Assembly (NCBI GenBank): GCA_028682895.1
Contig: JAJRAK010000057.1
Span: 60,516 to 124,515, forward strand
Origin: Methanomassiliicoccales archaeon
GTDB taxonomy: Archaea; Thermoplasmatota; Thermoplasmata; Methanomassiliicoccales; UBA472
Direction of reading: 5' to 3'
Length of the DNA stretch: 64,000 bases
The position numbers and the translations under genes are program-made. The notes beneath the pieces are model-generated. The model was not told where the DNA came from. It worked only from the letters and a program-made list of their open reading frames with translations, and did no database searches. Shown here in pieces: positions 1-64,000 of this stretch (positions within the stretch are counted from its first letter, which is position 1; each line of letters starts with the position of its first letter).

Positions 1-68
1 CACTACACTACGGGGCTATGCGGAACGGTGGTAAATATTCCCTACCTTTAACCTTTTCGTTCAGGAGA

Positions 69-707
69 TCACTTTCTGGCGGTCTTGATGACCGCCGCGA
101 TCCGCTTGTAGACATCGTCGATGGCACCCATTCCGTCGACCGACTTCAGCACTCCCTTTTTACGGTAGTACTCGGTGAGGGGCGCAGTGCGTTCCGTGTA
201 GGTGGTGAAGCGCTCGCGGACGACCTTTTCGGTATCGTCGCTCCTCTGATATAGCTCTCCACCACACTTGTCGCACGACCCAGCTTTCTTGGGCGGATTG
301 AACTCCAGGTGGAACACGGAGTTGCAGGCGCGGCAGGAGCGTCTCTCGGTGAGGCGCCTGATAAGGACCTCTGGGTTGACTTCCAGGTCTACGGCCATTT
401 CAACATTGAAGAACTCTTCCAGCTTCTGGGCCTGCTCAAGAGAACGGGGGAACCCGTCCAGCAATACGCCGCCCTTCAGTCCTTTCAACTTCTCTCGTAT
501 GAGGCCGACGACCAGGTCGTCAGGTACCAGCTTTCCAGCGTCCATGAATCCCTTAGCCTTCACACCGAGCTCGGTCCCATTACGGACGGCCTCGCGCAGA
601 AGGTCCCCAGTTGATATCTTGGTGAAGCCGAACTCGGCCACGAGCCGTTCGGTCTGCGTTCCCTTACCCGATCCGGGAGGTCCCAAGAGCACGATCTTCA
701 GGTCCAT
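69..707 (-). CDS. adk: Adenylate kinase with zinc-binding lid (CxxC...CxxC)
   Basis: Translation MDLKIVLLGPPGSGKGTQ (P-loop), LID CRACNSVFH...CDKCGG. ORF 69..761 trimmed to the internal ATG at 705-707, which matches the canonical Adk N-terminus. Confidence 0.9.
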   Translation of the reverse strand: MDLKIVLLGPPGSGKGTQTERLVAEFGFTKISTGDLLREAVRNGTELGVKAKGFMDAGKLVPDDLVVGLIREKLKGLKGGVLLDGFPRSLEQAQKLEEFFNVEMAVDLEVNPEVLIRRLTERRSCRACNSVFHLEFNPPKKAGSCDKCGGELYQRSDDTEKVVRERFTTYTERTAPLTEYYRKKGVLKSVDGMGAIDDVYKRIAAVIKTARK

Positions 708-811
708 GGGCTGCCCATGCCCTTTCCCATAAATCATCTTTACGATTATTTCGAACACCAAAGCCGTTGAAAACGGTAAAGATTATCATACACCCATGAT
801 ATTGAACGCAC

Positions 812-1342
812 ATGCTCAAAGGACCGACCGTGGGGCTTGTACCGCTTCAGACAACCGATGAACTGGTCATGTTCCGTTGGATGAACGACCCCGCGATAAG
901 GGTGGCCGCCGGACGCCCCAATTGGAAGGCCTGCTACAGCTTGGAACAGGTGCAGGACCTCATCAAGGATTGGCTGGGTCAGTCGACACGCTTCGACCTT
1001 GTGGTGGTGGACCTGGAGAAAGGTGAACCTTGCGGCCTGATCGAGCTCAATCATCTTCATGCCATGAGCGACTCGGCCAGGCTCTCGTTGGTCTGGGGAG
1101 GTAGGAAGGAAAGTAAGCTGGCCGAGGAAGCGCTGTCCCTAGCATCGAACTACGCCTTCGAGACCCAGGCCCTTCATCGCCTATGGACCAGGGTGCCTTG
1201 CGACAGTGATTTCATCATAAGCTCTTTCCATAACGTCGGCTTCCGTGCTGAAGGCGTTCTCAGGGAGGACCACTTCAACGCAGGGGTTTGGCGCGATTCC
1301 GTCCTGCTCTCGTTATTGGCCACGGAGGCGGGGAAATGCTGA
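812..1342 (+). CDS. GNAT family N-acetyltransferase
   Basis: About 176 aa with a RimL/GNAT-like motif pattern (MNDPAI...; conserved acetyl-CoA-binding-like core). Tandem with a second GNAT gene. Confidence 0.6.
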   Translation: MLKGPTVGLVPLQTTDELVMFRWMNDPAIRVAAGRPNWKACYSLEQVQDLIKDWLGQSTRFDLVVVDLEKGEPCGLIELNHLHAMSDSARLSLVWGGRKESKLAEEALSLASNYAFETQALHRLWTRVPCDSDFIISSFHNVGFRAEGVLREDHFNAGVWRDSVLLSLLATEAGKC

Positions 1343-1872
1343 TGGGCGAGAAGGTCGACCTGGTGGCCGCGGAACGCAGCTATGTTCCCATGTACACCAA
1401 ATGGATCAATGACCCTGAGGTCACGCACTGGTTGAAGGCCGACCCGCCGTTCAGCGTGGAGATGGAGCAGGATTGGGTGGAAGGTGTGCGCCAGGAAGGG
1501 AAGATGACCTTCACCATCCTTACAAAGGAAGGCAAGCCCATCGGTAACATGGGAGTGGAAGAGATATCCTGGAAGGCCAGAAGGGCCTCGATAGGGATCA
1601 TGATAGGAGAGAAGGACTACTGGAGCAAGGGCTACGGGAGCGATGCCATAACCACGCTGCTCCGCTATCTGTTCGAGGAGCTGGGCATGAGGAGGGTACA
1701 GCTGTTCACCGACCTGGACAACATACGGGCACAGAAGGCCTACAAGAAGTGCGGCTTCCGGGAGGAGGGTGTAATGAGGCAGTTCCGCAACAAGGACGGG
1801 CGCCCGGTGGACGAGATGTTCATGGCCATACTGGCAGATGAGTGGTTCGAGAAGCATCCCCGACAAGGATGA
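1336..1872 (+). CDS. GNAT family N-acetyltransferase (second, tandem)
   Basis: MLMGEKVDLVAAERSYVPMYTKWINDPEV...RRVQLFTDLDNIRAQKAYKKCGFREEG is typical RimJ/RimL GNAT. Start moved to the ATG at 1336, overlapping the upstream stop by 7 nt. Confidence 0.7.
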   Translation: MLMGEKVDLVAAERSYVPMYTKWINDPEVTHWLKADPPFSVEMEQDWVEGVRQEGKMTFTILTKEGKPIGNMGVEEISWKARRASIGIMIGEKDYWSKGYGSDAITTLLRYLFEELGMRRVQLFTDLDNIRAQKAYKKCGFREEGVMRQFRNKDGRPVDEMFMAILADEWFEKHPRQG

Positions 1873-1918
1873 AGGACATAAGTTATTAGTAGATGGATTT
1901 CATTGGGCTAAATCCTAG

Positions 1919-2002
1919 GCAGGGGTAGCCAAGCCTGGCCAACGGCGCTAGATTCAGGGTCTAGTCCTTAGTGGTCCGAGGGTTCAAATCCCTTCCCCTG
2001 CA
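1919..2002 (+). tRNA. tRNA-Leu (anticodon CAG), class II with long variable arm
   Basis: GCAGGGG acceptor pairs with CCCCTGC. Anticodon stem CTAGA/TCTAG with loop TTCAGGG gives anticodon CAG. Long variable arm TCCTTAGTGGTCCGA; T-loop GGGTTCAAATCCC; CCA not encoded. Confidence 0.85.
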
Positions 2003-2047
2003 CTTGACTTTTTATTTGTTTGGCATAAAGAACGTTTCATATGAACA

Positions 2048-4894
2048 TCACACCTTTCCTTTCCGCAAACGCATCACCGATATCACGGCTACGATTACCA
2101 AAGCTATGGCTATTATTCCTACCATAATCAACATTGTACTATCGTTCTCAGAGCCTGGGGTGTCGTCATCGGGTAGAGGAACGGTTATAGAGGCCGTAGA
2201 AGAATTCTCGCCCTCACCGACCGCGTTCACGGCACTTATCTTGTACCAGTATGTCTGGCCGTTCGTCAAACCTGTATCAGTATAGATCAGGACTGAGGGC
2301 GACGATATCAGTTGATAAGTTCCATTAGAGGTCGTAGACCGATACAGCTTGTAACCAGTTATCGGACTGCCCCCGTTATTGGTCGGAGCGGTCCAGGTTA
2401 AGATCACCTGGGCATTGCCGGCGACAGGATCGAGGTCTTCGGGCGTTCCAGGGACCGTTGATGCGAATTCGAGAAATACACTGATCGGTGAACAATTCTC
2501 ACCCTCACCAGCCACGTTCACGGCGCTGATCTTGTACCAGTATGTCTGACCGTTCGTCAACCCCATATCAGTATAGTTCAGGACCGAGGGTGACGATATT
2601 AGCCCATATGTGCCGTTAGAGGTCGTTGACCGGTATACTTTATATCCAGTGATAGGGCCCACACCATCGCTAGCTGGGGCAGACCAAGCCAGATTTACCT
2701 GGTTGCTACTGGCGATAAGGGTCAGCCCCTGAGGGGCTCCGGGAGCCATCGATGCGTATTCAAGGAACACACCAACCGGCGAACAATTGGCCCCCTGACC
2801 GATCGCATTCACAGCACTTACTTGATAATAATAGGACTGATTATTGCTCAGGCCGGTGTCTGTATTGTTTAAGCCGGATAGCGATGCTATGAGACTGTAT
2901 GTACCACTTATCGTGTATGATCGATATATCTTGTAGGCAGTGATCGGACTGTTTCCGTCGATGAACGGCGCCTTCCATGTCAGATTGATCTGATCGCGGT
3001 CGGCGACAAGAGCAAGGTCCCGCGGGATCCCAGGGACGGTAGGCTGCGATGATGGGGTTGCGTTGACCGGAGTGCAATTTGCGCCCTCGCCGACCGTGTT
3101 AACCGTGCTAACCTTATACCAGTATATTTGATCGTTGATCGCATCTGTGTCAGTACAGTTCAGACCTGAGGGTGACGATATCAGCTCAAATATGCCGTTG
3201 GAGGTCGTGGACCGATACACTCTATAGCCAGTGATCGGGTCTCCTCCATCGTTGGCCGGAGCGTCCCATGTCAGGGCTACCTGGGCATTGCCGGCGACAG
3301 GAACGAGGTGGTCAGGGGCTTCAGGGACCTCGGGATCGAACGCGAGGAAGGTGGCGACATATGTGCAATTGGCCCCCTCGCCGGCATCGTTCACAGCACT
3401 GACCTGATAGTAATAGGACCGGTTATTGGTCAATCCAGTGTCTGAGTAGTTCATATCTGAGGTCGAGGCGATGAGATCGAACGGACCATCGAATATCGTT
3501 CTCCTGTATACCTTATAGTTGATGATCGGACTTCCACCATCGCTGATAGGAGCAGCCCAGGTCAGATCGACCTGTTTACTGCTCGAACTTAAGTGAAGGT
3601 CCTGCGGGGCTGTAGGGACTGCGGGCTCTGAGGATACCATTACGATGATCGCAGTGCAATTATCGCCCTCTCCGATCGCGTTTTCGGCGCTTACCTTGTA
3701 ATAGTATTTCAGCCCGTTCGTCAGCCCGGTATCGGTACAGTTCAGAACTAAAGGCGATGAAATCAAGGTAAAGGGGCCGTGGGATGTGGTGGACCGATAC
3801 ACATGATAGATGGTGATGTCACTTCCACCGTTGCGGTCGGGGGCATTCCACGTTAAAAGAACTTGAGCAACGCCCGGATAGGCGAGAAGGTCCTCAGGAG
3901 CCTCTGGAGCTGTTTTAACAAGGTATGAACCCATCTTCAGCCCGTTCCAATTGAAATTAGGCATGGGGAAGTTCGAGCCCGAATAGGCGTGACCCCTTAC
4001 CCCCGCCGGCGTATCCACCATCCAATTTTCATCTACAGATGTTGGGGCAACGAAACCTAGGAAATTTATCGAGGTCAAAGCAATGCAGGACTGGAACACC
4101 TGGCCTTGGATGGTCGTAACGCTACTGGGTATGGTGATGGAGGACAATGCAGTGCAGCCAAGGAATGCCGCTGAAGCAATGGTCCCGACCTTATCACCGA
4201 TATTCACGGAGGTTAAATTGATGCAATGCTGGAATGTATACTGGTCGACCTTTGTGAGGTTGTCGGATATGTTGACCGAGCTGAGGTTGGTACAATATTC
4301 AAAAGCATACCATCCGATCGTACGAACGCTGTCGGGAATAGTGATAGAGGTCAGGGCGGTGCAGTGAGAGAATGCATATTTGTAGATCGTTTTTACACTA
4401 TTGGGAAGGGTGATCGATGTCAGATTTGTGCATTGTTCGAACGTGTTGTACCCTATCGTTAGAACGGTGCCAGATGAGTCGAAGTGCACTGATGATAACG
4501 CTGAACAGTGCCAGAACATAGTGGTACTGATAACCTTGACATCGCTGGGAATATTGATCGAAGTAAGATTGTAACAACTGGCGAACGCACCAAGCCCGAT
4601 CGATGTGACGCTATTGGGGATGACCACAGAGGTCAGTGAGGTGCAGGTATCGAAGGCAGAATCGCCTATGGCCATGACCGTATAACCATCCAATGTGGAT
4701 GGGATGGTTATCGCTCCCCCTGTGCCATTATATCCTGTGATAGTTGCGACGAGCGGACTTCCGCTCGTGGAGTAAGTATAGTCCCCTTCTGTTGCGGCGT
4801 CGACTGTGTCGGTGGAAACAATGAAAAATCCGCTTGATATCAGCATGAATACTAATACCGCAGTTATCCTGAATGACCACTGTCTTTTTTCCAT
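2048..4894 (-). CDS. Large secreted/cell-surface protein: signal peptide, BspA-type leucine-rich repeats, six tandem fibronectin type III domains, C-terminal TM anchor
   Basis: The N-terminus MEKRQWSFRITAVLVFMLISSGFFIV is a signal/TM segment. Repeated ...CTSLTSVVIPNSVTSIGLGAF.SC.NLTSI.IP... units are BspA/LRR_5-like. Six roughly 95-aa units (AP.AP.DL......QV.LTW.AP..DGGSPIT.YKVYRST...G.Y.LI...).NYTDTGLTNG..Y.YKVSAVN.GEG) are Fn3. The C-terminus MLIMVGIIAIALVIVAVISVMRLRKGKV is a TM anchor. Start set at the ATG at 4892-4894, preceded by a G-rich RBS. Confidence 0.8.
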   Translation of the reverse strand: MEKRQWSFRITAVLVFMLISSGFFIVSTDTVDAATEGDYTYSTSGSPLVATITGYNGTGGAITIPSTLDGYTVMAIGDSAFDTCTSLTSVVIPNSVTSIGLGAFASCYNLTSINIPSDVKVISTTMFWHCSALSSVHFDSSGTVLTIGYNTFEQCTNLTSITLPNSVKTIYKYAFSHCTALTSITIPDSVRTIGWYAFEYCTNLSSVNISDNLTKVDQYTFQHCINLTSVNIGDKVGTIASAAFLGCTALSSITIPSSVTTIQGQVFQSCIALTSINFLGFVAPTSVDENWMVDTPAGVRGHAYSGSNFPMPNFNWNGLKMGSYLVKTAPEAPEDLLAYPGVAQVLLTWNAPDRNGGSDITIYHVYRSTTSHGPFTLISSPLVLNCTDTGLTNGLKYYYKVSAENAIGEGDNCTAIIVMVSSEPAVPTAPQDLHLSSSSKQVDLTWAAPISDGGSPIINYKVYRRTIFDGPFDLIASTSDMNYSDTGLTNNRSYYYQVSAVNDAGEGANCTYVATFLAFDPEVPEAPDHLVPVAGNAQVALTWDAPANDGGDPITGYRVYRSTTSNGIFELISSPSGLNCTDTDAINDQIYWYKVSTVNTVGEGANCTPVNATPSSQPTVPGIPRDLALVADRDQINLTWKAPFIDGNSPITAYKIYRSYTISGTYSLIASLSGLNNTDTGLSNNQSYYYQVSAVNAIGQGANCSPVGVFLEYASMAPGAPQGLTLIASSNQVNLAWSAPASDGVGPITGYKVYRSTTSNGTYGLISSPSVLNYTDMGLTNGQTYWYKISAVNVAGEGENCSPISVFLEFASTVPGTPEDLDPVAGNAQVILTWTAPTNNGGSPITGYKLYRSTTSNGTYQLISSPSVLIYTDTGLTNGQTYWYKISAVNAVGEGENSSTASITVPLPDDDTPGSENDSTMLIMVGIIAIALVIVAVISVMRLRKGKV
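2100..3900 (-). repeat. About 290-bp tandem coding repeats (six copies) encoding the Fn3 domains of the surface protein
   Basis: Near-identical DNA segments, for example cttgtaccagtatgtctg[g/a]ccgttcgtcaa at about 2230 and about 2530. The protein shows six Fn3 units. Confidence 0.7.
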
Positions 4895-5350
4895 ATTGAA
4901 TTCCCCCCACTGTCCATTATAATTCAAATGAGTTGACATTATCATTGTTTAGAGGAGACTATAAGACTATGCTGTCGAAAAAATTCTACGAAATCAATCA
5001 ATCAAGGCCAATTCATGACGAAAAATCTGCTTAAAGTTTGCCATAAGAACTCTTGCATTCCATACAAGATTCCTGTGCAAGAACAGCGCGAGTGCCGTAA
5101 AAAGCTCAGCAACAACCCACTGGCCTGATCCTTTCATATCGACGGGTCCATCGATAATCATCGAAGAAACGATCGATGCGGACCATAATAGGTACGGTGA
5201 CATGACGATGTTAGTACTGGCATGTAAAATGAATGTTGGGCCAGCTCTGGTAATTTTTTATAAGTCTTGCATTGCATGGATCCTTTCCTTTTGTGTCAAT
5301 CAAAATAAACATATATTACATGTCATCTTATGGTGATAATGGTGATATAG

Positions 5351-5710
5351 GTGAGCAATACACCGGCGAAATACGACGTAGAGTACAAATGGCTCCGAGA
5401 GGAGACTCGGAACGGAACATCGGAAGGTTGGTTAGAGAAAGTACGTGAAACATTGTCCGCCTTACTCCGGAGGGTCGGCAAGGCCGATGACAGCGAAGGG
5501 TCCGTGGACAACCATGTTCGATTGGAAGGGATGTCGAGATTGGGATTGGTGTTGCAATCATTAGGAACGCTTTTGCTTTTGGTTATGCTCATGCCAAAAT
5601 GGGACGTGCCCATCATTTCCTGCTTCGTGGCGGTGGTCGCAGGTGAAATCATTATTATCAACTCCCTATGTCATCACGGATGTGATATCCGGGGAGAGCG
5701 GACCAAATGA
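5351..5710 (+). CDS. Hypothetical protein with C-terminal hydrophobic segment
   Basis: GTG start at 5351 preceded by GGTGA. 119 aa. Hydrophobic stretch LGLVLQSLGTLLLLVMLM. Stop overlaps the start of the next gene (ATGA). Confidence 0.35.
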   Translation: MSNTPAKYDVEYKWLREETRNGTSEGWLEKVRETLSALLRRVGKADDSEGSVDNHVRLEGMSRLGLVLQSLGTLLLLVMLMPKWDVPIISCFVAVVAGEIIIINSLCHHGCDIRGERTK

Positions 5711-6087
5711 CCAACGTGACCATCAGAGGAATCGACGATGCCGTGTATGTTCAGTTCTCTGCGGAGGCCACCCTCAGGGGCATGGCCATCGGTGACCTTA
5801 CCACTCAGGCCATGGCCGAGTTCCTCGAGAAGAGCAGGGGACCTATCTATAGGATCTGGAACCTGGATGAGCTGACGGTCGCAGCGAACGATCTCAGGAC
5901 CATCGACGGGGTGGTGAACATCAGCAACATCGATAAGCTGGAGTTCGAGAAGGACGTCACCTGGGATGACATCAAGGACCGAATCCAGATAATCGAGAAC
6001 GTTGATAAGCTGATCGTCCCGAAGACAATATCGAAGTTTCAGATATTGACCAAGGTCAAGAACGTCAGCAGCATCAAGTCGGTCTGA
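5707..6087 (+). CDS. Ribbon-helix-helix (FitA/VapB-like) N-terminal domain protein with about 80-aa C-terminal extension
   Basis: N-terminal MTNVTIRGIDDAVYVQFSAEATLRGMAIGDLTTQAMAEFL matches the beta-alpha-alpha RHH antitoxin/repressor pattern (compare FitA VVIRNLSEATHNAIKFRARAAGRSTEAEIRLIL). Translationally coupled to the upstream ORF. Confidence 0.45.
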   Translation: MTNVTIRGIDDAVYVQFSAEATLRGMAIGDLTTQAMAEFLEKSRGPIYRIWNLDELTVAANDLRTIDGVVNISNIDKLEFEKDVTWDDIKDRIQIIENVDKLIVPKTISKFQILTKVKNVSSIKSV

Positions 6088-6132
6088 TACTCGGCTTGAA
6101 CAGCAACTCATTATTACTCACGCGGACCATGC

Positions 6133-6543
6133 ATGTACATGGTCAAGCTCACTCCAGAGATGATAGAGGCCTTCAAGGCCACAAGGTATTTTGCATTGGC
6201 TACGGCGTCAAAGGGCGGGGACCCTAATGTGGTCCCTGTGGGCATGGTCTTCCTCATGGACCCTGAGACGGTCTGGATCGGCAACCAGTTCATGCACCAG
6301 ACAGTGAAGAACGTGAAAGAGAACCCCCGTGCCGCCCTCCTGGTGTGGACACCAGGAGTTCCTGGCTGTATCAAGGTCAAGGGGGACGCGAAGATCATCG
6401 ACTCAGGTCCGGACTATGAGAAGATGAGAGAGATGGTGACAGAGAAGAAGCCGACACTGGTCTGCAAGGCCTTGCTGGCCATGAAGATCACGGACGTTTA
6501 CGACTGCCGTTCTGGAACAGAGGCCGGTAAGCAGCTGCTCTGA
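6133..6543 (+). CDS. Pyridoxamine 5'-phosphate oxidase-like FMN-binding split-barrel protein
   Basis: 136 aa. FALATASKGGDPNVVPVGMVFL...ENPRAALLVWTPG is typical of PNPOx-like flavin-binding proteins. Confidence 0.55.
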   Translation: MYMVKLTPEMIEAFKATRYFALATASKGGDPNVVPVGMVFLMDPETVWIGNQFMHQTVKNVKENPRAALLVWTPGVPGCIKVKGDAKIIDSGPDYEKMREMVTEKKPTLVCKALLAMKITDVYDCRSGTEAGKQLL

Positions 6544-6689
6544 TCGTCAGGTGATTCGGTAAGGTCCGTAGGGACGGAAGGCCGCCTCTTCGATGCGATG
6601 TTCAATTGGTACAATGACGACCAGTAGGTTTTCGTTGAAAGAGTCTTAAAATGCAATCTATTTAGGGCTGTTGTCACTATAGGAATGAC

Positions 6690-7487
6690 ATGACCGAGAT
6701 AGTACGTCATCTCATGAAGCTCGGGCTCAGCGAGTATGAGGCCAAGACATACTTGGCCACCGTGGCCTTGGGCGAGGGGACCATCAAGCAGATCAGCGAT
6801 GAGAGCAAGGTCCCGCGATCGAGAACGTACGACATCATGGACCGGCTAGCGGAGAAGGGTTTCGTCGAGGCTGGCAATACCGTACCGCGATGTTACCGGG
6901 TCAACAATCCCACCGAGGCGTTGGACCATCTATTGGACGAGATAAAGAGGTCCAGGGACGAGGCCGCCAAGACCTTGGAGGAGATCAGCAGGCAGACGGA
7001 GAGGCGTGACAACCCCCTATGGACCATCAAAGGGGAATGGGCCATCGACCACAAGGTGGCGGAGATGATCGATTTAGCACGTAAGGATGTCGTCATAGTG
7101 AGCGAGGATGCCAAGCACCTTATGCGCTTCACCAAGCAGATCGCACGGTCCGCTGAGGATAAGTCGGTGACGGCCATCGCCAAGTACGGTCTTAACGAGC
7201 TACGCGAGTCCGTAGGGAACGCCAGGGTATTGGAGGTAAGCGACAAGATGATAGTCGCCCCGGACATATTGAAGAAAGGTGATGGGAAGCGCTTTTCCCG
7301 GGACCAGGACTATGATGTCGAGGTCATGATGGTATGCGATCATCATAATACCATAATCATCTCCAGGGAAGGCAGCGGTCGTAGAGCGATCGTCAGCAAT
7401 GGCACCATACTGGATTTCCTCATCAACCGTGCTTCTGAATTGATAGTCGAGGACTCGCTGAAGCATGCGAGAACCCGAACGGTCTGA
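6690..7487 (+). CDS. TrmB family transcriptional regulator
   Basis: N-terminus LGLSEYEAKTYLATVALGEGTIKQISDESKVPRSRTYDIMDRLAEKGFVE is the TrmB HTH. About 265 aa with a C-terminal effector domain. Confidence 0.75.
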   Translation: MTEIVRHLMKLGLSEYEAKTYLATVALGEGTIKQISDESKVPRSRTYDIMDRLAEKGFVEAGNTVPRCYRVNNPTEALDHLLDEIKRSRDEAAKTLEEISRQTERRDNPLWTIKGEWAIDHKVAEMIDLARKDVVIVSEDAKHLMRFTKQIARSAEDKSVTAIAKYGLNELRESVGNARVLEVSDKMIVAPDILKKGDGKRFSRDQDYDVEVMMVCDHHNTIIISREGSGRRAIVSNGTILDFLINRASELIVEDSLKHARTRTV

Positions 7488-7605
7488 TGATCGCCCCGTT
7501 CGCACCGGTGCATATCCATATAAAAACGGAGCACTGAAAATCTATAAAGAAAAAAGAATGGGAAGTAAAGGGTGGCCTTTGGGCCACGTTGTCGGAGCGT
7601 TCATC

Positions 7606-10563
7606 TCACTTCTGCTGCTCGGTCTTCTTCTCCTTATCCTCACGGCCGATCCGCTGCAGCTTGCCCGGGGCCCACCATGCTTTCTTTCCCATGACGGTGA
7701 GGGCCGCCGGCACGATATACGTCCTGACGACCATCGCGTCCAGTAGGACCGCCACGGTAAGGGCGAAACCGAACTCCTGCAGCATGGCGTTGCTGGACAG
7801 CATTAGCGCGCCGAACGCGCCGCACATGATGATGGCCAGGGCGGTGATGATACCGCCGGTCCAGTCGGCCGCGGTGATGATCGCGTCCTTGATGTCCTTG
7901 CCCTTGTGGATCTCCTCCTTTATACGGGTGAGGATGAACACGTTGTAGTCCATTCCTATGCCCATCAACATGACGAAGAGGATGAGCGGGATGATCCACA
8001 GGACGGGCAGGCTCAACCAGACACCGAACACCAGATAGGTGAGGGCGAAGGCCCATGTTATGCTCATGGCTATCGAGAGGACCGCGAAGGCCGGCAAGAG
8101 TATGGAACCGAGCACCAGCACCAGCACTATGAATATGCCAATGACCACCAGTATCTCGATGTTGGTGAACTCCGATGATGTGCTCTGGCTCGTGTCATAC
8201 AGTGCAGCAGTGGTCCCGCCGACCAGTATCTCGGACCTGTTCAGCGCGGATTCCTGACCTACCTCGGCAGCCAGCATTTCCCTGAGCTCGGGGATGAAGT
8301 CCACCGCGCCCAGGCTCTGGGGCTCCTCGCTCAGCACCACGGTGAATAGCAGGCTCGAATTGTCCTTGCCCAGGAAGGAAAGCATGCCTGATAGAAGCTG
8401 TTCCTGCTCGCTCTCGGACATAGAGCTGATATTGCGATAGTCTACGGTCTCACCATATGGACGTGTGATACTGGTGACCTTTCCGACCTCGGACTCTTCG
8501 GCTATGGCAGCGGTCACGTTCTCCACGGCGTCCAGATACTCGTTGTTGAACGTCCCATTGTAGATGGCTACATCGCTTACGAGCACCACCTGTGTTGGCG
8601 ATATCGCTCCGGCACCGAAGTCATCGGTCATGACGACCATGCCCTCGATGCTCTCCGAGTTGCCCATCACTCCGATGAAGTCGAAGCTCGTCTCGGCCGT
8701 CACGTAAAGGTAGGTGGACGGAATGGTCATCACGATAGCGATCGTCAGCACTACCTTGGCGTGCTTGACAGAGAAGGTCGCGGCCTTGTGGAAGTAGTTG
8801 CGGTGACCGTCGTTCCTCTTGGCGTTCGCTTTGGCTACGAACGTGTCCCACCGCTTGCCGGTGGTAGGCCAGAACATCCTGTTTCCAACGAGCATCAGTA
8901 TCGATGGCACGAGGGTCAGGGCGACCAGCAGGGCGATGACGATGGCACCGCTGATGATCAGGCCCATGGACTGTACAAGGGCGTAGTTCGCTGTGGCCAT
9001 GGCCAAGAAGGCGATGATCACTGTGGAGGCACTGGTCGCGACCGACTCGCCTGCCCACATTATGGACGTATGCACTGCGTCCTCCCTGTTGGCCCCCTTC
9101 ATGCGTTCCTCGCGATAACGGGTGACGATGAAGATGGAATAGTCAGTACCGACCCCCATCAGCAGTGCGAAAAGCATGGTGGATATCATGTAATTGACGT
9201 CCATGACCGTGCATGCCAGCACATAGATCATTGCTTGGCTTACACCGACAGCTACACCGACCGCACCGAGAGGCAGGAATTGACCGACGAGGGTCCTGAA
9301 CATATATCCCATCAGGACGAGTATGACGATGATGGTGATCGGTTCGATCATTACCATGTCATTAGCGGAGCTTTCCTCGAGGTCGCTCGATATTGCCGCT
9401 GATCCGGTGACGTACGTATCAACATCATATCCAGTTGCATCAGTGGTGTCACTGATGATGGACCTTATATCTGACACGGCATCGACGAGCGGATAATCGC
9501 CATCGTCCGTGACGTACTCCGCGTCAATGCTGAAGGACAGTACCATTAGCATCGTCTTGTCACTGGGGGAGACGAAGTTGCTTAGGAGCGAGTTGGGGAT
9601 CGCTACTGGATAGGAACTTATGGTCTCATTGGCGACGATGGAGCTGACATAGGCCGCCACCACGGTCTCGTTGAAGTCCGGACCGAGCTCGTAGACGTCC
9701 TGCAGGAAGGTATCGTTGCCGATGCCGGCCATGCTGGCGATCGTCTGCATGGTGACATTATGGATCAGGGTCTGATCGGAAAAGGTCTGCAGATTGAAAG
9801 CACTGATGATGCTGCTCATGAACGCCTTCTCAGTATCATCTACAGGAAGGACCGCGATGAAACTTTCAGAGCCGACGGAAATGGCGTTCTGGCACCTGGT
9901 CGCGGGGTTCGCGGTCAGTGTCGCATTGGTGGCGGTAGAGTTCCAGACGGCCATGTAGGACTGATAATAACCTAGGGCGAGCGCCTGCGTCTCGGTGTCC
10001 AACGAGGCGAGTTGCGTCTGCAGCTCGGCGGTCGTCATCGAATACGCCTGCTCGTCCCTGACGGTGACATTGTCACTGCTGTTGGTATTAGCAGTCCACA
10101 TGTACAGATGGGAGGCCGGGATGCCATACAGTAAGGAGGCGGTCAGGTTGACGTTCTCCTCCAGAGCGTACATCGAAGGACCTAGCTCTGAGATTGTCAG
10201 GCCCAGGATCATTGATGAATAGGAATAGATGGACGAGACGCTCTCCAGATACTCCAGGTCCCCATCCTCCAGTTCCTGTTGTAGCTTCAGGATATAATCC
10301 CTCGCTTCTGCGTCCGTCATGTTATCGGACTGGAGCACTATGAGGATAGTACCATTGGACACTGAACTTTGAAAATTCTCTGTGATTATCTCTGTCACCT
10401 GCGTGGACTCGCTGTCCCCACCGGACGACATATCGGAATCATAGCTCACAACATCGTTGAGCGACAGCATCGCTGGAATGCTCACTAGAAGGGCGATGAC
10501 CCATATCACGATGATGAGCTTGTACCTCTTTGTGACGATTTTGGCCAACCTATCGAATATCAT
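7606..10563 (-). CDS. MMPL/RND superfamily membrane transporter
   Basis: About 985 aa. Two 6-TM bundles, each followed by a large extracytoplasmic domain. Start set at MIFDRLAKIV (ATG 10561-10563), preceded by GGAGG. Confidence 0.7.
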   Translation of the reverse strand: MIFDRLAKIVTKRYKLIIVIWVIALLVSIPAMLSLNDVVSYDSDMSSGGDSESTQVTEIITENFQSSVSNGTILIVLQSDNMTDAEARDYILKLQQELEDGDLEYLESVSSIYSYSSMILGLTISELGPSMYALEENVNLTASLLYGIPASHLYMWTANTNSSDNVTVRDEQAYSMTTAELQTQLASLDTETQALALGYYQSYMAVWNSTATNATLTANPATRCQNAISVGSESFIAVLPVDDTEKAFMSSIISAFNLQTFSDQTLIHNVTMQTIASMAGIGNDTFLQDVYELGPDFNETVVAAYVSSIVANETISSYPVAIPNSLLSNFVSPSDKTMLMVLSFSIDAEYVTDDGDYPLVDAVSDIRSIISDTTDATGYDVDTYVTGSAAISSDLEESSANDMVMIEPITIIVILVLMGYMFRTLVGQFLPLGAVGVAVGVSQAMIYVLACTVMDVNYMISTMLFALLMGVGTDYSIFIVTRYREERMKGANREDAVHTSIMWAGESVATSASTVIIAFLAMATANYALVQSMGLIISGAIVIALLVALTLVPSILMLVGNRMFWPTTGKRWDTFVAKANAKRNDGHRNYFHKAATFSVKHAKVVLTIAIVMTIPSTYLYVTAETSFDFIGVMGNSESIEGMVVMTDDFGAGAISPTQVVLVSDVAIYNGTFNNEYLDAVENVTAAIAEESEVGKVTSITRPYGETVDYRNISSMSESEQEQLLSGMLSFLGKDNSSLLFTVVLSEEPQSLGAVDFIPELREMLAAEVGQESALNRSEILVGGTTAALYDTSQSTSSEFTNIEILVVIGIFIVLVLVLGSILLPAFAVLSIAMSITWAFALTYLVFGVWLSLPVLWIIPLILFVMLMGIGMDYNVFILTRIKEEIHKGKDIKDAIITAADWTGGIITALAIIMCGAFGALMLSSNAMLQEFGFALTVAVLLDAMVVRTYIVPAALTVMGKKAWWAPGKLQRIGREDKEKKTEQQK

Positions 10564-10715
10564 TATGGAACCTCCCTGCGAGAGGATTATGCCCGGAAAA
10601 AATCGTCTGTATATAGTCTTGTTGTCACTACAGGAATGACATAATTGAAAAAGATGAGCAACCCAGAGCATGTAGGACTAGCATGATGGCCCGCTCATTG
10701 TTGTTCAAAATATCA

Positions 10716-11939
10716 TCATTGCTCGATGTTCTCATTCCGTTCGTTTGACGTTCCGTCGATGAAGGACCCTTTCTTCAAGGCCAGACGCACAGCGTCAGCG
10801 AACATCAGCAGTCCGATGAGGGCCAGGAAGAACCCGAGCAGCCAGCTCCCGTAAAACTCCACCGGTGGCTCGGTCCCCTCTCCCAGGGCAAAGGCCGTGG
10901 CCAGAATCAATGGTATGAAGGCCAGCAATATGCGCCAGAATATCCTCTTGTCCTGAACGGCCCAGACGGAAAGCAGCGCCACAAGTATGATCCAATATCC
11001 GCCATGTATCTTGGGATAGAAGGCAAAGAACACCAGTATCATGAGGGTCACGCTCGGCCATACCGGCCACCTCTTGTGGTATGGGTACAGGTAGGCGAAC
11101 ATCATGGCGACGCCGAGAACGCCGAGCTGGACGATGCTCGGGACGCCCCATCCGCCCATGTTCAGGAAATGCCATATGCTGGAACCGCCCGTAGGACGCT
11201 CGTCGTTCCCAAGGAAGTAGAAGTCCAGGAAGAAAGAGAAGTCGTCCCAGCATAGGATGATGAAAGGCAGGGCGATCAACGCCGTGGCCGCTAGGACGAT
11301 GAGCACCACCATCATTCGGTCCTTCCAGTTGCGCTGCTGCAGGATATGGACCGGCGCTAAAAGGATGGGGAACATCTTGGTCCATATGCCCGCGCCCACG
11401 ACGATGCTGGCCTTATGACGGTGTTGGAAGGCCATCAGCAGAACGCTCAGTAGGAATACGAAGGCCATTATGGACTCGTCCTCTCCTGTGCCGGACTCGA
11501 TGAACGTGAACGGCGACAGGAGGACGATGGCCCCGACCAGGTACGCCTTCCATTCATCATGGCTGCGCAGGAAAAGGTACATTATGCTCGCCAGCAGGAA
11601 AGCGAAGAAGGAGAAGTAGGCGCTCCAGACCCAGTCGTGCTCGGCCCCTCCCAGCAGTTGCGCGGGCACCAGGATGTAGTTGATGAGCGGCGGCGTCTCG
11701 GTGTGGACATCGCGATAGAGGAGACCGCCGTCCAATATCGTCTGGGTCCTGTCCCGGTACACGTCCAGGTCAGGATGGGACGTCTCGCCGAACATATCGA
11801 CCAGGAAGACGTTGTCGATCACTATCACCGCTCCGTAGAGAACGAGAGTGATGACAGCGTAGAGGGCGATCTTGCGCGCCGTGGACATTGGCCGCACCTT
11901 ATGTACGACCTTTCCGACCACATCCGCGACGGCGCTCAA
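10716..11939 (-). CDS. Polytopic membrane glycosyltransferase, GT-C fold (DUF2029/GT87-like)
   Basis: 407 aa with more than 10 TM helices. Resembles polyprenyl-phosphate-sugar-dependent mannosyl/arabinosyl-transferases. Sits in an operon with GT2 and flippase-like genes. Confidence 0.5.
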   Translation of the reverse strand: MSAVADVVGKVVHKVRPMSTARKIALYAVITLVLYGAVIVIDNVFLVDMFGETSHPDLDVYRDRTQTILDGGLLYRDVHTETPPLINYILVPAQLLGGAEHDWVWSAYFSFFAFLLASIMYLFLRSHDEWKAYLVGAIVLLSPFTFIESGTGEDESIMAFVFLLSVLLMAFQHRHKASIVVGAGIWTKMFPILLAPVHILQQRNWKDRMMVVLIVLAATALIALPFIILCWDDFSFFLDFYFLGNDERPTGGSSIWHFLNMGGWGVPSIVQLGVLGVAMMFAYLYPYHKRWPVWPSVTLMILVFFAFYPKIHGGYWIILVALLSVWAVQDKRIFWRILLAFIPLILATAFALGEGTEPPVEFYGSWLLGFFLALIGLLMFADAVRLALKKGSFIDGTSNERNENIEQ

Positions 11940-11955
11940 ACCTTTCCCCGCCCTA

Positions 11956-12681
11956 TCATTTCTTGTTACGCAGTGCCTTGATCTCGTCCTTGTGGTCCTT
12001 CTTGAACTTTGAGAAGTCTCCTAGGGTGATGAACGGCACTGTGTAGAACTTGATGTACGATTTGCCACTGGGACGGTCGTAATGCACTATCGGCACCTCG
12101 GCGATCTTCAATCCCTTCAGGGCTGCCAGGGGCAGTATGAAGCGGTGCAGTCCCTGGTATCCCTCCGGGTCGAAACCCATGGCGACGGCCTTTTCCGTAC
12201 GGAACGCCTTGAAGCCGCTGTTCTGGTCCTTTATGTCCAGCTTGAACTTACGGCGGATGATGAAACGATTGTAAGTTCTGGAAATGAACCGGCGTATGAA
12301 GGTGTCAGTGCGCTCCTTCCTCCAACCGGTGACAACGTCATAGCCCTCGTCTATCTTGGCCAGGAACATAGGGATCTGTTTCGGCTCGTACTGCCTGTCA
12401 GCGTCCATGATGATAGAGACCTCGCCTTTGGCGTTCTTGAAGCCAGTGCGTATGGCGTAGGAGCGACCGAGGTTCTTTTCGTGATGGACCGCTCTGACAA
12501 GGCCAGGGTGGTCCTTTGTCAATTGATCGCATATCTCGCTGGAGCGGTCGGTGCTGCCATCGTCCACCAGCAGCACCTCGCCCTCTATCTTCTTGTCAGC
12601 GTAGACGGCCAGTATGTCCTCGGTGAGCGGTCCGATGTTACCTTCCTCGTTCTTGAGCATCAATATGGTGGTGCACTTCAC
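11956..12681 (-). CDS. Family 2 glycosyltransferase (dolichyl/polyprenyl-phosphate sugar synthase-like, DPM1/GtrB-like)
   Basis: LLVDDGSTDRS...MDADRQYEP...VVTGWRKER are GT2 DxD/DPM-synthase signatures. GTG start overlaps the upstream gene's stop. Confidence 0.75.
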   Translation of the reverse strand: MKCTTILMLKNEEGNIGPLTEDILAVYADKKIEGEVLLVDDGSTDRSSEICDQLTKDHPGLVRAVHHEKNLGRSYAIRTGFKNAKGEVSIIMDADRQYEPKQIPMFLAKIDEGYDVVTGWRKERTDTFIRRFISRTYNRFIIRRKFKLDIKDQNSGFKAFRTEKAVAMGFDPEGYQGLHRFILPLAALKGLKIAEVPIVHYDRPSGKSYIKFYTVPFITLGDFSKFKKDHKDEIKALRNKK

Positions 12682-13709
12682 TAATAATCCCTCTTGCAGT
12701 TGGTTTGAACCTTAGTTGATGATGCCTTCGATCTCCTGCTGTCCAAATACATGGCGAGCAGACTGACCGGGACCGATAGCCAGATGGAAGTGATGGCGCT
12801 TAGCAGTCCGGCGGTGGCGGCCACGTTCGCGTCCAGTCCTGCGGCGCCGAACACCGCGGAGGACATGACCACGTTACCGCTTCCAGCGGACAGTATGACA
12901 CCGCTGAGCGACGCCAGGCTGGAAGCGGCTATGACCGCCACAAGTGTGACATCTACGCCCAATGCTACGATGATTATGTAAAGACGGAGTATCTCATTGA
13001 CCCATATGGCGCCAGTGAGGACCGAGGCCCAGAGCATGGGTTTCCATTCCCCTTGGTAGGTCACGGCCTCGTTGAACGAATCGACCATGCCCATCATTTT
13101 TTCGGCGTACCTCTCCCCTTTCTCCCCCTTGACGACCCTCTTGAACAATCTTACGCCCCAACCCGCGATACGCTTTACTATCGAAGGCTTGGCCAGGATG
13201 TAGATGAAGAACACATTGACGATCACCATGACGATGACCAGGAATATCAGGTAGCCACGGAGGTCGTCCACGATGGAGACCAAAAGAAGCAATAGGCTGG
13301 TCACGCAGAGGATGGTCAGCACGGCGAAGTCCATTATCCGTTCTGTGACCACCGAGGCCAGTCCCTTTCCTATCTTGACGCCCTCCTTGGCATTCATCTC
13401 CACGATGCGGGAGGTCTCGCCGACAACCCTTCCGGGAATGAGGTTGTTGATCGCCTGGGAAAGGGAGAACGCGGTGAAGATGGAACGGAACTTGACCTTG
13501 TTCCCTGTGGCGTTCATGAGCACGCTCCAGCGGTAAGCTTTCACGCACAGGTTGATCATGTAGAGCAGAACGACCAATCCGATGAGCGCCAGGTCCACTT
13601 GGCCCATGGCATCGCTGACATCCGCAGGGTTGGAATTCAGCACTACCAAGATGATAAGTACAGCTGAAACGCCCAGCTTAATTTTCGTCCCCAGGCTCAT
13701 CTTTGCCAT
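12681..13709 (-). CDS. Flippase-like / lysylphosphatidylglycerol-synthase TM-region family (UPF0104) membrane protein
   Basis: 342-aa polytopic membrane protein. UPF0104 proteins are commonly paired with GT2 DPM-like synthases. Confidence 0.5.
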   Translation of the reverse strand: MAKMSLGTKIKLGVSAVLIILVVLNSNPADVSDAMGQVDLALIGLVVLLYMINLCVKAYRWSVLMNATGNKVKFRSIFTAFSLSQAINNLIPGRVVGETSRIVEMNAKEGVKIGKGLASVVTERIMDFAVLTILCVTSLLLLLVSIVDDLRGYLIFLVIVMVIVNVFFIYILAKPSIVKRIAGWGVRLFKRVVKGEKGERYAEKMMGMVDSFNEAVTYQGEWKPMLWASVLTGAIWVNEILRLYIIIVALGVDVTLVAVIAASSLASLSGVILSAGSGNVVMSSAVFGAAGLDANVAATAGLLSAITSIWLSVPVSLLAMYLDSRRSKASSTKVQTNCKRDY

Positions 13710-13885
13710 TCCCGACCCTCTTCCCCAGCCTTGCCGGACGTACGTCCGTTCATGCAGTTCGATGCGTTGGCTGGGACTTATGACTAAAATGGCCTTATAT
13801 CAAACTTTCCGATAGAATCGTAGAACGATGGTCGACCGGCGCAAGTAATGTAAATAGCGGTGCGGATGCGTGCGACGGTGAGAGC

Positions 13886-14323
13886 ATGAAGGTCCTGGTG
13901 ATGTACGACAGCGTCTTCGGCAACACGGAAAGGTTGGCAAGGATAGTGGCCGATGAGATAAAGGGGAGCGGTCACGAGGTCGAATGCCGCGATCAGTCCG
14001 CGTCCGGTGAGGAAGACTTCGTCGGAGTCCGCCTTTGGGTGCTCGGCTCACCGACCAGATGGGGGCGCCCCAGGTTCCGCTTCACTACATTGGTCAAGAA
14101 CGCGGTGAAGGAGGCGGGCAAGGACCACGACTTCGTGGCCTTTGACACGAAATACGAAAAGTTCCATACCGGATCGGCCGATCGATTGCATGACCTTCTG
14201 GTGAGGAACGGCCTACGGCCTTTGATGCCCGCGCAGCATTTCTTCATGGACGGGGAGGAGCTGCGACCGGACCAGGAAGAGAGAGCAAGGGAACTAGGGC
14301 GGACCATCGTCTCCTTGTTATAG
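13886..14323 (+). CDS. Flavodoxin-like protein
   Basis: MKVLVMYDSVFGNTERLARIVADEI is the flavodoxin N-terminal FMN-phosphate loop (S/T-x-x-G-N-T). Confidence 0.7.
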   Translation: MKVLVMYDSVFGNTERLARIVADEIKGSGHEVECRDQSASGEEDFVGVRLWVLGSPTRWGRPRFRFTTLVKNAVKEAGKDHDFVAFDTKYEKFHTGSADRLHDLLVRNGLRPLMPAQHFFMDGEELRPDQEERARELGRTIVSLL

Positions 14324-14324
14324 A

Positions 14325-15656
14325 TCAGAGGACCGTGCCATCGACGGTCCCCATGTCTTCTTCCTTGTTCTCAACGTTCGTGAACATCAGCAGCACCAAC
14401 GCCGCCAGTATGAACGCCGATGACATGACGAACAGCACCAGATACCCGCAGTAGGCGGCCACCAGCCCTCCGACCAATGAACCGATGATGGCCGAGATCC
14501 CGCGTATGGAGTTGTACATCCCCATGGACTGGCTCCGGAAATTGCGGTAGGCCATCCTGGCCACGAGCGCGTCCCCGGCCACGGCCAGCATGGCCCAGCA
14601 CATCCCGGCCAGACCGTTCAATATGCACATGAGCAGGAACAGCGTGGTCACGTCCAGCGGGAAAAGGGTCACCATGAAGAACGCAGGGAAGATGAGCGTT
14701 CTCAGCCCGAAGGCCAGCGTCTGCAGCTTTCGACCACCGAGTCGGTCCACCAATCTACCGGCCACGGCGTAGAAGAAAAGAGAGACTATCGAGCTTGCCA
14801 GGTAAACCGCGAACACCTCGGCGCTGCTGATTCCAACGTAATCCCTCAAGAAAACCGGCAACGCCACATAGAAGCTCAGGAAGCCGGTGAAGGCCAGGAG
14901 CACGACGACATAATAGCGTTTGAGATCGCTGGAGAAGTTGCTCAGACGGAGGTTCTTGCTGGACACCTCGACTATGAAGAGAAGCCGCTGCGGCATGTAC
15001 CGCATCTTCTCCATCAGAAACCCGGGGACGACATGCAGATCGAGATGGGCCAGATCCTGTCTGCTCACCTGCTCGGTAGGTTCCTTCATGTAAAACCAAC
15101 CGAGGATGACGGATAGGAAACCAAGCCCTCCGGCCAGCATGAACAGCGCTCGCATAGGGAACGCGTCCCCGTCCGTAGGGAGAACGACCATCCATATCGT
15201 TCCTAGAAGGAGACCTATCACCCAACCAAGACCGCCCACTCTGCTGAAATCGCCCAGTCGTTTGGCCCACTGGTCCCTGCTGTAGCACTCCAGCACCATC
15301 ACCGTGCCCACAGGGGCTATGGCCGCCCCGAGGAAGCCGAACAGGAAGTTGGCGATGTAATATTCGGATATCCCTTGGGAAAGGCCCATCAGAAGCAGTG
15401 ACAGGGCCACGCCCAGGAACCCCATCAGCACGTATGGCACCCTGCGCTTGGTGCTGTCAGAGATATTGCCCCAGAATATGGCCCCTGGAACGGAGGCCAG
15501 GGAGGTAGCGGCACTGACGATTCCCACCTGGGCCACGGTGCCTTTCAGCCCCTCGGTGATGAACAATGGTATCAGGGCATTGGTGCTGCCCCCGGACAGG
15601 TTGTAGGGCAGGAAGGAATAGTACCACTTCTCGTCCTTGCAGCGGTCCTTGGCCAT
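14325..15656 (-). CDS. MFS transporter
   Basis: 12-TM profile. Start probably MAKDRCK, since the annotated ORF's first 12 aa are Cys-rich and unlikely to be coding. Confidence 0.7.
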   Translation of the reverse strand: MAKDRCKDEKWYYSFLPYNLSGGSTNALIPLFITEGLKGTVAQVGIVSAATSLASVPGAIFWGNISDSTKRRVPYVLMGFLGVALSLLLMGLSQGISEYYIANFLFGFLGAAIAPVGTVMVLECYSRDQWAKRLGDFSRVGGLGWVIGLLLGTIWMVVLPTDGDAFPMRALFMLAGGLGFLSVILGWFYMKEPTEQVSRQDLAHLDLHVVPGFLMEKMRYMPQRLLFIVEVSSKNLRLSNFSSDLKRYYVVVLLAFTGFLSFYVALPVFLRDYVGISSAEVFAVYLASSIVSLFFYAVAGRLVDRLGGRKLQTLAFGLRTLIFPAFFMVTLFPLDVTTLFLLMCILNGLAGMCWAMLAVAGDALVARMAYRNFRSQSMGMYNSIRGISAIIGSLVGGLVAAYCGYLVLFVMSSAFILAALVLLMFTNVENKEEDMGTVDGTVL

Positions 15657-15707
15657 CGAGCAGGGGCATTTCAGACCGAACGAATAAATCATGCGGTGGG
15701 ACCGGCC

Positions 15708-16047
15708 TTATATCGTACCGAGCAGCACGGCCACGGTCACTGCCAAGAGCACTGCGATAGACACCAATACGAACTGACGGTCCCTCTCTTTCAGGAACAC
15801 GGACAGGGCACCGAACACCCTGGCCAACGGAGTGATGATCAGGAGCAGTATCCCCAGCGTGAGGAAGGCCAGCGGGTCCATCTCCACCAGCCCGGACGGG
15901 ATGTCCTCCAGTGGAACTATCTCCGTGCCCTCCGCACCGGTAGCGATGCCCAGCGCGAGACCGACGAGCATGAGGGCAAGGCTGATCATCATGCCCCACC
16001 GCAGTATCGGCTGCACCACCCGGCATAGCCTTTCCTGCTCGGACATC
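15708..16047 (-). CDS. DUF1634-like small membrane protein
   Basis: Likely start MSEQERLCRVVQPILRWGMMISLALMLVG... with 3 TM segments. DUF1634 is typically paired with DUF81/TauE. The supplied ORF has a long GC-rich N-terminal extension that is probably not coding. Confidence 0.45.
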
Positions 16048-16888
16048 AGGCACCACCCCACAGGCCGAACGCCTTCATCACCATGGTGAACGCGACGATG
16101 AACAGCAGGACGGCGAACCATTTGCGCAACTGTGCGGTCGAATAGTGGGCGACGGCCCTGGTACCGATGTATGCACCTGTGAACGTGCCCAGCGCCACAG
16201 CCGCGCACAGGTAGGCGTCCAGCAGTCCATGTCCGTAGAATATCACTGCACCGGTGAGGGCGGTCACGCCGATCATGAAATTGCTGGTGGCGGTGGCCGC
16301 CTTCAACGGTACGTTCATGCACACGTTCATCACCGGTACCTTGACCAGCCCTCCGCCGACGCCAAGCAGACCGGACAACATGCCGGCCACGCCGCTGTAC
16401 GCCAATCCTTTCCTCAATCCCTTGACGCCGTAGCTCACCTTGATATCTTCCTTGGGGTCCACATAGCTGCAGGACAGGTCCAGCGAATCATTGCAGGCGG
16501 CATCCTCCGGGGAAAATATGATTTCGCGGTGCCGGACCATCATGACGGCCGAGTACACCAGGAGCATTGAGAAAAGCAGGAAGAGCACCGTCTGGTCGGT
16601 GTAGACGGCGATCAGGGCGCCGACTATGGACCCGATGGTGGTGGACATCTCCAGGAAGAGGGCCAAGCGGACGTTGGTCAGACCTTGCTTCACGTACCTG
16701 GTAGCCGCACCGGTCGAGGTGGCGATCACACCTATCAAGCTGGCGCCTATGGCCTCCTGCATAGGGATGCCGAAACCGAGGGTGAGGAGAGGGATGATGA
16801 TGAGCCCCCCGCCGATCCCCATCAGCGCCCCGACGAGCCCGGCGCTGATGCACAGAAGGGCGATGAGAAGCAGGACCAGCGGTTCCAT
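16046..16888 (-). CDS. TauE/SafE (DUF81) family anion exporter
   Basis: Two repeated 4-TM halves with GxGGG motifs (LMGIGGGLIIIPLL and LLGVGGGLVKVPVM). Start set at MEPLVLLL. Confidence 0.7.
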   Translation of the reverse strand: MEPLVLLLIALLCISAGLVGALMGIGGGLIIIPLLTLGFGIPMQEAIGASLIGVIATSTGAATRYVKQGLTNVRLALFLEMSTTIGSIVGALIAVYTDQTVLFLLFSMLLVYSAVMMVRHREIIFSPEDAACNDSLDLSCSYVDPKEDIKVSYGVKGLRKGLAYSGVAGMLSGLLGVGGGLVKVPVMNVCMNVPLKAATATSNFMIGVTALTGAVIFYGHGLLDAYLCAAVALGTFTGAYIGTRAVAHYSTAQLRKWFAVLLFIVAFTMVMKAFGLWGGA

Positions 16889-16952
16889 TGCCAGGTCATG
16901 GACGGAGCATGTCATAATCCTAACGGGAGAATGATTTATTACCCCGAGCGGC

Positions 16953-17816
16953 ATGGATGGGGGCATGGGCCTGTTGCTGGTCAGGTATGCCGAGATGGGG
17001 TTGAAGAGCCCGGGCATCCGCCGTTATTTCGAGAAGGTGCTCATCCACAACATGATGGCGGCACTTGCCAACGACCATCTCGAGGCGTTCATCGAGTCCC
17101 AGTACGGACGCATCTTCGTCACCACCGACCGACCGGAGGAGACATCGGCCGTTCTGCGCCGGGTCTTCGGGGTCTCATCGCTGAGCCATGTTCAGCAGTG
17201 CGTTTCCAGCATACCGGAGATGAGGAAGCTCGCCCTGGAGGTCGCCACACCTTTGTTGAAGGACGGCTCCAGCTTCAGGGTGGAGGCCCGTCGGAATGGG
17301 ACCCATCCCTATACGAGCATGCAGCTGGCCGCACAGGCCGGCGAGGAAATATATGAGGCGAACCGGCACCGGGGAGTGCATGTGGACCTGCACCATCCCG
17401 AACTGGTCATCTACGTGGAGGTGCGCGACCGGCGCGCCTATGTGTTCAGCGAGTACATCGATGGACCTGGCGGCCTGCCGATGGGAAGCCAGGGGAAGGT
17501 AGTGGCGCTCATTGACAATAAAAGGGACGCCCTTGCTGCCTGGATGATGATGAAGAGGGGCTGTCGTGCGCTCTTCCTCGTACAGGACGAGGAATCGATG
17601 AGGATACTTGAGCGCTGGGACCCGGAGCCGAGACGCGTCACGGGAACCCCGGGCAAGCTGGCGTACGTCAACAAGGCACAGGGGATCGTCGTAGGCTGGT
17701 CGCTGGACGACATCGTCCGCGCCCAAGAGATGAACGTCGACGTACCGATATACCATCCCCTCATAGGGATGGACGATGCCGAGGTGGAGAGGCGTCTCAG
17801 GGAGATCTCGTCATAA
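16953..17816 (+). CDS. ThiI-like THUMP-domain protein with degenerate PP-loop
   Basis: N-terminus LLLVRYAEMGLKSPGIRRYFEKVLIHNMMAAL matches the ThiI N-terminal ferredoxin-like/THUMP region. The PP-loop position reads GKVVALIDNKRDALAAWMMMKRG instead of SGGxDS. Confidence 0.5.
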   Translation: MDGGMGLLLVRYAEMGLKSPGIRRYFEKVLIHNMMAALANDHLEAFIESQYGRIFVTTDRPEETSAVLRRVFGVSSLSHVQQCVSSIPEMRKLALEVATPLLKDGSSFRVEARRNGTHPYTSMQLAAQAGEEIYEANRHRGVHVDLHHPELVIYVEVRDRRAYVFSEYIDGPGGLPMGSQGKVVALIDNKRDALAAWMMMKRGCRALFLVQDEESMRILERWDPEPRRVTGTPGKLAYVNKAQGIVVGWSLDDIVRAQEMNVDVPIYHPLIGMDDAEVERRLREISS

Positions 17817-17902
17817 TTTTTATTAGACCATCGCGACGCGCCCTTCGGAAGAAAAGATAGAAAGGAAAGGTGTTTGTAAGGTTTGTGAAGTAGGCCGTTC
17901 GC

Positions 17903-18559
17903 CTACTTTATGTGGTGGTGGTGGGCCCTGACGGAGGGACGAGCGTTCTCTGCGCCCTTGCCCTTCCAGTGCAATCCACGGCCCTTGCGCCCGGCGGACG
18001 TCTTACCGCGGAAGACCCTGCCCTTGTTGGCGTTGTCACACAGCCAGTTCAGGTTCTTGTCCGCCATGATCGACGGGTGGTGCTTGTCCACCAGGATGAC
18101 CTCGTACCAGACGTGCTTGCCGTCCTCCCCTACCCAGTAGGAGTTGAGGACCTCCATGTTGGGATAGCGCTTGGCGGACCTCTCCTCGGTGATCCTCTTC
18201 AAGCTCTTTCCCATGGTGATCTTGACCATACCCTCACGCTTGGACCTGCGCCCCTTGTAGCCAAAGCGCTTGTGCAGTCCGCCCTTTCGGACGCGGCCGC
18301 GGACGACGATTATGCCCTGCTTTGCCTTGTAGCCAAGAGCGCGGGCACGGTCCAACCGGGTAGGCCTCTCTATGCGGGAAAAGTTCTTCTCCCGCCTCCA
18401 TGTGATGAGCCGCTCCCAGTTCAATGCCTTTACGTAAGAATCATCAGGTCGGTCCCAGGCGTCGGATATGTAAGAGTACATGCTCTTTCCGTTCACTGGT
18501 CTAGGCCCTTCCTCGTTATCTTCAACCTTTTTCTCTACCATTTGTATCACCAGTGCCAC
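17903..18559 (-). CDS. rpl15e: 50S ribosomal protein L15e
   Basis: [12 protein letters not shown]...[27 protein letters not shown]. True start may be the internal M at about 18481. Confidence 0.9.
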
Positions 18560-18724
18560 ATATTGCGGCGCTTCGGGATTCGCCCCTTTCGGGGTACAGC
18601 TCCGACGAGACTTCCCGTCTCGTTACGAAAGCCACTGATAATCTAGCCGTATTAAACGGTTTGCATGAAATGCGTCATCCAAATGAGCGCGTCCAGCAGT
18701 TCAAATGATACCCCGCCCCGTTCA

Positions 18725-21160
18725 TCACATGAAATCGTCCAGTGACAATTTCTTGTCCGTCTTCTTCACCTGCTCCAGCTTTATGACGGGCTTCTTCTCC
18801 TCCGGGGGGGAGTAATCGAAGAGGTTCGCCTGCTGGTTCCCGTTCATCAGGTCCTTGTCCCCCCAACCGAACACCTCTGTCGCTCGTGACAGCGTCTGCG
18901 CCAGGCGCTCGGCGTAGTAGCGGTAGTCGGGCGTGTACGTGAACTCTTGGCCGGAGATGTAGGGCTGTATCTCCTGCGGCTTCTTGCGGGAATTGGTGAC
19001 GATCCACGATACCTTCATCCCAGGAACAAAATCGTATCCCATCTCCATCAGCTTCTTGGCCGTCTGCACCGTCGCCTGCGCGTCCGGGTTGGCGTAGTCC
19101 TTGAACGACCGGCATCCTTTCGAGATGATCAGCTTCTCCAACGGGACGTTCCCGGCCAGTATGTTCTGGACGGCACTGCGGGCGGCCTTGACCGCGTCGT
19201 CCGTCTTCCCGTCCATGATGAACTCGAAGATGGTCATGAGCGACTCGGACTGCAGGTCGAAGGCGTCGGTGCGCCGCACCTCGTAGCCACGGATGACCAG
19301 CTCCTCCTTTGGCCATACCATCCTGCCCACGTATCTCTTCTTCTTTCCGTGGGAGAACAACGGTTCCATTATCTTCTCGAACTCCAGGGAGCCGCCCTCC
19401 TTGGAGAAGCGCGCCGCTAGCTCCTTCCCGAACGATAGCGACCCTTCCAGGTCGGAATGGGGCGATTGTACGAAGACCGAGTCAGTGTCGGAGTAGATGA
19501 CGTTGGTCCCTTCATCCTCCAGGGATTTGATTATGCCCTTGGTCGTCTCCCTGGCGAAGGCGGTGATGCTGCCGCCGATGCTGCGGTCGGTGAACCTGTA
19601 GAACGAGGAGGCGAACACCCCGTAGAAGGAGTTCATGAGTATCTTGATGGCACCCTGCAGACCGTCGTAGTAATGTGCCTCCTCGGAGTCCTTGGCCTGC
19701 TTCATGAGCGCCTTGGTCTCGTCTCGGCGGCGCATGAGGTCGGCCAATATCGATGGCAGTATGCCTGGCTGCTGCTCCTTGCTCAGGAAATGCACGCCTA
19801 GGGGGGAGACCACCTCACCGTTGTCGTTGCGGGTGGTGAAGCAGATGTTACGGGCGATGATGAGGCTGGGGTACATGGACTTGAAGTCCAGCACGCACAC
19901 CCAATGGTAGACGCCAGGGGATATCTCGTGCACGTACCCGCCCTCGATCGCCTCCTCATCATCGTCATAGTTGCCTGTCAAGGGCACTGCCACCTGCGGC
20001 GTGTGCCGGTCGGCGGCGCGTATCATTATCGCGTCTATGAGCTGGGACGATCCGCTGTTGAGGACGTCGTCGACAGGCATGCGGGAAACGGCGGCAAGGT
20101 CCATGCCCTTCCGTATGCGACCTACCTTGCCCAGTATCTTTAGGGCTAGCTCTGCATCGCGAGTACAGTATGCCAGCACCTTGTCGCGGTTGTTCGTCCA
20201 CTCCTTGTCGATGGCCCGGGGATCATAATCCTCGCCCACCTTCATCTTCATGTCCACGTCGAGCTTCTCCTCGCCCAGGAGCAGCTTGGAGACAGCGTTC
20301 AACGTCTCCTGCTTTGGTTTTACCTCTATCTTCACTGCCCACCAGGCATCGGTGATCAACCGTCCTGTGCAGCGCCAGAAGCGGTTCATGACACGGCGCG
20401 GGGTGGAGTGGTCCCTACCCCACTTCAGTTCTTCCAGGCCTAGCTTCTTGGCCCTCTCCATCAGGAACGGTATATCGTACCCATCGATGTTGTACCCGGT
20501 TATGACATCCGGGTCCTCCATCTGAAGGACCTTGGTGAAACGCTCGAATATCTCCTTCTCGGTGCCGAATATAGGCTCGCCGCTCCTCATCCCCCCTTCG
20601 TCCTTGATGACGTAGCAGATGGTATAGACTGTCTCGTCCTTGATCGAGTTCTCAATGTCGAAGGAGAGGACCTTCAGCTTGGGCGTGAACGGCGGTATCT
20701 CGGTGAACCCTCGCAGATTGATGGTGATGTCCGTGGTGTATTCGCCCTTGATCTCCTCCCCTCTCGCGGTGAAGCAGGCGGGAAGGTCGTTATCGTAGAT
20801 GAAACGGTGATGGAACGGTATGTCGGCGGCATAGACCTCAAAGCCCCTCTGCCTCAGCTCGTTGCGGTACTGGGGCACGACCCAGGGGAACTTGATCACC
20901 ACCTTGGAACATTTTTGGGTCCGTCCCTTGTTGATCAGGAAGAGATCGACCGGGTCGATGGTGAGAAAATCATCCTTCCCTTGAACGTAAGGAAGGACCT
21001 CTTCGGGGGGCGCGGACACGTGGAAATATGGGCGGAACCCGATCTTGCGCATGGTGATGGAGCGCCCGTCACGGGTCTTGCCGTAAAGCTCGATGATGAT
21101 GTTGTCGTTCTCCCCTCTCGAATAGGAGGCGGTTAGCAGTCTGACGTCCCACTCGCCCAT
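18725..21160 (-). CDS. polB: DNA polymerase, family B
   Basis: 811 aa. Exonuclease motifs (FDIE), polymerase motifs (...YGDTDS...) and KKRY. No intein-sized insertion. Confidence 0.9.
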   Translation of the reverse strand: MGEWDVRLLTASYSRGENDNIIIELYGKTRDGRSITMRKIGFRPYFHVSAPPEEVLPYVQGKDDFLTIDPVDLFLINKGRTQKCSKVVIKFPWVVPQYRNELRQRGFEVYAADIPFHHRFIYDNDLPACFTARGEEIKGEYTTDITINLRGFTEIPPFTPKLKVLSFDIENSIKDETVYTICYVIKDEGGMRSGEPIFGTEKEIFERFTKVLQMEDPDVITGYNIDGYDIPFLMERAKKLGLEELKWGRDHSTPRRVMNRFWRCTGRLITDAWWAVKIEVKPKQETLNAVSKLLLGEEKLDVDMKMKVGEDYDPRAIDKEWTNNRDKVLAYCTRDAELALKILGKVGRIRKGMDLAAVSRMPVDDVLNSGSSQLIDAIMIRAADRHTPQVAVPLTGNYDDDEEAIEGGYVHEISPGVYHWVCVLDFKSMYPSLIIARNICFTTRNDNGEVVSPLGVHFLSKEQQPGILPSILADLMRRRDETKALMKQAKDSEEAHYYDGLQGAIKILMNSFYGVFASSFYRFTDRSIGGSITAFARETTKGIIKSLEDEGTNVIYSDTDSVFVQSPHSDLEGSLSFGKELAARFSKEGGSLEFEKIMEPLFSHGKKKRYVGRMVWPKEELVIRGYEVRRTDAFDLQSESLMTIFEFIMDGKTDDAVKAARSAVQNILAGNVPLEKLIISKGCRSFKDYANPDAQATVQTAKKLMEMGYDFVPGMKVSWIVTNSRKKPQEIQPYISGQEFTYTPDYRYYAERLAQTLSRATEVFGWGDKDLMNGNQQANLFDYSPPEEKKPVIKLEQVKKTDKKLSLDDFM

Positions 21161-21163
21161 CGC

Positions 21164-22354
21164 TTACCTCTTGGCCACTATTGTCATGACGTCCTCGTTC
21201 TCCATTATGTGGTCGTGACCGACGACGCGATGGGTGCGGGCGTTTATGGCCCTGATGAAATTATCACCTAGGTCGGTGTGGACCTTGTAGGCCATGTCCC
21301 TGGCGGTGCTGCCCTTCTTCAGCAGGAACGCATCGGGAAGCACGCGTCCATCGTGATCGGTCAGATGGCCCTCGTCCTCCACAGGATATACGACTATGAG
21401 GTCCAGCAGCTCGAACGCGACCTTCTCCAGACATTTCTGCACGCCCGTGCCTTCATACCTCTGCATGACCTGTGCCATATAGTCGAGCGCCTTCTTCTGG
21501 TTGGCGTTCAGTTTGCTGGGGTCGTTCACCTTGAACTCCTTGTCGCCGGGGGTGTACGATATGAGGCCTGCCTTGACCGCCCTGCGCAGTGCCAGTTCCG
21601 TCTCGGCGCAGGTGGGTATTGTCATATAGCCATCCAGCTCGCTCAGCCTTTTTACCAGGGCGGGATCGGCCACGTCCGCCTTGTTGAGCGCTATCATCAT
21701 GGGCTTGCTCTGGCGGCGTATATGTTGCGCCAGGCGGTACATGTCCTCGTCCTTCCAGTCGATGAGCTTCGGCGGCATGTTGGATTCGCGCAGGGCGGCC
21801 GAGACCTGGGCCTCGGTCACACCGAGACCGGTGAGCCGTTCGTGGATGACCTCCTCGATCTTCGCTCCCTCCAGATGCGCTCCGCGGGCGAACTTGTCGA
21901 ACCCTTTGGCCATTATGCCCTTGATCCACTGGTTTATCTCCCGCTCCAGGAATATCAGGTCCTCCACCGGGTCGTGGCTGCCTGGCTTTACGACGTTCCC
22001 TTCGAAGTCGGAGGAACCGCTGGCATCAACGACGTGGATGAAAGCATCGGCCTGTCGGAGATCGTCCAGGAACTGGTTGCCCAGCCCCTTGCCCTGACAG
22101 GCGTCTGGGACCAGCCCGGCCACGTCCAACAGCTCGATGGGTATGAGGCGGACACCGTTCTCGCAGGCGGAGTTGCGAGGTTGGCATTTGACCTGAAAGT
22201 CGATGTGCGGGCATTTACCGCGCACGAACCCCATGCCCTTGTTGGGCTTGATGGTGGTAAATGGATAGTTCGCTATCTCGGCCGTGGCCATGGTGGCCGC
22301 CGAAAAGAATGTGGATTTGCCGACGTTCGGCTTACCTACTATTCCGATCAACAT
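21164..22354 (-). CDS. Obg-like GTPase, YchF/Ygr210 family, with C-terminal TGS domain
   Basis: GIVGKPNVGKSTFF (G1), DVAGLV (G3), NKAD (G4). About 396 aa, typical of archaeal Ygr210-like GTPases. Confidence 0.8.
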   Translation of the reverse strand: MLIGIVGKPNVGKSTFFSAATMATAEIANYPFTTIKPNKGMGFVRGKCPHIDFQVKCQPRNSACENGVRLIPIELLDVAGLVPDACQGKGLGNQFLDDLRQADAFIHVVDASGSSDFEGNVVKPGSHDPVEDLIFLEREINQWIKGIMAKGFDKFARGAHLEGAKIEEVIHERLTGLGVTEAQVSAALRESNMPPKLIDWKDEDMYRLAQHIRRQSKPMMIALNKADVADPALVKRLSELDGYMTIPTCAETELALRRAVKAGLISYTPGDKEFKVNDPSKLNANQKKALDYMAQVMQRYEGTGVQKCLEKVAFELLDLIVVYPVEDEGHLTDHDGRVLPDAFLLKKGSTARDMAYKVHTDLGDNFIRAINARTHRVVGHDHIMENEDVMTIVAKR

Positions 22355-22499
22355 CTTTCTCAGACCCTCATGTCACTACTTGGTCAAGAGCGTTTCTCAT
22401 TGTTGATTTTTTATGCCTCCTCTACTTATATATAGGGAGTGTACCGAATTCTGATACGACCGAAAGAGAACTGTTCCGATAGATAGGTGATGCCTCGAG

Positions 22500-24644
22500 A
22501 TGATAAAAGTACTGCACGTGGACGATGATGTTCATTTTCTGGACGCGACCAGGGAATATCTGTCCATCCACGATATAGATGTCCACGGAGCCTCCAATGC
22601 GACGGAAGCTATCGAGGAGATAGTAAGTGGCAGGTATGATGCAGTGGTCTCCGATCACCTGAGGCCCAACTTGAACGGGCTGGAATTATTGAAGAGCATG
22701 AGAGAGAAAGGGAATGATATTCCCTTCATCCTTCTTACTGGACGGAGCAGTGAGGACACGGTCATAGCGGCCTTGAACCTCGGCGCCGACCTCTATTTAC
22801 GAAAGGGTGCGGACCCGGGGTCGCAGTTCACTGAACTGGCCAACAATATCAAGGCAATAGTGGAAAAGAGAAAGGCCCTGGACAAGCTCTTCGATGACCA
22901 AGCGTTCTATCAACGTCTCGTAGCGAACCTGCCAGCGGTCGTGACCAGGGTACCTCTTGGCAAGGCGGAGCGGCCGTACATCAGCCCCGGTGTAAAGAAC
23001 GTGATGGGAATTTCACCTGAAGAGGTGATGAACGATCCAGACAGGTATCTCACTGGGGACCTCCGGAGAACGTTCGATGACGTACTCATGAACATTCAAA
23101 AAGGAGAGGACATCCCACCTGTCATCCATCTCACCGTCACCGATGATGAGGGGACAGTGCACTGGATAGAACAGAGACAGATCCTGATCAGGGATGACGG
23201 TGGCAGACCGCAAGCTGTCGAGACGTTCGCCTTCGACGTAACTGACGCCAAGAAACTGGCAGATCATAACTCGTTCCTGTCCAGCATCATATCCAACAGT
23301 CTGAACGAGATCTATCTGCTGAACTATGACACGTACGTATGCGAGTTCGCCAACCAGAAAGCGCTGGACGATCAAGGCTGCGCCTTGGAGGAGCTCGCCG
23401 GAACGCCTTCCTTCTTGGGGGAGCAATTCACGAAGAAGAACATGGACCGGTTCGTTGAGGACCTGCGGACCGGAAAACAGAACATGGTGACCGTGGAGGG
23501 CAGCATCCGCCGGAAGGACGGGAGGTCCCAACCGGTCGAGGTCTATGTTCAGATCACTGAGCCCCTGGGGGAAAAGAAGTTACTGGTCACCGTTTTTGAC
23601 ATCGACAGGATGAAGAGCGTGGAACGAGACCTCCAGAGGACGGAGGTCCTGTTACATAAGTACCTTGAGCTCACACCGACCGCGATCATCATCCTGAACG
23701 GTCAATGGACGCCTACCTATGTGAACGACGCTTTCGCCCGGATCATGGGCCTTTCGAAGGAGCAGACCTATGGGCTCGATTTCGCTGTCATGCGGGACAA
23801 GGTCATTGATCTGGATAATTTCTTGAAGGCGTTCATGTCCTCCGGTAACCAGTATGCATGTGGTGAAGTGAGATTGAGGACCCCGGATGGCCTTAAGATC
23901 CTTTTCGTTTCGGCATCGCAGGTGGATGATGATACATACATCGGGTTCGGGGTCGACATCACGGAGAAGAAGAGGACCGAACAGAACCTGCAGCAGCTGA
24001 ACGAGAAGAGCCATCTGCTGGCCAGCATCACCCGCCATGACATCATGAACCAGGCGACGGTCATGAGGGGCAACCTGGAGCTATTGAAGATCGTTGGCAG
24101 TGTTCCAGAGGACAGGTTGAAAGGCATGAACAACGCCATCAACAAGATCGAACAATATGTGAAGTTCGCCGATTCGTTCTCCAAGACCGGAAGCCTTGAC
24201 CCTAAGTGGTTCGACGTCAAGGATGCCGCCGTCCATTCGTGGCAGACGATAGGAAATAAGGAAGTGAACTTCTCTGTGGATGTTCCGGGCATCGAGATCC
24301 TGGCAGATCCGATCTTCCCGAAGGTGTTCGACAATCTCATCATGAACTCCTTGCTCCACGGGACCGGGATGGGCCGTATCGACCTTGCGATGGAGAGACG
24401 CGGTGAGGGGCTGGTGCTGATCTATTCCGACGATGGACCGGGCATACCTGACGACATTCGGCCGAGGCTCTTCAACAAAGGAGCTGGACGCAATACTGGT
24501 CTGGGCCTCTTCCTGATCAAACAGATACTGCATATCACCGACATCAGCATAGTCGAGAACGGTGAAGATGGCAAGGGCGTGCGCTTTGAGATGACGGTCC
24601 CAGCGGGCTCCTGGCGTCTGAAGTGCGGTTCGGCAAGTGGATGA
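22500..24644 (+). CDS. Hybrid sensor histidine kinase: N-terminal receiver (REC), PAS repeats, HisKA and HATPase_c
   Basis: REC: VLHVDDD...VVSD...LLTG...LRKG. C-terminus: H-box ITRHDIMNQ, N-box LIMNSLLHG, G-boxes DDGPGIP and GLGLFL. Confidence 0.8.
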   Translation: MIKVLHVDDDVHFLDATREYLSIHDIDVHGASNATEAIEEIVSGRYDAVVSDHLRPNLNGLELLKSMREKGNDIPFILLTGRSSEDTVIAALNLGADLYLRKGADPGSQFTELANNIKAIVEKRKALDKLFDDQAFYQRLVANLPAVVTRVPLGKAERPYISPGVKNVMGISPEEVMNDPDRYLTGDLRRTFDDVLMNIQKGEDIPPVIHLTVTDDEGTVHWIEQRQILIRDDGGRPQAVETFAFDVTDAKKLADHNSFLSSIISNSLNEIYLLNYDTYVCEFANQKALDDQGCALEELAGTPSFLGEQFTKKNMDRFVEDLRTGKQNMVTVEGSIRRKDGRSQPVEVYVQITEPLGEKKLLVTVFDIDRMKSVERDLQRTEVLLHKYLELTPTAIIILNGQWTPTYVNDAFARIMGLSKEQTYGLDFAVMRDKVIDLDNFLKAFMSSGNQYACGEVRLRTPDGLKILFVSASQVDDDTYIGFGVDITEKKRTEQNLQQLNEKSHLLASITRHDIMNQATVMRGNLELLKIVGSVPEDRLKGMNNAINKIEQYVKFADSFSKTGSLDPKWFDVKDAAVHSWQTIGNKEVNFSVDVPGIEILADPIFPKVFDNLIMNSLLHGTGMGRIDLAMERRGEGLVLIYSDDGPGIPDDIRPRLFNKGAGRNTGLGLFLIKQILHITDISIVENGEDGKGVRFEMTVPAGSWRLKCGSASG

Positions 24645-25445
24645 TCATCGACCCTTGGGGAAGGCCACGCCTGGCCGCTTGGTAAGGAATGAACCGGGAA
24701 TGTCCCTGACCAACCGCTCCGCTTCCTTGATGGGGATGCCCAGCGACATGATGCTAGGAGGCAACCATTCGTTCCCGGTGGGGTCCGTCGGGCCGATGAT
24801 GACCGCTCCAGGCGGGCAGTTGGCGGCCAATCCGGCCGGATAGGTGATGAACGAAGCGCAGCTGGCGCCCCATGGAGCGATGGCGGATGCGAAGACATCC
24901 TTGGTCCCGAAGTGCTGAAGGCTGAGCAGGTTGCGTATCTGTTCCGCCCCTCCGAACACCAAGACGCTGCGAGGCGTTCCCATGTCATCCACGAAATCAT
25001 GGCAGGGAGTGACGCACAGATACTTACTTGGCGCCCTGATCTTGCCCACGGTCGCCACGCTGTCCTTCACCATCTGCGGGTCGCACTTGAGGTACTCGGC
25101 CTCTCCGTGCCTGTAGGTCGGCGACCCGGTGGAGATGAAGAAGTTCAGCCCTTCGGTCATCTCCATCAGACCGGTCCAGACCTGTCCCCCCGGGCATACA
25201 CCGGTCTTGGCGTCCGCCCCGAGGTACAAAGAACTCTCCTCGCCCCGGGCACAAAGAAAGATCGATTTTGCCAGGCATCTGTCCACCTGACCGAACGGTT
25301 GGCCGTTCTCGGGAACGGTCTCGCTCTCGAACATACATAATGGTTTCAGACCAAGATGCAGCGCCCCCCATAGCGCCTCCCCGATCTCAGGGACAGATAT
25401 CGATCGGTCGTCCATCATCATAACCCGCCTTTGTATGGCGCCCAT
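24645..25445 (-). CDS. DUF169 family protein (COG2043)
   Basis: 266 aa; the Cys-rich conserved pattern is consistent with DUF169. Confidence 0.4.
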   Translation of the reverse strand: MGAIQRRVMMMDDRSISVPEIGEALWGALHLGLKPLCMFESETVPENGQPFGQVDRCLAKSIFLCARGEESSLYLGADAKTGVCPGGQVWTGLMEMTEGLNFFISTGSPTYRHGEAEYLKCDPQMVKDSVATVGKIRAPSKYLCVTPCHDFVDDMGTPRSVLVFGGAEQIRNLLSLQHFGTKDVFASAIAPWGASCASFITYPAGLAANCPPGAVIIGPTDPTGNEWLPPSIMSLGIPIKEAERLVRDIPGSFLTKRPGVAFPKGR

Positions 25446-25478
25446 TACCTGATGGGATAATAAATGTTCACGGGACGA

Positions 25479-26273
25479 TCATCTTTCAAGATCGGTGATG
25501 GCATCGGACAGCTCCCCGATCTCTTCCGGGCTGAGCTCTTCCACGCGATGGTCCAGGTAAGGCAACGCCGTTCTGTCGTCCTTGCCGATCATCTTCTTCA
25601 TCACCAAAGTAGTGCCGATCTTCTTCCGGCGCTGCTGGAAGAGGACGTCCACAAGTTTTAGGAACAGCCTCTCGTCCTTGACCGCGAAGGGAGATGGGCG
25701 AGGGGTGAGCAGCACCACGGTGGAATCGACCTCCGGCTCAGGCCAGAAACGGGAACGGGGAACGTTCTCCAGCATCTCGCATTTCGCCCGGTAGTAGACG
25801 TTCACCGAGAGCCGTGAGTACTCCTTGTCCGCGGAGGTGGCGCACATGCGCTCGGCGAACTCCCTCTGCACCATGACGACCGCCCGCTGAAATCTCATGT
25901 CCAGAAGATGGAAGAGCAGGGGCGATGAGATGCTGTAAGGGACGTTAGAAATGAAAAGGTCGAACGGTGGCGGCTCCACCTCCAGGAAATCGCCCTGGAT
26001 CACGTTCACCTCAGGATACGTATCCTTGATGTAGTTGGCCGCACCGGCCTCCAATTCCACGGCGGTGACATCGTCGGCCTTGCGGACCAATGCCTCCGTC
26101 AGTATCCCGAAGCCGGGGCCGACCTCCAGGACACGGTCCCCAGGAGATATGTCCAGACGATCGACCTCCCTTTCGGCCACGCGGCGGTCGATGAGGTAGT
26201 TCTGCCCTTTGGACTTCGAAGGCCGGACACCGTACCGCTCGAGAAGGGAGCGAAGCTCCGCGACGCTTATCAT
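25479..26273 (-). CDS. rsmA: 16S rRNA (adenine1518/1519-N6)-dimethyltransferase KsgA/Dim1
   Basis: GQNYLID, VLEVGPGFGILTEAL (SAM motif I) and NVPYSISSP (motif IV). Confidence 0.9.
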   Translation of the reverse strand: MISVAELRSLLERYGVRPSKSKGQNYLIDRRVAEREVDRLDISPGDRVLEVGPGFGILTEALVRKADDVTAVELEAGAANYIKDTYPEVNVIQGDFLEVEPPPFDLFISNVPYSISSPLLFHLLDMRFQRAVVMVQREFAERMCATSADKEYSRLSVNVYYRAKCEMLENVPRSRFWPEPEVDSTVVLLTPRPSPFAVKDERLFLKLVDVLFQQRRKKIGTTLVMKKMIGKDDRTALPYLDHRVEELSPEEIGELSDAITDLER

Positions 26274-26274
26274 C

Positions 26275-26823
26275 TTACCGAGAAACGAATATGCGGTATT
26301 TTTGTGTAGGGTCGGCTAGCTCGGACTCGATGCGCTTGGAGACCACCTTGTCGGGATGCTTGAACGTAGGTATCCTGGTGGCGATATCGGCGAAGGATAG
26401 GAACGGACCTTTCTTCCTTTCGTCGATCACGGCCCACATGGTCTTCTTCCCCAGGCCGGGCAGTAGCTCCAGCATGTGGTAGCGGGTGGTGATGGACTGC
26501 GCCTCGTTGAAGAACTGGACGAAGCGGGGCTCGTTCTCCTTCACGACCTCCAGTATGACATACGGAAGCTCGCTCTGCGCTCCGGCGGTCAGCTCTTCGA
26601 ACGCCAGCCGTCTCTTGACGTGCAGTATCTTGTCCCGCTTGTCGATGTCCTTCCCGATGTAGACCGTCTCACCCAGATTGATGATGACGCCGTTCTTGGG
26701 GACCAGCTCGAAAAGCTTGAACTCGGTGGAGCCTAGCGCATACGCTACAGGGTCCTTGTGAAAACCTCTCTCCGAGGGGAGTCCCTGCGGTAGATAGTCT
26801 AGGATATGCGCGTAGTCCTCCAA
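26275..26823 (-). CDS. DUF655 family nucleic-acid-binding protein (ksgA-linked)
   Basis: 182 aa. The conserved archaeal gene order is rpoF-DUF655-ksgA. HhH-like LPGLGKKTMWAVIDERK. Confidence 0.6.
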   Translation of the reverse strand: MEDYAHILDYLPQGLPSERGFHKDPVAYALGSTEFKLFELVPKNGVIINLGETVYIGKDIDKRDKILHVKRRLAFEELTAGAQSELPYVILEVVKENEPRFVQFFNEAQSITTRYHMLELLPGLGKKTMWAVIDERKKGPFLSFADIATRIPTFKHPDKVVSKRIESELADPTQKYRIFVSR

Positions 26824-26835
26824 CTCAACACCAAC

Positions 26836-27162
26836 CTAAAGATAATCATTAACCAGTTTAAGAATTTGCTCCCCCTGCTTCTTGTCGATGACCCTTCTCT
26901 CCTTGGAGAAGATCAGCCTGACATCGTCGAAGTGGGCGGGCATGAGGTCGGTTATCTTGACCGCGACCTGTTCGGAGGTGTTCATCTCGGAGATGAAGTC
27001 CAAAGCAAGCAGCTTCCCCTTCAGCTCCCGCGCCTGCGTGGCGTTGAGCTTAGCGGTCCTAGCGTGCTCCATGGCCAGCTTCTGCTCCGGAGTGAACTCT
27101 CTCGTCTCGGTCTCGAGCATCTCCTTGACCTCGGCCAAGGTGACGTAACGATCAGCGGTCAT
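26836..27162 (-). CDS. rpoF: DNA-directed RNA polymerase subunit F (Rpo4/RpoF)
   Basis: 108 aa. Sits between rpl21e and DUF655-ksgA as in most archaea. Typical Rpb4-like helical protein. Confidence 0.65.
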   Translation of the reverse strand: MTADRYVTLAEVKEMLETETREFTPEQKLAMEHARTAKLNATQARELKGKLLALDFISEMNTSEQVAVKITDLMPAHFDDVRLIFSKERRVIDKKQGEQILKLVNDYL

Positions 27163-27174
27163 TCTAGATCACCA

Positions 27175-27471
27175 TCAGTTCTTGACCTTGCGCATGTGCT
27201 CTGGCCTAGAGATGACGGTCTTGTATTTGTTACCGTCCCGGACGGACAGTACATAGGCGCGTCCCTGGGGGGCCAATACGGTCCCGGTCTTGCCGTGGAA
27301 GCGCAGGTGCGGTGCACCCTTTATGATGCTGGGGTCCAGGTATATGTGGGCCTGTTCGCCCACGTCGAACTGAACAAACTCATGGGTGATGGGGGAAAGT
27401 CCACGAGCCCTGGGGCTCCTCCTCAGAATGTTCCTGCCCTTCCCTCTCTGTCCGTGCGATGCTTTAACCAT
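27175..27471 (-). CDS. rpl21e: 50S ribosomal protein L21e
   Basis: MVKASHGQRGKGRNILRRSPRARGLSPITHEFVQFDVGE...HLRFHGKTGTV. Confidence 0.9.
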   Translation of the reverse strand: MVKASHGQRGKGRNILRRSPRARGLSPITHEFVQFDVGEQAHIYLDPSIIKGAPHLRFHGKTGTVLAPQGRAYVLSVRDGNKYKTVISRPEHMRKVKN

Positions 27472-27473
27472 GT

Positions 27474-28733
27474 CTATCCCTCGTTGTTGTCGATGATCCC
27501 GATTACGTCCAAGGCGTCCACGGTGCAGGGGACCCCTAGCATCTCGGAGAGATTGGGTTCCGTTCTGCCTTCATCCCCGTGAACGAACTCCTTCACATAG
27601 GTGCCGGACTCTGTGCGAAGGCGCAGCGTCATCTTGTCATCCTGGAATTCCTCCAGGACCACATAGACGATGTACCGTTCGCGCTTCAGGTCCGCACGCC
27701 TGTGGGCCACCCTAATGGGCGTCCGCTGGACTATACGGGTTCTGTTGAACGTGCGAAGCACATCATCAACTGCACCCTTATTAACTTTACCGTGAATGGA
27801 CACCTGCACCCGGTACTCCTTGTCGGGCGTGGCGTCCTTGACCTTGCGCACCTCTTCTCGCGAGGACGTGCGCAGGCCTTCCACCTCTACCAGTTCCTTG
27901 CTCTTCTCGTTGATCTCCTTCTCCAGAGCGGGAAGGTCCAAGGCACGCGTCACCGGGGAGCTTATCTCGATGACGAACGGACGCCCTGTGCCGAGCATGC
28001 GGGCGTCGATGTCCTCCCGGCCCATGCCGTGGAAGAAATGCTCCTTGGCCTGGGCGTACGGCAGTATGACGTCCCCGACCTGCTCTTGCACGCTGGTCTG
28101 GTACATCTTTCCGGTGTTGCCGCAGCGCGGGCATCCCTTCCCTTGGCACATGCGGCATGGCCATTTGGTCTGGGGTATCTCCCGTGAGAGCTTGCGATAG
28201 CGACCGTAGATGAAGAGCGGAGCGACGTCCAGCTCCACGTGGGCGAAGCGGGTGTCCAGCAGAGCGACCACCTGCGGGTTCTTGAAGTCCACGTCCTTGG
28301 AGGTGATGGCGTAGACCGCCTTGCCTATCTCCCGGTTGAGCTCGGACTTGATAGGCTCGGCGAACTCCTGTCCGACCAAGGACCACAGCTCCTCCTCGCG
28401 GGACTGGACCACGGGGTCGACACGCGTGCCCACCAAGAAATTATCGTAATGGACCTCCTGAAGTTTCAGTGCCACGGCCTCGGCGAAGCGCGGGACCTGG
28501 TCGAAGATCTCATCGCACACGGAGCACCTCTGGTGCACCATCGGGCCTAGCCCCCTCGCCGCCCTGTCCTCGTTGATGAGCAGGCGCAGCTCGGCCCCCC
28601 GGCGCTCGTCCGTCGTTCCCGTACCGACGTGGGCGAACGGTCTTCCCAGGCAATGATCGCAAAGGTCCTTGTCCTGGGCCTTGAGAGCCTGCTCTAGCAC
28701 TTCCTTCATGGTCGGCCGACCTACCTCTTTCAC
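27474..28733 (-). CDS. pus10: tRNA pseudouridine(54/55) synthase Pus10
   Basis: N-terminal Zn-ribbon (CDHCLGR...CSVCDEIF), THUMP-like region and C-terminal pseudouridine synthase domain. About 419 aa, typical of archaeal Pus10. Confidence 0.75.
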   Translation of the reverse strand: MKEVGRPTMKEVLEQALKAQDKDLCDHCLGRPFAHVGTGTTDERRGAELRLLINEDRAARGLGPMVHQRCSVCDEIFDQVPRFAEAVALKLQEVHYDNFLVGTRVDPVVQSREEELWSLVGQEFAEPIKSELNREIGKAVYAITSKDVDFKNPQVVALLDTRFAHVELDVAPLFIYGRYRKLSREIPQTKWPCRMCQGKGCPRCGNTGKMYQTSVQEQVGDVILPYAQAKEHFFHGMGREDIDARMLGTGRPFVIEISSPVTRALDLPALEKEINEKSKELVEVEGLRTSSREEVRKVKDATPDKEYRVQVSIHGKVNKGAVDDVLRTFNRTRIVQRTPIRVAHRRADLKRERYIVYVVLEEFQDDKMTLRLRTESGTYVKEFVHGDEGRTEPNLSEMLGVPCTVDALDVIGIIDNNEG

Positions 28734-28848
28734 CTACATAAAATATTGTCAAGGACGTGACGATGAACGATCTAGTGTTGCATGTAGAAAAAAGGATTAT
28801 CCAGTTGGACCAACATCATCTTCTGTGCCAGGCAGACATCCCCCTCTT

Positions 28849-29622
28849 ATGCGCCAATATATGATGTTCGTTGACATCAGAGAGAAAGCATCAAAGACTG
28901 GTAGGATAGATCTGAGCGCGATTGGTTTCTTTACTCCTTCGAACCTCTTACCGATCTTGATCTTCATAAGGAAAGCACCACCTGGAATACCGATAGTGCC
29001 TCCTGACGACCCTAACGTCAATTCTTATCTGTGGTATATGCAGAGTGACCTTGGTGCGGAGAACAGGAATAAACAAAATTATCTCCCAGTCGTAAGCCTC
29101 CCGAAAGTGGAATCGGAATGCGCACCTATTCTGAATAAGATCTATGACCTTGGAGAGAATGCTGGGGGTAAAAACGCTTTCAGATATCTTATCGGAGAAC
29201 TCGTTGATAACATCTATCAACACTCGCTGTTCAAGAACGCCTTGATCATGGTCCAAAAATACCCAAGGAATGAGGAGATGCATCTTTGCATAATTGATGA
29301 TGGTATTACCATCCGTGGCAGTCTGGCCAACGCAGGAATGATTCTTGATGATGACCAGGCGATAATTGATGCTATCCAAGGAGCTTCTTCAAAGAATGAT
29401 GATGAGAGAGGTAAAGGGCTTGGGTCCAGTATGAAATTGCTGACCGAAGGATACCGTGGAAATGTGCTTATTTTATCTGGAGGAGGAGCTGTACATTATG
29501 ATGAGGAAGGAGCCATGAGATATCTTTTATCTGACATGTATAAATATGAGGGAACTATGATAAGCATGATAATCCCATTAACAACCGCAGAGGTGAACGT
29601 CTTTGACTATGCAGATTTATAA
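28849..29622 (+). CDS. GHKL-superfamily ATPase/kinase (RsbW/SpoIIAB-like HATPase_c) with novel N-terminal region of about 100 aa
   Basis: N-box ELVDNIYQHS, G1 box CIIDDGITIRGS, G2 box ERGKGLGSSMKLL. Lies in a local GC trough (about 42% against about 58% background). The upstream part of the supplied ORF (28669-28848) overlaps pus10 and is unlikely to be coding. Confidence 0.6.
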   Translation: MRQYMMFVDIREKASKTGRIDLSAIGFFTPSNLLPILIFIRKAPPGIPIVPPDDPNVNSYLWYMQSDLGAENRNKQNYLPVVSLPKVESECAPILNKIYDLGENAGGKNAFRYLIGELVDNIYQHSLFKNALIMVQKYPRNEEMHLCIIDDGITIRGSLANAGMILDDDQAIIDAIQGASSKNDDERGKGLGSSMKLLTEGYRGNVLILSGGGAVHYDEEGAMRYLLSDMYKYEGTMISMIIPLTTAEVNVFDYADL

Positions 29623-29917
29623 GGTATCTATTGCGAAAGAGCTGTCCCCAGATCTGGCATTGAGAGATGTTGCATCTTCGTTCATGAACAAAATGGCGAA
29701 CGTTGATTCTGACGAGGTCGAGATCGATTTTGAAGGCGTTGAGTCCATCACTCGTTCGTTCGCACATGAATATCTCACGCGGAAACGCGCCATGACGATC
29801 ATATTGAGCGAGGTCAATGTTCCAGCCAACGTCCGTAAGATGTTCGCCATCATCCAGAACTCCGAGATGAGACCCAGGTTCGATGCACTGCGCAACGCCC
29901 CCATAATTAAGATCTAG
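29603..29917 (+). CDS. DUF4325 / STAS-like small protein (putative antagonist partner of the adjacent GHKL ATPase)
   Basis: 104 aa. ...SDEVEIDFEGVESITRSFAHEYLTR...ILSEVNVPANVRKMFAII resembles STAS/anti-sigma-antagonist-like DUF4325. Overlaps the GHKL gene's end by about 20 nt. Confidence 0.55.
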   Translation: MTMQIYKVSIAKELSPDLALRDVASSFMNKMANVDSDEVEIDFEGVESITRSFAHEYLTRKRAMTIILSEVNVPANVRKMFAIIQNSEMRPRFDALRNAPIIKI

Positions 29918-30022
29918 TCGGGACGTGAACGAGCAGGGTCGATGGCCCTATCATCGCCCTCATTTTCTTAACATGCAAAAGAGCTTAATCCCCTGGGCAT
30001 CATCACCGTCCCGGAAAGACCA

Positions 30023-30937
30023 ATGGCCGAGTGCAAGGACTTCCTGGAGTGCGTGCGCAAGAAGGGGTACAAGGTCAGTTCCATGTCCGTCTCCCATCTG
30101 GACGAGGTCAGGGAGGACGTGGAGCGCTTACGCAGGGACGGTCTTCTTTCCAATGAGATATATGACGAGTATCTTTTCCGTTTTAAATACCGCATCCCTG
30201 AGTCCTTCCCAGCTGCAAAGAGCATCATAGTGGCCTCCGTGCCCCAGCCGGTCTGCGAGCTCACCTTCAACTGGGAAGGACGGAGGATCAGGACGATCAT
30301 ACCACCCACCTACGCCAAGGCCGTGGACGTGGACATGGAGATCGTCTCCATGCTGGAGAGATGCGACGGGAACGGCGTGCATCTTATGCGCGCGATATTG
30401 CCACACAAGACGCTGGCCGCCCGGACCGGTCTGGTCAAGTACGGCCGCAACAACATCACATACGTTCCGGAGTTCGGCAGCTATCACAGGCTTACCAGCT
30501 TCTTCACCAACCGCGAACTGCCTGACAATTGGCAAAAGACGGAAGTGATGGAGAGATGCGCGGACTGCGGGGCCTGCGCACGGAAATGCCCCACCAAGGC
30601 GATATCCGATGACCGTTTCCTAGTACACGCTGAAAGGTGCCTCACCCTTCACAACGAGAGGCCGAACGATGTTCCGTTCCCGAAGTTCGTTTCACCGGAC
30701 ATGCACAACGCCATCATAGGGTGCATGGTCTGCCAGAAGGTATGCCCGGCCAACGCCGAGGCGAAGAAGCGCATGGTATCCTGCGCCGAGCTCAGCGAGG
30801 AGGAGACGGAGTTCCTGATGAAGGGCGACCGCAGCGGACCTATGGCCAAGAACATGGTAGAGCGACTGGAGCCGTTGGGGCTGGAGATCGATCTTTTCCC
30901 TAGGAACCTGCAGGTCCTGCTGGACCAGATGCGATGA
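30023..30937 (+). CDS. QueG/reductive-dehalogenase-family iron-sulfur protein (two 4Fe-4S motifs)
   Basis: LPHKTLAARTGLVKYGRNNITYVPEFGSYHRL is QueG/RdhA-like. CADCGACARKCP and CMVCQKVCPAN are ferredoxin motifs; CLTLHNE. Confidence 0.5.
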   Translation: MAECKDFLECVRKKGYKVSSMSVSHLDEVREDVERLRRDGLLSNEIYDEYLFRFKYRIPESFPAAKSIIVASVPQPVCELTFNWEGRRIRTIIPPTYAKAVDVDMEIVSMLERCDGNGVHLMRAILPHKTLAARTGLVKYGRNNITYVPEFGSYHRLTSFFTNRELPDNWQKTEVMERCADCGACARKCPTKAISDDRFLVHAERCLTLHNERPNDVPFPKFVSPDMHNAIIGCMVCQKVCPANAEAKKRMVSCAELSEEETEFLMKGDRSGPMAKNMVERLEPLGLEIDLFPRNLQVLLDQMR

Positions 30938-30945
30938 TCTTTTGA

Positions 30946-31491
30946 TCAGAGCTCGAAACCCATCTCGGCGATGTGCAGCTCGGCCCTCTTCCTTTCCAGG
31001 AACTTGTACACGGTGGCGTGCTCGCTGCCGCTGAGCAGCATGTCGACGGCCTTGCGCGCCACTGGCATCTGTACGGAGTTGCCGATTATGCCGACGGTGT
31101 CGCCGTAGACGGAGATGTTCACCCCGACCAGGTCCTCGATTATGCGCCTGGTCTTTCCGCCGGCGCCTATGACCCGGGAACGAACGCGTATCAGCGCGTT
31201 GTTGCTCTTTCCGACGTAATCGTCTATCTCGATCAGTTCCAGATATTCATCGTCGTCCAACAGCCGGAAGGCCTTCTGCGGGGCGAACCCACGGCCGATG
31301 GCCTTGACTATGTCCATGATCTTCAGCGGCATGAGCGGGTCCTCGGTCTTCGTCTCATCGAAGGAGACCTCGCCCTCTTCCGCGTCGATGTTGATCCTCA
31401 GACCGGTCCTTGATTCGAGGAACCTCTTGGTCTCGCCGCCTTGGCCTATGATGGCGCCTACGCGCTCCTTCGGGATCTTGACGAACTTCAT
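30946..31491 (-). CDS. KH-domain RNA-binding protein (Pno1/Dim2-like)
   Basis: Two KH-like modules (IGAIIGQGGETKRFLESRTG...; VIGAGGKTRRIIEDLVG). Conserved neighbour of rio1 in archaea. Confidence 0.7.
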   Translation of the reverse strand: MKFVKIPKERVGAIIGQGGETKRFLESRTGLRINIDAEEGEVSFDETKTEDPLMPLKIMDIVKAIGRGFAPQKAFRLLDDDEYLELIEIDDYVGKSNNALIRVRSRVIGAGGKTRRIIEDLVGVNISVYGDTVGIIGNSVQMPVARKAVDMLLSGSEHATVYKFLERKRAELHIAEMGFEL

Positions 31492-32279
31492 TCTCGGCGT
31501 ACCCCCTTGACGTACTTCAGGACGGTCTCGTCGCTCCACACCTCGACGTCCAGGCTGCGGAAGTAGCGGTTGATGTTCTTGATGTCCCTCTTGAGGAACT
31601 CCAAGGAATTAGGGTGATCGACCAGCATGCCCTGGCCGCAATCTATGATGTACGGTTCACCATCGTGGAACAGTATGTTGTACTCGCTCAGGTCCCCGTG
31701 CACCAGCTTGGCCTTCTGATAGGCGCGCTTCATGAAGCGGACTATCTCGCGATATACCTTCTGCGGATGCTCCAACCGTACGGTGCGTATCTGGGGAGCG
31801 GCCATGACCTCATCGCCCAGATAGTCCATGACGATGACGTTCCTTATGAAGCGCCTGGGATGCGGGACGCGGACCCCGGCGGCCTCCAGGCGGCAGAGGT
31901 TCTTGTACTCCTTGGTGGTCCAGGCGTAAATGAGCTTGCGGGTGTTGCCCGTGATGCCCTTGAAGCGCGGGTCGCCCTCGATGTACTTGGCTATGTTCTT
32001 GAAAGTGGAATTGGACGTGCGGAATATTTTTAACGCTACGTGCTCGCCGTCGGGCGTGGTGGCCCGGAACACGTTCCCTTCCTTGCCGGTGGAGATGGGA
32101 AAATCTACGGTGGAGATGCGCTTCTCGCATGTCAGTTTGTAGATGACACCGAGGGTGAGATTGTCGAACACCTCCTCCATGACCTTACGCCCCTCTTGAG
32201 AGTTGGAGAAGGAACGGGTAAGGCGGAGCTTATCCACATCTCGCTCCAGCTTGAGGATGTTGCGGTCCTCTTTTGACAT
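31488..32279 (-). CDS. rio1: RIO-type serine/threonine protein kinase Rio1
   Basis: ISTGKEGNVFRA...VALKIFR..., LVHGDLSEYNIL and IIDCGQ are RIO kinase motifs. Confidence 0.85.
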   Translation of the reverse strand: MSKEDRNILKLERDVDKLRLTRSFSNSQEGRKVMEEVFDNLTLGVIYKLTCEKRISTVDFPISTGKEGNVFRATTPDGEHVALKIFRTSNSTFKNIAKYIEGDPRFKGITGNTRKLIYAWTTKEYKNLCRLEAAGVRVPHPRRFIRNVIVMDYLGDEVMAAPQIRTVRLEHPQKVYREIVRFMKRAYQKAKLVHGDLSEYNILFHDGEPYIIDCGQGMLVDHPNSLEFLKRDIKNINRYFRSLDVEVWSDETVLKYVKGVRRE

Positions 32280-32286
32280 TTGTTCC

Positions 32287-32679
32287 TCAGAAGATGTCCA
32301 GGTTCTTCGGTAAGACCTTTCTGCGGCTCAGGTAGCTGGCCTGGGTCTTGGTGTAGCGGTAAAGAACATCGCACTTGTCCTCCTGGAAGTCCCAAGGGCG
32401 GATGATGACCAGGTCGCCTTCCCTGATCCACATCCTCTTCTTGATCTTCCCAGGGATACGCCCCATGCGAGATTTTCCGTCGGCGCACATTATCTTGATG
32501 CGGGATGCGCCTAGCAGCTGGTCCGCTATTCCGAACATCTCGCCTTCCTTCTTGTTCGGGTACGGGCAGCGAAGGATCTCTTCGCTCTCAGCGCCTTGAT
32601 CTCCCTGGGGTAAAGATTCGTTGCTCAATGGAAGCCTCCAATGGTAGAGTTCCTTTAAACCTGTTCCTCTATATAACAT
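32287..32679 (-). CDS. eif1a: Translation initiation factor 1A (aIF-1A)
   Basis: EMFGIADQLLGASRIKIMCADGKSRMGRIPGKIKKRMWIREGDLVIIRPW is the S1-like OB fold of eIF-1A. True start may be the in-frame TTG at about 32628. Confidence 0.8.
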   Translation of the reverse strand: MLYRGTGLKELYHWRLPLSNESLPQGDQGAESEEILRCPYPNKKEGEMFGIADQLLGASRIKIMCADGKSRMGRIPGKIKKRMWIREGDLVIIRPWDFQEDKCDVLYRYTKTQASYLSRRKVLPKNLDIF

Positions 32680-32950
32680 TGGTGCAACGCTATTAAAAAG
32701 GGTTGAAGACTGGATTGGGCGGAACGATCGCTCCAGTGTTTTATGGATTTTCTCGATCGTGCCCTAATTATTACAGAACGTCCCACGATAGGGACAGGAT
32801 GTTCAGACCCTGCATTATAACGGCCTGTTCGATGGTGAGCGCCACCGCCAAATGAAGATATTGACCTAGGTTAAGAGCGGGAGGCACCGACAGGAAAAGC
32901 TTGTCCAGATGGGCTGTGCGATTTGCAAGCCCGTTGATGCATGCACCAAG

Positions 32951-32966
32951 TTTTAAGTAATATATT
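32951..32966 (+). promoter_or_regulatory. Archaeal BRE/TATA-box-like element about 30 nt upstream of tRNA-Glu
   Basis: ttttaagtaatatatt is centred about 30 bp before the tRNA 5' end at 32988. Confidence 0.5.
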
Positions 32967-32987
32967 CATTATCAAGCGCCATCCTAC

Positions 32988-33090
32988 GCTCCCGTAGTGT
33001 AGTCCGGCCAATCATTCCGCCCTTTCAACATCGCCGAATGGCGTTGGAGGGTAGGCGGTGACTCGGGTTCAAATCCCGGCGGGAGCACCA
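32988..33090 (+). tRNA. tRNA-Glu (anticodon UUC) with a canonical anticodon-loop intron of about 25 nt; CCA encoded
   Basis: Acceptor GCTCCCG/CGGGAGC. Anticodon stem CCGCC/GGCGG with loop C-T-TTC-A. An insertion of about 25 nt (ACATCGCCGAATGGCGTTGGAGGGT) follows at position 37/38. T-arm TCGGGTTCAAATCCCGG; ACCA terminus. Closely resembles archaeal tRNA-Glu. Confidence 0.8.
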
Positions 33091-33152
33091 TATTTTTCTG
33101 GTCAATCTGAGAATAAGAGTACTTTGTAGAAAAAGGAAAGGGAAGGGGTTTC

Positions 33153-35261
33153 CTAAGAGGTTTGAGCCTCCTTTTCACTGGCCTTCCGGGTCTCCTCCGC
33201 GGCCACCTTCTGCGTCAGATAGAGGGTCAGGACCTCTCCCAGGTTCCCGCTCTCACCGTTACCGGAGACGAGCGTGTCCGGGACGATCTTGATCTTCCCT
33301 TGTGCGATAGCTTCGATGATCTTCAGCCGGGTGATGTTCTCCCTGCCCATGGCCTCGACCTGAGCACGGAACGCATCGGCCATTCCTTCTCCGACCGCCT
33401 TCTGGGAGTACGCCTCGGACTCACCGACGTTCCTGATACGGGACGCCTCCGCCTCACCGAGGTACTTGACCTTCGATGCGTCCGCCTTTCCGGTCATCTC
33501 GGTCTTCACCGCCTCCGCCTCACCCATGTACCGGACCCTCATCGCGTCCGCCTTTCCGGTCATCTCGGTCTTAGCGGCCTCGGCCTCGGCGATGGACTTT
33601 ATCTTCAGTGCCTCACCTTCGGCCATCTTCTGCAGCTTGTAGCTCTCCCCTTCGGCCAGGATCATGTTGTATGCTTTGTCCCCTTCCGCGGTCTTCCTTC
33701 TCGCGTCGGCCCTGCTCTGCTCGATCTCGATGGATAGCTTCGCGGCCATGACCTCGCCCTGCTTGTCGGCCTGAGCGGTCTTGGAGATGACGTCCTTCCT
33801 CATCTCCTGAGCCTCTGCCTGCTTCTGGAACTGGGCCAGCTGCTGTTCCGCGATCTCCTTGTCCGTCTGGGTCTTCATCAGCTCCGGCGGGGCCAGTATA
33901 TAGGACACCAGCAGGTTCTGGGCCTCGACGTGGTACTTGTCGAACTCCAACCTGGCCGTGTTCAATGCCTCCTCCTGCAGCCTGGTCCTGCTCTTGATGA
34001 ACTCGATGGCCTTCTCGTTACCGGCCTTGTTACGGAAGGATGAATCGATCAATGGGTGGACGATCTGCTGGATCAGGTTCTCGACCGAACCGAACCTGGC
34101 GATGACGAAGGGCGCGTTCTCCGGCCGGATGCGGATGATCATCCTCACGTCCACGTCCAACGTGAACGCGTCAGAGCTGGTGACCTTTAATTGGCTGAAC
34201 TTGAAGAAGTCGTCCCCCTTCTGGCTCTTGTCCGAGTCGCCCTTCGCGGACATCTCGGCGGCCCAATCGATGGTGATGGCGCTGGTCGGCACCAGGTACG
34301 GTGTGAAGGCCAGCGGGTTCAGGTTGTACTTTCCCGGGGCTACCGGCTCCCTCCATATCCCGCGGACGTTCTTGTCGGTGATGAGCAGCGTCTCCGCATC
34401 CTCGTGCACCGGCGTCGCGATGTCGTCCGATCCGGTATTGCGGCTGGGGAATCCTTCCTTGGACTCCAGCTCCACGCCTATATTGGACCGGATGACCGCC
34501 ACGTACCCGGGGGGCACCTCCTGGATCTTAACTGGCTTGACCGAGAACAAAAGGGGATTGATGTAATACACCCCGGGCTGAAGCGATTCCTGCTGCGTCC
34601 CTCTGAATCCGCCGGAGTCTAGGAACGCCTGCCCGTCCGTGAAGTGCTTGTGGGTCTTTGCGTTCAAAAATTTTTCAGAGGTCACCTCGGACGGCGTCGG
34701 TGCGATCAGGTAACCTGAAGGAAGCGACTGACCGTCCTCTGCTATGACGACACCTATCATCTCCGCATCGATCTTGGTCGCCTTGCTAACGGTGACCATG
34801 AACGCGCTGGTGTTGATACGGTATACACCGGGCCTTAGTATCGCGACCTGCGGCCCCTTCATCCCGCCGTTCTGCAGGAACATCTTGGCGTCCTGGAAGT
34901 TGTTGCTCTCGATCTCGTCACCCAGGACCCGGCCTTTCTGCATCGGCCTGCCATCAATAGCATTGACCACGCCTATCGAGTCCGGTCCGATGAAGACCAC
35001 GTTGACCTTCTCGATGGTCCATATGAACGGCATCCTCCAATAGAGACCGGGCATCAACGTGTCCGCCTGGATACCTACCTCGCCATCAAGAGCGATTATG
35101 TGTCCCTGTGGCATGGTCTTTCCGAACATCTTCTTTCGCTTGATCCCTACCTGGTCATCTTGAATGAGATACAATCCAGCGTAGACAAAAAAGGCAGCCA
35201 CTACTATTGCTATTACGCTCACGATGAACAGCGCATCTGTTAGAAATCCTAAACCAGACAT
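33153..35261 (-). CDS. Flotillin-like SPFH/band-7 domain protein with N-terminal TM and long coiled-coil tail
   Basis: 702 aa. N-terminal TM, SPFH core, then a long E/A/K-rich heptad region (AEAEAAKTEMTGKADA... repeats). Confidence 0.7.
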   Translation of the reverse strand: MSGLGFLTDALFIVSVIAIVVAAFFVYAGLYLIQDDQVGIKRKKMFGKTMPQGHIIALDGEVGIQADTLMPGLYWRMPFIWTIEKVNVVFIGPDSIGVVNAIDGRPMQKGRVLGDEIESNNFQDAKMFLQNGGMKGPQVAILRPGVYRINTSAFMVTVSKATKIDAEMIGVVIAEDGQSLPSGYLIAPTPSEVTSEKFLNAKTHKHFTDGQAFLDSGGFRGTQQESLQPGVYYINPLLFSVKPVKIQEVPPGYVAVIRSNIGVELESKEGFPSRNTGSDDIATPVHEDAETLLITDKNVRGIWREPVAPGKYNLNPLAFTPYLVPTSAITIDWAAEMSAKGDSDKSQKGDDFFKFSQLKVTSSDAFTLDVDVRMIIRIRPENAPFVIARFGSVENLIQQIVHPLIDSSFRNKAGNEKAIEFIKSRTRLQEEALNTARLEFDKYHVEAQNLLVSYILAPPELMKTQTDKEIAEQQLAQFQKQAEAQEMRKDVISKTAQADKQGEVMAAKLSIEIEQSRADARRKTAEGDKAYNMILAEGESYKLQKMAEGEALKIKSIAEAEAAKTEMTGKADAMRVRYMGEAEAVKTEMTGKADASKVKYLGEAEASRIRNVGESEAYSQKAVGEGMADAFRAQVEAMGRENITRLKIIEAIAQGKIKIVPDTLVSGNGESGNLGEVLTLYLTQKVAAEETRKASEKEAQTS

Positions 35262-35466
35262 TTTGACCTCCCCCGCCGCGATATTTTTTTATCATATATT
35301 TATAATAAATCCCAGTGACTTTTTAATAAAAAATAATATATTAATTGATGTTGATTAATTTCAATGGAGCACTTTCACGCATATCCAGTAAAATATTTGT
35401 ATGTGTTAATAAAATAAAAATTGCATTAAAACTTTTATTGTATGATACGAAGGACGAGTCGGAGCT

Positions 35467-36204
35467 CTATGCTATCATCCTTACCGCGAACCTATCATCG
35501 CGGGCGGTTAGATCGAGAGCTTCTTCACTGGTCAGATGTGATTTCGCCACGTTCTTGAGATGCTTACGACATGCCTTGACCACTGCCGTCATCTGTTCGT
35601 CCGTGGGGCGGGAATAAGTCTGCCCTGGAACTGGGATGTACCCCATGATGTGGAATGGGATGTTGACGTCTATGCTTGCTATCCACTCGGCCAGCGACTC
35701 GATCTGATCTGTGTCCACATATCCTGGGATGTAGACGATGTTGGCCTTCATCCTCATGCCGGAACATACCGCTGCCTCGAAATTCTGATAGATCAGTTCC
35801 TTTGGCCTTCCAGTGTAGTCCAGGTGCACCTGTTCGTCCCAAGCCTTGATGCCGACGTTCGCGCCATCGAGATTAGGAATGGGCAATTGACTGCCGTTGG
35901 TATGCCCCAGGAAGGTCGCGGCGCCAATCTCGTTCTTAATGAACTCGAGCATCTCAGGCAGTTCCTTTGAGCAGGTCGGTTCTCCTCCCATGAAATATAC
36001 CGTATCGACCGACACGGACTGAAGTGCCTTCTTCATCTCAGGTACGGTCAAGAACCGCTTGGGTTTGGGATATGACAGTCCCGGGGTCCCATTCGCACCA
36101 CTGCGCAGTTTGTAGCTACATATGGCACAACGGAAAGTGCAGCCATAGTTGTGAAGCGTAGCAAAACGATATTTTTCGTTGTATGTGATGCTGTGGAATG
36201 ACAT
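35467..36204 (-). CDS. Radical SAM protein (activase-like, PflA/QueE-type)
   Basis: CTFRCAIC (CxxxCxxC) and FMGGEPT are radical SAM activase-like motifs. Confidence 0.65.
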   Translation of the reverse strand: MSFHSITYNEKYRFATLHNYGCTFRCAICSYKLRSGANGTPGLSYPKPKRFLTVPEMKKALQSVSVDTVYFMGGEPTCSKELPEMLEFIKNEIGAATFLGHTNGSQLPIPNLDGANVGIKAWDEQVHLDYTGRPKELIYQNFEAAVCSGMRMKANIVYIPGYVDTDQIESLAEWIASIDVNIPFHIMGYIPVPGQTYSRPTDEQMTAVVKACRKHLKNVAKSHLTSEEALDLTARDDRFAVRMIA

Positions 36205-36389
36205 GTACTTCCCCTGAAAATTTATTATTTACAGTTGAAATAGATCTTATGGAAAATGTGAGTAGGAAGAAAAATATAAAAATGTTACGAAAACAAAAAC
36301 CAGATTGCCATATAGAAAAAGGATTCTGGAAGTTGCCTTGAGCTGGCATCGCGCATGCGTTTATGGTTATGTCCGATCGGTATGATCGC

Positions 36390-37481
36390 TCATTTTTTCT
36401 TTCGAGCCTTACCGATCGCGTCCGCAGCTAGCATAGCATCGAGCACTTTTTTGGGTGATATCGCACCTGCCTCGTGATGGATCGGCTGACCGGGGGCGCA
36501 TGCTCTTTCCGCCGCGATCATCACCCTTTCTCTGCTGGCGTCTTTCAGCCCGATGTCCGCCAGCGTGGTCGGAAGGCCGACCTTCTCGCAGAATGAGCAT
36601 ACGGCCTCGATCTCCTCAGATGGGGCTTTTGTGAGCTGGAGTCCGGCCAGCACGCCGAAGGCGACCTTCTCGCCGTGGTAGAAAGAGTGGGTCTCCTCCA
36701 ATGCGGTCAGACCGTTATGGATGGAATGGGCCGATGCCAATCCAGCACTTTCGAACCCCAGCCCGCTCAGCAGTATGTTCGCCTCGACGATGCGATCGAA
36801 TGCGTTCGTCACAACCCTGTTCTCGCTGTCGACCTTGGCCTTTGCACCGTGCTCCATCAACGTCTCAAAACATAGTTTGGCGATGTGAAGTCCCGCCGCG
36901 GTGCCATATCCACCGCACTCGTTCGCCGAGTGCGTTGCCTCGCATGACCGAGCCTCGAACCATGTTGATAGCGCGTCCCCCATGCCGGCCACTAGGAAAC
37001 GTGTCGGCGCCGCCACGATTATGTTCAGATCTACCAGTACCGCCGCTGGGTTCATCTTCTGATAGTATACCGATTCGAACGTTCCTTCGTTCGAGTACAA
37101 TACTGCGCATCCGCTGCACGGTGCATCGGTGGAAGCGATGGTGGGGACGACCATCACAGGTATGCCCATCATATCAGCGGCTATCTTCGCCGTGTCGATG
37201 GTCTTGCCGCCCCCCATGCCGACCAGCACCTTGACCTTCTTTTCATGGATGATCTTCGATATCCGAGCTATCTCATCTTTACAGCACTCACCGCGGAACG
37301 GTTCAGTGTTGATATTATGAGAATTCAGGTCCAGACCACATTCGGGAAGCACCTTTTGGATCACCGTGGGAGAGGCCAATATTAGCCCCTGTCCACCGAG
37401 CAGATCGACCAGTGATGGCAGTTCACCGATTGCTCCGACGCCTTGAATGTACTTACCGGGAAAGACCGCCTTCTTGAACAT
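36390..37481 (-). CDS. Glycerol dehydrogenase / iron-containing alcohol dehydrogenase family (COG0371; could be GldA or G1P-dehydrogenase-like)
   Basis: LVGMGGGKTIDTAKIAA is the GGGKTIDTAK fingerprint of GldA-type dehydrogenases. The His metal ligands are conserved. Confidence 0.65.
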   Translation of the reverse strand: MFKKAVFPGKYIQGVGAIGELPSLVDLLGGQGLILASPTVIQKVLPECGLDLNSHNINTEPFRGECCKDEIARISKIIHEKKVKVLVGMGGGKTIDTAKIAADMMGIPVMVVPTIASTDAPCSGCAVLYSNEGTFESVYYQKMNPAAVLVDLNIIVAAPTRFLVAGMGDALSTWFEARSCEATHSANECGGYGTAAGLHIAKLCFETLMEHGAKAKVDSENRVVTNAFDRIVEANILLSGLGFESAGLASAHSIHNGLTALEETHSFYHGEKVAFGVLAGLQLTKAPSEEIEAVCSFCEKVGLPTTLADIGLKDASRERVMIAAERACAPGQPIHHEAGAISPKKVLDAMLAADAIGKARKKK

Positions 37482-37550
37482 GTGAACACCTGTAATTGCA
37501 CCATTCTAGTTTATTATTTCAGCCGGACCGTACCCCATGCATATCCAGTA

Positions 37551-38405
37551 TCAGACCTGATGTATGATGATCAGGCGCCAAGTGATCCCGTGGGAGCCTA
37601 CGGTCGTCCAGTAGCACTCCTTGTCCACTACCGTATCATCGCCGAGGCTGATCAGATAGGAGTATGTGCCGTGACCGGTAGACTCGTTGACCAGTCTCCG
37701 ACCGATATCCTGGACCTCTGGATAGTCCACATAATCGGTGATGAGGTTCATTCCGATCTGTGCTGTGTCCGTATCATAGATATCGGTCCCGTCCAGTTGA
37801 GCACAGAAGAATGCGAACTCAGTTCCCTCCAGGAGATGAGGGAGCGTCCCGTTCATCAGCGCTGATGCGGAGAACAAAGCGCTGACAGCGCCGATGAACT
37901 GGCCATCTGCGTCGAAGACCGGGGCAGCGAACACCGCGCCTGTCTCGCCCTCGGTCGATGAGAACACCTCGCTCATGACCGGCATCTTTGTCGTAAGCAG
38001 CTTGACGACGGTCTCCTGCGCGCTCAGGTTCGTCCCTTCCAGGGATCTGCACGCCTCTGGTTCCGCGGCCATCACCATACCGTTGATGTCATAGGTGATG
38101 ATGTCCAGGATGTACGCGTTGGACTCGAGCGCTGCGATGAGCTTCGCCCTTACTTGAGTACCGTTCAGACCCAGGGTCGAGATGTTCATGCTGACGTTCG
38201 ATACGAGGGCGTCGACCTTCTTGATCTGGCCTTGCACGGCCATCTGCGCCTTGCTGAGGACCTCGTTCATCTGCAGTCGCGTCGAGGCGGACGATCCATC
38301 CTGGTCGAGCCGTGCGTTATCCGAATAGAGCAATACGGAGACCGTGGCCGAGACGAGGAGAAGGACGAGCAGCAGAGCGATAGGTCGGTCGAGGCGCATC
38401 TTCAT
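37551..38405 (-). CDS. Membrane-anchored extracellular sensor-domain protein (Cache/PDC-like)
   Basis: N-terminal TM (IALLLVLLLVSATVSVLL) followed by about 250 aa of extracytoplasmic sequence with Cache-like features. No output domain. Confidence 0.4.
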   Translation of the reverse strand: MKMRLDRPIALLLVLLLVSATVSVLLYSDNARLDQDGSSASTRLQMNEVLSKAQMAVQGQIKKVDALVSNVSMNISTLGLNGTQVRAKLIAALESNAYILDIITYDINGMVMAAEPEACRSLEGTNLSAQETVVKLLTTKMPVMSEVFSSTEGETGAVFAAPVFDADGQFIGAVSALFSASALMNGTLPHLLEGTEFAFFCAQLDGTDIYDTDTAQIGMNLITDYVDYPEVQDIGRRLVNESTGHGTYSYLISLGDDTVVDKECYWTTVGSHGITWRLIIIHQV

Positions 38406-38545
38406 GGCGGCCGGATGGGCCGAAAAGGTATTCAATATTAATGCCTGGATGGCCGACCGTTGGGTTATTCCCGAGGTCGTATGTATGTAGAATCAAAGTG
38501 TGGCAATCGTAACATAACCTTTTTCAGCGAAATTGACGATGCCCT

Positions 38546-39919
38546 TTGCCAGGTTCCCTACCAATGACCTCGATCATAGATATGCTGGTCGTCCTGACAG
38601 AGATGATCTGCGTCATCATTGTTGTCGCTTATGTCGTGACCCGCACCGAGTTCTTTCATGATGCCTTGAAAGGTAAGGTCACTTGGAAGGGCGCCTATTT
38701 CATGATCATCCTCTTCGGCCTGCTCTCGATATTCGGCACTTATTCCGGCCTGGACATCCTCGGTGCGAAGGTGAACGTGCGCGACATCGGACCGATGATC
38801 GCGGGCCTGATCGGAGGACCGATCGTCGGACTGGGCGCCGGGCTCATCGGGGGATTGCACCGGCTCAGCATGGGAGGCATCACGGCTGTGCCATGCTCCA
38901 TCTCCACCGTGCTCGCTGGCCTGTTCGGCGGGATGATATATCTCAGCGCTCACCGTCGCTTCGTCGGCATAAAGGGGGCGGTGATATTCGCCGTGCTCAT
39001 GGAATCGCTCCATATGATCATCAACCTGATCCTGGTGCAGCCCTGGTCGACCGCCTGGTCGATCATAAGCAACGTGGCGCTCCCAATGATCTTCGCCAAC
39101 GCCCTGGGCATGGCCGCCTTTTCGTTCATCGTGTGGAACCACATCCATGAGGAGGAGACGAAGGATGACAGGGACCGTCTGAACGGTGAACTGCAACGGG
39201 AGAAGGCGGAGCTGGAGATGGCCAAGGAGATCCAGCAGAGCATTTTGCCCAAGCATCTGCCTGAATGGGGCGGCTACTCGATAGCCGCCATGAGCCGCCC
39301 GGCGCGGGAGGTCGGGGGCGATTTCTACGACATGTTCCCGATGCAGAACGGGGAACGCACCGTTATCATCGCCGATGTGTCCGGGAAGGGCATGCCGGCG
39401 GCACTGTACATGGCCGTGTCCCGCACGGTCATGCGTGTGGCGGCGGCCTCCACCACCGACATAGGCGAGCTGCTGAGCAAGGCCAATGTTGAGCTGGTGA
39501 ACCAGTCGGACATGGGCATGTTCGTCACCATGTTCGGCATAGAGCTGAACGATGAGGGCGATATCGATTTCGCCAACGCCGGGCATAATCCCCCGATGCG
39601 CGTCGGTCCGTCGGGGGTCAGCTTCCTGCCCGAGGGCGGCGTGGCCATGGGCATCACGCCCGAAGCCGTCCCCTTAGCAGGGAGCATCAGGCTGGATGTC
39701 GGAGAGATGATGATACTCTACACGGACGGCGTGACCGATGCTGTTGGACCGAACGGGAAGGAACTGGGCGAGGAAGGTTTCAGATCGGCCGTCGTTGGTC
39801 TTTCAGGAATGAACGCCAATGACGCCCTGCAGCGGTTGATCGAAGCGATCGATAAGCATACTGGTACGGAACCTCAGTACGATGATATCACCATAGTGAT
39901 CGTCAGGAGGGAGGCGTGA
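38546..39919 (+). CDS. 5TM-LytS-type membrane sensor fused to PP2C/SpoIIE-family serine phosphatase (RsbU-like)
   Basis: Five N-terminal TM helices. C-terminal GGDFYDMFPM...IADVSGKGMPAALYM...GHNPPM...YTDGVTDA are SpoIIE/PP2C motifs. Confidence 0.8.
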   Translation: MPGSLPMTSIIDMLVVLTEMICVIIVVAYVVTRTEFFHDALKGKVTWKGAYFMIILFGLLSIFGTYSGLDILGAKVNVRDIGPMIAGLIGGPIVGLGAGLIGGLHRLSMGGITAVPCSISTVLAGLFGGMIYLSAHRRFVGIKGAVIFAVLMESLHMIINLILVQPWSTAWSIISNVALPMIFANALGMAAFSFIVWNHIHEEETKDDRDRLNGELQREKAELEMAKEIQQSILPKHLPEWGGYSIAAMSRPAREVGGDFYDMFPMQNGERTVIIADVSGKGMPAALYMAVSRTVMRVAAASTTDIGELLSKANVELVNQSDMGMFVTMFGIELNDEGDIDFANAGHNPPMRVGPSGVSFLPEGGVAMGITPEAVPLAGSIRLDVGEMMILYTDGVTDAVGPNGKELGEEGFRSAVVGLSGMNANDALQRLIEAIDKHTGTEPQYDDITIVIVRREA

Positions 39920-39922
39920 GAG

Positions 39923-40360
39923 ATGCCTTCCTGTGAGATCAGATGCACCACCCTGCCCTCGTCCATACCGGAGGTCCATGATCGTATAGACCGGTACCTG
40001 GCGACCATGGACGTTGATGAAGGTCTTTCATCTGACCTGCACGTCGTCATTGACGAGCTGGCATCGAACATTGAGAAGTACGCCTATGATGGGCGCCCTG
40101 GCATCTACACCGTCCGGATAAGAAGGACGGAATTGTGCCTGGAGATCGAGCTTGAGGATGAAGGGAAGGAGTTCGATCCCACCGGCGTGGAAGAGACACC
40201 TGTCACAGGTGATGTTGACCGTCCTATCGGTCATCTAGGCATCCTGCTGGTCAAGAGGATCGCCAACGGTCTGAGCTATTCCAGGCATGACGGCATCAAT
40301 GTCACCGCTGTCGTCATGAGGATCCCGTACAAGAACAACATACATGAGGGAGATCGATGA
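39923..40360 (+). CDS. Anti-sigma-factor-type serine kinase (RsbW/SpoIIAB-like HATPase_c_2)
   Basis: VIDELASNIEKYAY (N-box) and ELEDEGKEFDP; 145 aa. Confidence 0.75.
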   Translation: MPSCEIRCTTLPSSIPEVHDRIDRYLATMDVDEGLSSDLHVVIDELASNIEKYAYDGRPGIYTVRIRRTELCLEIELEDEGKEFDPTGVEETPVTGDVDRPIGHLGILLVKRIANGLSYSRHDGINVTAVVMRIPYKNNIHEGDR

Positions 40361-40471
40361 TTTCAGCGAACATCGTCCGGAGGGATTAACATCCAGGTCA
40401 AGAACGTTAAGGAAGACAATGTCATAGTTTTAGAACCGGAGGGGAGGATAGACTCCTCGTCGGTCGGTGTC

Positions 40472-40738
40472 ATGGACGATGCGTTCCGTCAGGCGTTCTC
40501 CGATGGAGCGCTGTCCTTGCTGGTGGACATGAGCAGGGTCGAGTACATCAGCAGCGGTGGCCTGCGCAGCTTCCTTCTGGGCTTCAAAGAGATAAAGAAG
40601 AAGGAGGGAAAGATGGTCCTTTGCGCACTGAGCCCCAGCGTCAGCAAGGTGTTCAAGCTCTCCGGGTTCAACACCATCTTCGACATCGTACCAGGCCGAG
40701 AGGATGCCTTGGTCAAATTGCGCCTGGGCTCGCCATGA
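40472..40738 (+). CDS. STAS-domain anti-sigma-factor antagonist (RsbV/SpoIIAA-like); annotated ATG start probably too short
   Basis: YISSGGLRSFLLGFKEIKKKEGKMVLCAL is the STAS core including the conserved Ser in the SSG motif. The reading frame continues upstream to the TGA stop of rsbW and encodes the missing first beta strands (INIQVKNVKEDNVIVLEPEGRID). Confidence 0.7.
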   Translation: MDDAFRQAFSDGALSLLVDMSRVEYISSGGLRSFLLGFKEIKKKEGKMVLCALSPSVSKVFKLSGFNTIFDIVPGREDALVKLRLGSP

Positions 40739-42405
40739 AGGACCATGCTTGGTACGATGTGCCTGGCGCTCCAGGCGTGAGGATATTTCCGTTCATCCGC
40801 AAGCCTGACGTGGTCTGCTGCAATTCGTATATCATCAAGGCCCCTGGCCACATCATGGTCATCGACCCGGGTGCGGACCAGACGCAGATGGAGGAGATAT
40901 TGAGGATGCTCCGAGATCTGTCCGGGGATGGGATGGAACGTGTGACGTTCTTCCTGACGCATTGTCATGTCGATCACTGCTATGCTCTGATGAAGGGCAT
41001 CGGAACGTCGATGATGCCAGATGGAGTGATCATGCTGGCGCAGGCCGAGGGCGCTAAAGCATTGCGGGAATATGATGAGGATGTCACCCAGGCACGGGTG
41101 ATGGGCTGGGACTTCCCTCCGGTCGAACTGCAGGTCGAGCTACGGTCCCTGCTGACCGGAGACATGCCGGACGAAGGCAAGGTCGTCCAGTCCACGCAGA
41201 TGCAGGAGATGGGCACCGCAGAAGGGATGAAGATAGGTTATCAGAGGATACCCCTTGGAGAGGGGCTGGAGATGGTAGCGTATCATACGCCAGGACATTC
41301 CCCGGACAGCGTCTGTTATCGATTGGGGCGGCTCATGTTCACCGGTGACCTGCTCTTCGCCACCGACCCTGGGATAATGGGCTCCGTCGGTTGGGACCGG
41401 GATGCCATGGAATCGTCGATACGCAACGCGTCCTGGCTGCTCGAGCATGAAGGGATAGAACTGTGCCTACCGGGCCATGGATATTGCGTTGAGACCGCCA
41501 AGGCCAGAACGATGCTGGAACGAATGCTGAAGGAGGTCCGCAATATTGGCGCTATCAAGACCAAGGACGCGGAGCGCATCCGTTTCACCTCCAACTACGC
41601 CCTGGACATGCTGGAGGAGGCGAACGAGAACTTCAGTGTCATCGCCGGGCGGCTCTATTATCTGGCATATCACCTTGAGGACCTGGAGGAAGGCAGCGAG
41701 GCGCGCAAGTACCTGGACATGCTGGAGCATGACCGGATCGACGAGATGCTGACCTCGTTCAATCGCTTCGTCGAGGAGTTCCACGCCGGCAGAAAGCTGC
41801 AGCTCCAGGTCACCATGAAGGCGGTGCAGACGATGAACAGCATCAACGCCATCTTCAAAGGGAGCGACCTGGAGGCGGTGATGGACCGTTCGCTGATCTC
41901 TGGAACGTCAAGATTGCTCAAGGACTTCATGAACGCGGTGAAGGGCATAGAGCTTGACGTCGTTCACGAGGAACGCGACCTCCGGTCATTGGTGCAGGAG
42001 ATCGTGGAGGACCAGACGGCCCGGCCGGAGGACGACATAATGGATTGCCTGGATGACCCGGAACGATACGCATCGGCCCTGGCCCGCCGGATCGCCCATA
42101 TCCCTGTCTTCGATGATATCGAGCTGCACCTGGAAGGCGACGGTGCAACGACGATGCTGGACCCCAAGCGCTTCCAGGACTCGCTGTCCGGTCTGTTCTT
42201 GGACCTGGCGGGCTCGGACGTGAAGAAGATCGTGCTTCGCCTGGATGGAACATCTTTGGAGATCGGGACGGACGTCGATCTGTCATCGACCGTTGGGGAA
42301 AAGAAGGTCCGCGCGCTCTCACGCCGGTTCGAGCTGGCCGGAGCAAAGCTATCGGTCATCGATGGTGCCCACTGGCACTGCAGGATAGAATGCGACCGTC
42401 CTTGA
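40735..42405 (+). CDS. Metallo-beta-lactamase-fold protein with about 300-aa C-terminal extension
   Basis: THCHVDHCYA is the HxHxDH motif. Start MKDHAWYD overlaps the STAS stop (ATGA). The C-terminal region has a weakly kinase-like pattern (LFLDLAG...). Confidence 0.6.
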   Translation: MKDHAWYDVPGAPGVRIFPFIRKPDVVCCNSYIIKAPGHIMVIDPGADQTQMEEILRMLRDLSGDGMERVTFFLTHCHVDHCYALMKGIGTSMMPDGVIMLAQAEGAKALREYDEDVTQARVMGWDFPPVELQVELRSLLTGDMPDEGKVVQSTQMQEMGTAEGMKIGYQRIPLGEGLEMVAYHTPGHSPDSVCYRLGRLMFTGDLLFATDPGIMGSVGWDRDAMESSIRNASWLLEHEGIELCLPGHGYCVETAKARTMLERMLKEVRNIGAIKTKDAERIRFTSNYALDMLEEANENFSVIAGRLYYLAYHLEDLEEGSEARKYLDMLEHDRIDEMLTSFNRFVEEFHAGRKLQLQVTMKAVQTMNSINAIFKGSDLEAVMDRSLISGTSRLLKDFMNAVKGIELDVVHEERDLRSLVQEIVEDQTARPEDDIMDCLDDPERYASALARRIAHIPVFDDIELHLEGDGATTMLDPKRFQDSLSGLFLDLAGSDVKKIVLRLDGTSLEIGTDVDLSSTVGEKKVRALSRRFELAGAKLSVIDGAHWHCRIECDRP

Positions 42406-42412
42406 CGGCCCC

Positions 42413-42646
42413 CTACTTCATCAGGGACAGCATGTCCTCTACCCTTTCGCCCATGTACTTATGGGAGTCCATGACCCCTTGGTTATAGAACTCCGGCGCC
42501 AGCTTGTCGATGATGAAGTCCAGTATGAAACCTGAGGCAAGCTGGCCTATCTCCTCTCCCCTCTCGTTCAGGAAATAGGACCTGATGTCAGCGACCATCT
42601 CGTCCCTCTTTTCCTTTTCCAGTTCGATCTTGCATTTACCCTTCAT
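42413..42646 (-). CDS. DUF2164 family small protein
   Basis: MKGKCKIELEKEKRDEMVADIRSYFLNERGEEIGQLASGFILDFIIDKLAPEFYNQGV matches the DUF2164 pattern. Confidence 0.5.
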   Translation of the reverse strand: MKGKCKIELEKEKRDEMVADIRSYFLNERGEEIGQLASGFILDFIIDKLAPEFYNQGVMDSHKYMGERVEDMLSLMK

Positions 42647-42944
42647 GGACCGTTCCCCACCCAGGTATGCTGTCATTCACCGAGTGGTTCTTTAAAGGTC
42701 GGATGAACCGGGGAGATGTCCGAGCTTGGGGGCCGTAGGTCAGTATCGATCGATGCTGACACGGACCGTTGTTCCATTCGGGCTGGCCTTGTTATTTTTA
42801 TAGTATCACATTCCATATAATATTACAAAATTAGTCATATAGCTACTCTATTCTAGTTTCTTTAGTTAAATAGCTAATAAATTTCTTTAAAAACAACAAT
42901 CGTCTATCAGGTCCACTTCGAATATTCTTTCAGGTGAGATCATA

Positions 42945-44903
42945 ATGGAAGCAGATATCAATGACCAGACGGTCTCGTCAGATCATTTCACCCCCAAGGT
43001 CGAGATGGCGAGCGGACTGTCCAAGGAAATCACCTTATTGCGTATCCCGGACCTCCGGGTCATCTCAGGGGAAGGCGAGAAGCGCCTCTACACCAGGGAC
43101 CAGGCGGACGTCCCGAGCGTCGTAAAGGACACGCTGATCCAATATCGACCGGACGCTGTGGTACAGCCATCGACGGCCGAGGCCACCGTGGCATTGTTGC
43201 AATATGCCCGCGGTCGCGGACTGGCCGTCATCCCCCGTGGCTCTGGCTCATCCCCGTTCGGCGGATCGATACCGGTCAACGGAGGGATCGTTCTCGACGC
43301 TGGGAACCTGAACAAGGTGCTGGACGTAGATGTGAAGAACAAGTGCGTGAAGGTGCAGGGCGGATGCCGGTGGGCCGATGTGGACCATGAGCTCTCCAAG
43401 CACGGCCTGCGCATCATCTCGTGCCCGTCCAGCCGGTTCTCGACCGTGGCCGGATGGATATGCGGCGGCGGCCTGGGCGTCGGTTCGCTGGGCGGGGGAC
43501 ATCTCAGCAAGAACATCATCTCCATCAAGATGGCGACCGGCTCTGGACTTATCGAGCTGATGCCGCCGCAGGAAGAGTTCAAGGCCGTCTTCGGCAGCGA
43601 GGGGCAGTTGGGCATCATTGTCGAGGCCACCCTCAAGGTGAAGAGCATAGACAGCGCCTCCAAGCCCCATTTCCTATTGTTCAAGGACCTTGATGGTGCG
43701 GTGGACGTGGCCGAAAGGCTGCGACGCCTTTCCGCGCTTCCAGAGGACCTTATCTACTTCTCACCTGGCAAGCTCCGTTACGCCAACAAGCTGCTCCATG
43801 GTGAGCACTTTGGAGAAGGTCACGCCCTTCTGGTGACGTCCTCGGACCAGGCATCGGAGGATGCCATCTTGGGATTGCTCTCGTCGACAGGCATCACCGA
43901 GGAGAAGGAGTACCAGGCCAGGCTGCTGATGCATGACCGTTACTTCCCCATGAAGCTCAGAAGGCTGGGGCCGGGCATGATGGGAGCGGAGGTGCTGGCC
44001 CCGATGCCTAAACTGAAGGACATACTGCATCGGGCCGAGGACCTTTGCCAGGAGTTCGACCTGGACCCGCTGCTGGAGGTCCATGTCATGCAGGGCCAGG
44101 AATCGCTCCTGCTCTGCTACTATCTCACAGATCAGTGCAATGATTCGCTCTATCTGCTCGACGCCGCCAAGTCGATGATAGTGACCTCGGCCCTGATAGA
44201 GATAGGCGCCAAGCCCTACTCCCTGGGCGTCTGGAACAACTCCTTCGTCGATCACTGGCCGAAGGAGGAGATGAGGAGGTTGAGACGGGCCAAGGACAAG
44301 CTGGACCCGTCCGGCATGATGAACCCGGGCAAGTACTTCGCCCTGAAGGGCAGGATGTTCGGTGCCGCCGGTATGCTGTTCAGTCCCCGCGGCTCCGGCA
44401 TGGCCTTGGGACTGATGGCCAAGCTGCATATGCCCCTGTCACCTGTATTGCGCACCGCCTCCAAGGTGACACGCAAGCTCGTGCCGTCAGAGGGACGCGA
44501 TATGCTCGAGGAGATGGTCAACCAGTGCGCCATGTGCGGCGCCTGTGTCAGCGTCTGTCCCGCCTATGCCCTGACCAAGGACGAGAGGGTCACGGCCCGC
44601 GGAAAGTTATTGATGGGAAGGGACCTGGCAGAAGGGAGGGACATCACCAAGGAGAGCGCTCACCGCGCCTTCCTCTGCATGAGATGCAAAGCATGCGAGC
44701 AGGTATGCCAGTCCAAGCTGGACCTCATACCTGCGTACGATGAGCTGGAGTCCCGCCTTGAGAAATTGTTCGGAAAGGATGCTGCGGAGATCGAGCATTT
44801 CATACGCATAGCTGAACTGAGCCCTAAGTACGACGAGATGGTGGCGCGCGGTCTGGTGCTTGGCGCCCCCAAGAACGGCATGGGAGGCGATCGCCGTGTA
44901 TGA
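42945..44903 (+). CDS. FAD-linked oxidase (GlcD/D-lactate dehydrogenase-like, FAD_binding_4) with C-terminal 2x[4Fe-4S] ferredoxin domain
   Basis: AVIPRGSGSSPFGGSIPVNGGIVLD is a PCMH-type FAD site. C-terminal CAMCGACVSVCP and CMRCKACEQVC. Confidence 0.75.
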   Translation: MEADINDQTVSSDHFTPKVEMASGLSKEITLLRIPDLRVISGEGEKRLYTRDQADVPSVVKDTLIQYRPDAVVQPSTAEATVALLQYARGRGLAVIPRGSGSSPFGGSIPVNGGIVLDAGNLNKVLDVDVKNKCVKVQGGCRWADVDHELSKHGLRIISCPSSRFSTVAGWICGGGLGVGSLGGGHLSKNIISIKMATGSGLIELMPPQEEFKAVFGSEGQLGIIVEATLKVKSIDSASKPHFLLFKDLDGAVDVAERLRRLSALPEDLIYFSPGKLRYANKLLHGEHFGEGHALLVTSSDQASEDAILGLLSSTGITEEKEYQARLLMHDRYFPMKLRRLGPGMMGAEVLAPMPKLKDILHRAEDLCQEFDLDPLLEVHVMQGQESLLLCYYLTDQCNDSLYLLDAAKSMIVTSALIEIGAKPYSLGVWNNSFVDHWPKEEMRRLRRAKDKLDPSGMMNPGKYFALKGRMFGAAGMLFSPRGSGMALGLMAKLHMPLSPVLRTASKVTRKLVPSEGRDMLEEMVNQCAMCGACVSVCPAYALTKDERVTARGKLLMGRDLAEGRDITKESAHRAFLCMRCKACEQVCQSKLDLIPAYDELESRLEKLFGKDAAEIEHFIRIAELSPKYDEMVARGLVLGAPKNGMGGDRRV

Positions 44904-46257
44904 ACGATATCACATCGGGACGGTCGTCACCGTCGGAAGGCACAGACCGGTGCCGAAGTTCATCGTCCGCCGGGAAGGCAACTGTATCAATTGCGGCAAG
45001 TGCGAACGGATGTGCGTCTACCAGGCGCACAGGCGCGATCCGGTGGACCCGAGGAAGATGGCCGAGCCGGACAGCACGCTCTGCAAGAACTGCTTCCGCT
45101 GCGTGGTGGAGTGCCCGCAGAGGGCCTTGTCCATCAGGGTGAACGATGACTTCAAGGCGTTGGGCAACGGAGTGTGGACCCCGGTGCGCATCACCACCAT
45201 GTGGGGGGAGGCCGAGAATGCTAAGATCCCAGTGCTGGGAGCAGGCTACCGCGGTCTGTTCTCCGGACCGGGGTTCGACGCCATGTGGACCGACATGAGC
45301 GAGATCGTCCGTCCGACCAGGGACGGCATCCACGGCCGTGAGTTCATATCCACTGGCGTGGACATAGGGCGCAAGCCTTCGCTGCTGCGGTTCGATGACG
45401 ACATGCGCCTTCTGACGGAAATGGGCACCATAATAGACCTGCCCGTGCCGTTCATGCTGGACCTTTCACGCCTCGTTGTGAGCGAAAACATCATGAAAGG
45501 TATCGCCGGAGCGGCCAAGGAACTTGGCACACTGCTGGTGTTGCCCGTCGGCTCGATCGAAAAGGTCAGCGCACTGATGGCGGACGATATGCTGGTCCCG
45601 GTGCTATCCAAGGTGGACGACCTGGAGCGTGTGCCGAAAGGCGTACGACTGGTGGAGATCGAGGGCGGCCCTGATTGGAAGAGGGACGTGAACGAACTCA
45701 AGCGCAGCAGGCCGGGAATGCTGGTCGGCGTCCGCATGACATCTTCGCCTGATCTCTTGACCGTGGCGAACGATATGGCCCGTGAGGCGGACGTACTGCA
45801 CGTACTATTTGCAGAAACGGGCATGGGCGCGGACGGGCAATATGCCAGGGACGCATCGCGCAAACTGCACCGGCAGCTGGTGGCCGCCGGCCTACGGGAT
45901 CAGATGACAATAGTGTCCTCGGGCGGACTGGCCGCGGCAGAGATGGTACCGAAGAGCATCATCTGCGGTGCCGACGCCGTCACCCTGGAAGGGGCGCTCA
46001 AGGTCGCCCTGGGTTGCCACGCATGCGTAGAATGCAAGGACTGTCCTGCGGATGTGGAGAACGCCCCGGAGGAGTTCGTAAGGCAGCGTGTGATCAACAT
46101 GTGCAGCGCCTGGAGGGACCAGATGCTGGAGATGCTAGGGGCCATGGGCATACGCGACCTGCGCCGTCTGAGGGGCGAGACCGGCCGCGCCATATTCCAG
46201 GAGGATGCGCATCGTGACGCGTTCTCCGGCATCGAGGGAGGTGAGAAGGTTGAGTGA
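44896..46257 (+). CDS. Glutamate-synthase-domain-2-like (FMN TIM-barrel) paralog with N-terminal 2x[4Fe-4S] ferredoxin domain
   Basis: GTG start overlaps the upstream stop. CINCGKCERMC and CKNCFRCVVECP. C-terminal SSGGLAAAEMVPKSIICGADAVTLEG...GCHACVECKDCP parallels the GltB2 FMN-domain C-terminus of the next gene. Confidence 0.55.
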   Translation: MYERYHIGTVVTVGRHRPVPKFIVRREGNCINCGKCERMCVYQAHRRDPVDPRKMAEPDSTLCKNCFRCVVECPQRALSIRVNDDFKALGNGVWTPVRITTMWGEAENAKIPVLGAGYRGLFSGPGFDAMWTDMSEIVRPTRDGIHGREFISTGVDIGRKPSLLRFDDDMRLLTEMGTIIDLPVPFMLDLSRLVVSENIMKGIAGAAKELGTLLVLPVGSIEKVSALMADDMLVPVLSKVDDLERVPKGVRLVEIEGGPDWKRDVNELKRSRPGMLVGVRMTSSPDLLTVANDMAREADVLHVLFAETGMGADGQYARDASRKLHRQLVAAGLRDQMTIVSSGGLAAAEMVPKSIICGADAVTLEGALKVALGCHACVECKDCPADVENAPEEFVRQRVINMCSAWRDQMLEMLGAMGIRDLRRLRGETGRAIFQEDAHRDAFSGIEGGEKVE

Positions 46258-47743
46258 TGATCATTACGATCGCGTACCAGAGGCGACCTGGATACCGTCC
46301 GAGAGGCTCGAGTTCGTTAACCGTTACAAGGTGGAGCGCAAGGACACCTGCATCTCCTGCGGGCTCTGCGAATCGCTGTGCCCGAACGGGGTGCACCGCC
46401 GGACCGAAGGTCATGCGCGCATACTGCCGCCCTACGATCAGAGGTGCATCGGCCCCTCGTGCTCGAGCAACGACTACTATTGCGTCTCCCATTGTCCGAC
46501 CGACTCCCTGAGCGTCAGGGCGAGCGAGACGTTCAGCGCCTTGGGCGATGTACGATGGACCACGGAGATGATATTGGCGACCTGGGGCATGGCCGAGACC
46601 GGCCAACCGATAGCGCTGGACCATCCCGGGAACACCGGCAGTTCCGGCGGCGGGTTCGACAATCTGCACTTCAAGCGGGGGAACGTTCCCGAGGACATAG
46701 ATTACAAGGAGTTCAGCACCGCCATCGACCTGAACCACCGGGAAGGGCAGAAGCTGCGCATAGCGATACCGCTGTATGGCGGCGGCATGTCATACGGTTC
46801 CGTCTCCCTGCACACCATGGTGTCCAGGGCCAGGGCCATGAAGGCCTGGGGAACGTACACGTGCACGGGCGAGGGCGGATACCCGGCAGAGCTGCTGCCG
46901 TACAAGGACAACGTCATCACCCAGATCGCCACCGGGCTGTTCGGGGTGAAGGAAGAGACCATAATGCGCGCGCCCATCATCGAGTTCAAGTACGCGCAGG
47001 GGGCCAAGCCTGGACTGGGCGGACATCTGTTGGGCGACAAGAACACGCCCTTGGTCGCTATGATGAGGGAGGCCGTGCCGGGCACTTCGCTGTTCTCGCC
47101 CTTCCCCTTCCATAGCGTGTACTCGGTCGAGGACCACAAGAAGCATCTGGACTGGATATCGTCCATCAATCCCAGGGCGCTCCTTTCCGTTAAGGTTTCC
47201 ACCCCCAACGATGTGGAGATGGTGGCCATCGGTTCCTATTACGCTGGAGCGCACATCGTGCATCTGGACGGTGGATACGGCGGTACCGGCGCGGCGCCGG
47301 AGATAGCCAAGAAGAACATAGCGATGCCTATTGAGTACGCCATACCGAAGGTGCACAAGTTCCTGACCAATGAAGGTGTCCGTGACAGCGTGACGCTCAT
47401 CGCCAGCGGAGGCATGCGCACCGCCATGGACGTGGCCAAGGCCATAGCGCTGGGAGCGGACGGCGTGGTCGTCGGCACCGCGGAGCTGGTGGCGCTGGGA
47501 TGCGTGCGCTGTGGCAACTGCGAATCCGGCCGGGGCTGCCCCAGGGGGATAGCCACCACCGACCCGATACTGTACCTGCAGATGAACACGGATTGGGGCT
47601 CGCAGCGTCTGATCAACCTGTTCTCCGCCTGGCGCAAACAATGGTGCCAGCTGCTGGCATCCTTCGGCATGAAGGACATCACCGAGCTGAGGGGAAGGAC
47701 GGACCTGCTGCGTTACGAGGAAAAGAAGGAGGGACGGGCATGA
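46250..47743 (+). CDS. gltB2: Glutamate synthase FMN-binding domain protein (archaeal GltB2-type) with N-terminal ferredoxin domain
   Basis: CISCGLCESLCP. GEGGYPAELL...KYAQGAKPGLGGHLLGDKNT...SPFPFHSVYSVEDH...DGGYGGTGAAP...ASGGMRTAMDVAKAIALGADGV are GltS FMN-domain signatures. Probable TTG start at about 46250; the supplied ORF starts at 46205. Confidence 0.8.
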   Translation: MSDDHYDRVPEATWIPSERLEFVNRYKVERKDTCISCGLCESLCPNGVHRRTEGHARILPPYDQRCIGPSCSSNDYYCVSHCPTDSLSVRASETFSALGDVRWTTEMILATWGMAETGQPIALDHPGNTGSSGGGFDNLHFKRGNVPEDIDYKEFSTAIDLNHREGQKLRIAIPLYGGGMSYGSVSLHTMVSRARAMKAWGTYTCTGEGGYPAELLPYKDNVITQIATGLFGVKEETIMRAPIIEFKYAQGAKPGLGGHLLGDKNTPLVAMMREAVPGTSLFSPFPFHSVYSVEDHKKHLDWISSINPRALLSVKVSTPNDVEMVAIGSYYAGAHIVHLDGGYGGTGAAPEIAKKNIAMPIEYAIPKVHKFLTNEGVRDSVTLIASGGMRTAMDVAKAIALGADGVVVGTAELVALGCVRCGNCESGRGCPRGIATTDPILYLQMNTDWGSQRLINLFSAWRKQWCQLLASFGMKDITELRGRTDLLRYEEKKEGRA

Positions 47744-50337
47744 ACGACCATACCAACGCATTGATCGCCTCCAGGGAATGGAAGAACGAATGCCGGCCCA
47801 AGCTCAGCCGCTTGCAGATGGAGGCCGAGGGAGGATGCGGAGTGGTCGGGCTGGCCGCGTCCATGGGACTTCCGGGAAGTCATATCATGGAGCCGCTGGT
47901 GCAGATGCACAACCGCGGCAACGGCAAGGGCGGCGGCATCGCCGCCGTAGGACTTGACGCCAAACAGATGAAGGTCCCAGAACAGGTGCTGAAAGACAAC
48001 TACCTGGTGCAGGTCGCCTACGTAGACCCTGCCTCACGCGAGGAGCTGGAGAGGCAGTTCATAGATGAGCGCTACATCGTCCACACCCGCTACATGGTCG
48101 AGGAGAGCGACGACCCGACCGTCCTCTCCGTCCTTCCGGTAAGACCGCCGCAGGTATGGCGCTACTTCTGCCGGGCCAGGCCTGAACGTTTGAAGGCGTT
48201 CGTGGAGGAGCGGGGGCTGCAGGGCATGGACGCCCGGCGGGCCGAGGACGAGTTCGTCAGTCAGACCAGCTTCGTCATCAACGACCTGTTCTATGTGAAG
48301 AGGGGGATGAAGGCCTTCGTCATGTCGCACGGTCGCGACATGATCATCATGAAGGTGGTCGGCTACGCCGAGGACGTCATCCGCTTCTATCGCCTGGAGA
48401 ACGTGACCGCACACGTCTGGATAGGGCACCAGCGCTATCCCACCAAGGGCAAGGTCTGGCACCCAGGCGGGGCCCATCCGTTCATAGGCATGGACGAGGG
48501 GCTGGTGCATAACGGTGATTTTGCCAACTACCACTCGGTGAGCGAATACCTGGCTCAGAAGAACGTCGTGCCGCAGTTCCTAACGGACACGGAGGTCTCG
48601 GTGCTTCTGTTCGACCTCCTGAACCGGACCTACGGCTATCCGTTGGAATACATAATCGAAGCGTTGGCCCCGACGACGGAGCGTGACTTCCATAATCTGC
48701 CTGAAGATAAGAAGAAAATATATCAGGCGATCCAGCGCACCCATGTGCACGCCTCGCCGGACGGTCCCTGGTTCTTCATAATCGCCAGGAACTGCTTCTA
48801 TGAGGACAAGTACCAGCTGATCGGGATAACAGACCCGTCCATGCTGAGGCCGCAGGTCTTCGCCCTGGTCGAAGGTGACGTGCAGATAGCGCTCATCGGC
48901 TCGGAGAAGCAAGCGATAGACTCGGCCCTGCGCTCGATCTCGAAGGACCATCCATCGGTCCCCAAGCAGGCGGACATCTACTGGAACGCCCGCGGCGGCA
49001 GCCATACTGACGGCGGTGCCTTCGTCTTCAACCTGGAGAAGGATGGGAACGGAAGGAGATTGGTCTGCACAAATAAGTTCTCGGCACCGGTCCATCTACA
49101 AATGGCGTACGACCGACAGGGGGACCTTAGCTTGGCCGCCCCGCTCAAGACCGGGGGCGAGGACCCGCTCGTTTCGTCCGGTGACGGGGAAGAGATGTTC
49201 CGCCGGTTCATCTCCGCCCTGCCGTCCATGGACGCCACGTCGTTCCGCAACATGCTCCAGGCCGCCATGGCCAGAGCCTCGCGCGGGGACGACGATGTCA
49301 AGGCAGTGCTCGACCTCCTCACCTTGATGATCGATAGGCGCTATCCATGCGCCAAGCTCAGGCGCAGCCGCGTGATCGACAAGGCATTGGAGGCGGTGAA
49401 CGGCATCAGCAGGGCATTGACGAGGGCGCCCGGTAATGGTTCCAGATACATGTTAGTGGACCAGCAGGACCGCGGGGGCTTGCCTGCGGTCCAGGATGCC
49501 GGACGCACACTGATGGTGGACTGCCGCGGGTTCCCCATGGAGGGTGAGGACGGCCCGTCCTTCGTCATACGGGACGCCTTTGAAAAAGGCTGGAGGCACG
49601 TCATCATGATCGATGCCCACGGCCAGCGCTTCTTCGGCTGCGGTCTCGGACAGAGCTCCCAGGGCATGAAGGTAGAAGCGTACGGTACGTCCGGTGACTA
49701 TCTCGCCTCCGGTCTGGCCGGGGCAGAGGTAGTGGTCCATGGCAACGCCCAGGACCAGCTCGGGCAGATATTCGCCTCCGGGAAGCTGGTAGTGCATGGT
49801 GACGTAGGGCAGACGTTCATGTACGGGGCGAAAGGTGGCGAGGCCTATATCATGGGAAATGCAGCTGGTCGCCCTCTGATCAACGCCGTGGGCAAGCCAC
49901 GCGTGGTCATCAACGGCACCTGCCTGGACTATCTGGCGGAATCGTTCATGGCCGGAGACCCGCTGAACGGCGGCGGCTTCGTCATCCTGAACGGCATCAC
50001 CTTCGATGCTGATGGAAGACCGACGGAGCTGGCGGCCCCGTACCCGGGTAGCAACCTGTTCTCCCTGGCATCGGGCGGCGCGATATACGTGCGCGACCCT
50101 CATCGGAAGGTCACTGCGGACCAGCTCAACGGCGGACGTTTCGGGAAGATGACCGACAAGGACTGGGAGACCATACTGCCGTACCTACGGGAGAACGAGC
50201 GCCTGTTCGGTGTGCCGGTGGAAGGGTTCCTGCTCAACGTCGGTGGGAGGACCGCACCTTCGTGCAAGGTCTACCGGAAGATCGTGCCCCTGACCGCGAG
50301 AACGGTCGAGGATGAGCCGTTGGACGATGATATATGA
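47740..50337 (+). CDS. Fusion of glutamate synthase amidotransferase domain (GltB1, class-II GATase) and C-terminal GXGXG domain (GltB3)
   Basis: CGVVGLAASMGLPGSHIMEPLVQMHNRGNGKGGGIAAVG is the Ntn GATase N-terminus. C-terminal ...DAHGQRFFGCGLGQ...VHGNAQDQLGQIFASGKLVVHGDVGQTFMYGAKGGEAYIMGNAAGR is the GXGXG beta-helix. ATG overlaps the upstream stop (ATGA). Confidence 0.8.
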   Translation: MNDHTNALIASREWKNECRPKLSRLQMEAEGGCGVVGLAASMGLPGSHIMEPLVQMHNRGNGKGGGIAAVGLDAKQMKVPEQVLKDNYLVQVAYVDPASREELERQFIDERYIVHTRYMVEESDDPTVLSVLPVRPPQVWRYFCRARPERLKAFVEERGLQGMDARRAEDEFVSQTSFVINDLFYVKRGMKAFVMSHGRDMIIMKVVGYAEDVIRFYRLENVTAHVWIGHQRYPTKGKVWHPGGAHPFIGMDEGLVHNGDFANYHSVSEYLAQKNVVPQFLTDTEVSVLLFDLLNRTYGYPLEYIIEALAPTTERDFHNLPEDKKKIYQAIQRTHVHASPDGPWFFIIARNCFYEDKYQLIGITDPSMLRPQVFALVEGDVQIALIGSEKQAIDSALRSISKDHPSVPKQADIYWNARGGSHTDGGAFVFNLEKDGNGRRLVCTNKFSAPVHLQMAYDRQGDLSLAAPLKTGGEDPLVSSGDGEEMFRRFISALPSMDATSFRNMLQAAMARASRGDDDVKAVLDLLTLMIDRRYPCAKLRRSRVIDKALEAVNGISRALTRAPGNGSRYMLVDQQDRGGLPAVQDAGRTLMVDCRGFPMEGEDGPSFVIRDAFEKGWRHVIMIDAHGQRFFGCGLGQSSQGMKVEAYGTSGDYLASGLAGAEVVVHGNAQDQLGQIFASGKLVVHGDVGQTFMYGAKGGEAYIMGNAAGRPLINAVGKPRVVINGTCLDYLAESFMAGDPLNGGGFVILNGITFDADGRPTELAAPYPGSNLFSLASGGAIYVRDPHRKVTADQLNGGRFGKMTDKDWETILPYLRENERLFGVPVEGFLLNVGGRTAPSCKVYRKIVPLTARTVEDEPLDDDI

Positions 50338-50388
50338 AAGCGCAACCATCATGAGCCCCCAAGGCACTTCCTCCTAGGGGAGAGGACC

Positions 50389-51117
50389 TTGGGCGGACCT
50401 GATAACGCGGACGGGGGAGCTGATGGACCCATCTGGGACAGGCTCATCTTCGACCATATCGGTCCAACACAGGTCGTGGTGGAGATATTCTACGGCCTGA
50501 TAATGGCCATGGCCCTGAGCAACACCTTGCGCTTGGCGTTGATCGGACAACCGGCGAACGAGGTGGCCTACGTCATCTCCATCGCCGTTTTAGGGTGCAA
50601 TGCTGCCTGGGGGATCGCCGACGGTACCGTGAACGCCTTGGCCTCCCACTACCAGAACGTCTATTATTATCGCCTGGTAAAGAAGATCAAGGAGGGCAAG
50701 GACGATAGGGACACCAGGGAGCTGGCGGACAGGGTGCTGACCGAGGCGCTCGACGAGATACAGGTCGACGTACTGGACGATGATACCAAATGGCTGATGG
50801 GCGATGCCATCATCCAATCGGTCAAGAGGAAGGAGATAAGGCACCCGAAGGTCGGGAGGTCACATCTCATCGCCGGTCTTTGGTGCATACTGCTGAACAT
50901 ATTGGCCGCGCTCCCGTTCGTGCTGATATATCAGTTCATGACCATCATCGACACGAACATCGTGACGTTGATCGCCAACATCGTGGGCGCAGCGCTGCTG
51001 TTCGCCCTGGGCACCTTCCTGGACCGTCAGATGGGAAGAGGAAGGGCCAAGACCGGATGGATAATGGTCGGTCTGGGCATGCTCATGCTCCTCACGATAA
51101 TCGTCCTCGGAGGATGA
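50389..51117 (+). CDS. Membrane protein, possibly VIT1/CCC1-family (iron/manganese transporter-like)
   Basis: TM segments flank an acidic cytoplasmic region (LTEALDEIQVDVLDDD...); about 240 aa. Confidence 0.35.
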   Translation: MGGPDNADGGADGPIWDRLIFDHIGPTQVVVEIFYGLIMAMALSNTLRLALIGQPANEVAYVISIAVLGCNAAWGIADGTVNALASHYQNVYYYRLVKKIKEGKDDRDTRELADRVLTEALDEIQVDVLDDDTKWLMGDAIIQSVKRKEIRHPKVGRSHLIAGLWCILLNILAALPFVLIYQFMTIIDTNIVTLIANIVGAALLFALGTFLDRQMGRGRAKTGWIMVGLGMLMLLTIIVLGG

Positions 51118-51164
51118 TGCGTCTAGCGCAATCTTTTTGAGCTCAATAACGCAAGTATCATACG

Positions 51165-51713
51165 ATGCCTATGCGAGCATACAACCTTCTGGTGACCTTT
51201 CACCATAACCAGAAAGGTCATGCCGAGCAAGAGGTCAGGGACCGCATGAAGGACCTGGGTGCCTACGTTGAGAAGCTAGAGCTCTGTGATACGGAAGGAG
51301 TGTTCCTGATACAGGTCGGTGGGGACGCCAAGGTCCTGGTATCGCAATTGAAGCGCATGTGCCATGAGGACCCCGGGCAGTTCCTGTACACCTATCATTG
51401 GGTGCCGATCGAGCGATGGGTCGTGTCTCAGATGAGCGACCTTCGTTCCGCGGTGACAGAGATAGGAAAGGGAATAGGTGACGGTGAGACGTGGATGATG
51501 CACCTTCACAAGCGGCATTTCGAAGAGCACCATGATGACATCATCGCCTATCTCACCGACCCGCTGAACAAAGGCCCGGTGAACATGAGCGACCCGGACC
51601 GCATCATAGCGGTGGAGATACTGGGAAAGAGCTCGGACATCTCCCTCCTGAACCGGTATGAGCTGTTGGACGTGAACAAGGTCAAACAGACCTTGGAAGC
51701 GGACAGACTTTAA
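51165..51713 (+). CDS. THUMP-domain protein (stand-alone, COG1818-like)
   Basis: 182 aa; LLVTFHHNQKGHAEQEV... shows THUMP-like topology. Weak. Confidence 0.4.
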   Translation: MPMRAYNLLVTFHHNQKGHAEQEVRDRMKDLGAYVEKLELCDTEGVFLIQVGGDAKVLVSQLKRMCHEDPGQFLYTYHWVPIERWVVSQMSDLRSAVTEIGKGIGDGETWMMHLHKRHFEEHHDDIIAYLTDPLNKGPVNMSDPDRIIAVEILGKSSDISLLNRYELLDVNKVKQTLEADRL

Positions 51714-51934
51714 GGGCATGCCCTCGGACCCTTAGCTCAGCGTAAGCTTCATCGAATTCTCCTCATTTATTACACGTTTGTTCTGTCCTTCTTTATGAAT
51801 CGATACATTTGTATGTTCATCAGCGCGAACAGTAGCTGAAGGTCAAGGTGACCGTCGGGCGACTGATAAAATCGTATATTTGAGATAATTTAAAAATGGA
51901 CCGCAATGTATAATAATAGGGAAAAAAACTCGGG

Positions 51935-52159
51935 ATGCTCATGGTATCCCCTCAAGTAGAGAAACTGTTCAACGCATTGATGAAGGCCGGCGTCACCGCC
52001 GAGGACAAGGCCATCAGCGCCGAGAAGGCAACTGCCCTCTCCAAGCTGCCCAAGGCCCAGTGCATGAACGCCCTGCAGGAACTGAAGAAGGCTGGCGCGC
52101 TGAAGGAAAAGAAGAACAACAATGCGGTCTCATATTTCCTTGTGAAAACTTCACTGTGA
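51935..52159 (+). CDS. Small putative winged-helix DNA-binding protein
   Basis: 74 aa, basic and helical. Located immediately upstream of a palindromic motif and the proAB operon. Confidence 0.35.
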   Translation: MLMVSPQVEKLFNALMKAGVTAEDKAISAEKATALSKLPKAQCMNALQELKKAGALKEKKNNNAVSYFLVKTSL

Positions 52160-52166
52160 ACACCCT

Positions 52167-52196
52167 GGGGGATGCCAGGCATCCCTCGGGATGCCG
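52167..52196 (+). promoter_or_regulatory. Palindromic GGGATGCC / GGCATCCC motif with a third direct copy, upstream of proA
   Basis: gggatgcc-a-ggcatccc at 52169-52185 and gggatgcc again at 52188-52195, about 70 bp upstream of the proA start. Confidence 0.4.
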
Positions 52197-52263
52197 GCGA
52201 AGGATGCTCGATGTTCTTTTCATTTAAATCGACCGCGCGTCGGCAACGTTCAGCGAAAGGATT

Positions 52264-53580
52264 ATGACTTTATCCGCTATGCCAATGTTCGACATGGACG
52301 CGGTGGAGAGGTCGGCAAGGGAGGCCAAGGCGGCATCGTACCGTCTGCAGAGCCTATCGCAGGTGGTCAGGAACGAGGCACTCCAGGAGATCGCTTCTGC
52401 CTTGATGCAGGGCGCCGACGCTATCTTTAAAGCGAACGAAAAGGACCTGGCCGATGCGGAGAAGGCCGGTCTGGCGAAGCCGATGATTAAGCGTCTGCGC
52501 TACGACCGAAAGAAGATGGAGGAAACGGTCGAGTCGCTGCGTTCGCTCGTCGCTCAGGAGGACCCCATCGGCAAGGTCGTCTCCCGCACGGAGATGGACG
52601 AGGGCCTTGTTCTAGAGAGGGTCACTTGCCCGATAGGTGTCATCGGAGTGATATTCGAATCGCGCCCGGAGGCGTTGGTGCAGATCTCGGCCTTGTGCAT
52701 TAAGTCCGGCAACGCCGTCATACTTAAGGGCGGGTCCGAGGCCATCCATACCAACGAGGCCTTGGCCAAGGTCATCGCCAAAACGATATCTGAGGTGGAC
52801 GAGCGGTTCGAGGGAGCGGTGCAGCTTCTGTCGACCAGGGAGGAGATCAACGCCCTGCTATCGATGGACCAGTACGTCGACCTCATAATCCCCCGCGGCT
52901 CGAACCAGCTGGTCAGCTTCATCAAGTCGCACACCAAGATACCGGTGCTGGGGCATTCGGACGGCATCTGCCACACCTATGTGGACGAGAAGGCCGACCT
53001 GGAGATGGCCATGCGTGTGTGCTATGACGCCAAGGTGCAATATCCGGCGGTATGCAACGCCATGGAGACGCTGCTGGTGCATGAGAGCGTCGCTCTTGCG
53101 TTCTTACCGGCCATGGCCGACCTTTACAACAGGGCGGGGGTGGAGCTGCGCGGCGACGAAGGCTGCCGCTCCATAGTGGAGATGAAGGAGGCCACGGAAA
53201 AGGACTGGTCCGCGGAGTACAACGACCTCGTCCTCTCCATCAAGATAGTCTCCTCGATGGAGGAGGCGATCGAGCACATCAACCGCTATGGCTCGCATCA
53301 CACCGACGCCATCATCACCTCGGACGAGAAGAGCGCCAGGCACTTCATGGACGAGGTCGACTCAGCGTCTGTCATGTGGAACTGCTCCACGCGCTTCGCT
53401 GACGGATATCGTTATGGTCTTGGTGCCGAGGTGGGGATAAGCACCAACAAGACGCATGCGCGCGGCCCTGTCGGCCTGGAAGGACTGACCATATACAAAT
53501 ACCGCCTCTCTGGCTCCGGACACGTCGTGGCCGATTATGCCGGGGGCGAGCGCAAGTTCACCCACAGGAAATTACTATGA
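52264..53580 (+). CDS. proA: Gamma-glutamyl phosphate reductase
   Basis: About 438 aa of the aldehyde dehydrogenase superfamily. ProA-specific motifs; catalytic Cys in HSDGICHTY. Operonic with proB. Confidence 0.85.
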   Translation: MTLSAMPMFDMDAVERSAREAKAASYRLQSLSQVVRNEALQEIASALMQGADAIFKANEKDLADAEKAGLAKPMIKRLRYDRKKMEETVESLRSLVAQEDPIGKVVSRTEMDEGLVLERVTCPIGVIGVIFESRPEALVQISALCIKSGNAVILKGGSEAIHTNEALAKVIAKTISEVDERFEGAVQLLSTREEINALLSMDQYVDLIIPRGSNQLVSFIKSHTKIPVLGHSDGICHTYVDEKADLEMAMRVCYDAKVQYPAVCNAMETLLVHESVALAFLPAMADLYNRAGVELRGDEGCRSIVEMKEATEKDWSAEYNDLVLSIKIVSSMEEAIEHINRYGSHHTDAIITSDEKSARHFMDEVDSASVMWNCSTRFADGYRYGLGAEVGISTNKTHARGPVGLEGLTIYKYRLSGSGHVVADYAGGERKFTHRKLL

Positions 53581-54677
53581 GGGACATCAGCGCCACCAGG
53601 GTCGTCATCAAGATCGGCACGAACACCATCTGCGGCGAGGACGGCAAGGTCGATTCGGTCTACCTTGACAGCATCGCCAGGCAAGTTATCGAGCTGGACG
53701 GGCAGGGCGTTCAGTCGGTGATCGTCACCTCCGGCGCCATCGGTTCCGGCAGCAGCGAGCTCGGGCTCGACGGCATGCAGATGGACATGGCGCACAAGCA
53801 GGCCTGCGCCGCCGTCGGCCAGGCCGCCCTGATGCTGACATACAGGGAGGTCTTCGCCAGGTACGGCAAGTCCGTGGGGCAGTTGCTGCTGACGTACACC
53901 GCGTTCTCTGATAGGAAGGTCTACCTCAACCTGCGCAAGTCTATGGACGCGCTGTTCTCGTTAGGCGTGATCCCGATAATCAACGAGAACGACGTGATCT
54001 CCACGGACGAGATAGGCAACACCTTCGGAGATAACGATAAGTTGTCCGCGCTCGTCGCCAGCAAGGTAGATGCCGACCTATTGATCATGCTCACGGACGT
54101 TGATGGCCTTTACGACCGCAACCCGGAGACGGACAAGGACGCGCGCTTCATCGATACCGTTGACGAGATAACCAAGGACATCGAGCTGATGGGCGGCAGC
54201 GGCACGAGCGGGCGCTCAAAGGGCGGGATGAAATCGAAGATCAACGCCGCCCGCATAGCCATGGGCTCCGGCTGCAATGCGATCATAGCCAACGGCAAGG
54301 AGAACGACGTCATCCTGCGCGTTGTGCGCGGGGAGAAGATCGGCACGCTGTTCTCTGCCAACGCCCTTTACAACAACCGTGAGCGTTGGATCCTCTATGC
54401 CAGTCCGCGAGGGAAGATATCCGTGGACGCAGGAGCGGAGGATGCTCTGAAGAACGAGGGCAGCCTGCTCCCCTGCGGTATAACCGCCGTCGAGGGACGG
54501 TTCAAGGAGGGGGACGTCGTCCGCATCGGCACCTTCGCCAAGGGAGTGGTGAACTTCCCGTCAGGGGAGATAATGCAGCTGAAGGCCGCCTGCGAGAAGG
54601 AGAAGAAGCAGGGCAACGGCAAGGTGCACAGCGACAGCGTGGTCATCGACCATTACAACATGGTGTTCCACGAGTGA
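53577..54677 (+). CDS. proB: Glutamate 5-kinase with C-terminal PUA domain
   Basis: VIKIGTNTI..., VTSGAIGSG and C-terminal PUA (GITAVEGRFKEGDVVRI). ATGA overlap with proA. Confidence 0.85.
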   Translation: MRDISATRVVIKIGTNTICGEDGKVDSVYLDSIARQVIELDGQGVQSVIVTSGAIGSGSSELGLDGMQMDMAHKQACAAVGQAALMLTYREVFARYGKSVGQLLLTYTAFSDRKVYLNLRKSMDALFSLGVIPIINENDVISTDEIGNTFGDNDKLSALVASKVDADLLIMLTDVDGLYDRNPETDKDARFIDTVDEITKDIELMGGSGTSGRSKGGMKSKINAARIAMGSGCNAIIANGKENDVILRVVRGEKIGTLFSANALYNNRERWILYASPRGKISVDAGAEDALKNEGSLLPCGITAVEGRFKEGDVVRIGTFAKGVVNFPSGEIMQLKAACEKEKKQGNGKVHSDSVVIDHYNMVFHE

Positions 54678-54839
54678 TGTCGGCTTTCCAAGGACGCATC
54701 GGCGAGGAGTAAGCTTTTACCCCTACCTCATGCCATCAGATGATGCTGATGGAGGAGGGGTAGGGATCATATCACAAGCTTGTTCAATGGACCAACGAGA
54801 TGGTGCATGGAAGAAAATAGCCGACCTCGCCGATATGGA

Positions 54840-55919
54840 CTAATGCTCCGCCGACCTGAACGTGAGGTCGAAGCGCGTGCCGCCCCGGGGATCGTTGATT
54901 AAAGAGATGTTTCCCTCGTATCGCTCCATCGTCCGCTTCACCAGATAGAGCCCGAGCCCGGTGCCGCGTTTCGATCCGAAGGAGACGCCTTCCATGAATA
55001 TTCGGTCGACATACTCGGACGGTATCCCCTTCCCGTCGTCCCATACCGATAGAACGGTACGCCCGTTGTGCCTGGCGATCTTGAACTCCATGCCGCTGGC
55101 CTGACCGTGCTTCTTGGCGTTGCTGACCAGGTTCTCGATCACCGCACGGAGCGCCGGGTCGGCCAGTACCTTGGCGTCGCCGTCCATCACATAGAGCATT
55201 TCCATGGACGGTAGCACCGTTTCCACGACCTCCTTCAAGCTGACCGGTGTCAGTTCGTTGTTGGATAGGAGGAAATGGTCCAGTTCGCGCATCTGGGTGA
55301 TTATGACCTGCATGTGCTGCAGTGATGTCTGCGCCCGCTCCAGGTCCCTTGACTTTCCGCCGACCACGTAGAGGTCCAGGGAGGAGCTGATTATCAGCAG
55401 CTCGTTGGCGATGTCGTGGCGCAATATCTTGTTCGCCACGCTAAGAGATTGAGAGAGGTTCGTCAGCTGTGTACGGGACTCGTTCAGCTCCTTCATGTAC
55501 TGTATGTTGGACAGCGCCATGTCCAATGCGTCGGGGATGGTGAACAGCAATGATAAGGAGGAATTGAGATCGTTCGGGTTCCTTACTCCGTCGGCCATGA
55601 GCACGCCGATCCGCTTCCCCTTGCTTTTGAGGGAGAGCACGAAGCCCTTCTTGGAGGGCAGAAGCTTGATGACCTGGTCCGGAAGCAGTCTGGCCTCTGT
55701 ATGCCATTGATCACAGTTGCCCATGACCTTTCCCTCCCGGAGGTCCTCCGGGATGTAACAGATCTGTTCCGGATGATAGATGCTGGCGATCGTGTCCATC
55801 ACGGCATGGATGGCCGATTCTCTATCCTCTGCCTTCTGCAGGGTACGGAGCAGGTCCAAGAAAATTGGATGATACGAACTGCCCTGATCGGTCATCAACA
55901 TAAAACGAAAAAAATACAA
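54840..55919 (-). CDS. Sensor histidine kinase (GAF-like N-terminal domain, HisKA, HATPase_c)
   Basis: H-box ILRHDIANEL, N-box ENLVSNAKKHG, G-boxes DDGKGIP and GTGLGLYL. Confidence 0.75.
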   Translation of the reverse strand: MYFFRFMLMTDQGSSYHPIFLDLLRTLQKAEDRESAIHAVMDTIASIYHPEQICYIPEDLREGKVMGNCDQWHTEARLLPDQVIKLLPSKKGFVLSLKSKGKRIGVLMADGVRNPNDLNSSLSLLFTIPDALDMALSNIQYMKELNESRTQLTNLSQSLSVANKILRHDIANELLIISSSLDLYVVGGKSRDLERAQTSLQHMQVIITQMRELDHFLLSNNELTPVSLKEVVETVLPSMEMLYVMDGDAKVLADPALRAVIENLVSNAKKHGQASGMEFKIARHNGRTVLSVWDDGKGIPSEYVDRIFMEGVSFGSKRGTGLGLYLVKRTMERYEGNISLINDPRGGTRFDLTFRSAEH

Positions 55920-56093
55920 CGGTTCGATTATAAATTAGTTTCAGGTTGATTATTCATTATAAAATAAATGAACTACATTTTTCTCCAATACAATCGAGCG
56001 CCCTTCGAATTCCGCAATTCTTGTCGATCGTCCGCCTACGCTCGGCAACGTGCGATCGGACCGACATGAGCTATGACGGCGCGGTCCGGACGC

Positions 56094-56411
56094 TCATCTC
56101 ATCATGTCGTTCAGCAGGTCGTGCACCAGCCAAACGTCGAGCGGGCCGACCAGACCGTCCTGCTTCTTCGGCCCTTCGGTGCCGAGGGGCAGCTTCTGAC
56201 TGAGCGCCTTCGCCGGAAGGTCGGACCTGATGAGCGTGCGGGTCACCCCGCCGATCTGGTATTCCTCGAGATAGTAGTCTAGCATCTCGGGGTCGGGAAC
56301 TATGGCGTCCCACGACCTCTGGCGCTTAGGCCGGATAAAACTCATGAGGATGCTCGAGGTCATGGAAGTAGCACACGGCAGTGCGTATTTTAACGTATCG
56401 TCCATCTTCAC
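56094..56411 (-). CDS. Hypothetical protein
   Basis: 105-aa ORF with no recognisable motif. Confidence 0.25.
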   Translation of the reverse strand: MKMDDTLKYALPCATSMTSSILMSFIRPKRQRSWDAIVPDPEMLDYYLEEYQIGGVTRTLIRSDLPAKALSQKLPLGTEGPKKQDGLVGPLDVWLVHDLLNDMMR

Positions 56412-56443
56412 GAACGTGGTAGTTGGACCTTTACGGTGGAAGC

Positions 56444-57556
56444 TCAGATGGCTGGTTCACAACGCACCTGGGAACGGAACGCCGCGCTCTTGCTGGATAT
56501 GTCAGGCAGATCGTCCTTGCTTATCCGCCGGACCATCGGTGGCCTTTCCGGATACAGGCGCGCGCATTCGCGCAATAGGTAGTCGTGTACCGCCCCTGAC
56601 CTTCGAAGCGTGTCGTGGTCCCATTCTCCCACCGCCTCCAAGGCGCCGTCGCGGCCTCCGCGGTAGAATATCTCGGCCAGCATGGAGGTGGCTATGGTGT
56701 TGTCAGAAAGTATGGCCAGCTCCGCCTCCCGGAGGGCATGGACATTTCCGTTGAAAGAGACGGCCAGTCCGCCGCTGCGCCTCACCACTTGGAGCGCACG
56801 CGAATCTGTCACGCCATCGCCGACGTACATGCAGTCCTCCAACGGTACGCTGAGGCGCTTGCATATCTCCACGACGGACGTCGCCTTCTCGTCCGCCCCC
56901 ACCGGATTCACCTGGGATGTGAGCTGATAGGACGACATGTCGGTGATCTCGGTACAGAATATCTCCTCCAGTCGCCTCACGATGAGCCGGTCGTCCGCGC
57001 TCAGGTCCCGTATGCTGCGGGCCGTTGCCGGCACGGTGATGAGAGGCATGTGGGCGATCTCCTGAGAAAGGTTTCGGAGGGTCTGCACCTCCCAATCGTC
57101 GATCTCGAGCATGTCCATGCTCAACCTGGTACAGAAGGCGTTCTCGAAGGGGAACCCGAGCTCATCGCATGCCGCCCCCACGTAATGCTCGTAGCTGGTG
57201 CTGACGACGAAGCTGGACATGAACTCCTGCACATAGCGCATGGTCTTCACCGCCCCGGGGACCATCTTCAGGTCCTTCTTGGAAAGCCTGAGCAGCTCCG
57301 AGTCGGTGGCCCCGTACGCCTTCAGGAAAGGAAGGATGAGCCTCAGCGTGTCTCCGGCCTTGACACCGTCCTTGCGGATCACGTTGGAGAGGACGTCCTC
57401 GTACCTGCTCAGCACCTGATAGAAACGTGCGCCGTTCTCGACCAGATGGGAAGTGACCTCGAACGCGTTATCGTTACAGGTTATTGGCCCCTGCAGGTCG
57501 GAGATGAATATCTTGCCCTCGAAAGGCATCGCTTCATCGATAAGGTCGAACTCCAT
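56444..57556 (-). CDS. HAD-like hydrolase superfamily protein (atypical motif I)
   Basis: YVGDGVTDSRAL is HAD motif IV-like. The N-terminal FISDLQGPIT resembles motif I with the second Asp replaced. Confidence 0.35.
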   Translation of the reverse strand: MEFDLIDEAMPFEGKIFISDLQGPITCNDNAFEVTSHLVENGARFYQVLSRYEDVLSNVIRKDGVKAGDTLRLILPFLKAYGATDSELLRLSKKDLKMVPGAVKTMRYVQEFMSSFVVSTSYEHYVGAACDELGFPFENAFCTRLSMDMLEIDDWEVQTLRNLSQEIAHMPLITVPATARSIRDLSADDRLIVRRLEEIFCTEITDMSSYQLTSQVNPVGADEKATSVVEICKRLSVPLEDCMYVGDGVTDSRALQVVRRSGGLAVSFNGNVHALREAELAILSDNTIATSMLAEIFYRGGRDGALEAVGEWDHDTLRRSGAVHDYLLRECARLYPERPPMVRRISKDDLPDISSKSAAFRSQVRCEPAI

Positions 57557-57642
57557 TGCGTCACCTCGGTCATCTTACGGCGCAGCGATAATGAAAGGGG
57601 TCCATAATAAATAACGCCTTCCACACCCATCCTGATATGCGC

Positions 57643-58047
57643 TCATATATCAAAGACCACGCGGACCATGGGCGTGGTCGGCTCTATCTTCATCATATGA
57701 TAGGTGATGGCCTTCACCTCTTTCTTCGGTTCGTGCCTCGAAGGGTCGAACGGTTCGCCCCAGGCACGGCATATGACCTTGTCGCCCTCGAACTTGACGG
57801 TGAACTTGGAGAGCAGCAGGTTGGAGACATCGAAGACGAAGAGCATCTCCGACAACATATTGTAGAGCATGGACTCGTGATCATGTCCTTCGACCATGAT
57901 GTCGTGCTCCTGCAGATGCCTGACCTTACTGACATCGACCATCTGGTCCGTTAAGGCATAGGCGGCATTGGCGAAGCATTCTTCCAGTGTCCTACCGTAC
58001 GCCTCGATCATCACGTCCGCGGTGTGTTCCAGGGTCCGGTATCTCAT
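57643..58047 (-). CDS. Archease (activator of tRNA-splicing ligase RtcB)
   Basis: MRYRTLEHTADVMIEAYG... is the archease signature N-terminus; 134 aa. Confidence 0.8.
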   Translation of the reverse strand: MRYRTLEHTADVMIEAYGRTLEECFANAAYALTDQMVDVSKVRHLQEHDIMVEGHDHESMLYNMLSEMLFVFDVSNLLLSKFTVKFEGDKVICRAWGEPFDPSRHEPKKEVKAITYHMMKIEPTTPMVRVVFDI

Positions 58048-58160
58048 CGCTCCGTTATCCGCGACCAGCTATTTCTTTTTCTGCTCCAGACCATGCTTCT
58101 CACGTTTGATTATCGGGGGAGAATCGCTTTTATAATCATCACCATGGTTGCTTATATCGA

Positions 58161-60905
58161 ATGGAGAGAAGAACGGGGACACGCCCTCTTAACATCCTGA
58201 TCGTGGACGACGAACCGGGCATCCTTGAGGTGAGCAAGGAATACCTGGAATCGCAGTATGGTATGAGGGTGATCGCTCTTCAGAAGAGCATCGATGTGAT
58301 GCAGGTGTTGAGCGAAGAGAGCTTCGATGCCATCGTATCCGATTATCAGATGCCGATCATGGATGGGCTTTCCCTGCTCAAGCAGGTCCGTTCGAAAAAC
58401 ATCGACATCGCCTTCATCCTCTTTACGGGAAAAGGAAGGGAGGAGGTGGCGATGGAGGCCCTGAACAATGGGGCGGACTTCTATGTCCAGAAGGGCGGGG
58501 ACACCAAAGCCCAGTACTCCGACCTGGCCCATAAGATCTCGGTGGCCGTGGAAAGGTACGTCACCAGGAAGGAGATGACCCGCACGAACTCGCTGCTCCA
58601 TTGCACGTTGGAGTCGATCCCGGATGGTGTGATCGTCATCGACAGGAATGGTAAAAAGGTGATCGTGGCCAATCGTGCGGAGCATGAGATCCTAGCAGCG
58701 CCGGACGGCTCCCTCATCGGCACTGACGCTGACCGATTGATCAAGTTGATCTCCCGGGACGGAACTGATCGTGAGATCGCGACCATGCTCCGAGAGAACA
58801 TCATACCGACAGATGTCGAGATGCATAATTTCACCATCACCACTAAAAACAGGTCCTTCGAGGTGAGCACCTCCCCTTACATGGTGGACAACGTCATCCA
58901 GGGAGGCATATGGACCACTACGGACGTGACCGGGAGGATGGAGGCGGACCGGTATCTTAAGGAGAGCGAGCAGAAGCTGAGGAGGATCGTCTCCGCGGCG
59001 CCCGTATGCCTGGCCGTGGTCAAGGACCGCAGGTATGTCGAGATCAACGAGAGGCTGGAGAACCTGCTTGGATACAACAAGGGGGAGCTCATAGGCAATC
59101 ATGTAAGGGTCTACTATGAGACACAGGACGAGTATGAACGGGCTGGTCGGGAGCTCTATTCGCCCGGGTCGATGAAGGACAGCATGGCCTCGACCAAGAC
59201 CCGTTGGATAAAGAAGGACGGGACGTTGATCGACCTACTTCTTAGCGTCTCATACCTGGATGCCAATGATAAGGATGCAGGGTACATCGCTGTTGCCACC
59301 GACCTCACCGAACTGATGAGGGCAGAAGGTCAGCTCCAGGACCGATTGGAGTTCGAAAGCTTGCTGGCCAAGGTCTCCAGGCTGTTCACCCAGATAGACG
59401 TCGTTGACCTGAACGATGGGATATACAAGGCCCTGGCCATGATGGGAGAGCAGCGCGGGGCCGACCGTGCCTATCTGTTCGAGGAGAACAGTGAGACGAG
59501 GACCATGAGCAATACCGTCGAATGGACCGCAGACGGCATCGCCAGTACTAAAGCTGGACTTCAGAACGTACCGGTGGACAAATTCCCCTGGTGGCGGGAG
59601 GAGCTGCTCAAGCACGGACTGATATTCCTGCCGGACGTGGACGAGCTGCCGGCCGAGGTTGAGCGCAATGATCTGAGATCTCAGAACATCCAGAGCTTGG
59701 TCGTCAGCGCCATGTTCAACGGTAATGTTCTGAAAGGGTACGTCGGCTTCGATTATGTGAGGCGCAAGCGTCCCCATACCAAGGAGGACCTTGAGCTCCT
59801 GAGGTTCATAGGGGAGATCTTCTCCTATGCCATGGTCCGACGGGAGAAGGAGGTGAGCATACAAAAGGAGAGAGAACGGCTGAGGAACCTCCTGAACAGC
59901 TCACCCATAGCGGTCATCGTTTACGATCTGGTAGGGGACGATCTCGTGATGAGCTTCTCGAACGAGGTAAGCAAACAGCTGCTGTCCAAGGACATGGACG
60001 CCCTTGTGGGGAAGCCGGTGAAAGAGGTGCTGCCCAACATCTCGGACGATACCATCGACTCTTACATGAAGTGCCTGAGGGACGGTCTGCGAAGATATGA
60101 TGAGAGAGATTACCATGACAAGGACGTCCATGCCCGTTTCCAGATATGGACCGTGCGCCTGAGCTCGGAGCGACTGGCCGTGTTCTTCCAGAACATCACC
60201 GATGTCGCGTTGCTGAACGAGCGGCTCACCCTGGCGAACAAGAAGCTCACCCTGTTCGGGAAGCTGACCAGGCACGACGTCGCCAATAAGATACTCGCTG
60301 TGCGAGCGAACCTTGACCTGCTGAAGCTGCGGCTGGACTCCCCGACCCTGATAAAGTATGTGAACGGCGCTGAGAAAGGTGCCTCGGACATCGCTGAGAT
60401 CATGGACACCCTGAGGTACTATCTGGACATAGGAGTGGATAAGGTGTGCTGGGTCGACCTCGGCGATGCCATGGACGACGCGATACGTCTACTGGGGCAT
60501 GACAGGTCCGCGTCCCCCCGTATCATGGTGAGCGAGGAGCTGATGAAGTATGAGGTTCGGTCGGACAAGCTCCTGCCTATCGTTCTGTTCAACCTCCTCA
60601 GCAACTCGATCAGACATGGCGGCAAGGTGAGCAGGATCGACCTTACCGTCGAACGTCATGGAGACGAGATACGACTAGTGATCGAGGACGATGGGCAAGG
60701 TGTTCCAGAGGAGATGCGCTTCACACTTTTCGATTTCGAGCTGGACGGCAGGCAAGGCCATGGGCTCAACTTCATCAAGGAGGCGCTCAACACCTCCGGG
60801 ATGAACATCGAATATGTGGGCGACCCTGGGCATGGGGCCCGGTTCATCATCAAGGTTCCGAACGGGCAGTACCGGGAAAAGAAGGGGACGACGCTGGCCT
60901 CGTAA
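58161..60905 (+). CDS. Hybrid sensor histidine kinase: REC, multiple PAS/PAC and GAF-like domains, HisKA, HATPase_c
   Basis: REC: ILIVDDEPG...IVSDYQMPIMDG...LFTGKG. H-box LTRHDVANKI, N-box LFNLLSNSIRHGG, G-boxes DDGQGVP and GHGLNF. Confidence 0.8.
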   Translation: MERRTGTRPLNILIVDDEPGILEVSKEYLESQYGMRVIALQKSIDVMQVLSEESFDAIVSDYQMPIMDGLSLLKQVRSKNIDIAFILFTGKGREEVAMEALNNGADFYVQKGGDTKAQYSDLAHKISVAVERYVTRKEMTRTNSLLHCTLESIPDGVIVIDRNGKKVIVANRAEHEILAAPDGSLIGTDADRLIKLISRDGTDREIATMLRENIIPTDVEMHNFTITTKNRSFEVSTSPYMVDNVIQGGIWTTTDVTGRMEADRYLKESEQKLRRIVSAAPVCLAVVKDRRYVEINERLENLLGYNKGELIGNHVRVYYETQDEYERAGRELYSPGSMKDSMASTKTRWIKKDGTLIDLLLSVSYLDANDKDAGYIAVATDLTELMRAEGQLQDRLEFESLLAKVSRLFTQIDVVDLNDGIYKALAMMGEQRGADRAYLFEENSETRTMSNTVEWTADGIASTKAGLQNVPVDKFPWWREELLKHGLIFLPDVDELPAEVERNDLRSQNIQSLVVSAMFNGNVLKGYVGFDYVRRKRPHTKEDLELLRFIGEIFSYAMVRREKEVSIQKERERLRNLLNSSPIAVIVYDLVGDDLVMSFSNEVSKQLLSKDMDALVGKPVKEVLPNISDDTIDSYMKCLRDGLRRYDERDYHDKDVHARFQIWTVRLSSERLAVFFQNITDVALLNERLTLANKKLTLFGKLTRHDVANKILAVRANLDLLKLRLDSPTLIKYVNGAEKGASDIAEIMDTLRYYLDIGVDKVCWVDLGDAMDDAIRLLGHDRSASPRIMVSEELMKYEVRSDKLLPIVLFNLLSNSIRHGGKVSRIDLTVERHGDEIRLVIEDDGQGVPEEMRFTLFDFELDGRQGHGLNFIKEALNTSGMNIEYVGDPGHGARFIIKVPNGQYREKKGTTLAS

Positions 60906-60947
60906 GAACCTAATCGTTATATGGGTGTTCGGCGTTCATAATGGGCG

Positions 60948-61766
60948 ATGCGGCTCCTTATCATCGGCAGCGGGGCCATCGGTACCACGCTGGCCAAGAC
61001 AATTCAAGAGATGGAAGAGTTCGATATCTTCTACATCACTGACAAGAACGAGGAACGGGCCAAGAAGATCGCCAAGGAGTGCAGTAAGGCAAAGTTCATT
61101 TCACCCACTGACGAGAGCATCAAGGCCCACCTGAAGAACGTGGACCTGGTGGTCGAGGCGGCCTCCCAAGAGGCGGTGCAGCGCTACGTGCCGATAATCC
61201 TCGGCATGGGAGTGGACGTACTGGTCATGAGCGTAGGAGCGTTCGCTGACGATGACGTCCGCGAGAGATGCTTCAACGTGGCCAAGCGGAAAGGTGGACG
61301 ACTGTTCGTGCCATCTGGAGCGATATGCGGTACGGACGGGCTGAGCTCGGCATCTTCCGATGTCATTCACAGCGTGGAACTTGTCTCCACCAAGGGCCCC
61401 AAGAGCTTCCAGGACAACCCTTATCTGCGCTCCAAGGGCGTGGACGTCAACAAGCTCAAGGAGAAGACCGTTCTGTTCGAAGGGTCGGCCCGCGATGCCG
61501 TGGCCCACTTCCCCAAGAACGTCAATGTCTCCGCCACCATATCATTGATCGGCATCGGACTGGACAAGACCAAGGTCAAGCTGGTCTGCGACCCTTCCAG
61601 CGATTGCAACACCCACCGCCTGGAGGTAAAGGGAGAGTTCGGTCACATCGTGTGCGAGACGGACAACGTTCCTTTCCCGTCCAATCCGGCCACTAGCTAT
61701 CTGGCCGCACTGTCTGCGATATCGGCCATAAGGCGCATTGCTGGCAACGTGTGGATAGGTATCTGA
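60948..61766 (+). CDS. nadX: L-aspartate dehydrogenase-like (NadX, COG1712)
   Basis: MRLLIIGSGAIGTTLAK is a Rossmann motif. Size and C-terminal region (...NVNVSATISLIGIG...) are consistent with Asp_DH. Confidence 0.55.
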   Translation: MRLLIIGSGAIGTTLAKTIQEMEEFDIFYITDKNEERAKKIAKECSKAKFISPTDESIKAHLKNVDLVVEAASQEAVQRYVPIILGMGVDVLVMSVGAFADDDVRERCFNVAKRKGGRLFVPSGAICGTDGLSSASSDVIHSVELVSTKGPKSFQDNPYLRSKGVDVNKLKEKTVLFEGSARDAVAHFPKNVNVSATISLIGIGLDKTKVKLVCDPSSDCNTHRLEVKGEFGHIVCETDNVPFPSNPATSYLAALSAISAIRRIAGNVWIGI

Positions 61767-61797
61767 GGGCACTCCTAAATACGGCTTTCACATTGTC

Positions 61798-62904
61798 TTG
61801 TCCTTGATTCTGATGAAGGACCGGGTAAAGTGGATATTCTCCAACTGCCAGGACGATCTGGATGCTATTGTCATCGTGAACGGCGAGGAACCGCTGCTGG
61901 ACGTGGCCTTCCCCTATGTCACCGGCACCAAGGCCGGGCTGTTCGAGGGATGCTTGGGCGTCATCACCCCGGACGGACGCTCCACGTTGATCTCCTCCGC
62001 CCTGGAGGAGACCTCTGCGCGCGGGGGCACGGCCGAGGTCGTCACCTACCGCAACAGCAAGGAGAGGGAAGATGTCACCTCCGACCTTATGAAAGGATTC
62101 CGCAAGATCGGCATCAACGGTCAGGGGATCACTTACGCCAACTACCTGAACGTCAGGAAGCTGGCCCCTAACGCAGAGACGGTCGACGTGAGCGTCGGCC
62201 TGGAATCGTCCCGTTACATAAAGGACAGCGAGGAAGTGGACAGGATACGGCGCTCCTGCCGCATCGCTTCCCGCGTGGCCGATGAGATATCCGGGATGCT
62301 GAAGGAAGGGATGACGGAATACCAGATGGCCGCTGAGATAGACTACCGCATGATGAGGACGGGGGCGTCCGGTTCGGCTTTCGCCACCAACGCGTCCTTC
62401 GGACCGAGCTCGGCCGAACCGCACCACGAGGCGGAGAACATCGTGCTCAAGCGGGGCGACACCGCGCTCTTCGATTTCGGCTGCAAGGTGGACGGGTACT
62501 GCTCGGACATCACCCGCACCTTCTTCTATGGAGAACTGAAGGACTGGCAGAAGAGGATGTACGAGGTGGTCGAACAGGCGCAGTTGGCGGCATTGGCGGT
62601 CATAGGCCCGGGCATGAACGGCAAGAACGTGGACGCCGCCGCCCGCCTGGTCATCGACGCCAGTGAGTTCAAGGGACTGTTGATCCATTCCACCGGCCAT
62701 GGACTTGGGCTCTCGGTGCACGACGGCGGCAGGATGGCACCGAGCGTGGACCTCGTACTGAAGGAGGGCATGGTGATGACCGTGGAGCCGGGGGTCTACA
62801 TACCAGGAAAGGGCGGGGTCCGCATCGAGGACGATGTGCTGATAACCAAGGACGGGTACGAGATGCTGACCGACGCCTCGAAGGAAATGAAGGTTGTCCA
62901 ATGA
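61798..62904 (+). CDS. M24-family Xaa-Pro dipeptidase/aminopeptidase
   Basis: Pita-bread fold: ...HGLGLSVHD... and ...VEPGVYIPGKGGVRIEDDVLIT are metal-ligand motifs. Confidence 0.8.
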   Translation: MSLILMKDRVKWIFSNCQDDLDAIVIVNGEEPLLDVAFPYVTGTKAGLFEGCLGVITPDGRSTLISSALEETSARGGTAEVVTYRNSKEREDVTSDLMKGFRKIGINGQGITYANYLNVRKLAPNAETVDVSVGLESSRYIKDSEEVDRIRRSCRIASRVADEISGMLKEGMTEYQMAAEIDYRMMRTGASGSAFATNASFGPSSAEPHHEAENIVLKRGDTALFDFGCKVDGYCSDITRTFFYGELKDWQKRMYEVVEQAQLAALAVIGPGMNGKNVDAAARLVIDASEFKGLLIHSTGHGLGLSVHDGGRMAPSVDLVLKEGMVMTVEPGVYIPGKGGVRIEDDVLITKDGYEMLTDASKEMKVVQ

Positions 62905-64000
62905 TCGATGAGCTGCAATTCGTCGTAGAGAGGATGAGGGCCGAGGGCGCGGACTTCTGTGATGCGCGCTACCAAGTGCTGACCGTGAACGGGGTGGCCG
63001 TCACGGACGGCTCCATCAGAAGGATATCCGAGGACCGCATGAGGGGCGCCTGCCTCAGAGCGAGGAAGAGGGGTTCCTGGGGCTATGCCACCACGGTGGA
63101 CATATCCAAGGACGCCCTGCTGGAGTCGGCGGTGAAAGCGGTCCGCAACGCTTTGGCCGGGGATGCCGAGGGCAAGCGCATACCTGACACCGGGGACGTG
63201 AGAGCGGACGTAAAGGCCGACGTAAAGCTGCACCCGTCCAAGGTGGGCATGGACGAGAAGGTCCAGGCGATCCTGGACCTCGACAAGGCGCAGAAGGTGG
63301 ACCCGCACATCGTCAACACCAACTCGATATTGCGGGAGGACGTGCGGCAGAACGTACTGGTCAACAGCTACGGAAGGCAGCTGAGCTGGGAAGAGGTGCG
63401 CACCACCATGTACGCGGAGGCGGTCGCCTCTGAGGCGGGCCGTACCGAGTTCTTCTACGACATCAACGAAGGACAGAAGGGTTATGAACTGGTCAAAGGC
63501 ACGGACATCGAGGCCATGGGCAGGGAGGTCGGCAAGGAAGCGATAAAGATGCTCTCCGCCGTCAAGGCCCCCTCCGGCCTGGTGACATGCATAACCGACC
63601 CCAGCATATCCGGGCTTCTGGCCCATGAGGTCATGGGACACGCCTCCGAGGCCGATGAGATCGTAAAACGCCGTTCGTTCCTGACGGACATGGTGGGCAA
63701 GAAGGTCGGATCGCCGCTCATCACCATGGTGGACGACGGGACCATCGCTGGCGCCAGAGGTTCCGTTCCTTTCGATGACGAGGGTACGCCCTCGTCGCGT
63801 ACGGTCATCATAAAGGACGGTGTGTACCAGGGGTACATGCAGTCCCTGGAGACGGCGGCGGAGATGGGAGTGAGACCGACTGGTAACGGTCGGGCCCAGA
63901 GCTACGACAGGAGGGTCTGGGTACGCATGACCAACACCTTCTTCGAAGCAGGGAAGGACAAGCTGGACGACATGATCGCCGACGTCAAGTACGGCGTTCT
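62901..64000 (+). CDS. TldD/PmbA-family metalloprotease (partial; continues beyond window)
   Basis: ATG at 62901 overlaps the upstream stop. LAHEVMGHASEAD (HExxxH) and ...GNGRAQSYD... are typical of TldD. No stop before the window end. Confidence 0.7.
   Translation, partial: MIDELQFVVERMRAEGADFCDARYQVLTVNGVAVTDGSIRRISEDRMRGACLRARKRGSWGYATTVDISKDALLESAVKAVRNALAGDAEGKRIPDTGDVRADVKADVKLHPSKVGMDEKVQAILDLDKAQKVDPHIVNTNSILREDVRQNVLVNSYGRQLSWEEVRTTMYAEAVASEAGRTEFFYDINEGQKGYELVKGTDIEAMGREVGKEAIKMLSAVKAPSGLVTCITDPSISGLLAHEVMGHASEADEIVKRRSFLTDMVGKKVGSPLITMVDDGTIAGARGSVPFDDEGTPSSRTVIIKDGVYQGYMQSLETAAEMGVRPTGNGRAQSYDRRVWVRMTNTFFEAGKDKLDDMIADVKYGV

Follow-up and report, generated by a model that had tools for sequence, protein, structure and literature searches.

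The closest described relatives of the locus presented here are the CapKS and VapKSC systems, described in 2026 as bacterial systems, in which a DNA-damage-sensing GHKL kinase phosphorylates a STAS protein and a repressor or toxin is thereby released (PMC13373217). VapKSC comprises the kinase VapK, the STAS antitoxin VapS and the PIN toxin VapC, and the kinase serves as the trigger rather than as the toxin (Chambers et al., EMBO J 2026, PMC13373217). CapK-CapS combines an ssDNA-activated kinase with a STAS-wHTH repressor and is found upstream of CBASS, Bub and Thoeris operons, with the activating ssDNA arising in DNA repair (PMC13373217). Among the STAS partners, CapS S54 and SpoIIAA S58 have been shown to be phosphorylated, and the phospho-site of VapS is S48 (PMC13373217).

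A cassette of two overlapping plus-strand genes, here called K and S, lies in a 64-kb stretch of DNA from a Methanomassiliicoccales archaeon, hereafter the window (Table 1). It is reasonably likely that the two genes on their own make up a horizontally exchanged phospho-switch of the CapK-CapS/VapK-VapS type. The pair is read here as an effector-less, mobile variant of the CapKS/VapKSC kinase-STAS switch, and it probably acts as a conflict or stress sensor.

The GC content of the cassette is 0.444, compared with a mean of 0.564 (sd 0.038) for segments of the same size, and no such segment in the 64 kb is lower. Its tetranucleotide distance (z = 4.2) is likewise matched by no other segment, making K and S the strongest composition outlier of the window, and the low-GC islet noted in the original prediction is confirmed. 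GC3 is 0.44 in K and 0.62 in S, compared with 0.70-0.81 (about 0.78) in 12 neighbouring genes, which traces the anomaly to codon usage rather than to the amino acids encoded. As had been predicted, the cassette is flanked by pus10, L21e, rpoF, DUF655 and ksgA on one side and by an Fe-S (Fer4) gene on the other. When sites with and without the cassette are compared, the insertion falls between an AT-rich box on the pus10 side (cataaaatattg) and a GTTAAC...AAAGTGCTTAATCCC box on the Fer4 side. A terminator-like hairpin with a T-run at 29940-29965 precedes the conserved Fer4 promoter box. A search for target-site duplications or terminal repeats turned up nothing beyond short repeats, which probably match by chance, and no integrase or transposase lies next to the cassette. 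An imperfect GGACGTGA(A)CGA repeat, seen by eye to flank the cassette in the window, was dropped as a signature because no counterpart was seen at the junctions of three other loci (L120, L129 and L131).

Table 1. Features of the K-S cassette and its boundaries (positions in the window).
Feature	Position	Strand	Description
Intergenic region, shared divergently with pus10	28734-28848	.	Left insertion boundary and presumed cassette promoter
Gene K, VapK-like	28849-29622	+	257 aa; small alpha/beta domain, putatively STAS-like, followed by a SpoIIAB-like GHKL serine-kinase domain
N-terminal domain of K	28849-29109	+	Residues 1 to about 87; helix-strand repeats; motif IDLSAIGFFTPSNLLPIL
N-box of K (GHKL domain)	29197-29226	+	ELVDNIYQHS; E117, D120, N121, Y123, H125 and S126 invariant
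G1 box of K	29290-29322	+	IIDDGITIRGS; D150 and G152 invariant
G2 box/ATP-lid of K	29404-29433	+	ERGKGLGSSM; R187, G188, G190 and L191 invariant; consensus ERGxGL
Gene S, VapS family	29603-29917	+	104 aa, single-domain STAS-like (DUF4325); TTG start, ATG at 29609
Ser52 codon of S	29756-29758	+	Invariant Ser of (I/V)DFxGVxSI[ST]RSFAHEY; predicted phospho-acceptor
Downstream intergenic region	29918-30022	.	Right boundary; conserved Fer4 promoter box after hairpin

Gene K occupies most of a plus-strand open reading frame (28669-29622), within which homologs support the ATG at 28849; the NCBI model begins at 28864 (252 aa). The predicted fold of the protein is clearly that of a GHKL protein, a Bergerat alpha/beta sandwich, and the kinase domain is nearest to SpoIIAB and RsbW and carries no transducer domain. 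In the GHKL superfamily, the N-box provides the Mg-binding Asn plus a conserved Glu, which in K are N121 and E117. The G1 box of K reads DDGITI, with Thr or Ser in place of the final Gly of the DxGxG-like box. Sequence profiles place K less readily: it scores 17.7 bits against Pfam HATPase_c, under the cut-off of 26.4, and some of its homologs bear a weak precomputed PF02518 match. PDB sequence searches with K, both as a single sequence and as a profile, returned no match, and a BFVD fold search returned generic GHKL proteins only. PADLOC and NCBIfam hold no model for K or S, and the only PADLOC match was local, to a DrmA model. The approximately 87 residues that precede the GHKL domain are wholly occupied by the alpha/beta domain. 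Within it, the position of F27 (codon 28927-28929) holds F or W among the aligned homologs shown, and Y60 (29026-29028) is fully or almost fully conserved.

S begins 20 nt before K ends, an arrangement suggestive of translational coupling. S reaches 30.3 bits against Pfam DUF4325 (PF14213; cut-off 23) in a match that covers only profile positions 5-37 of 64, compared with 62.7 bits for VapS, and among PDB entries the S profile matches VapS itself best (9z7o_A, E 0.0095). No HTH match to Pfam was found in S. The predicted acceptor, Ser52, is invariant in 29 sequences; in K, the invariance of E117 and N121 likewise holds in 29 sequences. HMM alignments place Ser52 at the same position as CapS S54 and SpoIIAA S58, with the phospho-Ser of VapS one residue earlier.

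These results bear out the original prediction, which had described a first gene of about 257 aa as RsbW-like, with Bergerat motifs at the positions given in Table 1, and a second gene of 104 aa as a DUF4325/STAS-like protein overlapping the first by about 20 nt. The expected HMM match exceeded the Pfam cut-off for S and fell short of it for K. The first 100 residues of K had been called unrecognisable, and they prove to align with the STAS-like sensor domain of VapK (hhalign). Furthermore, the function of the pair had been described as unknown; since CapKS/VapKSC is a characterised relative (PMC13373217), the kind of system is no longer so.

The relationship to VapK extends over both domains. 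In hhalign, the K profile matches a VapK-family profile with a probability of 96% (E 4e-9, 236 collinear columns), aligning K residues 14-257 to VapK 36-295 so that F27, a position with F or W in the family alignment, pairs with the invariant VapK F49, a candidate for the residue numbered F54 in PMC13373217; hmmsearch gives 19-31 bits. K is thus homologous to VapK over its full length and has the same layout, a putatively STAS-like domain plus GHKL with no HTH, although their identity is only about 17%. S and VapS also correspond: each is a DUF4325 protein of about 105-116 aa whose gene comes immediately after that of the kinase, and each has a conserved Ser where STAS helix 2 begins. However, the C-terminal helix that blocks VapC belongs to VapS, and any counterpart in S is putative at most. 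The cassette also differs from VapKSC in having neither a VapC/PIN gene nor another conserved third gene, and in its archaeal and viral distribution, whereas the published VapKSC set is described as bacterial.

The logic of CapK-CapS, in which a GHKL kinase that contains a STAS domain acts on a STAS protein, is putatively that of K-S as well. K, CapK and VapK have the N-box signature E...N...[DEQ]HS in common, and CapS 'EGIVATDSS54FPRE' aligns with S 'EGVESITRS52FAHE'. In contrast to CapK-CapS, K lacks an N-terminal HTH, S lacks the wHTH, and the cassette is followed by a host Fer4 gene rather than by an immune operon; sequence similarity between K and CapK is confined to the N-box-G1 region (14.8 bits). 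The SpoIIAB-SpoIIAA and RsbW-RsbV pairs differ in that K has an extra N-terminal domain and its profile scores -0.4 bits on SpoIIAB, and the cassette contains neither a sigma factor gene nor a PP2C gene. In anti-sigma kinase systems, a PP2C phosphatase resets the STAS partner. The host of K-S is an archaeon, and no sigma factor gene accompanies the pair among the loci examined, in agreement with the original prediction.

In the most likely mechanism, a stress or infection signal would lead K to phosphorylate Ser52 of S. The signal might be ssDNA that K binds between its two domains, as the example of CapK and a proposal for VapK suggest, a trigger carried over from relatives about 17% identical. 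Phosphorylation would then alter the binding partner of S, or of K once released from S. Because there is neither a VapC toxin nor a CapS-like wHTH output domain, the output would have to reside within K and S, or else be an action in trans on some protein of the host or virus. The population genetics and viral carriage described below suggest that the role would be that of an accessory conflict-type module, in defence, superinfection exclusion or addiction, rather than that of a housekeeping regulator.

The pairing of K and S, already recognised in the original prediction, proves to be strict. S directly follows K in 34/35 loci of the first searches, the exception being a contig end, and in 79/80 IMG/VR loci, where the one exception ends 3 nt past K. 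The same order is found wherever downstream DNA is present, across 14 archaeal lineages, Methanothrix-like contigs, a haloarchaeal (Halobaculum) plasmid, the prophage psiM100 and the Bacteroides phage BF1-TP2. All-against-all BLAST of the flanking ORFs within 4 kb at 28 loci detected no conserved third gene, and the genes downstream of K-S vary from locus to locus, the Fer4 gene of the window being present at empty sites as well. VapC gave no tblastn match at E <= 1 in the window or in 182 loci, and a VapS fragment gave no tblastn match against plasmids. In a control, an E. coli VapK homolog was followed by a DUF4325 gene and then by a PIN gene. Among 124 neighbouring ORFs at 12 archaeal loci, most are metabolic or housekeeping genes, with no more than one type I restriction-modification system, two DNA methylases and one transposase. 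The association with recognised defence genes is therefore weak, and the defence-island setting proposed for such pairs holds to a modest degree only.

A more specific version of the phospho-switch explanation, requiring no trans-acting effector, is a two-component toxin-antitoxin or abortive-infection system in which K itself would be the effector, for example by phosphorylating essential proteins of the host or virus or by sequestering a target, with S as its pseudosubstrate or antidote. SpoIIAB, for example, sequesters sigma F. Such a system would account for the lack of a conserved third gene and of a VapC homolog, and for the compact, overlapping bicistron carried on proviruses and a plasmid. 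It would also fit the asymmetry of decay, since K is cleanly deleted in one locus (L131) and is frameshifted with an in-frame stop in another (L016), with S intact in both, and no case of K without S was found. However, K precedes S in the gene order, VapKSC uses its kinase as the trigger and not as the toxin, and there are only two or three decay cases, of which L016 and L017 may reflect MAG assembly errors. This version is therefore put forward tentatively, as a possible but rather unlikely one.

Viral copies place the pair in a different context. In psiM100, K and S correspond to ORFB and ORFC of the 'inserted fragment IFa', annotated as an insertion and located between the early genes and the terminase; psiM2 lacks this fragment. 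These ORFs and Methanothermobacter MTH315/MTH316 are true family members with the same two-gene layout as the cassette, scoring 269.6 bits with the K profile and 102.9 bits with the S profile; their identity to K of the window is about 33%, their location is proviral, and their annotation goes no further than hypothetical. In BF1-TP2, the pair, gp42-43, follows the lysis gene (endolysin). Additionally, IMG/VR contains 127 matches to the pair, and the Halobaculum copy is carried on a megaplasmid.

These regulatory or moron positions in temperate viruses, and the activation of CapK by ssDNA, would fit a reading in which K-S is no defence system but a regulatory switch acting in trans on a programme of the virus or the host. 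It might, for instance, sense DNA damage so that temperate viruses can time induction or lysis, or so that hosts can control a distant operon. Francisella phage KIRK offers a further candidate pair, a 293-aa protein and a DUF4325 protein located between cI and int. Yet S is a single STAS domain with no DNA-binding domain, and many copies of the pair are chromosomal with no provirus nearby, so this explanation is improbable.

The phospho-switch reading also draws on the history of the slot between pus10 and Fer4. Among close relatives, with pus10 83-89% identical to that of the window, the slot is empty in 13 metagenome loci; in others it is occupied and in one it holds S only, and empty and occupied sites are intermixed on the pus10 tree. 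Several Methanomassiliicoccaceae have nonetheless carried K-S beside core translation genes since long ago. The dN/dS is about 0.1 (0.07-0.16) for K and S, with 0.07-0.10 for S, indicating that both genes are functional. Protein divergence of the cassette roughly follows that of its flanks, but dS disagrees with the flanks in both directions, being lower in one pair of loci and four times higher in another, and fast evolution under purely vertical inheritance is thus ruled out as the whole story. Recent acquisition is likewise ruled out as the cause of the low GC content, because in all GC-rich hosts, among them those with the same slot occupied, the cassette falls short of its flanks by 0.07-0.13. 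On this comparative evidence, the cassette is an accessory, horizontally exchanged unit. The horizontal acquisition suggested in the original prediction is upheld in this sense, extending to viruses and a plasmid, but is neither recent nor unique to this Methanomassiliicoccales genome.

An ordinary RsbW/RsbV-like stress regulator, belonging to the core physiology of Methanomassiliicoccales and meaningfully placed among translation genes, would be in keeping with the nearest folds of K, with the filling of the pus10-L21e-rpoF-ksgA slot in several related species and with strong purifying selection. It is already disfavoured, and indeed very unlikely, in view of the 13 close loci without the cassette, the intermixed empty and occupied sites, the incongruent dS, the atypical codon usage, the carriage by viruses and a plasmid, and the lack of an accompanying sigma factor gene. 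The distribution is also patchy, with a pattern scan matching 23/185,579 species genomes spread across many archaeal phyla. Finally, a decaying, functionless remnant of a vapKSC-like three-gene system, suggested by the missing VapC gene that defines the characterised relative, is effectively refuted by the purifying selection on both genes, by catalytic and acceptor residues that are invariant among lineages with about 32% identity, and by the occurrence of the two-gene form in roughly 416 family clusters (E <= 1e-30) across archaea, bacterial phages and a plasmid.

A bolder interpretation, held with considerable doubt, is that K-S is a complete system of archaea, bacteria-infecting phages and archaeal viruses, in which an ssDNA- or damage-activated kinase would be the effector or would control a conserved host target. 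It could then work as a minimal module for abortive infection or exclusion, or as a damage sensor, independent of LexA, by which temperate viruses decide on induction. If so, archaea would have their first CapK/VapK-type switch, and for the first time the output of such a switch would be something other than an adjacent toxin or operon. The kinase-STAS core occurs here as a free-standing, strictly paired two-gene unit that includes neither a toxin nor a DNA-binding output. At least 14 archaeal lineages and Bacteroides gut phages carry it, as do a haloarchaeal plasmid and the IFa insertion of psiM100, for which there had long been no explanation. The signalling logic of CapKS/VapKSC is thereby extended to archaea and viruses, and a concrete hypothesis is provided for the many pairs of an 'ATP-binding protein + DUF4325' that are annotated as hypothetical.

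The cassette comprises two overlapping plus-strand genes, K, encoding a GHKL kinase-like protein, and S, encoding its DUF4325/STAS-like partner. As predicted from the sequence, S overlaps the K stop codon, by 20 nt, and the N-box, G1 and G2 motifs are present in K. The start of K was placed at the ATG where homologs P0002, P0003 and P0012 begin in the alignment; in the NCBI model of the identical MAG protein, translation begins five codons further on (252 aa). At 23 nt past the S stop codon there is a terminator-like hairpin (CGATGGCCCTATCATCG) with a T-rich run behind it. No paralog of K or S was found elsewhere in the 64-kb window.

Coordinates of features in the window and in the loci compared with it
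Feature	Locus	Position	Strand	Description
tRNA-Leu(CAG)	window	1919-2003		ARAGORN
Surface-protein gene	window	2048-4945	-	predicted, 965 aa; leucine-rich-repeat-like and Fn3-like repeats, C-terminal membrane anchor
K	window	28849-29622	+	257 aa; ATG start supported by homologs; within ORF 28669-29622
DrmA-like match	window	29176-29493		K residues 110-215
N-box	window	29197-29226	+	in K
G1 box	window	29290-29322	+	in K
G2 box	window	29404-29433	+	in K
S	window	29603-29917	+	104 aa; TTG start, ATG two codons further on
Hairpin	window	29940-29965		terminator-like
SPFH/flotillin-like gene	window	33153-35261	-	702 aa
AT-rich stretch	window	35000-35600		between SPFH/flotillin-like and radical-SAM-like genes
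Radical-SAM-like gene	window	35467-36204	-	245 aa
AT-rich stretch	window	36000-36400		between radical-SAM-like and 363-aa genes
Gene	window	36390-37481	-	363 aa
S without K	L131	4494-5001		Ga0247841_10000019
Frameshifted K	L016	10000-10773		Methanomassiliicoccales MAG
Frameshifted K	L017	10001-10769		Methanomassiliicoccales MAG
Terminase-like ORFs	L034	8717-9705		Methanobacteriaceae MAG
Inserted fragment IFa	L180	4379-7171		prophage psiM100
S	L182	7805-8098		megaplasmid NZ_CP119990.1

The 1069-bp cassette has a GC content of 0.444, whereas the window averages 0.564 (sd 0.038); no other stretch of its size in the 64 kb is as low in GC, and none deviates as strongly in tetranucleotide profile (z = 4.2), bearing out the trough originally described. 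The deficit is located at third codon positions, GC3 being 0.44 in K and 0.62 in S compared with 0.70-0.81 in 12 neighbouring genes. The original prediction took this composition as a sign of horizontal acquisition. The cassette is 0.07-0.13 lower in GC than its flanks in all GC-rich hosts and equal to them in AT-rich hosts, so the trough is real but is a family trait rather than a sign that the cassette arrived very recently. The window's other strongest outlier in GC and tetranucleotides, comparable to the cassette, is the 5' third (about 4000-4900) of the surface-protein gene, and two AT-rich stretches (GC 0.38-0.43) flank the radical-SAM-like gene. Scanned in full against Rfam at the gathering threshold, the window gave zero matches, tRNA family included, despite the tRNA-Leu(CAG) called by ARAGORN.

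In HMM searches, S passed the curated cut-off of Pfam DUF4325 ('STAS-like'; 30.3 bits against 23), while K matched HATPase_c at 17.7 bits, under the cut-off. Residues E117, D120, N121, D150, G152, R187, G188 and G190 of K are invariant among homologs down to 32% identity, so the predicted ATP site is intact. Across 29 S sequences, R21, F43, S52, Y57 and E70 are invariant, with the invariant residues lying in the motif (I/V)DFxGVxSI[ST]RSFAHEY. Positions 139-244 of the PADLOC model PDLC02567 'DrmA' (1750 positions) match K with an E-value of 5e-9, which suggests that some DISARM DrmA-like proteins carry a K-like GHKL module close to their N terminus.

When one genome per species was scanned with a pattern, 23 loci were returned, all archaeal, from Methanomassiliicoccales, Iainarchaeota, Nanoarchaeota, ANME-1/Methanophagaceae, Halobacteria, Nanohaloarchaea, Nitrososphaerales, Nitrosopumilus, Micrarchaeota, Thermoplasmata, Methanobacteriaceae, Methanothrix and archaeon HR04; the protein search added a homolog from Syntrophoarchaeum. 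Across 1.84 billion cluster representatives, an exhaustive search with the profile gave 416 clusters at E <= 1e-30, rising to 1,900 at E <= 1e-10. Directly behind K on the same strand, usually with an overlap of 14-29 nt, S is found in 34 of 35 loci (the sole exception being a contig end) and in 79 of 80 IMG/VR loci (the exception stops 3 nt past K). S is uncalled behind K in Methanothrix-like contigs, and on the Halobaculum marinum megaplasmid, where it follows an annotated hypothetical K and carries SRSV in place of SRSF, it is absent from the gene table.

The pair is also carried by viruses. Prophage psiM100 of Methanothermobacter wolfeii carries them as ORFB (K) and ORFC (S) of the annotated 'inserted fragment IFa', which has three 125-bp tandem repeats ahead of it and holds the pair plus the start of the 492-aa ORFD of unknown function; the record notes likeness to MTH315/MTH316. 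The largest IMG/VR group corresponds to Bacteroides phage BF1-TP2, where gp43 and gp42, lying downstream of the endolysin, make up the pair. For a Francisella phage, the published gene list has, between cI and integrase, a 293-aa protein and then a DUF4325 protein of 112 aa. psiM-like terminase genes lie near the pair in three loci (L034, L036 and L037); in L034, three short ORFs upstream of the pair resemble the psiM100 terminase large subunit and look like a degraded psiM-like provirus. Elsewhere the surrounding genes differ between loci, many being metabolic or housekeeping, with others including an ORFan-rich mobile-looking region, HicB antitoxin, DNA methylases, one type I R-M system and one ISL3 transposase. 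The anticipated link to known defence genes is therefore suggestive at most; the link to mobile elements is clear.

Two bacterial kinase–STAS switches, CapK–CapS and VapKSC, were described by Chambers et al. (EMBO J 2026; PMC13373217). CapK (HTH-STAS-GHKL) is activated by ssDNA and phosphorylates Ser54 of the repressor CapS (STAS-wHTH), while for VapK (STAS-GHKL) the proposed phosphorylation target is Ser48 of VapS, which consists of a STAS domain with a short tail, and this would release the PIN toxin VapC; the VapKSC operon protected E. coli against phage Bas42 (PMC13373217). The sequences compared here come from machine-read text of that paper's appendix, where small errors are possible. 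VapS scores strongly on DUF4325 (62.7 bits) and is the best PDB match of the S profile (9z7o_A, E 0.0095). Profile-profile comparison of the K family with a VapK-family alignment made from database homologs gave 96% probability and an E-value of 4e-9 over 236 collinear columns, in contrast to the -0.4 bits of the K profile against SpoIIAB. K residues 14-257 align to VapK 36-295, covering both kinase and N-terminal domain, so that the first 100 residues of K are not unrecognisable, as had been thought. Here the K motif LDLSxxxxF(Y)PTxLLPL aligns with VapK FDFSxCxFLRPNAVAFLGG, and the invariant F49 of VapK falls opposite F27 of K, where the K family has F or W. In HMM alignments, Ser52 of S is in register with CapS S54 and SpoIIAA S58 and sits one position beyond S48 of VapS. 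The control, an E. coli VapK homolog, has a DUF4325 gene and then a PIN gene behind it.

No VapC match was found by tblastn in the window or any of 182 loci, and an all-against-all comparison of the ORFs lying no more than 4 kb from the cassette, covering 28 loci, revealed no conserved third gene. Unlike CapK and CapS, K lacks an HTH and S a wHTH, and the downstream Fer4 gene, present at empty sites too, is a host gene. The cassette is thus a bare pair of putative kinase and substrate. The best-supported reading is that it would act as a stand-alone CapK/VapK-type phospho-switch, in which K, once triggered, would phosphorylate Ser52 of S and thereby give S or K a different binding partner; by analogy with the bacterial systems, the trigger may be ssDNA. 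That K is itself a toxin and S its antidote is unlikely, and it is less probable still that the pair acts in trans to regulate a programme of the virus or the host.

In five other Methanomassiliicoccaceae loci, the slot between pus10 and Fer4 likewise holds the pair; in these loci the flank proteins are 68-94% identical to those of the window, compared with only 53-58% for K and S. A metagenome scan with Pus10 returned occupied loci and also 13 empty ones; the latter belong to close relatives (83-89% identity in Pus10) and have Fer4 immediately next to pus10, about 80-90 bp away. In another close relative (L131), S stands alone about 100 bp from pus10, K being cleanly absent. Empty and occupied loci are interleaved on the Pus10 tree. 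Synonymous divergence of the cassette is at odds with its flanks in both directions, with dS of 0.23-0.25 between L014 and L015 (pus10 0.57, Fer4 0.78) and 1.4 between L013 and L014 (flanks 0.13-0.51), indicating allelic exchange at the slot on top of gain and loss. The cassette is not flanked by an integrase, a transposase, a tRNA or a convincing target duplication. Together, the empty sites, the interleaving and the incongruent dS disfavour a housekeeping partner switch. A decayed vapKSC is likewise disfavoured by purifying selection on both genes (dN/dS 0.07-0.16) and by the 416 family clusters at E <= 1e-30. K is frameshifted near its N terminus in L016, which also has an in-frame stop, and in L017, with S intact in both, reflecting either real decay or MAG assembly error.

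The kind of system represented by such a phospho-switch has been known since 2026 (PMC13373217). The text of that paper makes no mention of DUF4325 or a two-gene form and has 'archaea' in one cited title only, and DUF4325 is rarely named in the literature searched. The effector-less two-gene architecture, the archaeal range and the carriage of the pair by both archaeal and bacterial viruses go beyond what that paper covers.

Follow-up and report, generated by a model that had tools for sequence, protein, structure and literature searches.

The 64,000-nt stretch of Methanomassiliicoccales DNA analysed here (the window) carries a four-gene unit encoding a 5TMR-LYT–PP2C phosphatase, an RsbW-like serine kinase, a STAS protein and a metallo-beta-lactamase (MBL)-fold protein, which we read, at about even odds (probability roughly 0.5), as a partner-switching operon that works without a sigma factor and has an enzyme as its effector. 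Domain identities, intact catalytic motifs, operon structure and STAS/MBL linkage were counted in favor of an enzyme as the output; the family loci devoid of partner-switching genes, the absence of a canonical start for STAS in the window, and the resemblance to sensor kinases, both of the variable N-terminal domain followed by a kinase-like tail and of fusions of that tail to two 5TMR-LYT domains, were counted against it. A more specific version is advanced tentatively, with somewhat less than even confidence: the MBL-pseudokinase would be the direct and conserved target in three methanogen-related orders, with STAS binding its degenerate module and gating the hydrolase, and one clade would in addition decode STAS in a non-canonical way. 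The cluster offers, in its MBL protein, a testable candidate for the target of "sigma-factor" switches in organisms without sigma factors.

Organization of the gene cluster

Pfam and NCBIfam profile searches bore out all five domain assignments of an earlier note made on this DNA (Table 1), and with them the presence in an archaeon of a complete partner-switching set of phosphatase, kinase and STAS. An archaeal source was confirmed by the MBL protein, which was 100% identical to an NCBI MAG protein from a 'Methanomassiliicoccales archaeon'. The spacing of the same-strand genes was also as described there, with a gap of 3 nt between the phosphatase and kinase genes and an ATGA overlap of the STAS stop with the MBL start, and no terminator-like sites were found on the plus strand within the cluster. 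Archaea have no sigma factors, and the absence of an obvious one, already remarked upon, held for the neighborhood: the genes annotated for ~5 kb to each side of the cluster included none with a sigma-factor domain.

Table 1. Features of the partner-switching cluster (positions in the window).
Feature	Coordinates	Strand	Evidence or remark
Cache-type sensor, membrane-anchored, extracytoplasmic	37551..38435	-	PF22309 1.6e-29; dCache_1 (PF02743) 1.7e-13
Divergent intergenic region	38436..38563		alignment with L006
Membrane sensor phosphatase, 5TMR-LYT + PPM/PP2C (SpoIIE family)	38546..39919	+	PF07694 9.7e-47; PF07228 1.1e-38
RsbW/SpoIIAB-type GHKL serine kinase, 145 aa	39923..40360	+	HATPase_c_2 (PF13581) 2.6e-15
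Mini-ORF of 10 codons, MISANIVRRD and stop	40357..40389	+	bridges kinase and STAS genes
STAS anti-sigma-antagonist-type protein, 117 codons from ATT 40385	40385..40738	+	PF01740 5.2e-12; TIGR00377
MBL protein (556 aa), MBL-fold hydrolase domain, aa 1-267	40735..41535	+	Lactamase_B (PF00753) 6.5e-15
MBL protein, helical DHp-like part, aa 279-403	41569..41943	+	motif IAGRLYYL..LE.LEE
MBL protein, CA-like (Bergerat-fold) pseudo-kinase domain, aa 412-554	41968..42396	+	

The phosphatase combined a 5TMR-LYT domain (aa 35-198) with a PPM/PP2C domain (aa 272-455), the PF07228 match spanning profile positions 6-191 of 192, and matched SiaA weakly in NCBIfam (7.7e-11). Translation probably begins at ATG 38564, giving 451 aa, and independent assemblies call the gene at the same length. 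The N-box (E..N), DEG..FD box and G.LG box of the kinase aligned with the N, G1 and G2 boxes of RsbW (6m36); the scores were far under the cutoff of the NCBIfam RsbW models, placing the kinase in the wider family rather than among RsbW orthologues.

The STAS gene and its upstream junction

Read from the ATT at 40385, the STAS protein covered positions 2-105 of the 108 in TIGR00377 with 69 bits (cutoff 53), and its Ser57 aligned with the phospho-Ser58 of SpoIIAA (1auz alignment). A serine at this position was present in all 29 STAS proteins encoded next to an MBL gene, 25 of which also had the motif YISSGGLR. No ATG, GTG or TTG was found near 40385 from which the full domain could begin, a point on which the earlier note was silent; the first canonical start, ATG 40472, gives only 88 aa, with the first two strands missing. 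The mini-ORF bridging the kinase and STAS genes begins at an ATG overlapping the kinase stop (ATGA) and ends at a stop that overlaps the first STAS-domain codon, with a GGAGG motif immediately before it. An equivalent mini-ORF of 9-13 codons with an identical junction was present in 7/7 close relatives, indicating that these genomes have the lack of a canonical start in common and that it did not arise as a recent lesion.

Downstream of the junction, a GTG called as the STAS start in the nearest relative corresponds to GTT in the window. The STAS frame just after the junction accumulated 36 synonymous and 40 non-synonymous differences, as against 5/74 and 8/76 in the other two frames; judged from these substitutions, purifying selection acts in seven genomes on the STAS frame upstream of the relative's GTG. 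STAS synthesis in this one Methanomassiliicoccales clade may proceed by re-initiation at an AUH codon or by a +1 frameshift at the mini-ORF stop. The expression level of the full-length protein in the window is uncertain because a canonical start is missing.

Architecture of the MBL protein

The MBL gene extends from ATG 40735 to 42405 on the plus strand and encodes 556 aa; the longer ORF 40621-42405 was rejected as overextended at its start. The MBL annotation itself spans only residues 29-217. The hydrolase domain was glyoxalase-II/YcbL-like with all metal ligands present, H76, H78, D80, H81, H188, D205 and H248 (the HxHxDH motif plus the distal ligands) being invariant in 42 homologues. It contains a disordered insert (aa 129-153), and the AF2 model (pLDDT 83.9) had the alpha-beta/beta-alpha sandwich fold. 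Residues 1-267 were matched best, in sequence and in structure, by S. aureus GloB (7l0b), E. coli YcbL (2xf4) and T. thermophilus TTHA1623 (2zwr), which have identical metal-ligand motifs; GloB was the nearest solved structure in Foldseek (target TM-score 0.77, E 2.6e-10). Those proteins are stand-alone enzymes of ~200 aa, whereas the MBL protein adds a 45-residue insert and a 290-residue signaling tail. Orthology with GloB, a hydroxyacylglutathione hydrolase, was rejected at 24 bits against a cutoff of 200 for TIGR03413 and 22 against 421 for PRK10241, and with scores this far below cutoff its substrate is not transferable to the MBL protein.

The 290-aa C-terminal module, missed by the earlier note, has the layout of a histidine kinase transmitter, with a helical dimerization-type domain, which contains the most conserved motif of the family (Table 1), followed by a Bergerat-fold CA domain. 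It is a pseudo-kinase by its residues: no histidine anywhere in the module was invariant or at least 90% conserved as a phospho-acceptor, and a conserved N-box Asn, the G1 and G2 boxes and the ATP lid were all lacking, only 9 residues lying between the strand pair and the last helix at the lid position. Pfam HATPase models did not match the module, and profile comparison with RsbW-like kinases by hhalign gave no sequence similarity (probability 0.5%). Pseudo-histidine kinases serving as protein-binding modules are exemplified by DivL and RetS. The tail of the MBL protein has no detectable sequence relationship to either and, unlike them, has its ATP lid deleted rather than mutated and is joined to an MBL hydrolase in an architecture of which the PDB gave no example. 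Outside the MBL context, the module was fused to two 5TMR-LYT domains in three proteins, one of which had RsbW and STAS genes ~5 kb away.

Linkage of the MBL-pseudokinase family to partner-switching genes

The family is rare, with 286 representatives among 1.84 billion proteins. Gene linkage was counted in 63 non-redundant full-length family loci and in 104 MBL-only control loci. A STAS gene lay within 700 bp in 28/63 family loci, in 25 of those 28 directly upstream on the same strand; a kinase gene was present in 25 family loci, and any partner-switching gene in 36/63 as against 3/104 controls. About half of the family loci, most bacterial ones included, had no partner-switching gene nearby, which indicates that the enzyme is not strictly in need of STAS. 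The proposal that the MBL protein is the output stood as regards linkage, which is far beyond chance (28/63 with STAS, against 3/104 controls with any partner-switching gene), while its being an output rather than an input we infer.

Nine Methanomassiliicoccales loci, whose flanks are unrelated, retained the order PP2C-kinase-STAS-MBL; Methanomassiliicoccus luminyensis, which is in culture, has the same operon beside the genes for rpS9 and RNA polymerase subunit N. A STAS gene adjacent to MBL was seen again in Methanomicrobiales and one Firmicute. The Methanotrichales loci had their kinase, STAS and phosphatase genes divergent from the MBL gene, and in three Methanomicrobiales loci (L022, L026, L096) the kinase and phosphatase genes were divergent from a STAS-MBL pair. 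Such pairs also occurred without a local kinase or phosphatase (Formimonas L003, L023, L097). The phosphatases beside STAS-MBL carried 5TMR-LYT, multiple PAS, or CHASE4-HAMP-PAS with a fused kinase, so that their sensor domains varied while STAS and MBL stayed constant. No other conserved candidate output accompanied the cassette, the flanks being different in every lineage.

Proposed mechanism and alternatives

According to the preferred reading, the 5TMR-LYT-PP2C phosphatase would sense a membrane or envelope-derived signal and dephosphorylate STAS at Ser57, and the small GHKL kinase would re-phosphorylate the same residue. Depending on its phosphorylation state, STAS would leave the kinase and dock on the pseudo-histidine-kinase module of the co-translated MBL protein, turning the di-metal hydrolase domain on or off; the substrate of the latter would likely be a small thioester- or ester-type molecule. 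The direction of signaling, the docking site, the phospho-form of STAS that binds and the substrate we infer. STAS might bind the C-terminal module as it binds a GHKL kinase, by analogy of fold only, since the module has no sequence similarity to RsbW-like kinases. If the scheme is true, the output is post-translational and independent of transcription.

The best surviving alternative, although an improbable one, assigns the contact to the kinase, which would bind and inhibit (or activate) the MBL-pseudokinase until unphosphorylated STAS sequesters it and frees the enzyme, STAS never touching the MBL protein. This is the textbook mechanism of RsbW/SpoIIAB, the kinase has all RsbW-type motifs, its gene occurs in 25 family loci, and all Methanomassiliicoccales loci have it immediately ahead of STAS-MBL. 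It is STAS, however, and not the kinase whose linkage with MBL is tightest and most widespread: three loci have the pair and no kinase, and in Methanomicrobiales the kinase gene is on the opposite strand with STAS still upstream of MBL.

Slightly less probable again is the MBL-pseudokinase as an input, the hydrolase sensing or processing a small molecule and the tail signaling to STAS or the phosphatase; the output would then be encoded at some other genomic site or consist in the action of STAS on an unlinked target. Sensor kinases likewise have a variable N-terminal domain followed by a DHp-CA-like module, and this arrangement, together with the three MBL-less 5TMR-LYT fusions, among them the one with RsbW and STAS genes at ~5 kb, fits such a role; in B. 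subtilis RsbQ/RsbP a hydrolase feeds RsbP as the input. Against this, the phosphatases already bear varied sensor domains of their own while MBL and STAS stay constant, the cassette travels with no further conserved candidate output between its lineage-specific flanks, and the module is without the kinase residues to act on STAS. Very unlikely is mere neighborhood conservation, or a decaying STAS with a lost start and a module non-functional in the window: GTT in place of the relative's GTG and the half of family loci without partner-switching genes would agree with it, but adjacency in three archaeal orders and one bacterium amid unrelated flanks and far above controls, purifying selection upstream of the GTG and the junction kept in all seven genomes speak against it.

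Comparison with known partner-switching systems

The cluster shares with the RsbU/RsbV/RsbW-sigmaB and SpoIIE/SpoIIAA/SpoIIAB-sigmaF modules of B. subtilis a PPM/PP2C phosphatase, a small GHKL serine kinase and a STAS protein that consists of a single domain and has its phospho-Ser at the matching position, all encoded in one tightly coupled operon. In contrast to them, it has no sigma factor and an enzyme as the fourth gene; where RsbU has its N-domain and SpoIIE its membrane region, the phosphatase here carries a 5TMR-LYT membrane domain, and the kinase falls far short of the RsbW equivalog cutoffs. Control of an enzyme is known from P. aeruginosa, where SiaC activates SiaD directly (PMC8457831), and from Anabaena, where phosphorylation of a STAS domain within the glycosyltransferase All4160 itself controls that enzyme (PMC13555669). 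As in SiaABCD, HsbR/HsbA/HsbD (P. aeruginosa) and HenR/All4160 (Anabaena), a phosphatase/kinase pair would set the phospho-state of a switch or STAS protein controlling an enzyme, here a candidate; those enzymes are bacterial diguanylate cyclases or a glycosyltransferase, whereas the candidate comes from methanogen lineages and combines an MBL hydrolase with a tail of the pseudo-histidine-kinase type.

SpoIIAA/AB/E homologues were reported in Methanomicrobiales genomes by Anderson et al. (2009; PMC2686161), and the earlier statement that archaeal partner-switching outputs are uncharacterized agrees with that literature as to targets. The present loci extend the distribution to Methanomassiliicoccales and Methanotrichales and add a conserved candidate target, which, if true, answers the question of 2009 as to what "anti-sigma" modules regulate without sigma factors.

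The Cache gene and the divergent intergenic region

The Cache protein, counted previously as part of the module, is 294 aa long from a TTG and more likely 284 aa, from the ATG at 38405; a single N-terminal hydrophobic segment was read by eye, and Pfam assigned no domain other than Cache. Its gene accompanied the operon in the window and the nearest relative (L006/L007) but was missing in M. luminyensis, L002, L088, L089, L090 and every other family locus, which makes the case for membership weak; in this lineage alone, the protein may pass signals on to the 5TMR-LYT domain. The divergent region, a putative promoter, had conserved flanks and a variable center in the alignment with L006; a conserved block of ~75 nt immediately preceded the start of the phosphatase gene, and an A/T-rich block lay beside that of the Cache gene.

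Organization and Archaeal Origin of the Gene Cluster

The five genes described in the earlier note were all recovered by profile searches, with every domain assignment above the curated thresholds. The plus-strand genes were tightly packed, with only 3 nt between the phosphatase and kinase genes and with the claimed ATGA overlap between the STAS and MBL genes, and no terminator-like site was found between them on this strand, the scan being based on a sigma-70-type promoter/terminator model that is uninformative for an archaeal host. Rfam searches detected no RNA families in the window. The divergent Cache gene, originally counted as part of the system, was confined to the window and the nearest relative and, thus, was rejected on conservation grounds as a conserved member.

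The MBL protein was identical to an NCBI protein assigned to a metagenome-assembled genome of a Methanomassiliicoccales archaeon, a group placed in the Thermoplasmata, Archaea. In the cultured Methanomassiliicoccus luminyensis the same four genes adjoin the genes for ribosomal protein S9 and RNA polymerase subunit N, which rules out a binning artefact as the source of the archaeal origin.

Features of the window and of the comparison loci (L numbers), with profile E-values where available
Feature	Locus	Position	Strand	Profile or remark
Cache-type sensor	window	37551-38435	-	PF22309 1.6e-29; dCache_1 1.7e-13
5TMR-LYT + SpoIIE-family PP2C phosphatase	window	38546-39919	+	9.7e-47 and 1.1e-38
HATPase_c_2 kinase	window	39923-40360	+	2.6e-15
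STAS protein	window	ORF after kinase, full frame read from 40385	+	TIGR00377
Lactamase_B domain in MBL gene	window	40735-42405	+	6.5e-15
Mini-ORF junction	window	40357-40405
Mini-ORF junction	L006	7623-7672
Mini-ORF junction	L171	749-800
Mini-ORF junction	L173	698-750
Mini-ORF junction	L172	151-215
Mini-ORF junction	L088	5626-5675
Mini-ORF junction	L090	5626-5680
STAS protein of ~460 aa	L096	1325-2719		similar ORFs in L030, L099, L104, L106, L109, L110
STAS protein of ~460 aa	L020	5698-7077
Fused phosphatase-kinase	L013	4743-7805	-	Methanotrichaceae
Fused phosphatase-kinase	L101	1748-4795	-	Methanotrichaceae
DASS permease	L009	5789-7300		PF00939; also in L008, L010, L011, L012, L024, L091, L093
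DASS permease	L023	6271-7812		PF00939
5TMR-LYT-module fusion	L174	6001-9477
Conserved block 5' of phosphatase start	window	38495-38563
Radical-SAM gene	window	35467-36204	-	between Band_7 and Fe-ADH genes

MBL Protein and Its Pseudo-Kinase Module

Pfam covered only residues 29-217 of the 556-residue MBL protein. Its whole length and all of the metal ligands (H76, H78, D80, H81, H188, D205 and H248) were kept in 42 full-length homologues. The closest solved structures of the N-terminal domain were small glyoxalase-II-type enzymes (7l0b, 7ev5, 2zwr and 2xf4), and the scores against the GloB equivalog models were far below cutoff, so that a substrate cannot be assigned to this domain.

The C-terminal module, detected by no Pfam model, aligned over 160-164 residues with the DHp-CA cores of ZraS, HprS, DivL and HK853, and 57 of its best 60 matches were histidine kinases or related GHKL kinases. 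In the homologue alignment, neither a His nor an Asn of the module was conserved and glycine boxes were missing; with only nine residues at the ATP-lid position, the domain is a pseudo-kinase module. Its origin as a diverged RsbW paralogue was dropped after hhalign against RsbW-like kinases gave a probability of 0.5% and no similarity. No PDB entry joining an MBL domain to such a module was found. The module also occurred without MBL: three proteins of ~1,150 aa from the profile search (P0113, P0134 and P0146) carry two 5TMR-LYT membrane domains followed directly by the module, and one of these fusions, in the L174 locus, has RsbW-like and STAS genes ~5.4 kb downstream and genes for a PP2C and a Hanks-type kinase upstream.

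Distribution and Linkage of the Family

In a search of 1.84 billion proteins, the module profile retrieved only 286 cluster representatives. Almost all have lengths of 530-590 residues, and the module spans approximately residues 270-570. A first metagenome scan with a single-protein query gave no matches; the profile scan did give matches, though none from close Methanomassiliicoccales relatives.

The order PP2C-kinase-STAS-MBL was constant in nine Methanomassiliicoccales loci with differing flanks. In the linkage survey, covering 171 fetched loci searched in six frames with iterated profiles, 28 of the 63 non-redundant full-length family loci had STAS no more than 700 bp away, and in 25 of these 28 it was directly upstream on the same strand. 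The kinase and phosphatase genes were each found in 25 family loci, and at least one of the three genes in 36, compared with 3 of 104 MBL-only control loci, one of the three being a truncated family member. Linked loci included those of the Methanomassiliicoccales and Methanomicrobiales (Methanoregula, Methanomicrobiaceae). In linked loci of the Methanotrichales the kinase, STAS and phosphatase genes were divergent from the MBL gene, and the Firmicute Formimonas had a bare STAS-MBL pair. No STAS gene adjoined the MBL gene in the Methanoculleus clade or in most of the bacterial members. The sensor part of the phosphatase varied with lineage, being either 5TMR-LYT, multiple PAS or CHASE4-HAMP-PAS with a fused kinase; STAS and MBL were the constant part.

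Several loci had additional components. Proteins of ~460 aa with an N-terminal STAS domain and ~330 residues without a Pfam match recurred, and in Methanoregula-type loci they adjoin the kinase gene, so that these loci contain two STAS proteins. In Methanotrichaceae a ~1,020-aa polypeptide combining CHASE4, HAMP, PAS, PP2C and RsbW-like kinase domains is followed by two STAS genes, all divergent from the MBL-pseudokinase gene. Nine of the 67 family loci, belonging to the Methanoculleus clade apart from one Methanoregulaceae locus, but none of the ~104 controls, had a same-strand gene for a DASS-type Na+/sulfate permease 0.2-2.4 kb 5' of the gene for the MBL-pseudokinase protein. This may be a clue to the substrate or may reflect only lineage synteny.

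Kinase and STAS Switch Components

The E..N, DEG..FD and G.LG boxes of the kinase aligned with those of Bacillus subtilis RsbW, and its score was far under the NCBI RsbW equivalog cutoffs, making it a member of the RsbW family rather than an orthologue. The alignment with SpoIIAA extended over the full length of the STAS protein, and the phosphorylated Ser58 of SpoIIAA was matched by Ser57 (numbering from codon 40385), the second Ser in the motif YISSGGLR. Each of the 29 STAS proteins collected from MBL-adjacent genes had a Ser at this position, in the motif YISSGGLR (25 proteins), YISSAGLR or YMSSAGLR (three proteins) or, in the Firmicute protein, YVNSSALR. Judged by these alignments, both switch components look functional.

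Translation Start of the STAS Gene

From its first ATG at 40472 the STAS ORF encodes only 88 residues and matches Pfam profile positions 41-106, while the frame read from 40385 covers positions 2-105 of the 108 in TIGR00377 and also matches the N-terminal end of the protein from M. luminyensis. In the window, ATG, GTG and TTG are all missing from this frame in the stretch from the preceding stop to 40472. The same junction layout was shared by seven genomes, that of the window included, whose MBL proteins, where both sequences were compared, had 68-91% identity to that of the window. A mini-ORF of 9-13 codons (40357-40389 on the plus strand in the window) starts overlapping or abutting the kinase stop and is followed 3' of its start by GGAGG or GGGGG and then by its own stop at a fixed position, the STAS frame being +1 relative to it. 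The genomes differed in where this frame has its first canonical start from the junction onwards (codon index 12, 15, 15, 17, 15, 30 and 37). Pairwise differences in the six codons just past the junction were 36 synonymous and 40 non-synonymous in the STAS frame, against 5/74 and 8/76 in the other two frames; such codon conservation indicates that the stretch directly after the junction is translated. With the layout conserved in seven independent assemblies and the frame under selection, assembly errors, a recent lesion and a frameshifted pseudogene were ruled out.

Candidate modes of initiation are re-initiation or SD-guided initiation at a near-cognate AUU, AUC or AUA. The junction itself carries an AUU in six of the seven relatives, and all seven have an AUH 7 nt past GGAGG. 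The ATT at 40385 as a universally conserved start was weakened by AGT at this place in L172; an AUH two codons downstream was kept in 7/7. Alternatively, the ribosome may shift by +1 at the stop of the mini-ORF; in L088 the junction sequence, TGG GGG TAT TGA G, resembles the Escherichia coli prfB frameshift site.

Proposed Mechanism and Its Alternatives

SpoIIAA/AB/E-type genes were already seen in methanogen genomes in 2009, with targets that could not be deduced in archaea lacking sigma factors (PMC2686161), and genes of this kind had been noted in Methanomicrobiales and Methanobrevibacter genomes (PMC2686161, PMC2812497); the text of a 2016 review on protein phosphorylation in archaea is silent on them. 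As a partner-switching system, the triad described here is not unusual. To our knowledge, its conserved coupling to an MBL-pseudo-histidine-kinase fusion, its presence in Methanomassiliicoccales and Methanotrichales and the mini-ORF junction 5' of STAS have not been described, and literature searches gave no publication that connects STAS with MBL proteins.

The most likely reading of the comparative data, with a probability of roughly 0.5, is a direct switch from STAS to the enzyme: the phosphatase and kinase would set the phosphorylation state of Ser57, one form of STAS would dock on the pseudo-kinase tail, and docking would alter hydrolase activity. It is favored by the linkage centring on STAS, by STAS-MBL pairs without a local kinase and by the conserved, non-catalytic, kinase-shaped domain; STAS proteins are known to bind partners of such a shape. 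Precedents for direct control of an enzyme by partner switching are the bacterial SiaC-SiaD module (PMC8457831) and the glycosyltransferase All4160 with its STAS domain (PMC13555669). Against it count the lack of sequence similarity between the tail and RsbW-type kinases and the many family members without a STAS neighbor.

That the kinase rather than STAS holds the enzyme is unlikely, the kinase being absent beside some of the STAS-MBL pairs. Ranking below it, and likewise improbable, is the MBL protein as an input, acting as RsbQ or a sensor kinase; the 5TMR-LYT-module fusions favor this role, while variable inputs with a constant partner are the pattern expected of an effector. A functionally meaningless neighborhood, or a module decaying in this genome, is highly improbable beside the linkage excess over controls and the selected STAS frame.

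The comparative evidence points to a single specific candidate partner, rare and conserved, whose pseudo-kinase tail is the proposed docking module, and makes the 2009 question of archaeal anti-sigma-type targets directly testable with four proteins from cultured M. luminyensis. If the direct switch is true, partner switching with an enzyme output would come to include archaea and a new class of effector, and a regulated step of small-molecule hydrolysis would be indicated in methanogen physiology.

Flanking Regions

A block of ~75 nt 5' of the phosphatase start was near-invariant between the window and its nearest relative L006, with the middle of the intergenic region diverged, and could be a promoter or 5' leader element. 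The gap between the Band_7 and Fe-ADH genes, which holds the radical-SAM gene in the window, was only ~300 nt in L006, marking a gene-sized indel between near-identical neighborhoods.

Follow-up and report, generated by a model that had tools for sequence, protein, structure and literature searches.

In the partner-switching circuits of the RsbW/RsbV and SpoIIAB/SpoIIAA type, which work with a PP2C phosphatase, the ratio of the RsbW-type kinase to its STAS-type partner is a key parameter. To our knowledge archaea have no sigma factors. In bacteria the use of AUU as a start codon is established, infC being an example, and a 1996 paper by Sacerdot is reportedly tied to them. In engineered bicistronic design (BCD) cassettes, the leader ORF carries the second Shine-Dalgarno (SD) sequence.

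Termination-reinitiation is established in archaea where stop and start codons overlap or nearly adjoin, and it needs no more of the upstream ORF than its last 15 nt (PMC6728339, PMC10666635). Raised IF3 in E. coli inhibits both initiation at non-canonical start codons and re-initiation without an SD (PMC2268962). No documented case of AUU or AUC initiation in archaea was found in the literature searched.

The locus described here lies in a window of 64,000 nucleotides from a Methanomassiliicoccales archaeon, and all positions are those of this window. It is an operon of the partner-switching kind in which the kinase gene is followed by a mini-ORF and then by a STAS gene that has no canonical start codon before its first β-strand.

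The operon and the full-length STAS domain

The genes of the operon and the annotated starts of the STAS frame are as follows.

38546..39919, + strand: first gene of the operon, a SpoIIE/PP2C phosphatase joined to a membrane sensor of the 5TM-LYT type
39923..40360, + strand: RsbW-like serine kinase (anti-sigma-type HATPase), 145 aa, with its TGA at 40358-40360
40385..40738, + strand: proposed full STAS gene (anti-sigma-antagonist-like), 117 codons and TGA
40448..40450, + strand: ATA, apparent start of GenBank MDD1772895.1 (96 aa, MDSSSV...), not the biological start
40472..40474, + strand: earliest canonical ATG of the STAS frame; it encodes an internal Met (residue 30) and is not the start
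40735..42405, + strand: metallo-beta-lactamase (MBL)-fold protein, 556 aa, last gene of the operon

The first gene matches the Pfam families 5TM-5TMR_LYT (9.7e-47) and SpoIIE (1.1e-38), and its true start is probably ATG 38564 since the orthologues are 451 aa long. The RsbW-like product is 100% identical to NCBI MDD1772894.1, and an independent JGI contig encodes an RsbW of 99% identity that likewise has 145 aa and ends in ...HEGDR. It has the marks of an RsbW/SpoIIAB-type kinase: a HATPase_c_2 domain (PF13581, 2.6e-15), a length in the ~140-150 aa class and an adjoining STAS gene. The ATG of the MBL-fold gene (Lactamase_B, 6.5e-15) overlaps the STAS TGA as ATGA, and this gene is syntenic at all orthologous loci that reach that far. 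The gene order is common to L161, L162, L165, L169, L171, L172 and L174.

The first-pass annotation had placed the end of the rsbW-like ORF (39923..40360) at TGA 40358-40360 and had seen its frame continue beyond that stop, and the sequence bears out both. The continuation reads FQRTSSGGINIQVKNVKEDNVIVLEPEGRIDSSSVGV, with a Met at 40472 and a stop at 40736-40738. Also as described there, the 37 codons from 40361 to 40471 include no ATG, GTG or TTG, and an ORF lister puts the start of the STAS ORF at 40472. The chance of 37 codons without a canonical start is estimated at ~0.15, which alone is not rare; the recurrence of the same start-less layout in eight distinct orthologous sequences does exceed chance.

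The earlier suggestion that the N-terminal β-strands of the STAS domain are encoded upstream of Met 40472 is upheld by two lines of evidence that agree. The extended frame gives a full-length match to Pfam STAS (PF01740, 1.8e-15) that includes the N-terminal strands, covering profile positions 5-106 of 106 from residue 16, while a product started at ATG 40472 matches from position 41 only (41-106). The AlphaFold2 model of the protein read from ATT 40385 has a pLDDT of 93.8 and the topology β-β-α-β-β-α-β-α, with β1 at residues 4-10, β2 at 13-22 and α1 at 27-39. In this model β1-β2 are encoded by 40394-40450. Over 40388-40441 pN/pS lies at 0.36-0.50 when the STAS frame is read and at 1.1-1.8 when either of the others is. 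By this measure the N-terminal segment is translated and is under purifying selection. The motif VEYISSGGLRS, with the putative phospho-site region YISSGGL, is invariant in the alignment.

The true STAS product thus almost certainly includes β1-β2. As annotated, MDD1772895.1 is without β1 and most of β2, and in most close homologues gene callers choose ragged STAS starts that give truncated products of 73-110 aa. The codon at the position of Met 40472 is TTA in L165 and L167.

The mini-ORF junction and its natural variants

The junction between the kinase and STAS genes holds the following elements.

40346..40352, + strand: SD1, GAGGGAG, predicted ribosome-binding site of the mini-ORF, 4 nt 5' of ATG 40357
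40357..40389, + strand: mini-ORF MISANIVRRD, 10 codons and TAA, its ATG overlapping the rsbW TGA (ATGA)
40379..40383, + strand: SD2, GGAGG, SD-like and internal to the mini-ORF, 1 nt before ATT 40385 and 7 nt before ATC 40391
40385..40387, + strand: ATT, proposed non-canonical STAS start, invariant in eight distinct orthologous sequences
40387..40389, + strand: TAA, stop of the mini-ORF, its first base being the last T of the ATT (ATTAA)
40391..40393, + strand: ATC, alternative restart codon, separated by 1 nt from the mini-ORF stop and by 7 nt from SD2

The mini-ORF opened by the ATG that overlaps the rsbW stop had been overlooked in the first-pass annotation. Its frame is offset by one base from that of STAS, which is at +1 relative to the mini-ORF. 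The frame that rsbW and STAS share is a by-product, because two successive junctions cancel: the mini-ORF is -1 from rsbW and STAS is +1 from the mini-ORF. The mini-ORF therefore explains the in-frame continuity across the TGA, and it also brings in a +1 frameshift as a rival explanation.

Start-less junctions of this layout were found in eight distinct sequences, namely the window, L161/L162, L163, L168-170, L171, L172, L173 and L174. These come from 11 contigs of ENA, Logan, JGI and NCBI origin, including one of 1.96 Mb, with 70-90% identity. All eight have an SD and ATG for the mini-ORF, then NGG RGG NAT and a stop that overlaps an ATT in the STAS frame, and none has a canonical STAS start before β1. 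The only upstream in-frame canonical codon among the orthologues is a TTG in L174, which is without an SD.

A mini-ORF is present in all 10 other orthologous sequences with the frame break, and its geometry is constant, with the consensus ATG TCA ... NGG RGG NAT stop and 9 codons from the ATG-TCA. The peptide itself is not conserved (pN/pS ~0.8); what is kept is the start, the length and the stop. A stop stands at the mini-ORF end in 9 of 9 frame-broken, ATG-less sequences (TAA in five, TAG in one and TGA in three). SD1 sits within the 3' end of rsbW, and every orthologue has an SD-like motif (GGTGA, AAGGAG, GGGTGA and similar) 5' of the mini-ORF ATG. SD2, as GGRGG, is invariant in 11/11 sequences with zero entropy at the four G columns.

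SD2 is also kept whichever frame it occupies. In a distant clade, L001/L081, the homologous mini-ORF (MNVIWSQSGGL and a stop) ends 3 nt before a normal STAS ATG, and SD2 is a GGGGGGG run 9 nt before that ATG. From this arrangement, which is a plain coupling cassette, we take the mini-ORF to be an independent and older unit. L001 = L081, at 68% identity, was the one useful relative obtained from scans of genome and metagenome contig collections with the STAS alignment, the remaining matches being distant bacterial or archaeal STAS loci. At the more distant Methanomassiliicoccales loci L002, L005, L082 and L083 the STAS gene begins with an ordinary ATG or TTG and a mini-ORF is absent, which makes the device specific to this clade.

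The column of ATT 40385 holds ATT in eight sequences, ATG in two (L165/L166 and L167) and AGT in L164 and L175. ATT and ATG thus interchange at one position, and in L165/L166 and L167 gene callers start STAS at this ATG (MSIQVR, MGIQVK). The ATT is selected, since it is invariant although ATT makes up only 4% of the Ile codons in this genome, and since the mini-ORF codon that overlaps it is always NAT, against the codon bias (GAT 34% and AAT 23% of their codon pairs). By parsimony ATT would be ancestral at this column, in our reading, with 2 changes rather than 3. At the position of ATC 40391 an AUH codon is found in 12/12 sequences.

The two AGT sequences are sisters. In L164 a 1-nt difference fuses STAS in frame to the mini-ORF, and the reading frame runs on without a break from a GTG that stands at the mini-ORF position: MRIIGGSGIQVK. 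Among the sequences that keep the frame break, only L175 has exchanged ATT for AGT. Its N-terminal:body identity ratio is 0.46, as against 0.61-0.75 in the others, and an otherwise invariant Pro is changed, while the body is normal. In this single sequence the codon that would occupy the P site in a frameshift is also changed from GAT to GAG, and the ATC is an ATA. As a natural test L175 is weak, and it does not separate a restart at AUU from its rivals.

Routes to the STAS start

We propose, with a probability of about 0.5, that STAS is made by termination-reinitiation at AUU 40385, with AUC 40391 as the alternative restart codon. Ribosomes that end rsbW at TGA 40358-60, or that bind SD1 (40346-52), would begin to translate the mini-ORF at ATG 40357. 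After its 10 codons, in which GGAGG (40379-83) lies, they would terminate at TAA 40387-89. The small subunit would then stay on the mRNA and restart in the +1 frame on a non-canonical codon, likeliest the AUU at 40385-87, which has its last base in common with the stop (AUUAA), or alternatively the AUC. The product would be a full-length STAS protein of 115-117 aa, (M)NIQVKNVKEDN.... The AUU would be read by initiator tRNA, the restart would depend on termination of the mini-ORF, and so weak a start may keep the STAS:RsbW ratio low or under regulation.

In all 9 frame-broken sequences the mini-ORF stop either overlaps the restart codon (ATTAA) or is followed by the ATC at +1 nt, as in a termination-reinitiation pair. 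A canonical start is found in L165/L166 and L167 as ATG; the window and 7 others have only ATT/ATC. Initiation at ATT 40385, one of the possibilities raised in the first-pass annotation, is the best-supported of them, from the eight ATT and two ATG in one column. SD2 fits AUC 40391 better, because its gap to the ATT is 1 nt and the usual SD-to-start spacing, in the window genome and its relatives, is about 4-10 nt. A restart at AUU leaves the strict conservation of SD2 unexplained. In addition the mini-ORF of the ATG variants extends 8 codons beyond the ATG, and therefore a strict coupling of stop and start cannot be universal.

Two of the explanations fare poorly. Read-through or recoding of the TGA (as selenocysteine, Trp or Gly) into an RsbW-STAS fusion, which in its Sec or Trp form had been suggested from the shared frame, is given hardly any credence and is refuted as a conserved mechanism. 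The window, L161, L168, L172, L173 and L174 do have the two genes in one frame with a single stop between, but rsbW is in another frame in L163, L164, L165, L167 and L175, extra stops lie upstream in the STAS frame in L165, L173 and L175, and the linker (FQRT...) shows no conservation when read in the STAS frame. TGA predominates among the stops here, ending 33/48 long ORFs in the window. Where a sense codon might have stood in orthologues at the position of the TGA, L168 has TAA and L171 a tandem TAA-TGA. The apparent 'Cys' in P0004 is the ATG-TCA of the mini-ORF read out of frame, and neither a UGA aligned with Cys/Sec in orthologues nor a SECIS element was found. A search of 39800-40900 against Rfam gave no match at E<=1, and consensus folding of 11 junction sequences gave -1.8 kcal/mol with no covariation. 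With so weak a fold, a SECIS, a structure that would stimulate frameshifting and a hairpin masking a ribosome-binding site are all absent, and the SECIS-like hairpin that the read-through idea called for is missing as a conserved feature of the junction. The RsbW homologues retrieved are all 117-148 aa long, with no RsbW-STAS fusion among them. We conclude that rsbW and STAS are separate genes and that the TGA is a genuine stop. An artefact or decay, be it an indel or a false stop in the assembly, a pseudogene, or a STAS shortened by starting at ATA 40448 or ATG 40472, is very unlikely. It would fit the ragged starts of the gene callers, the 96 aa of the GenBank product and L175, which looks shifted to a downstream GTG. 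Against it, the frame structure recurs in independent assemblies from all four sources, in 11 contigs, which disposes of the sequencing error that had been offered as the origin of the stop. The supposedly untranslated N-terminal segment is under purifying selection, a truncated product would lose β1, β2 and the start of α1, and the internal Met is missing in L165 and L167.

The remaining two rivals take the mini-ORF into account. A programmed +1 frameshift, in which a fraction of the ribosomes from ATG 40357 skip one base at the mini-ORF end, where NAU would occupy the P site and the stop the A site, just downstream of GGAGG, would give a protein of ~126 aa (MISANIVRRD-NIQVK...), and we consider it rather unlikely. 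Such a model gives SD2, the NAT and the stop each a role. All 9 frame-broken sequences have an ORF1 with SD and ATG, a stop of whatever type, and an ORF2 in the +1 frame; the SD-like element just 5' of the stop is invariant; and the last mini-ORF codon is NAT against the codon bias. The in-frame allele of L164 is of the kind typically seen in relatives of programmed frameshift genes, and L175, with GAG in place of NAT, has a degraded N-terminus. As in prfB, there is an in-frame stop with the body in the +1 frame. However the P-site codon is GAU, AAU or UAU (GAG in L175), and the Asp, Asn or Tyr tRNA on NAU would be unable to re-pair on AUU. The GGRGG directly abuts this codon (0 nt, against 3 nt in prfB), where, from established ribosome structure, it would be in the E site and unable to pair with the rRNA tail. 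Consensus folding found no conserved downstream structure, the mini-ORF peptide is without amino-acid selection, the ATG variants yield a protein without the extension, and in L001/L081 the mini-ORF is separate and precedes a normal ATG, an arrangement that calls for no frameshift. Archaea have no known cellular +1 frameshift (PMC8211752), and the prior is therefore low. Shift sites earlier in the mini-ORF (AUC-N-GGA, RGG-R) carry no lesion in L175, yet its N-terminus has decayed. Distinctly improbable, in our estimate, is an SD2-directed restart at AUC 40391 and not at AUU 40385, in which the subunit would slide ~7 nt and the product would be (M)QVKNVK... of 115 aa. The 7-nt spacing from SD2 is that of normal genes here, the AUH codon is found in every sequence, and SD2 likewise stands 9 nt before the ATG of L001. 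The +1 nt from stop to restart is typical of coupled genes (PMC10666635), engineered bicistronic-design cassettes have a matching layout of leader ORF and then target gene (PMC5995908), and in the structural model β1 begins with the next residue, so the fold would be intact. What such a restart leaves unexplained is the invariant A and T of ATT 40385-86, kept against codon bias, and the appearance of the ATG of L165 and L167 at exactly the ATT position. The same holds for the rescue of L164 by fusion and the decay of L175 after loss of the ATT, although L175 also has the presumably weaker ATA. The conserved Ile may simply be a β-strand residue.

Several other candidates were tried and set aside. 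An early frameshift at AUC-N-GGA, suggested by the L164 allele, was dropped: L175 argues against it, pN/pS of mini-ORF codons 2-6 is ~0.8 whichever frame is read, and the invariant GGRGG accounts for the apparent periodicity of entropy in the STAS frame at -12..-1, so that neither measure decides the frame of selection upstream of the ATT. Transcriptional slippage was rejected because the window and several orthologues have a break in the G-run (GGAGGG), and leaderless initiation because there is no AUG. A second match to GGRGGNATTRRNAT, at 55557, is inside a minus-strand histidine-kinase ORF and within chance expectation.

The STAS gene is mis-annotated by gene callers and in GenBank across a whole archaeal clade. 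It appears to be a natural, evolutionarily stable gene without a canonical start that would be expressed via a leader mini-ORF. The locus could serve as a test bed for two processes that are poorly documented in archaea, near-cognate reinitiation at AUU/AUC and +1 frameshifting, with natural ATG, in-frame-fusion and decayed variants for comparison. Under the reinitiation reading, a weak or termination-dependent start of the antagonist may set the RsbW:STAS stoichiometry, and the output of the circuit, in a host that has no sigma factors, is perhaps the conserved MBL-fold protein. If on the other hand the +1 frameshift were true, it would be the first among cellular genes of archaea. It would then need no re-pairing in the P site and would accept each of the three stop codons, and through it the antagonist:kinase ratio might follow the state of termination or translation.

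Comparison with known systems

The partner-switching modules share with this operon a HATPase_c_2 kinase, a single-domain STAS protein and a SpoIIE/PP2C phosphatase. The operon differs in its archaeal host and in its gene order of phosphatase, kinase, STAS and conserved MBL-fold protein.

The junction is closest to the archaeal and bacterial termination-reinitiation pairs of the ATGA/TGATG type (Huber et al. 2019, PMC6728339; PMC10666635). Stop and restart overlap or are 1 nt apart, an SD motif lies within the 3' end of the upstream ORF, and the rsbW/mini-ORF and STAS/MBL junctions of the operon are both classic ATGA. Unlike those pairs, the restart codon is not ATG, GTG or TTG, SD2 is 1 nt from the ATT, the ATTAA overlap is 5 nt and would be impossible with an NTG start, and the upstream partner is a mini-ORF of 9-10 codons instead of a protein gene.

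With bacterial infC, where the AUU serves IF3 autoregulation, the locus has in common a rare AUU that begins a regulatory gene, is kept from species to species and gives way to AUG in some relatives. It differs in that the gene family is unrelated and the archaeal host has eukaryote-like initiation factors. Moreover the STAS start appears dependent on the upstream mini-ORF, and no autoregulatory logic is known here.

In the +1 frameshift of prfB (RF2; SD-like element, CUU, UGA), too, a short ORF1 has a start to itself, an SD-like element precedes the stop and the main body is in the +1 frame, and an in-frame allele in one relative is a further likeness. Unlike prfB, the present locus has no slippery P-site codon and any of three stops, and it belongs to an archaeal host with aRF1 only, with no obvious autoregulatory link to termination.

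The engineered BCD cassette resembles the junction in every part: an SD1, a short leader ORF containing SD2, and a stop that overlaps or adjoins the start of the gene. The version in L001/L081 is a natural BCD with an ordinary ATG. In the clade of the window the arrangement is likewise natural, placed between two operon genes, and its second cistron has lost the canonical start.

The junction between rsbW and STAS

The gene for the RsbW-like HATPase_c_2 kinase, whose product is 100% identical to GenBank MDD1772894.1, terminates with the TGA at 40358-60. Past this TGA the same frame reads FQRTSSGGINIQVKNVKEDNVIVLEPEGRIDSSSVGV-M(40472)... and ends at the stop at 40736-38. The first-pass annotation was correct that this frame runs through the rsbW TGA without a canonical start before Met 40472; ATG, GTG or TTG occurs at 0 of the 37 intervening codons. 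It was also right to place the N-terminal STAS strands upstream of that Met. The Pfam STAS match starts from profile position 5 in the extended frame, and only from position 41 in the ATG-started product. The AlphaFold2 model read from ATT 40385 (pLDDT 93.8) has predicted strands β1 at residues 4-10 and β2 at 13-22 and helix α1 at 27-39, with the first canonical Met as residue 30. The beginning, (M)NIQVKNVKEDN..., is a typical STAS N-terminus.

The diagnosis of non-standard expression was half right; a small ORF (the mini-ORF) had been overlooked. ATG 40357 overlaps the rsbW TGA (ATGA) and opens a 10-codon frame, MISANIVRRD*, one base out of frame, that stops at TAA 40387-89.

Features of the junction
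39923-40360, plus strand: rsbW, RsbW-like HATPase_c_2 kinase gene
40357-40389, plus strand: mini-ORF
40379-40383: SD2, GGAGG inside the mini-ORF (GGRGG in orthologues)
40385-40738, plus strand: STAS, antagonist-like gene, proposed extent from ATT 40385
40391: ATC, alternative restart codon

In GenBank the STAS protein, MDD1772895.1, is annotated with 96 aa starting MDSSSV at a non-canonical ATA (40448-40738); therefore the annotator too found no canonical start. That product is without β1 and most of β2. A truncated protein, from ATA 40448 or from ATG 40472, is ruled out by selection, by the missing Met and by the missing strands. The segment from the ATT to the GRID motif is under purifying selection in the STAS frame only (pN/pS 0.36-0.50 vs 1.1-1.8 in the other two frames; 0.22 in the STAS body), the internal Met is absent in loci L165 and L167, and the truncated protein would miss two strands of the sheet. 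A protein search yielded about 30 homologues; among the close ones the called starts are ragged (VKEDNV, LEPEGR, MTILEPE, MDEAF...), which suggests that the start is missing clade-wide.

Comparison of orthologous junctions

Scanning genome and metagenome collections in bulk gave only one useful relative, so orthologous loci (L-numbers) were fetched individually, and all junctions were aligned with the invariant GRIDSSS motif as anchor. The alignment, which has no gaps from the start of the mini-ORF onwards through STAS, contains four classes, the first consisting of eight distinct sequences on 11 contigs.

Classes of junction (class; loci; codon at the ATT column; mini-ORF)
Frame-broken, no canonical start; window, L161/162, L163, L168-170, L171, L172, L173, L174; ATT; stops on the ATT
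Frame-broken, canonical start; L165/166, L167; ATG; 8 codons longer
AGT, fused; L164; AGT; lacks one nucleotide ahead of the G-run, so that a GTG at the mini-ORF position is in frame (MRIIGGSGIQVK)
AGT, still broken; L175; AGT; stop at the same position

In each member of the first class an SD precedes ATG (TCA) and a mini-ORF of 9 codons that ends in NGG RGG NAT. A stop (TAA, TAG or TGA) follows, its first base being the last base of the STAS-frame ATT, and one base after the stop comes ATC or ATT, the Ile of IQVK. Where other lineages start the mini-ORF (ATG TCA), the window and the closest relative, L161, read ATT TCA (window 40357-40362 against L171, L168 and L163), and the start has moved to the ATG one codon upstream that overlaps the rsbW TGA, giving 10 codons instead of 9. 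The overlap of rsbW stop and mini-ORF start is ATGA, TAATG or TGATG, each of which shifts the mini-ORF by one base in the upstream direction relative to rsbW. STAS is in turn shifted by one base downstream relative to the mini-ORF, so the two shifts cancel and the rsbW and STAS frames coincide.

An SD and an ATG of its own belong to the mini-ORF. Its length and stop position are conserved, the latter whatever the stop type, in contrast to the encoded peptide (pN/pS about 0.8). GGRGG is invariant across the aligned junctions. The ATT is invariant though it makes up only 4% of Ile codons, and the overlapping mini-ORF codon is NAT, against the preference for GAC and AAC. The reinitiation and frameshift models discussed below both build on these features. 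The mini-ORF stop of L161 is TAG (L161 2989-2991). If Methanomassiliicoccales decode some TAG codons as pyrrolysine, this one might terminate inefficiently; TAG is also the stop of 10 of the 48 long ORFs in the window.

A distant clade (L001 and L081, identical to each other; 68% identity) has rsbW, ATGA, a mini-ORF (MNVIWSQSGGL*, stop TGA), GCT and then a normal STAS ATG, with GGGGGGG inside the mini-ORF 9 nt upstream of that ATG (L001 3046 region), a natural "bicistronic design". This arrangement shows that the leader mini-ORF already existed before the canonical STAS start was lost. In more distant STAS loci of Methanomassiliicoccales the start is ordinary and the mini-ORF is absent.

Expression of the full-length STAS protein

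A sequencing or assembly error, one of the explanations first offered, is contradicted by the same layout, at 70-90% identity, in assemblies made independently by ENA, Logan, JGI and NCBI, a 1.96-Mb contig among them. In an independent JGI contig RsbW is 99% identical, likewise 145 aa, and ends HEGDR. Read-through or recoding of the TGA into a kinase-antagonist fusion fares no better. TGA is the stop of 33 of the 48 long ORFs in the window; at the equivalent position L168 has TAA and L171 a tandem TAA-TGA; rsbW and STAS do not share a frame in L163, L164, L165, L167 and L175; and L165, L173 and L175 have additional upstream stops in the STAS frame. The linker is not conserved in that frame, all RsbW homologues are 117-148 aa, and a search for a SECIS-like hairpin found no Rfam/SECIS match and no conserved structure at the junction. 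STAS expression is a real, conserved and non-standard mode; very probably it involves neither read-through, nor error, nor a truncated protein.

The full-length protein would be made by restart on AUU 40385 after termination of the mini-ORF, a specific mechanism given a probability of about one half. Termination-reinitiation is an established process in archaea where stop and start overlap or adjoin; the final 15 nt of the upstream ORF are enough, and an SD helps but is not essential (PMC6728339, PMC10666635). Initiation at this ATT, already among the first suggestions, is favoured by the typical STAS N-terminus of its product, by the ATG at exactly the same column in two orthologues, ATT being the ancestral state by parsimony, and by both sequences in which AGT replaces it. 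One (L164) is fused in frame to the mini-ORF, apparently a rescue after ATT loss; the other (L175) is N-terminally degraded, with an N-terminal-to-body identity ratio of 0.46 vs 0.61-0.75 in all others and a changed invariant Pro. The homologous mini-ORF of L001/L081 is plainly a separate coupling ORF before an ordinary ATG. Against AUU stands the SD2 spacing, 1 nt where about 4-10 nt is normal here. SD2 is ideally spaced (7 nt) for ATC 40391, the next in-frame near-cognate codon, 1 nt past the mini-ORF stop, where AUH is found in 12/12 sequences. Restart at this AUC is therefore kept as a sub-variant of reinitiation, decidedly improbable, as it leaves both the ATT invariance and the placement of the ATG variants unexplained.

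The main rival, itself rather unlikely, is a prfB-like +1 frameshift at the NAU-stop with the SD-like element as stimulator. It gives all three conserved elements a role and is consistent with the in-frame L164 allele, but re-pairing in the +1 frame is impossible for the P-site tRNA. Between the SD-like element and the P-site codon there is no spacing (0 nt vs 3 nt in prfB), so that this element could not be paired with the rRNA tail when the shift occurs; no stimulatory structure was found at the junction, and the L001 arrangement requires no shift. A 2021 review lists a -1 event as the sole cellular programmed frameshift in Archaea and no cellular +1 case (PMC8211752). Shift sites further upstream (AUC-N-GGA, RGG-R) were considered since the variable bases of TCN TCN GGN GGN are third positions in the STAS frame. 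The invariance of GGRGG accounts for this pattern; the TCN TCN columns alone have no clear three-base periodicity, and pN/pS of mini-ORF codons 2-6 is similar across all three frames. These sites are still present in L175 despite its decayed N-terminus.

Operon context and known systems

The operon (38546-42405; also in L161, L165, L172 and L174) encodes a 5TM-LYT/PP2C phosphatase, the RsbW-like kinase, STAS and a 556-aa metallo-β-lactamase (MBL)-fold protein, in an order strictly syntenic across the clade. Sigma factors are not known from Archaea; the MBL-fold protein is the obvious candidate target of partner switching. Its Pfam match is limited to the first ~217 residues and its ATG overlaps the STAS stop. 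The longest ORF of this gene begins at TTG 40621, within STAS in a different frame (40621-40738); with orthologues of 556-562 aa that have the ATGA overlap, the true start is almost certainly ATG 40735. For the phosphatase the listed ORF begins at TTG 38546 (457 aa); orthologues of 451 aa point to ATG 38564 (MTSIIDML...). The junction motif GGRGGNATTRRNAT has one further exact match, at 55557-55570; this match, antisense within a histidine-kinase-like ORF (54840-55919, minus strand), is within chance expectation.

Other features of the window
36390-38435 and 42413-44903: operon neighbours, namely Fe-dependent alcohol/glycerol dehydrogenase (minus), dCache-type sensor protein (minus), DUF2164 protein (minus) and FAD-binding/4Fe-4S oxidase; all syntenic in L161, most in L162
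1919-2003: tRNA-Leu(CAG), sole tRNA in the window
4001-6000: GC dip to 0.475 vs about 0.56 elsewhere, a few kb downstream of the tRNA

The STAS and RsbW/HATPase_c_2 proteins are ordinary family members, forming with the PP2C phosphatase a partner-switching module; it is the STAS expression mode that current annotation misses. AUU or near-cognate restart codons are not mentioned in a 2025 review of translational coupling. In the way it works, the expression device is comparable to a termination-reinitiation couple, but has no canonical start; it is also comparable to engineered bicistronic-design cassettes, in which a leader ORF is present too (PMC5995908). It is similar to the conserved AUU starts of the infC type, here in an archaeon and, as proposed, mini-ORF-dependent. 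It resembles the prfB frameshift site in outline, here without the slippery P-site codon and the 3-nt SD spacing.
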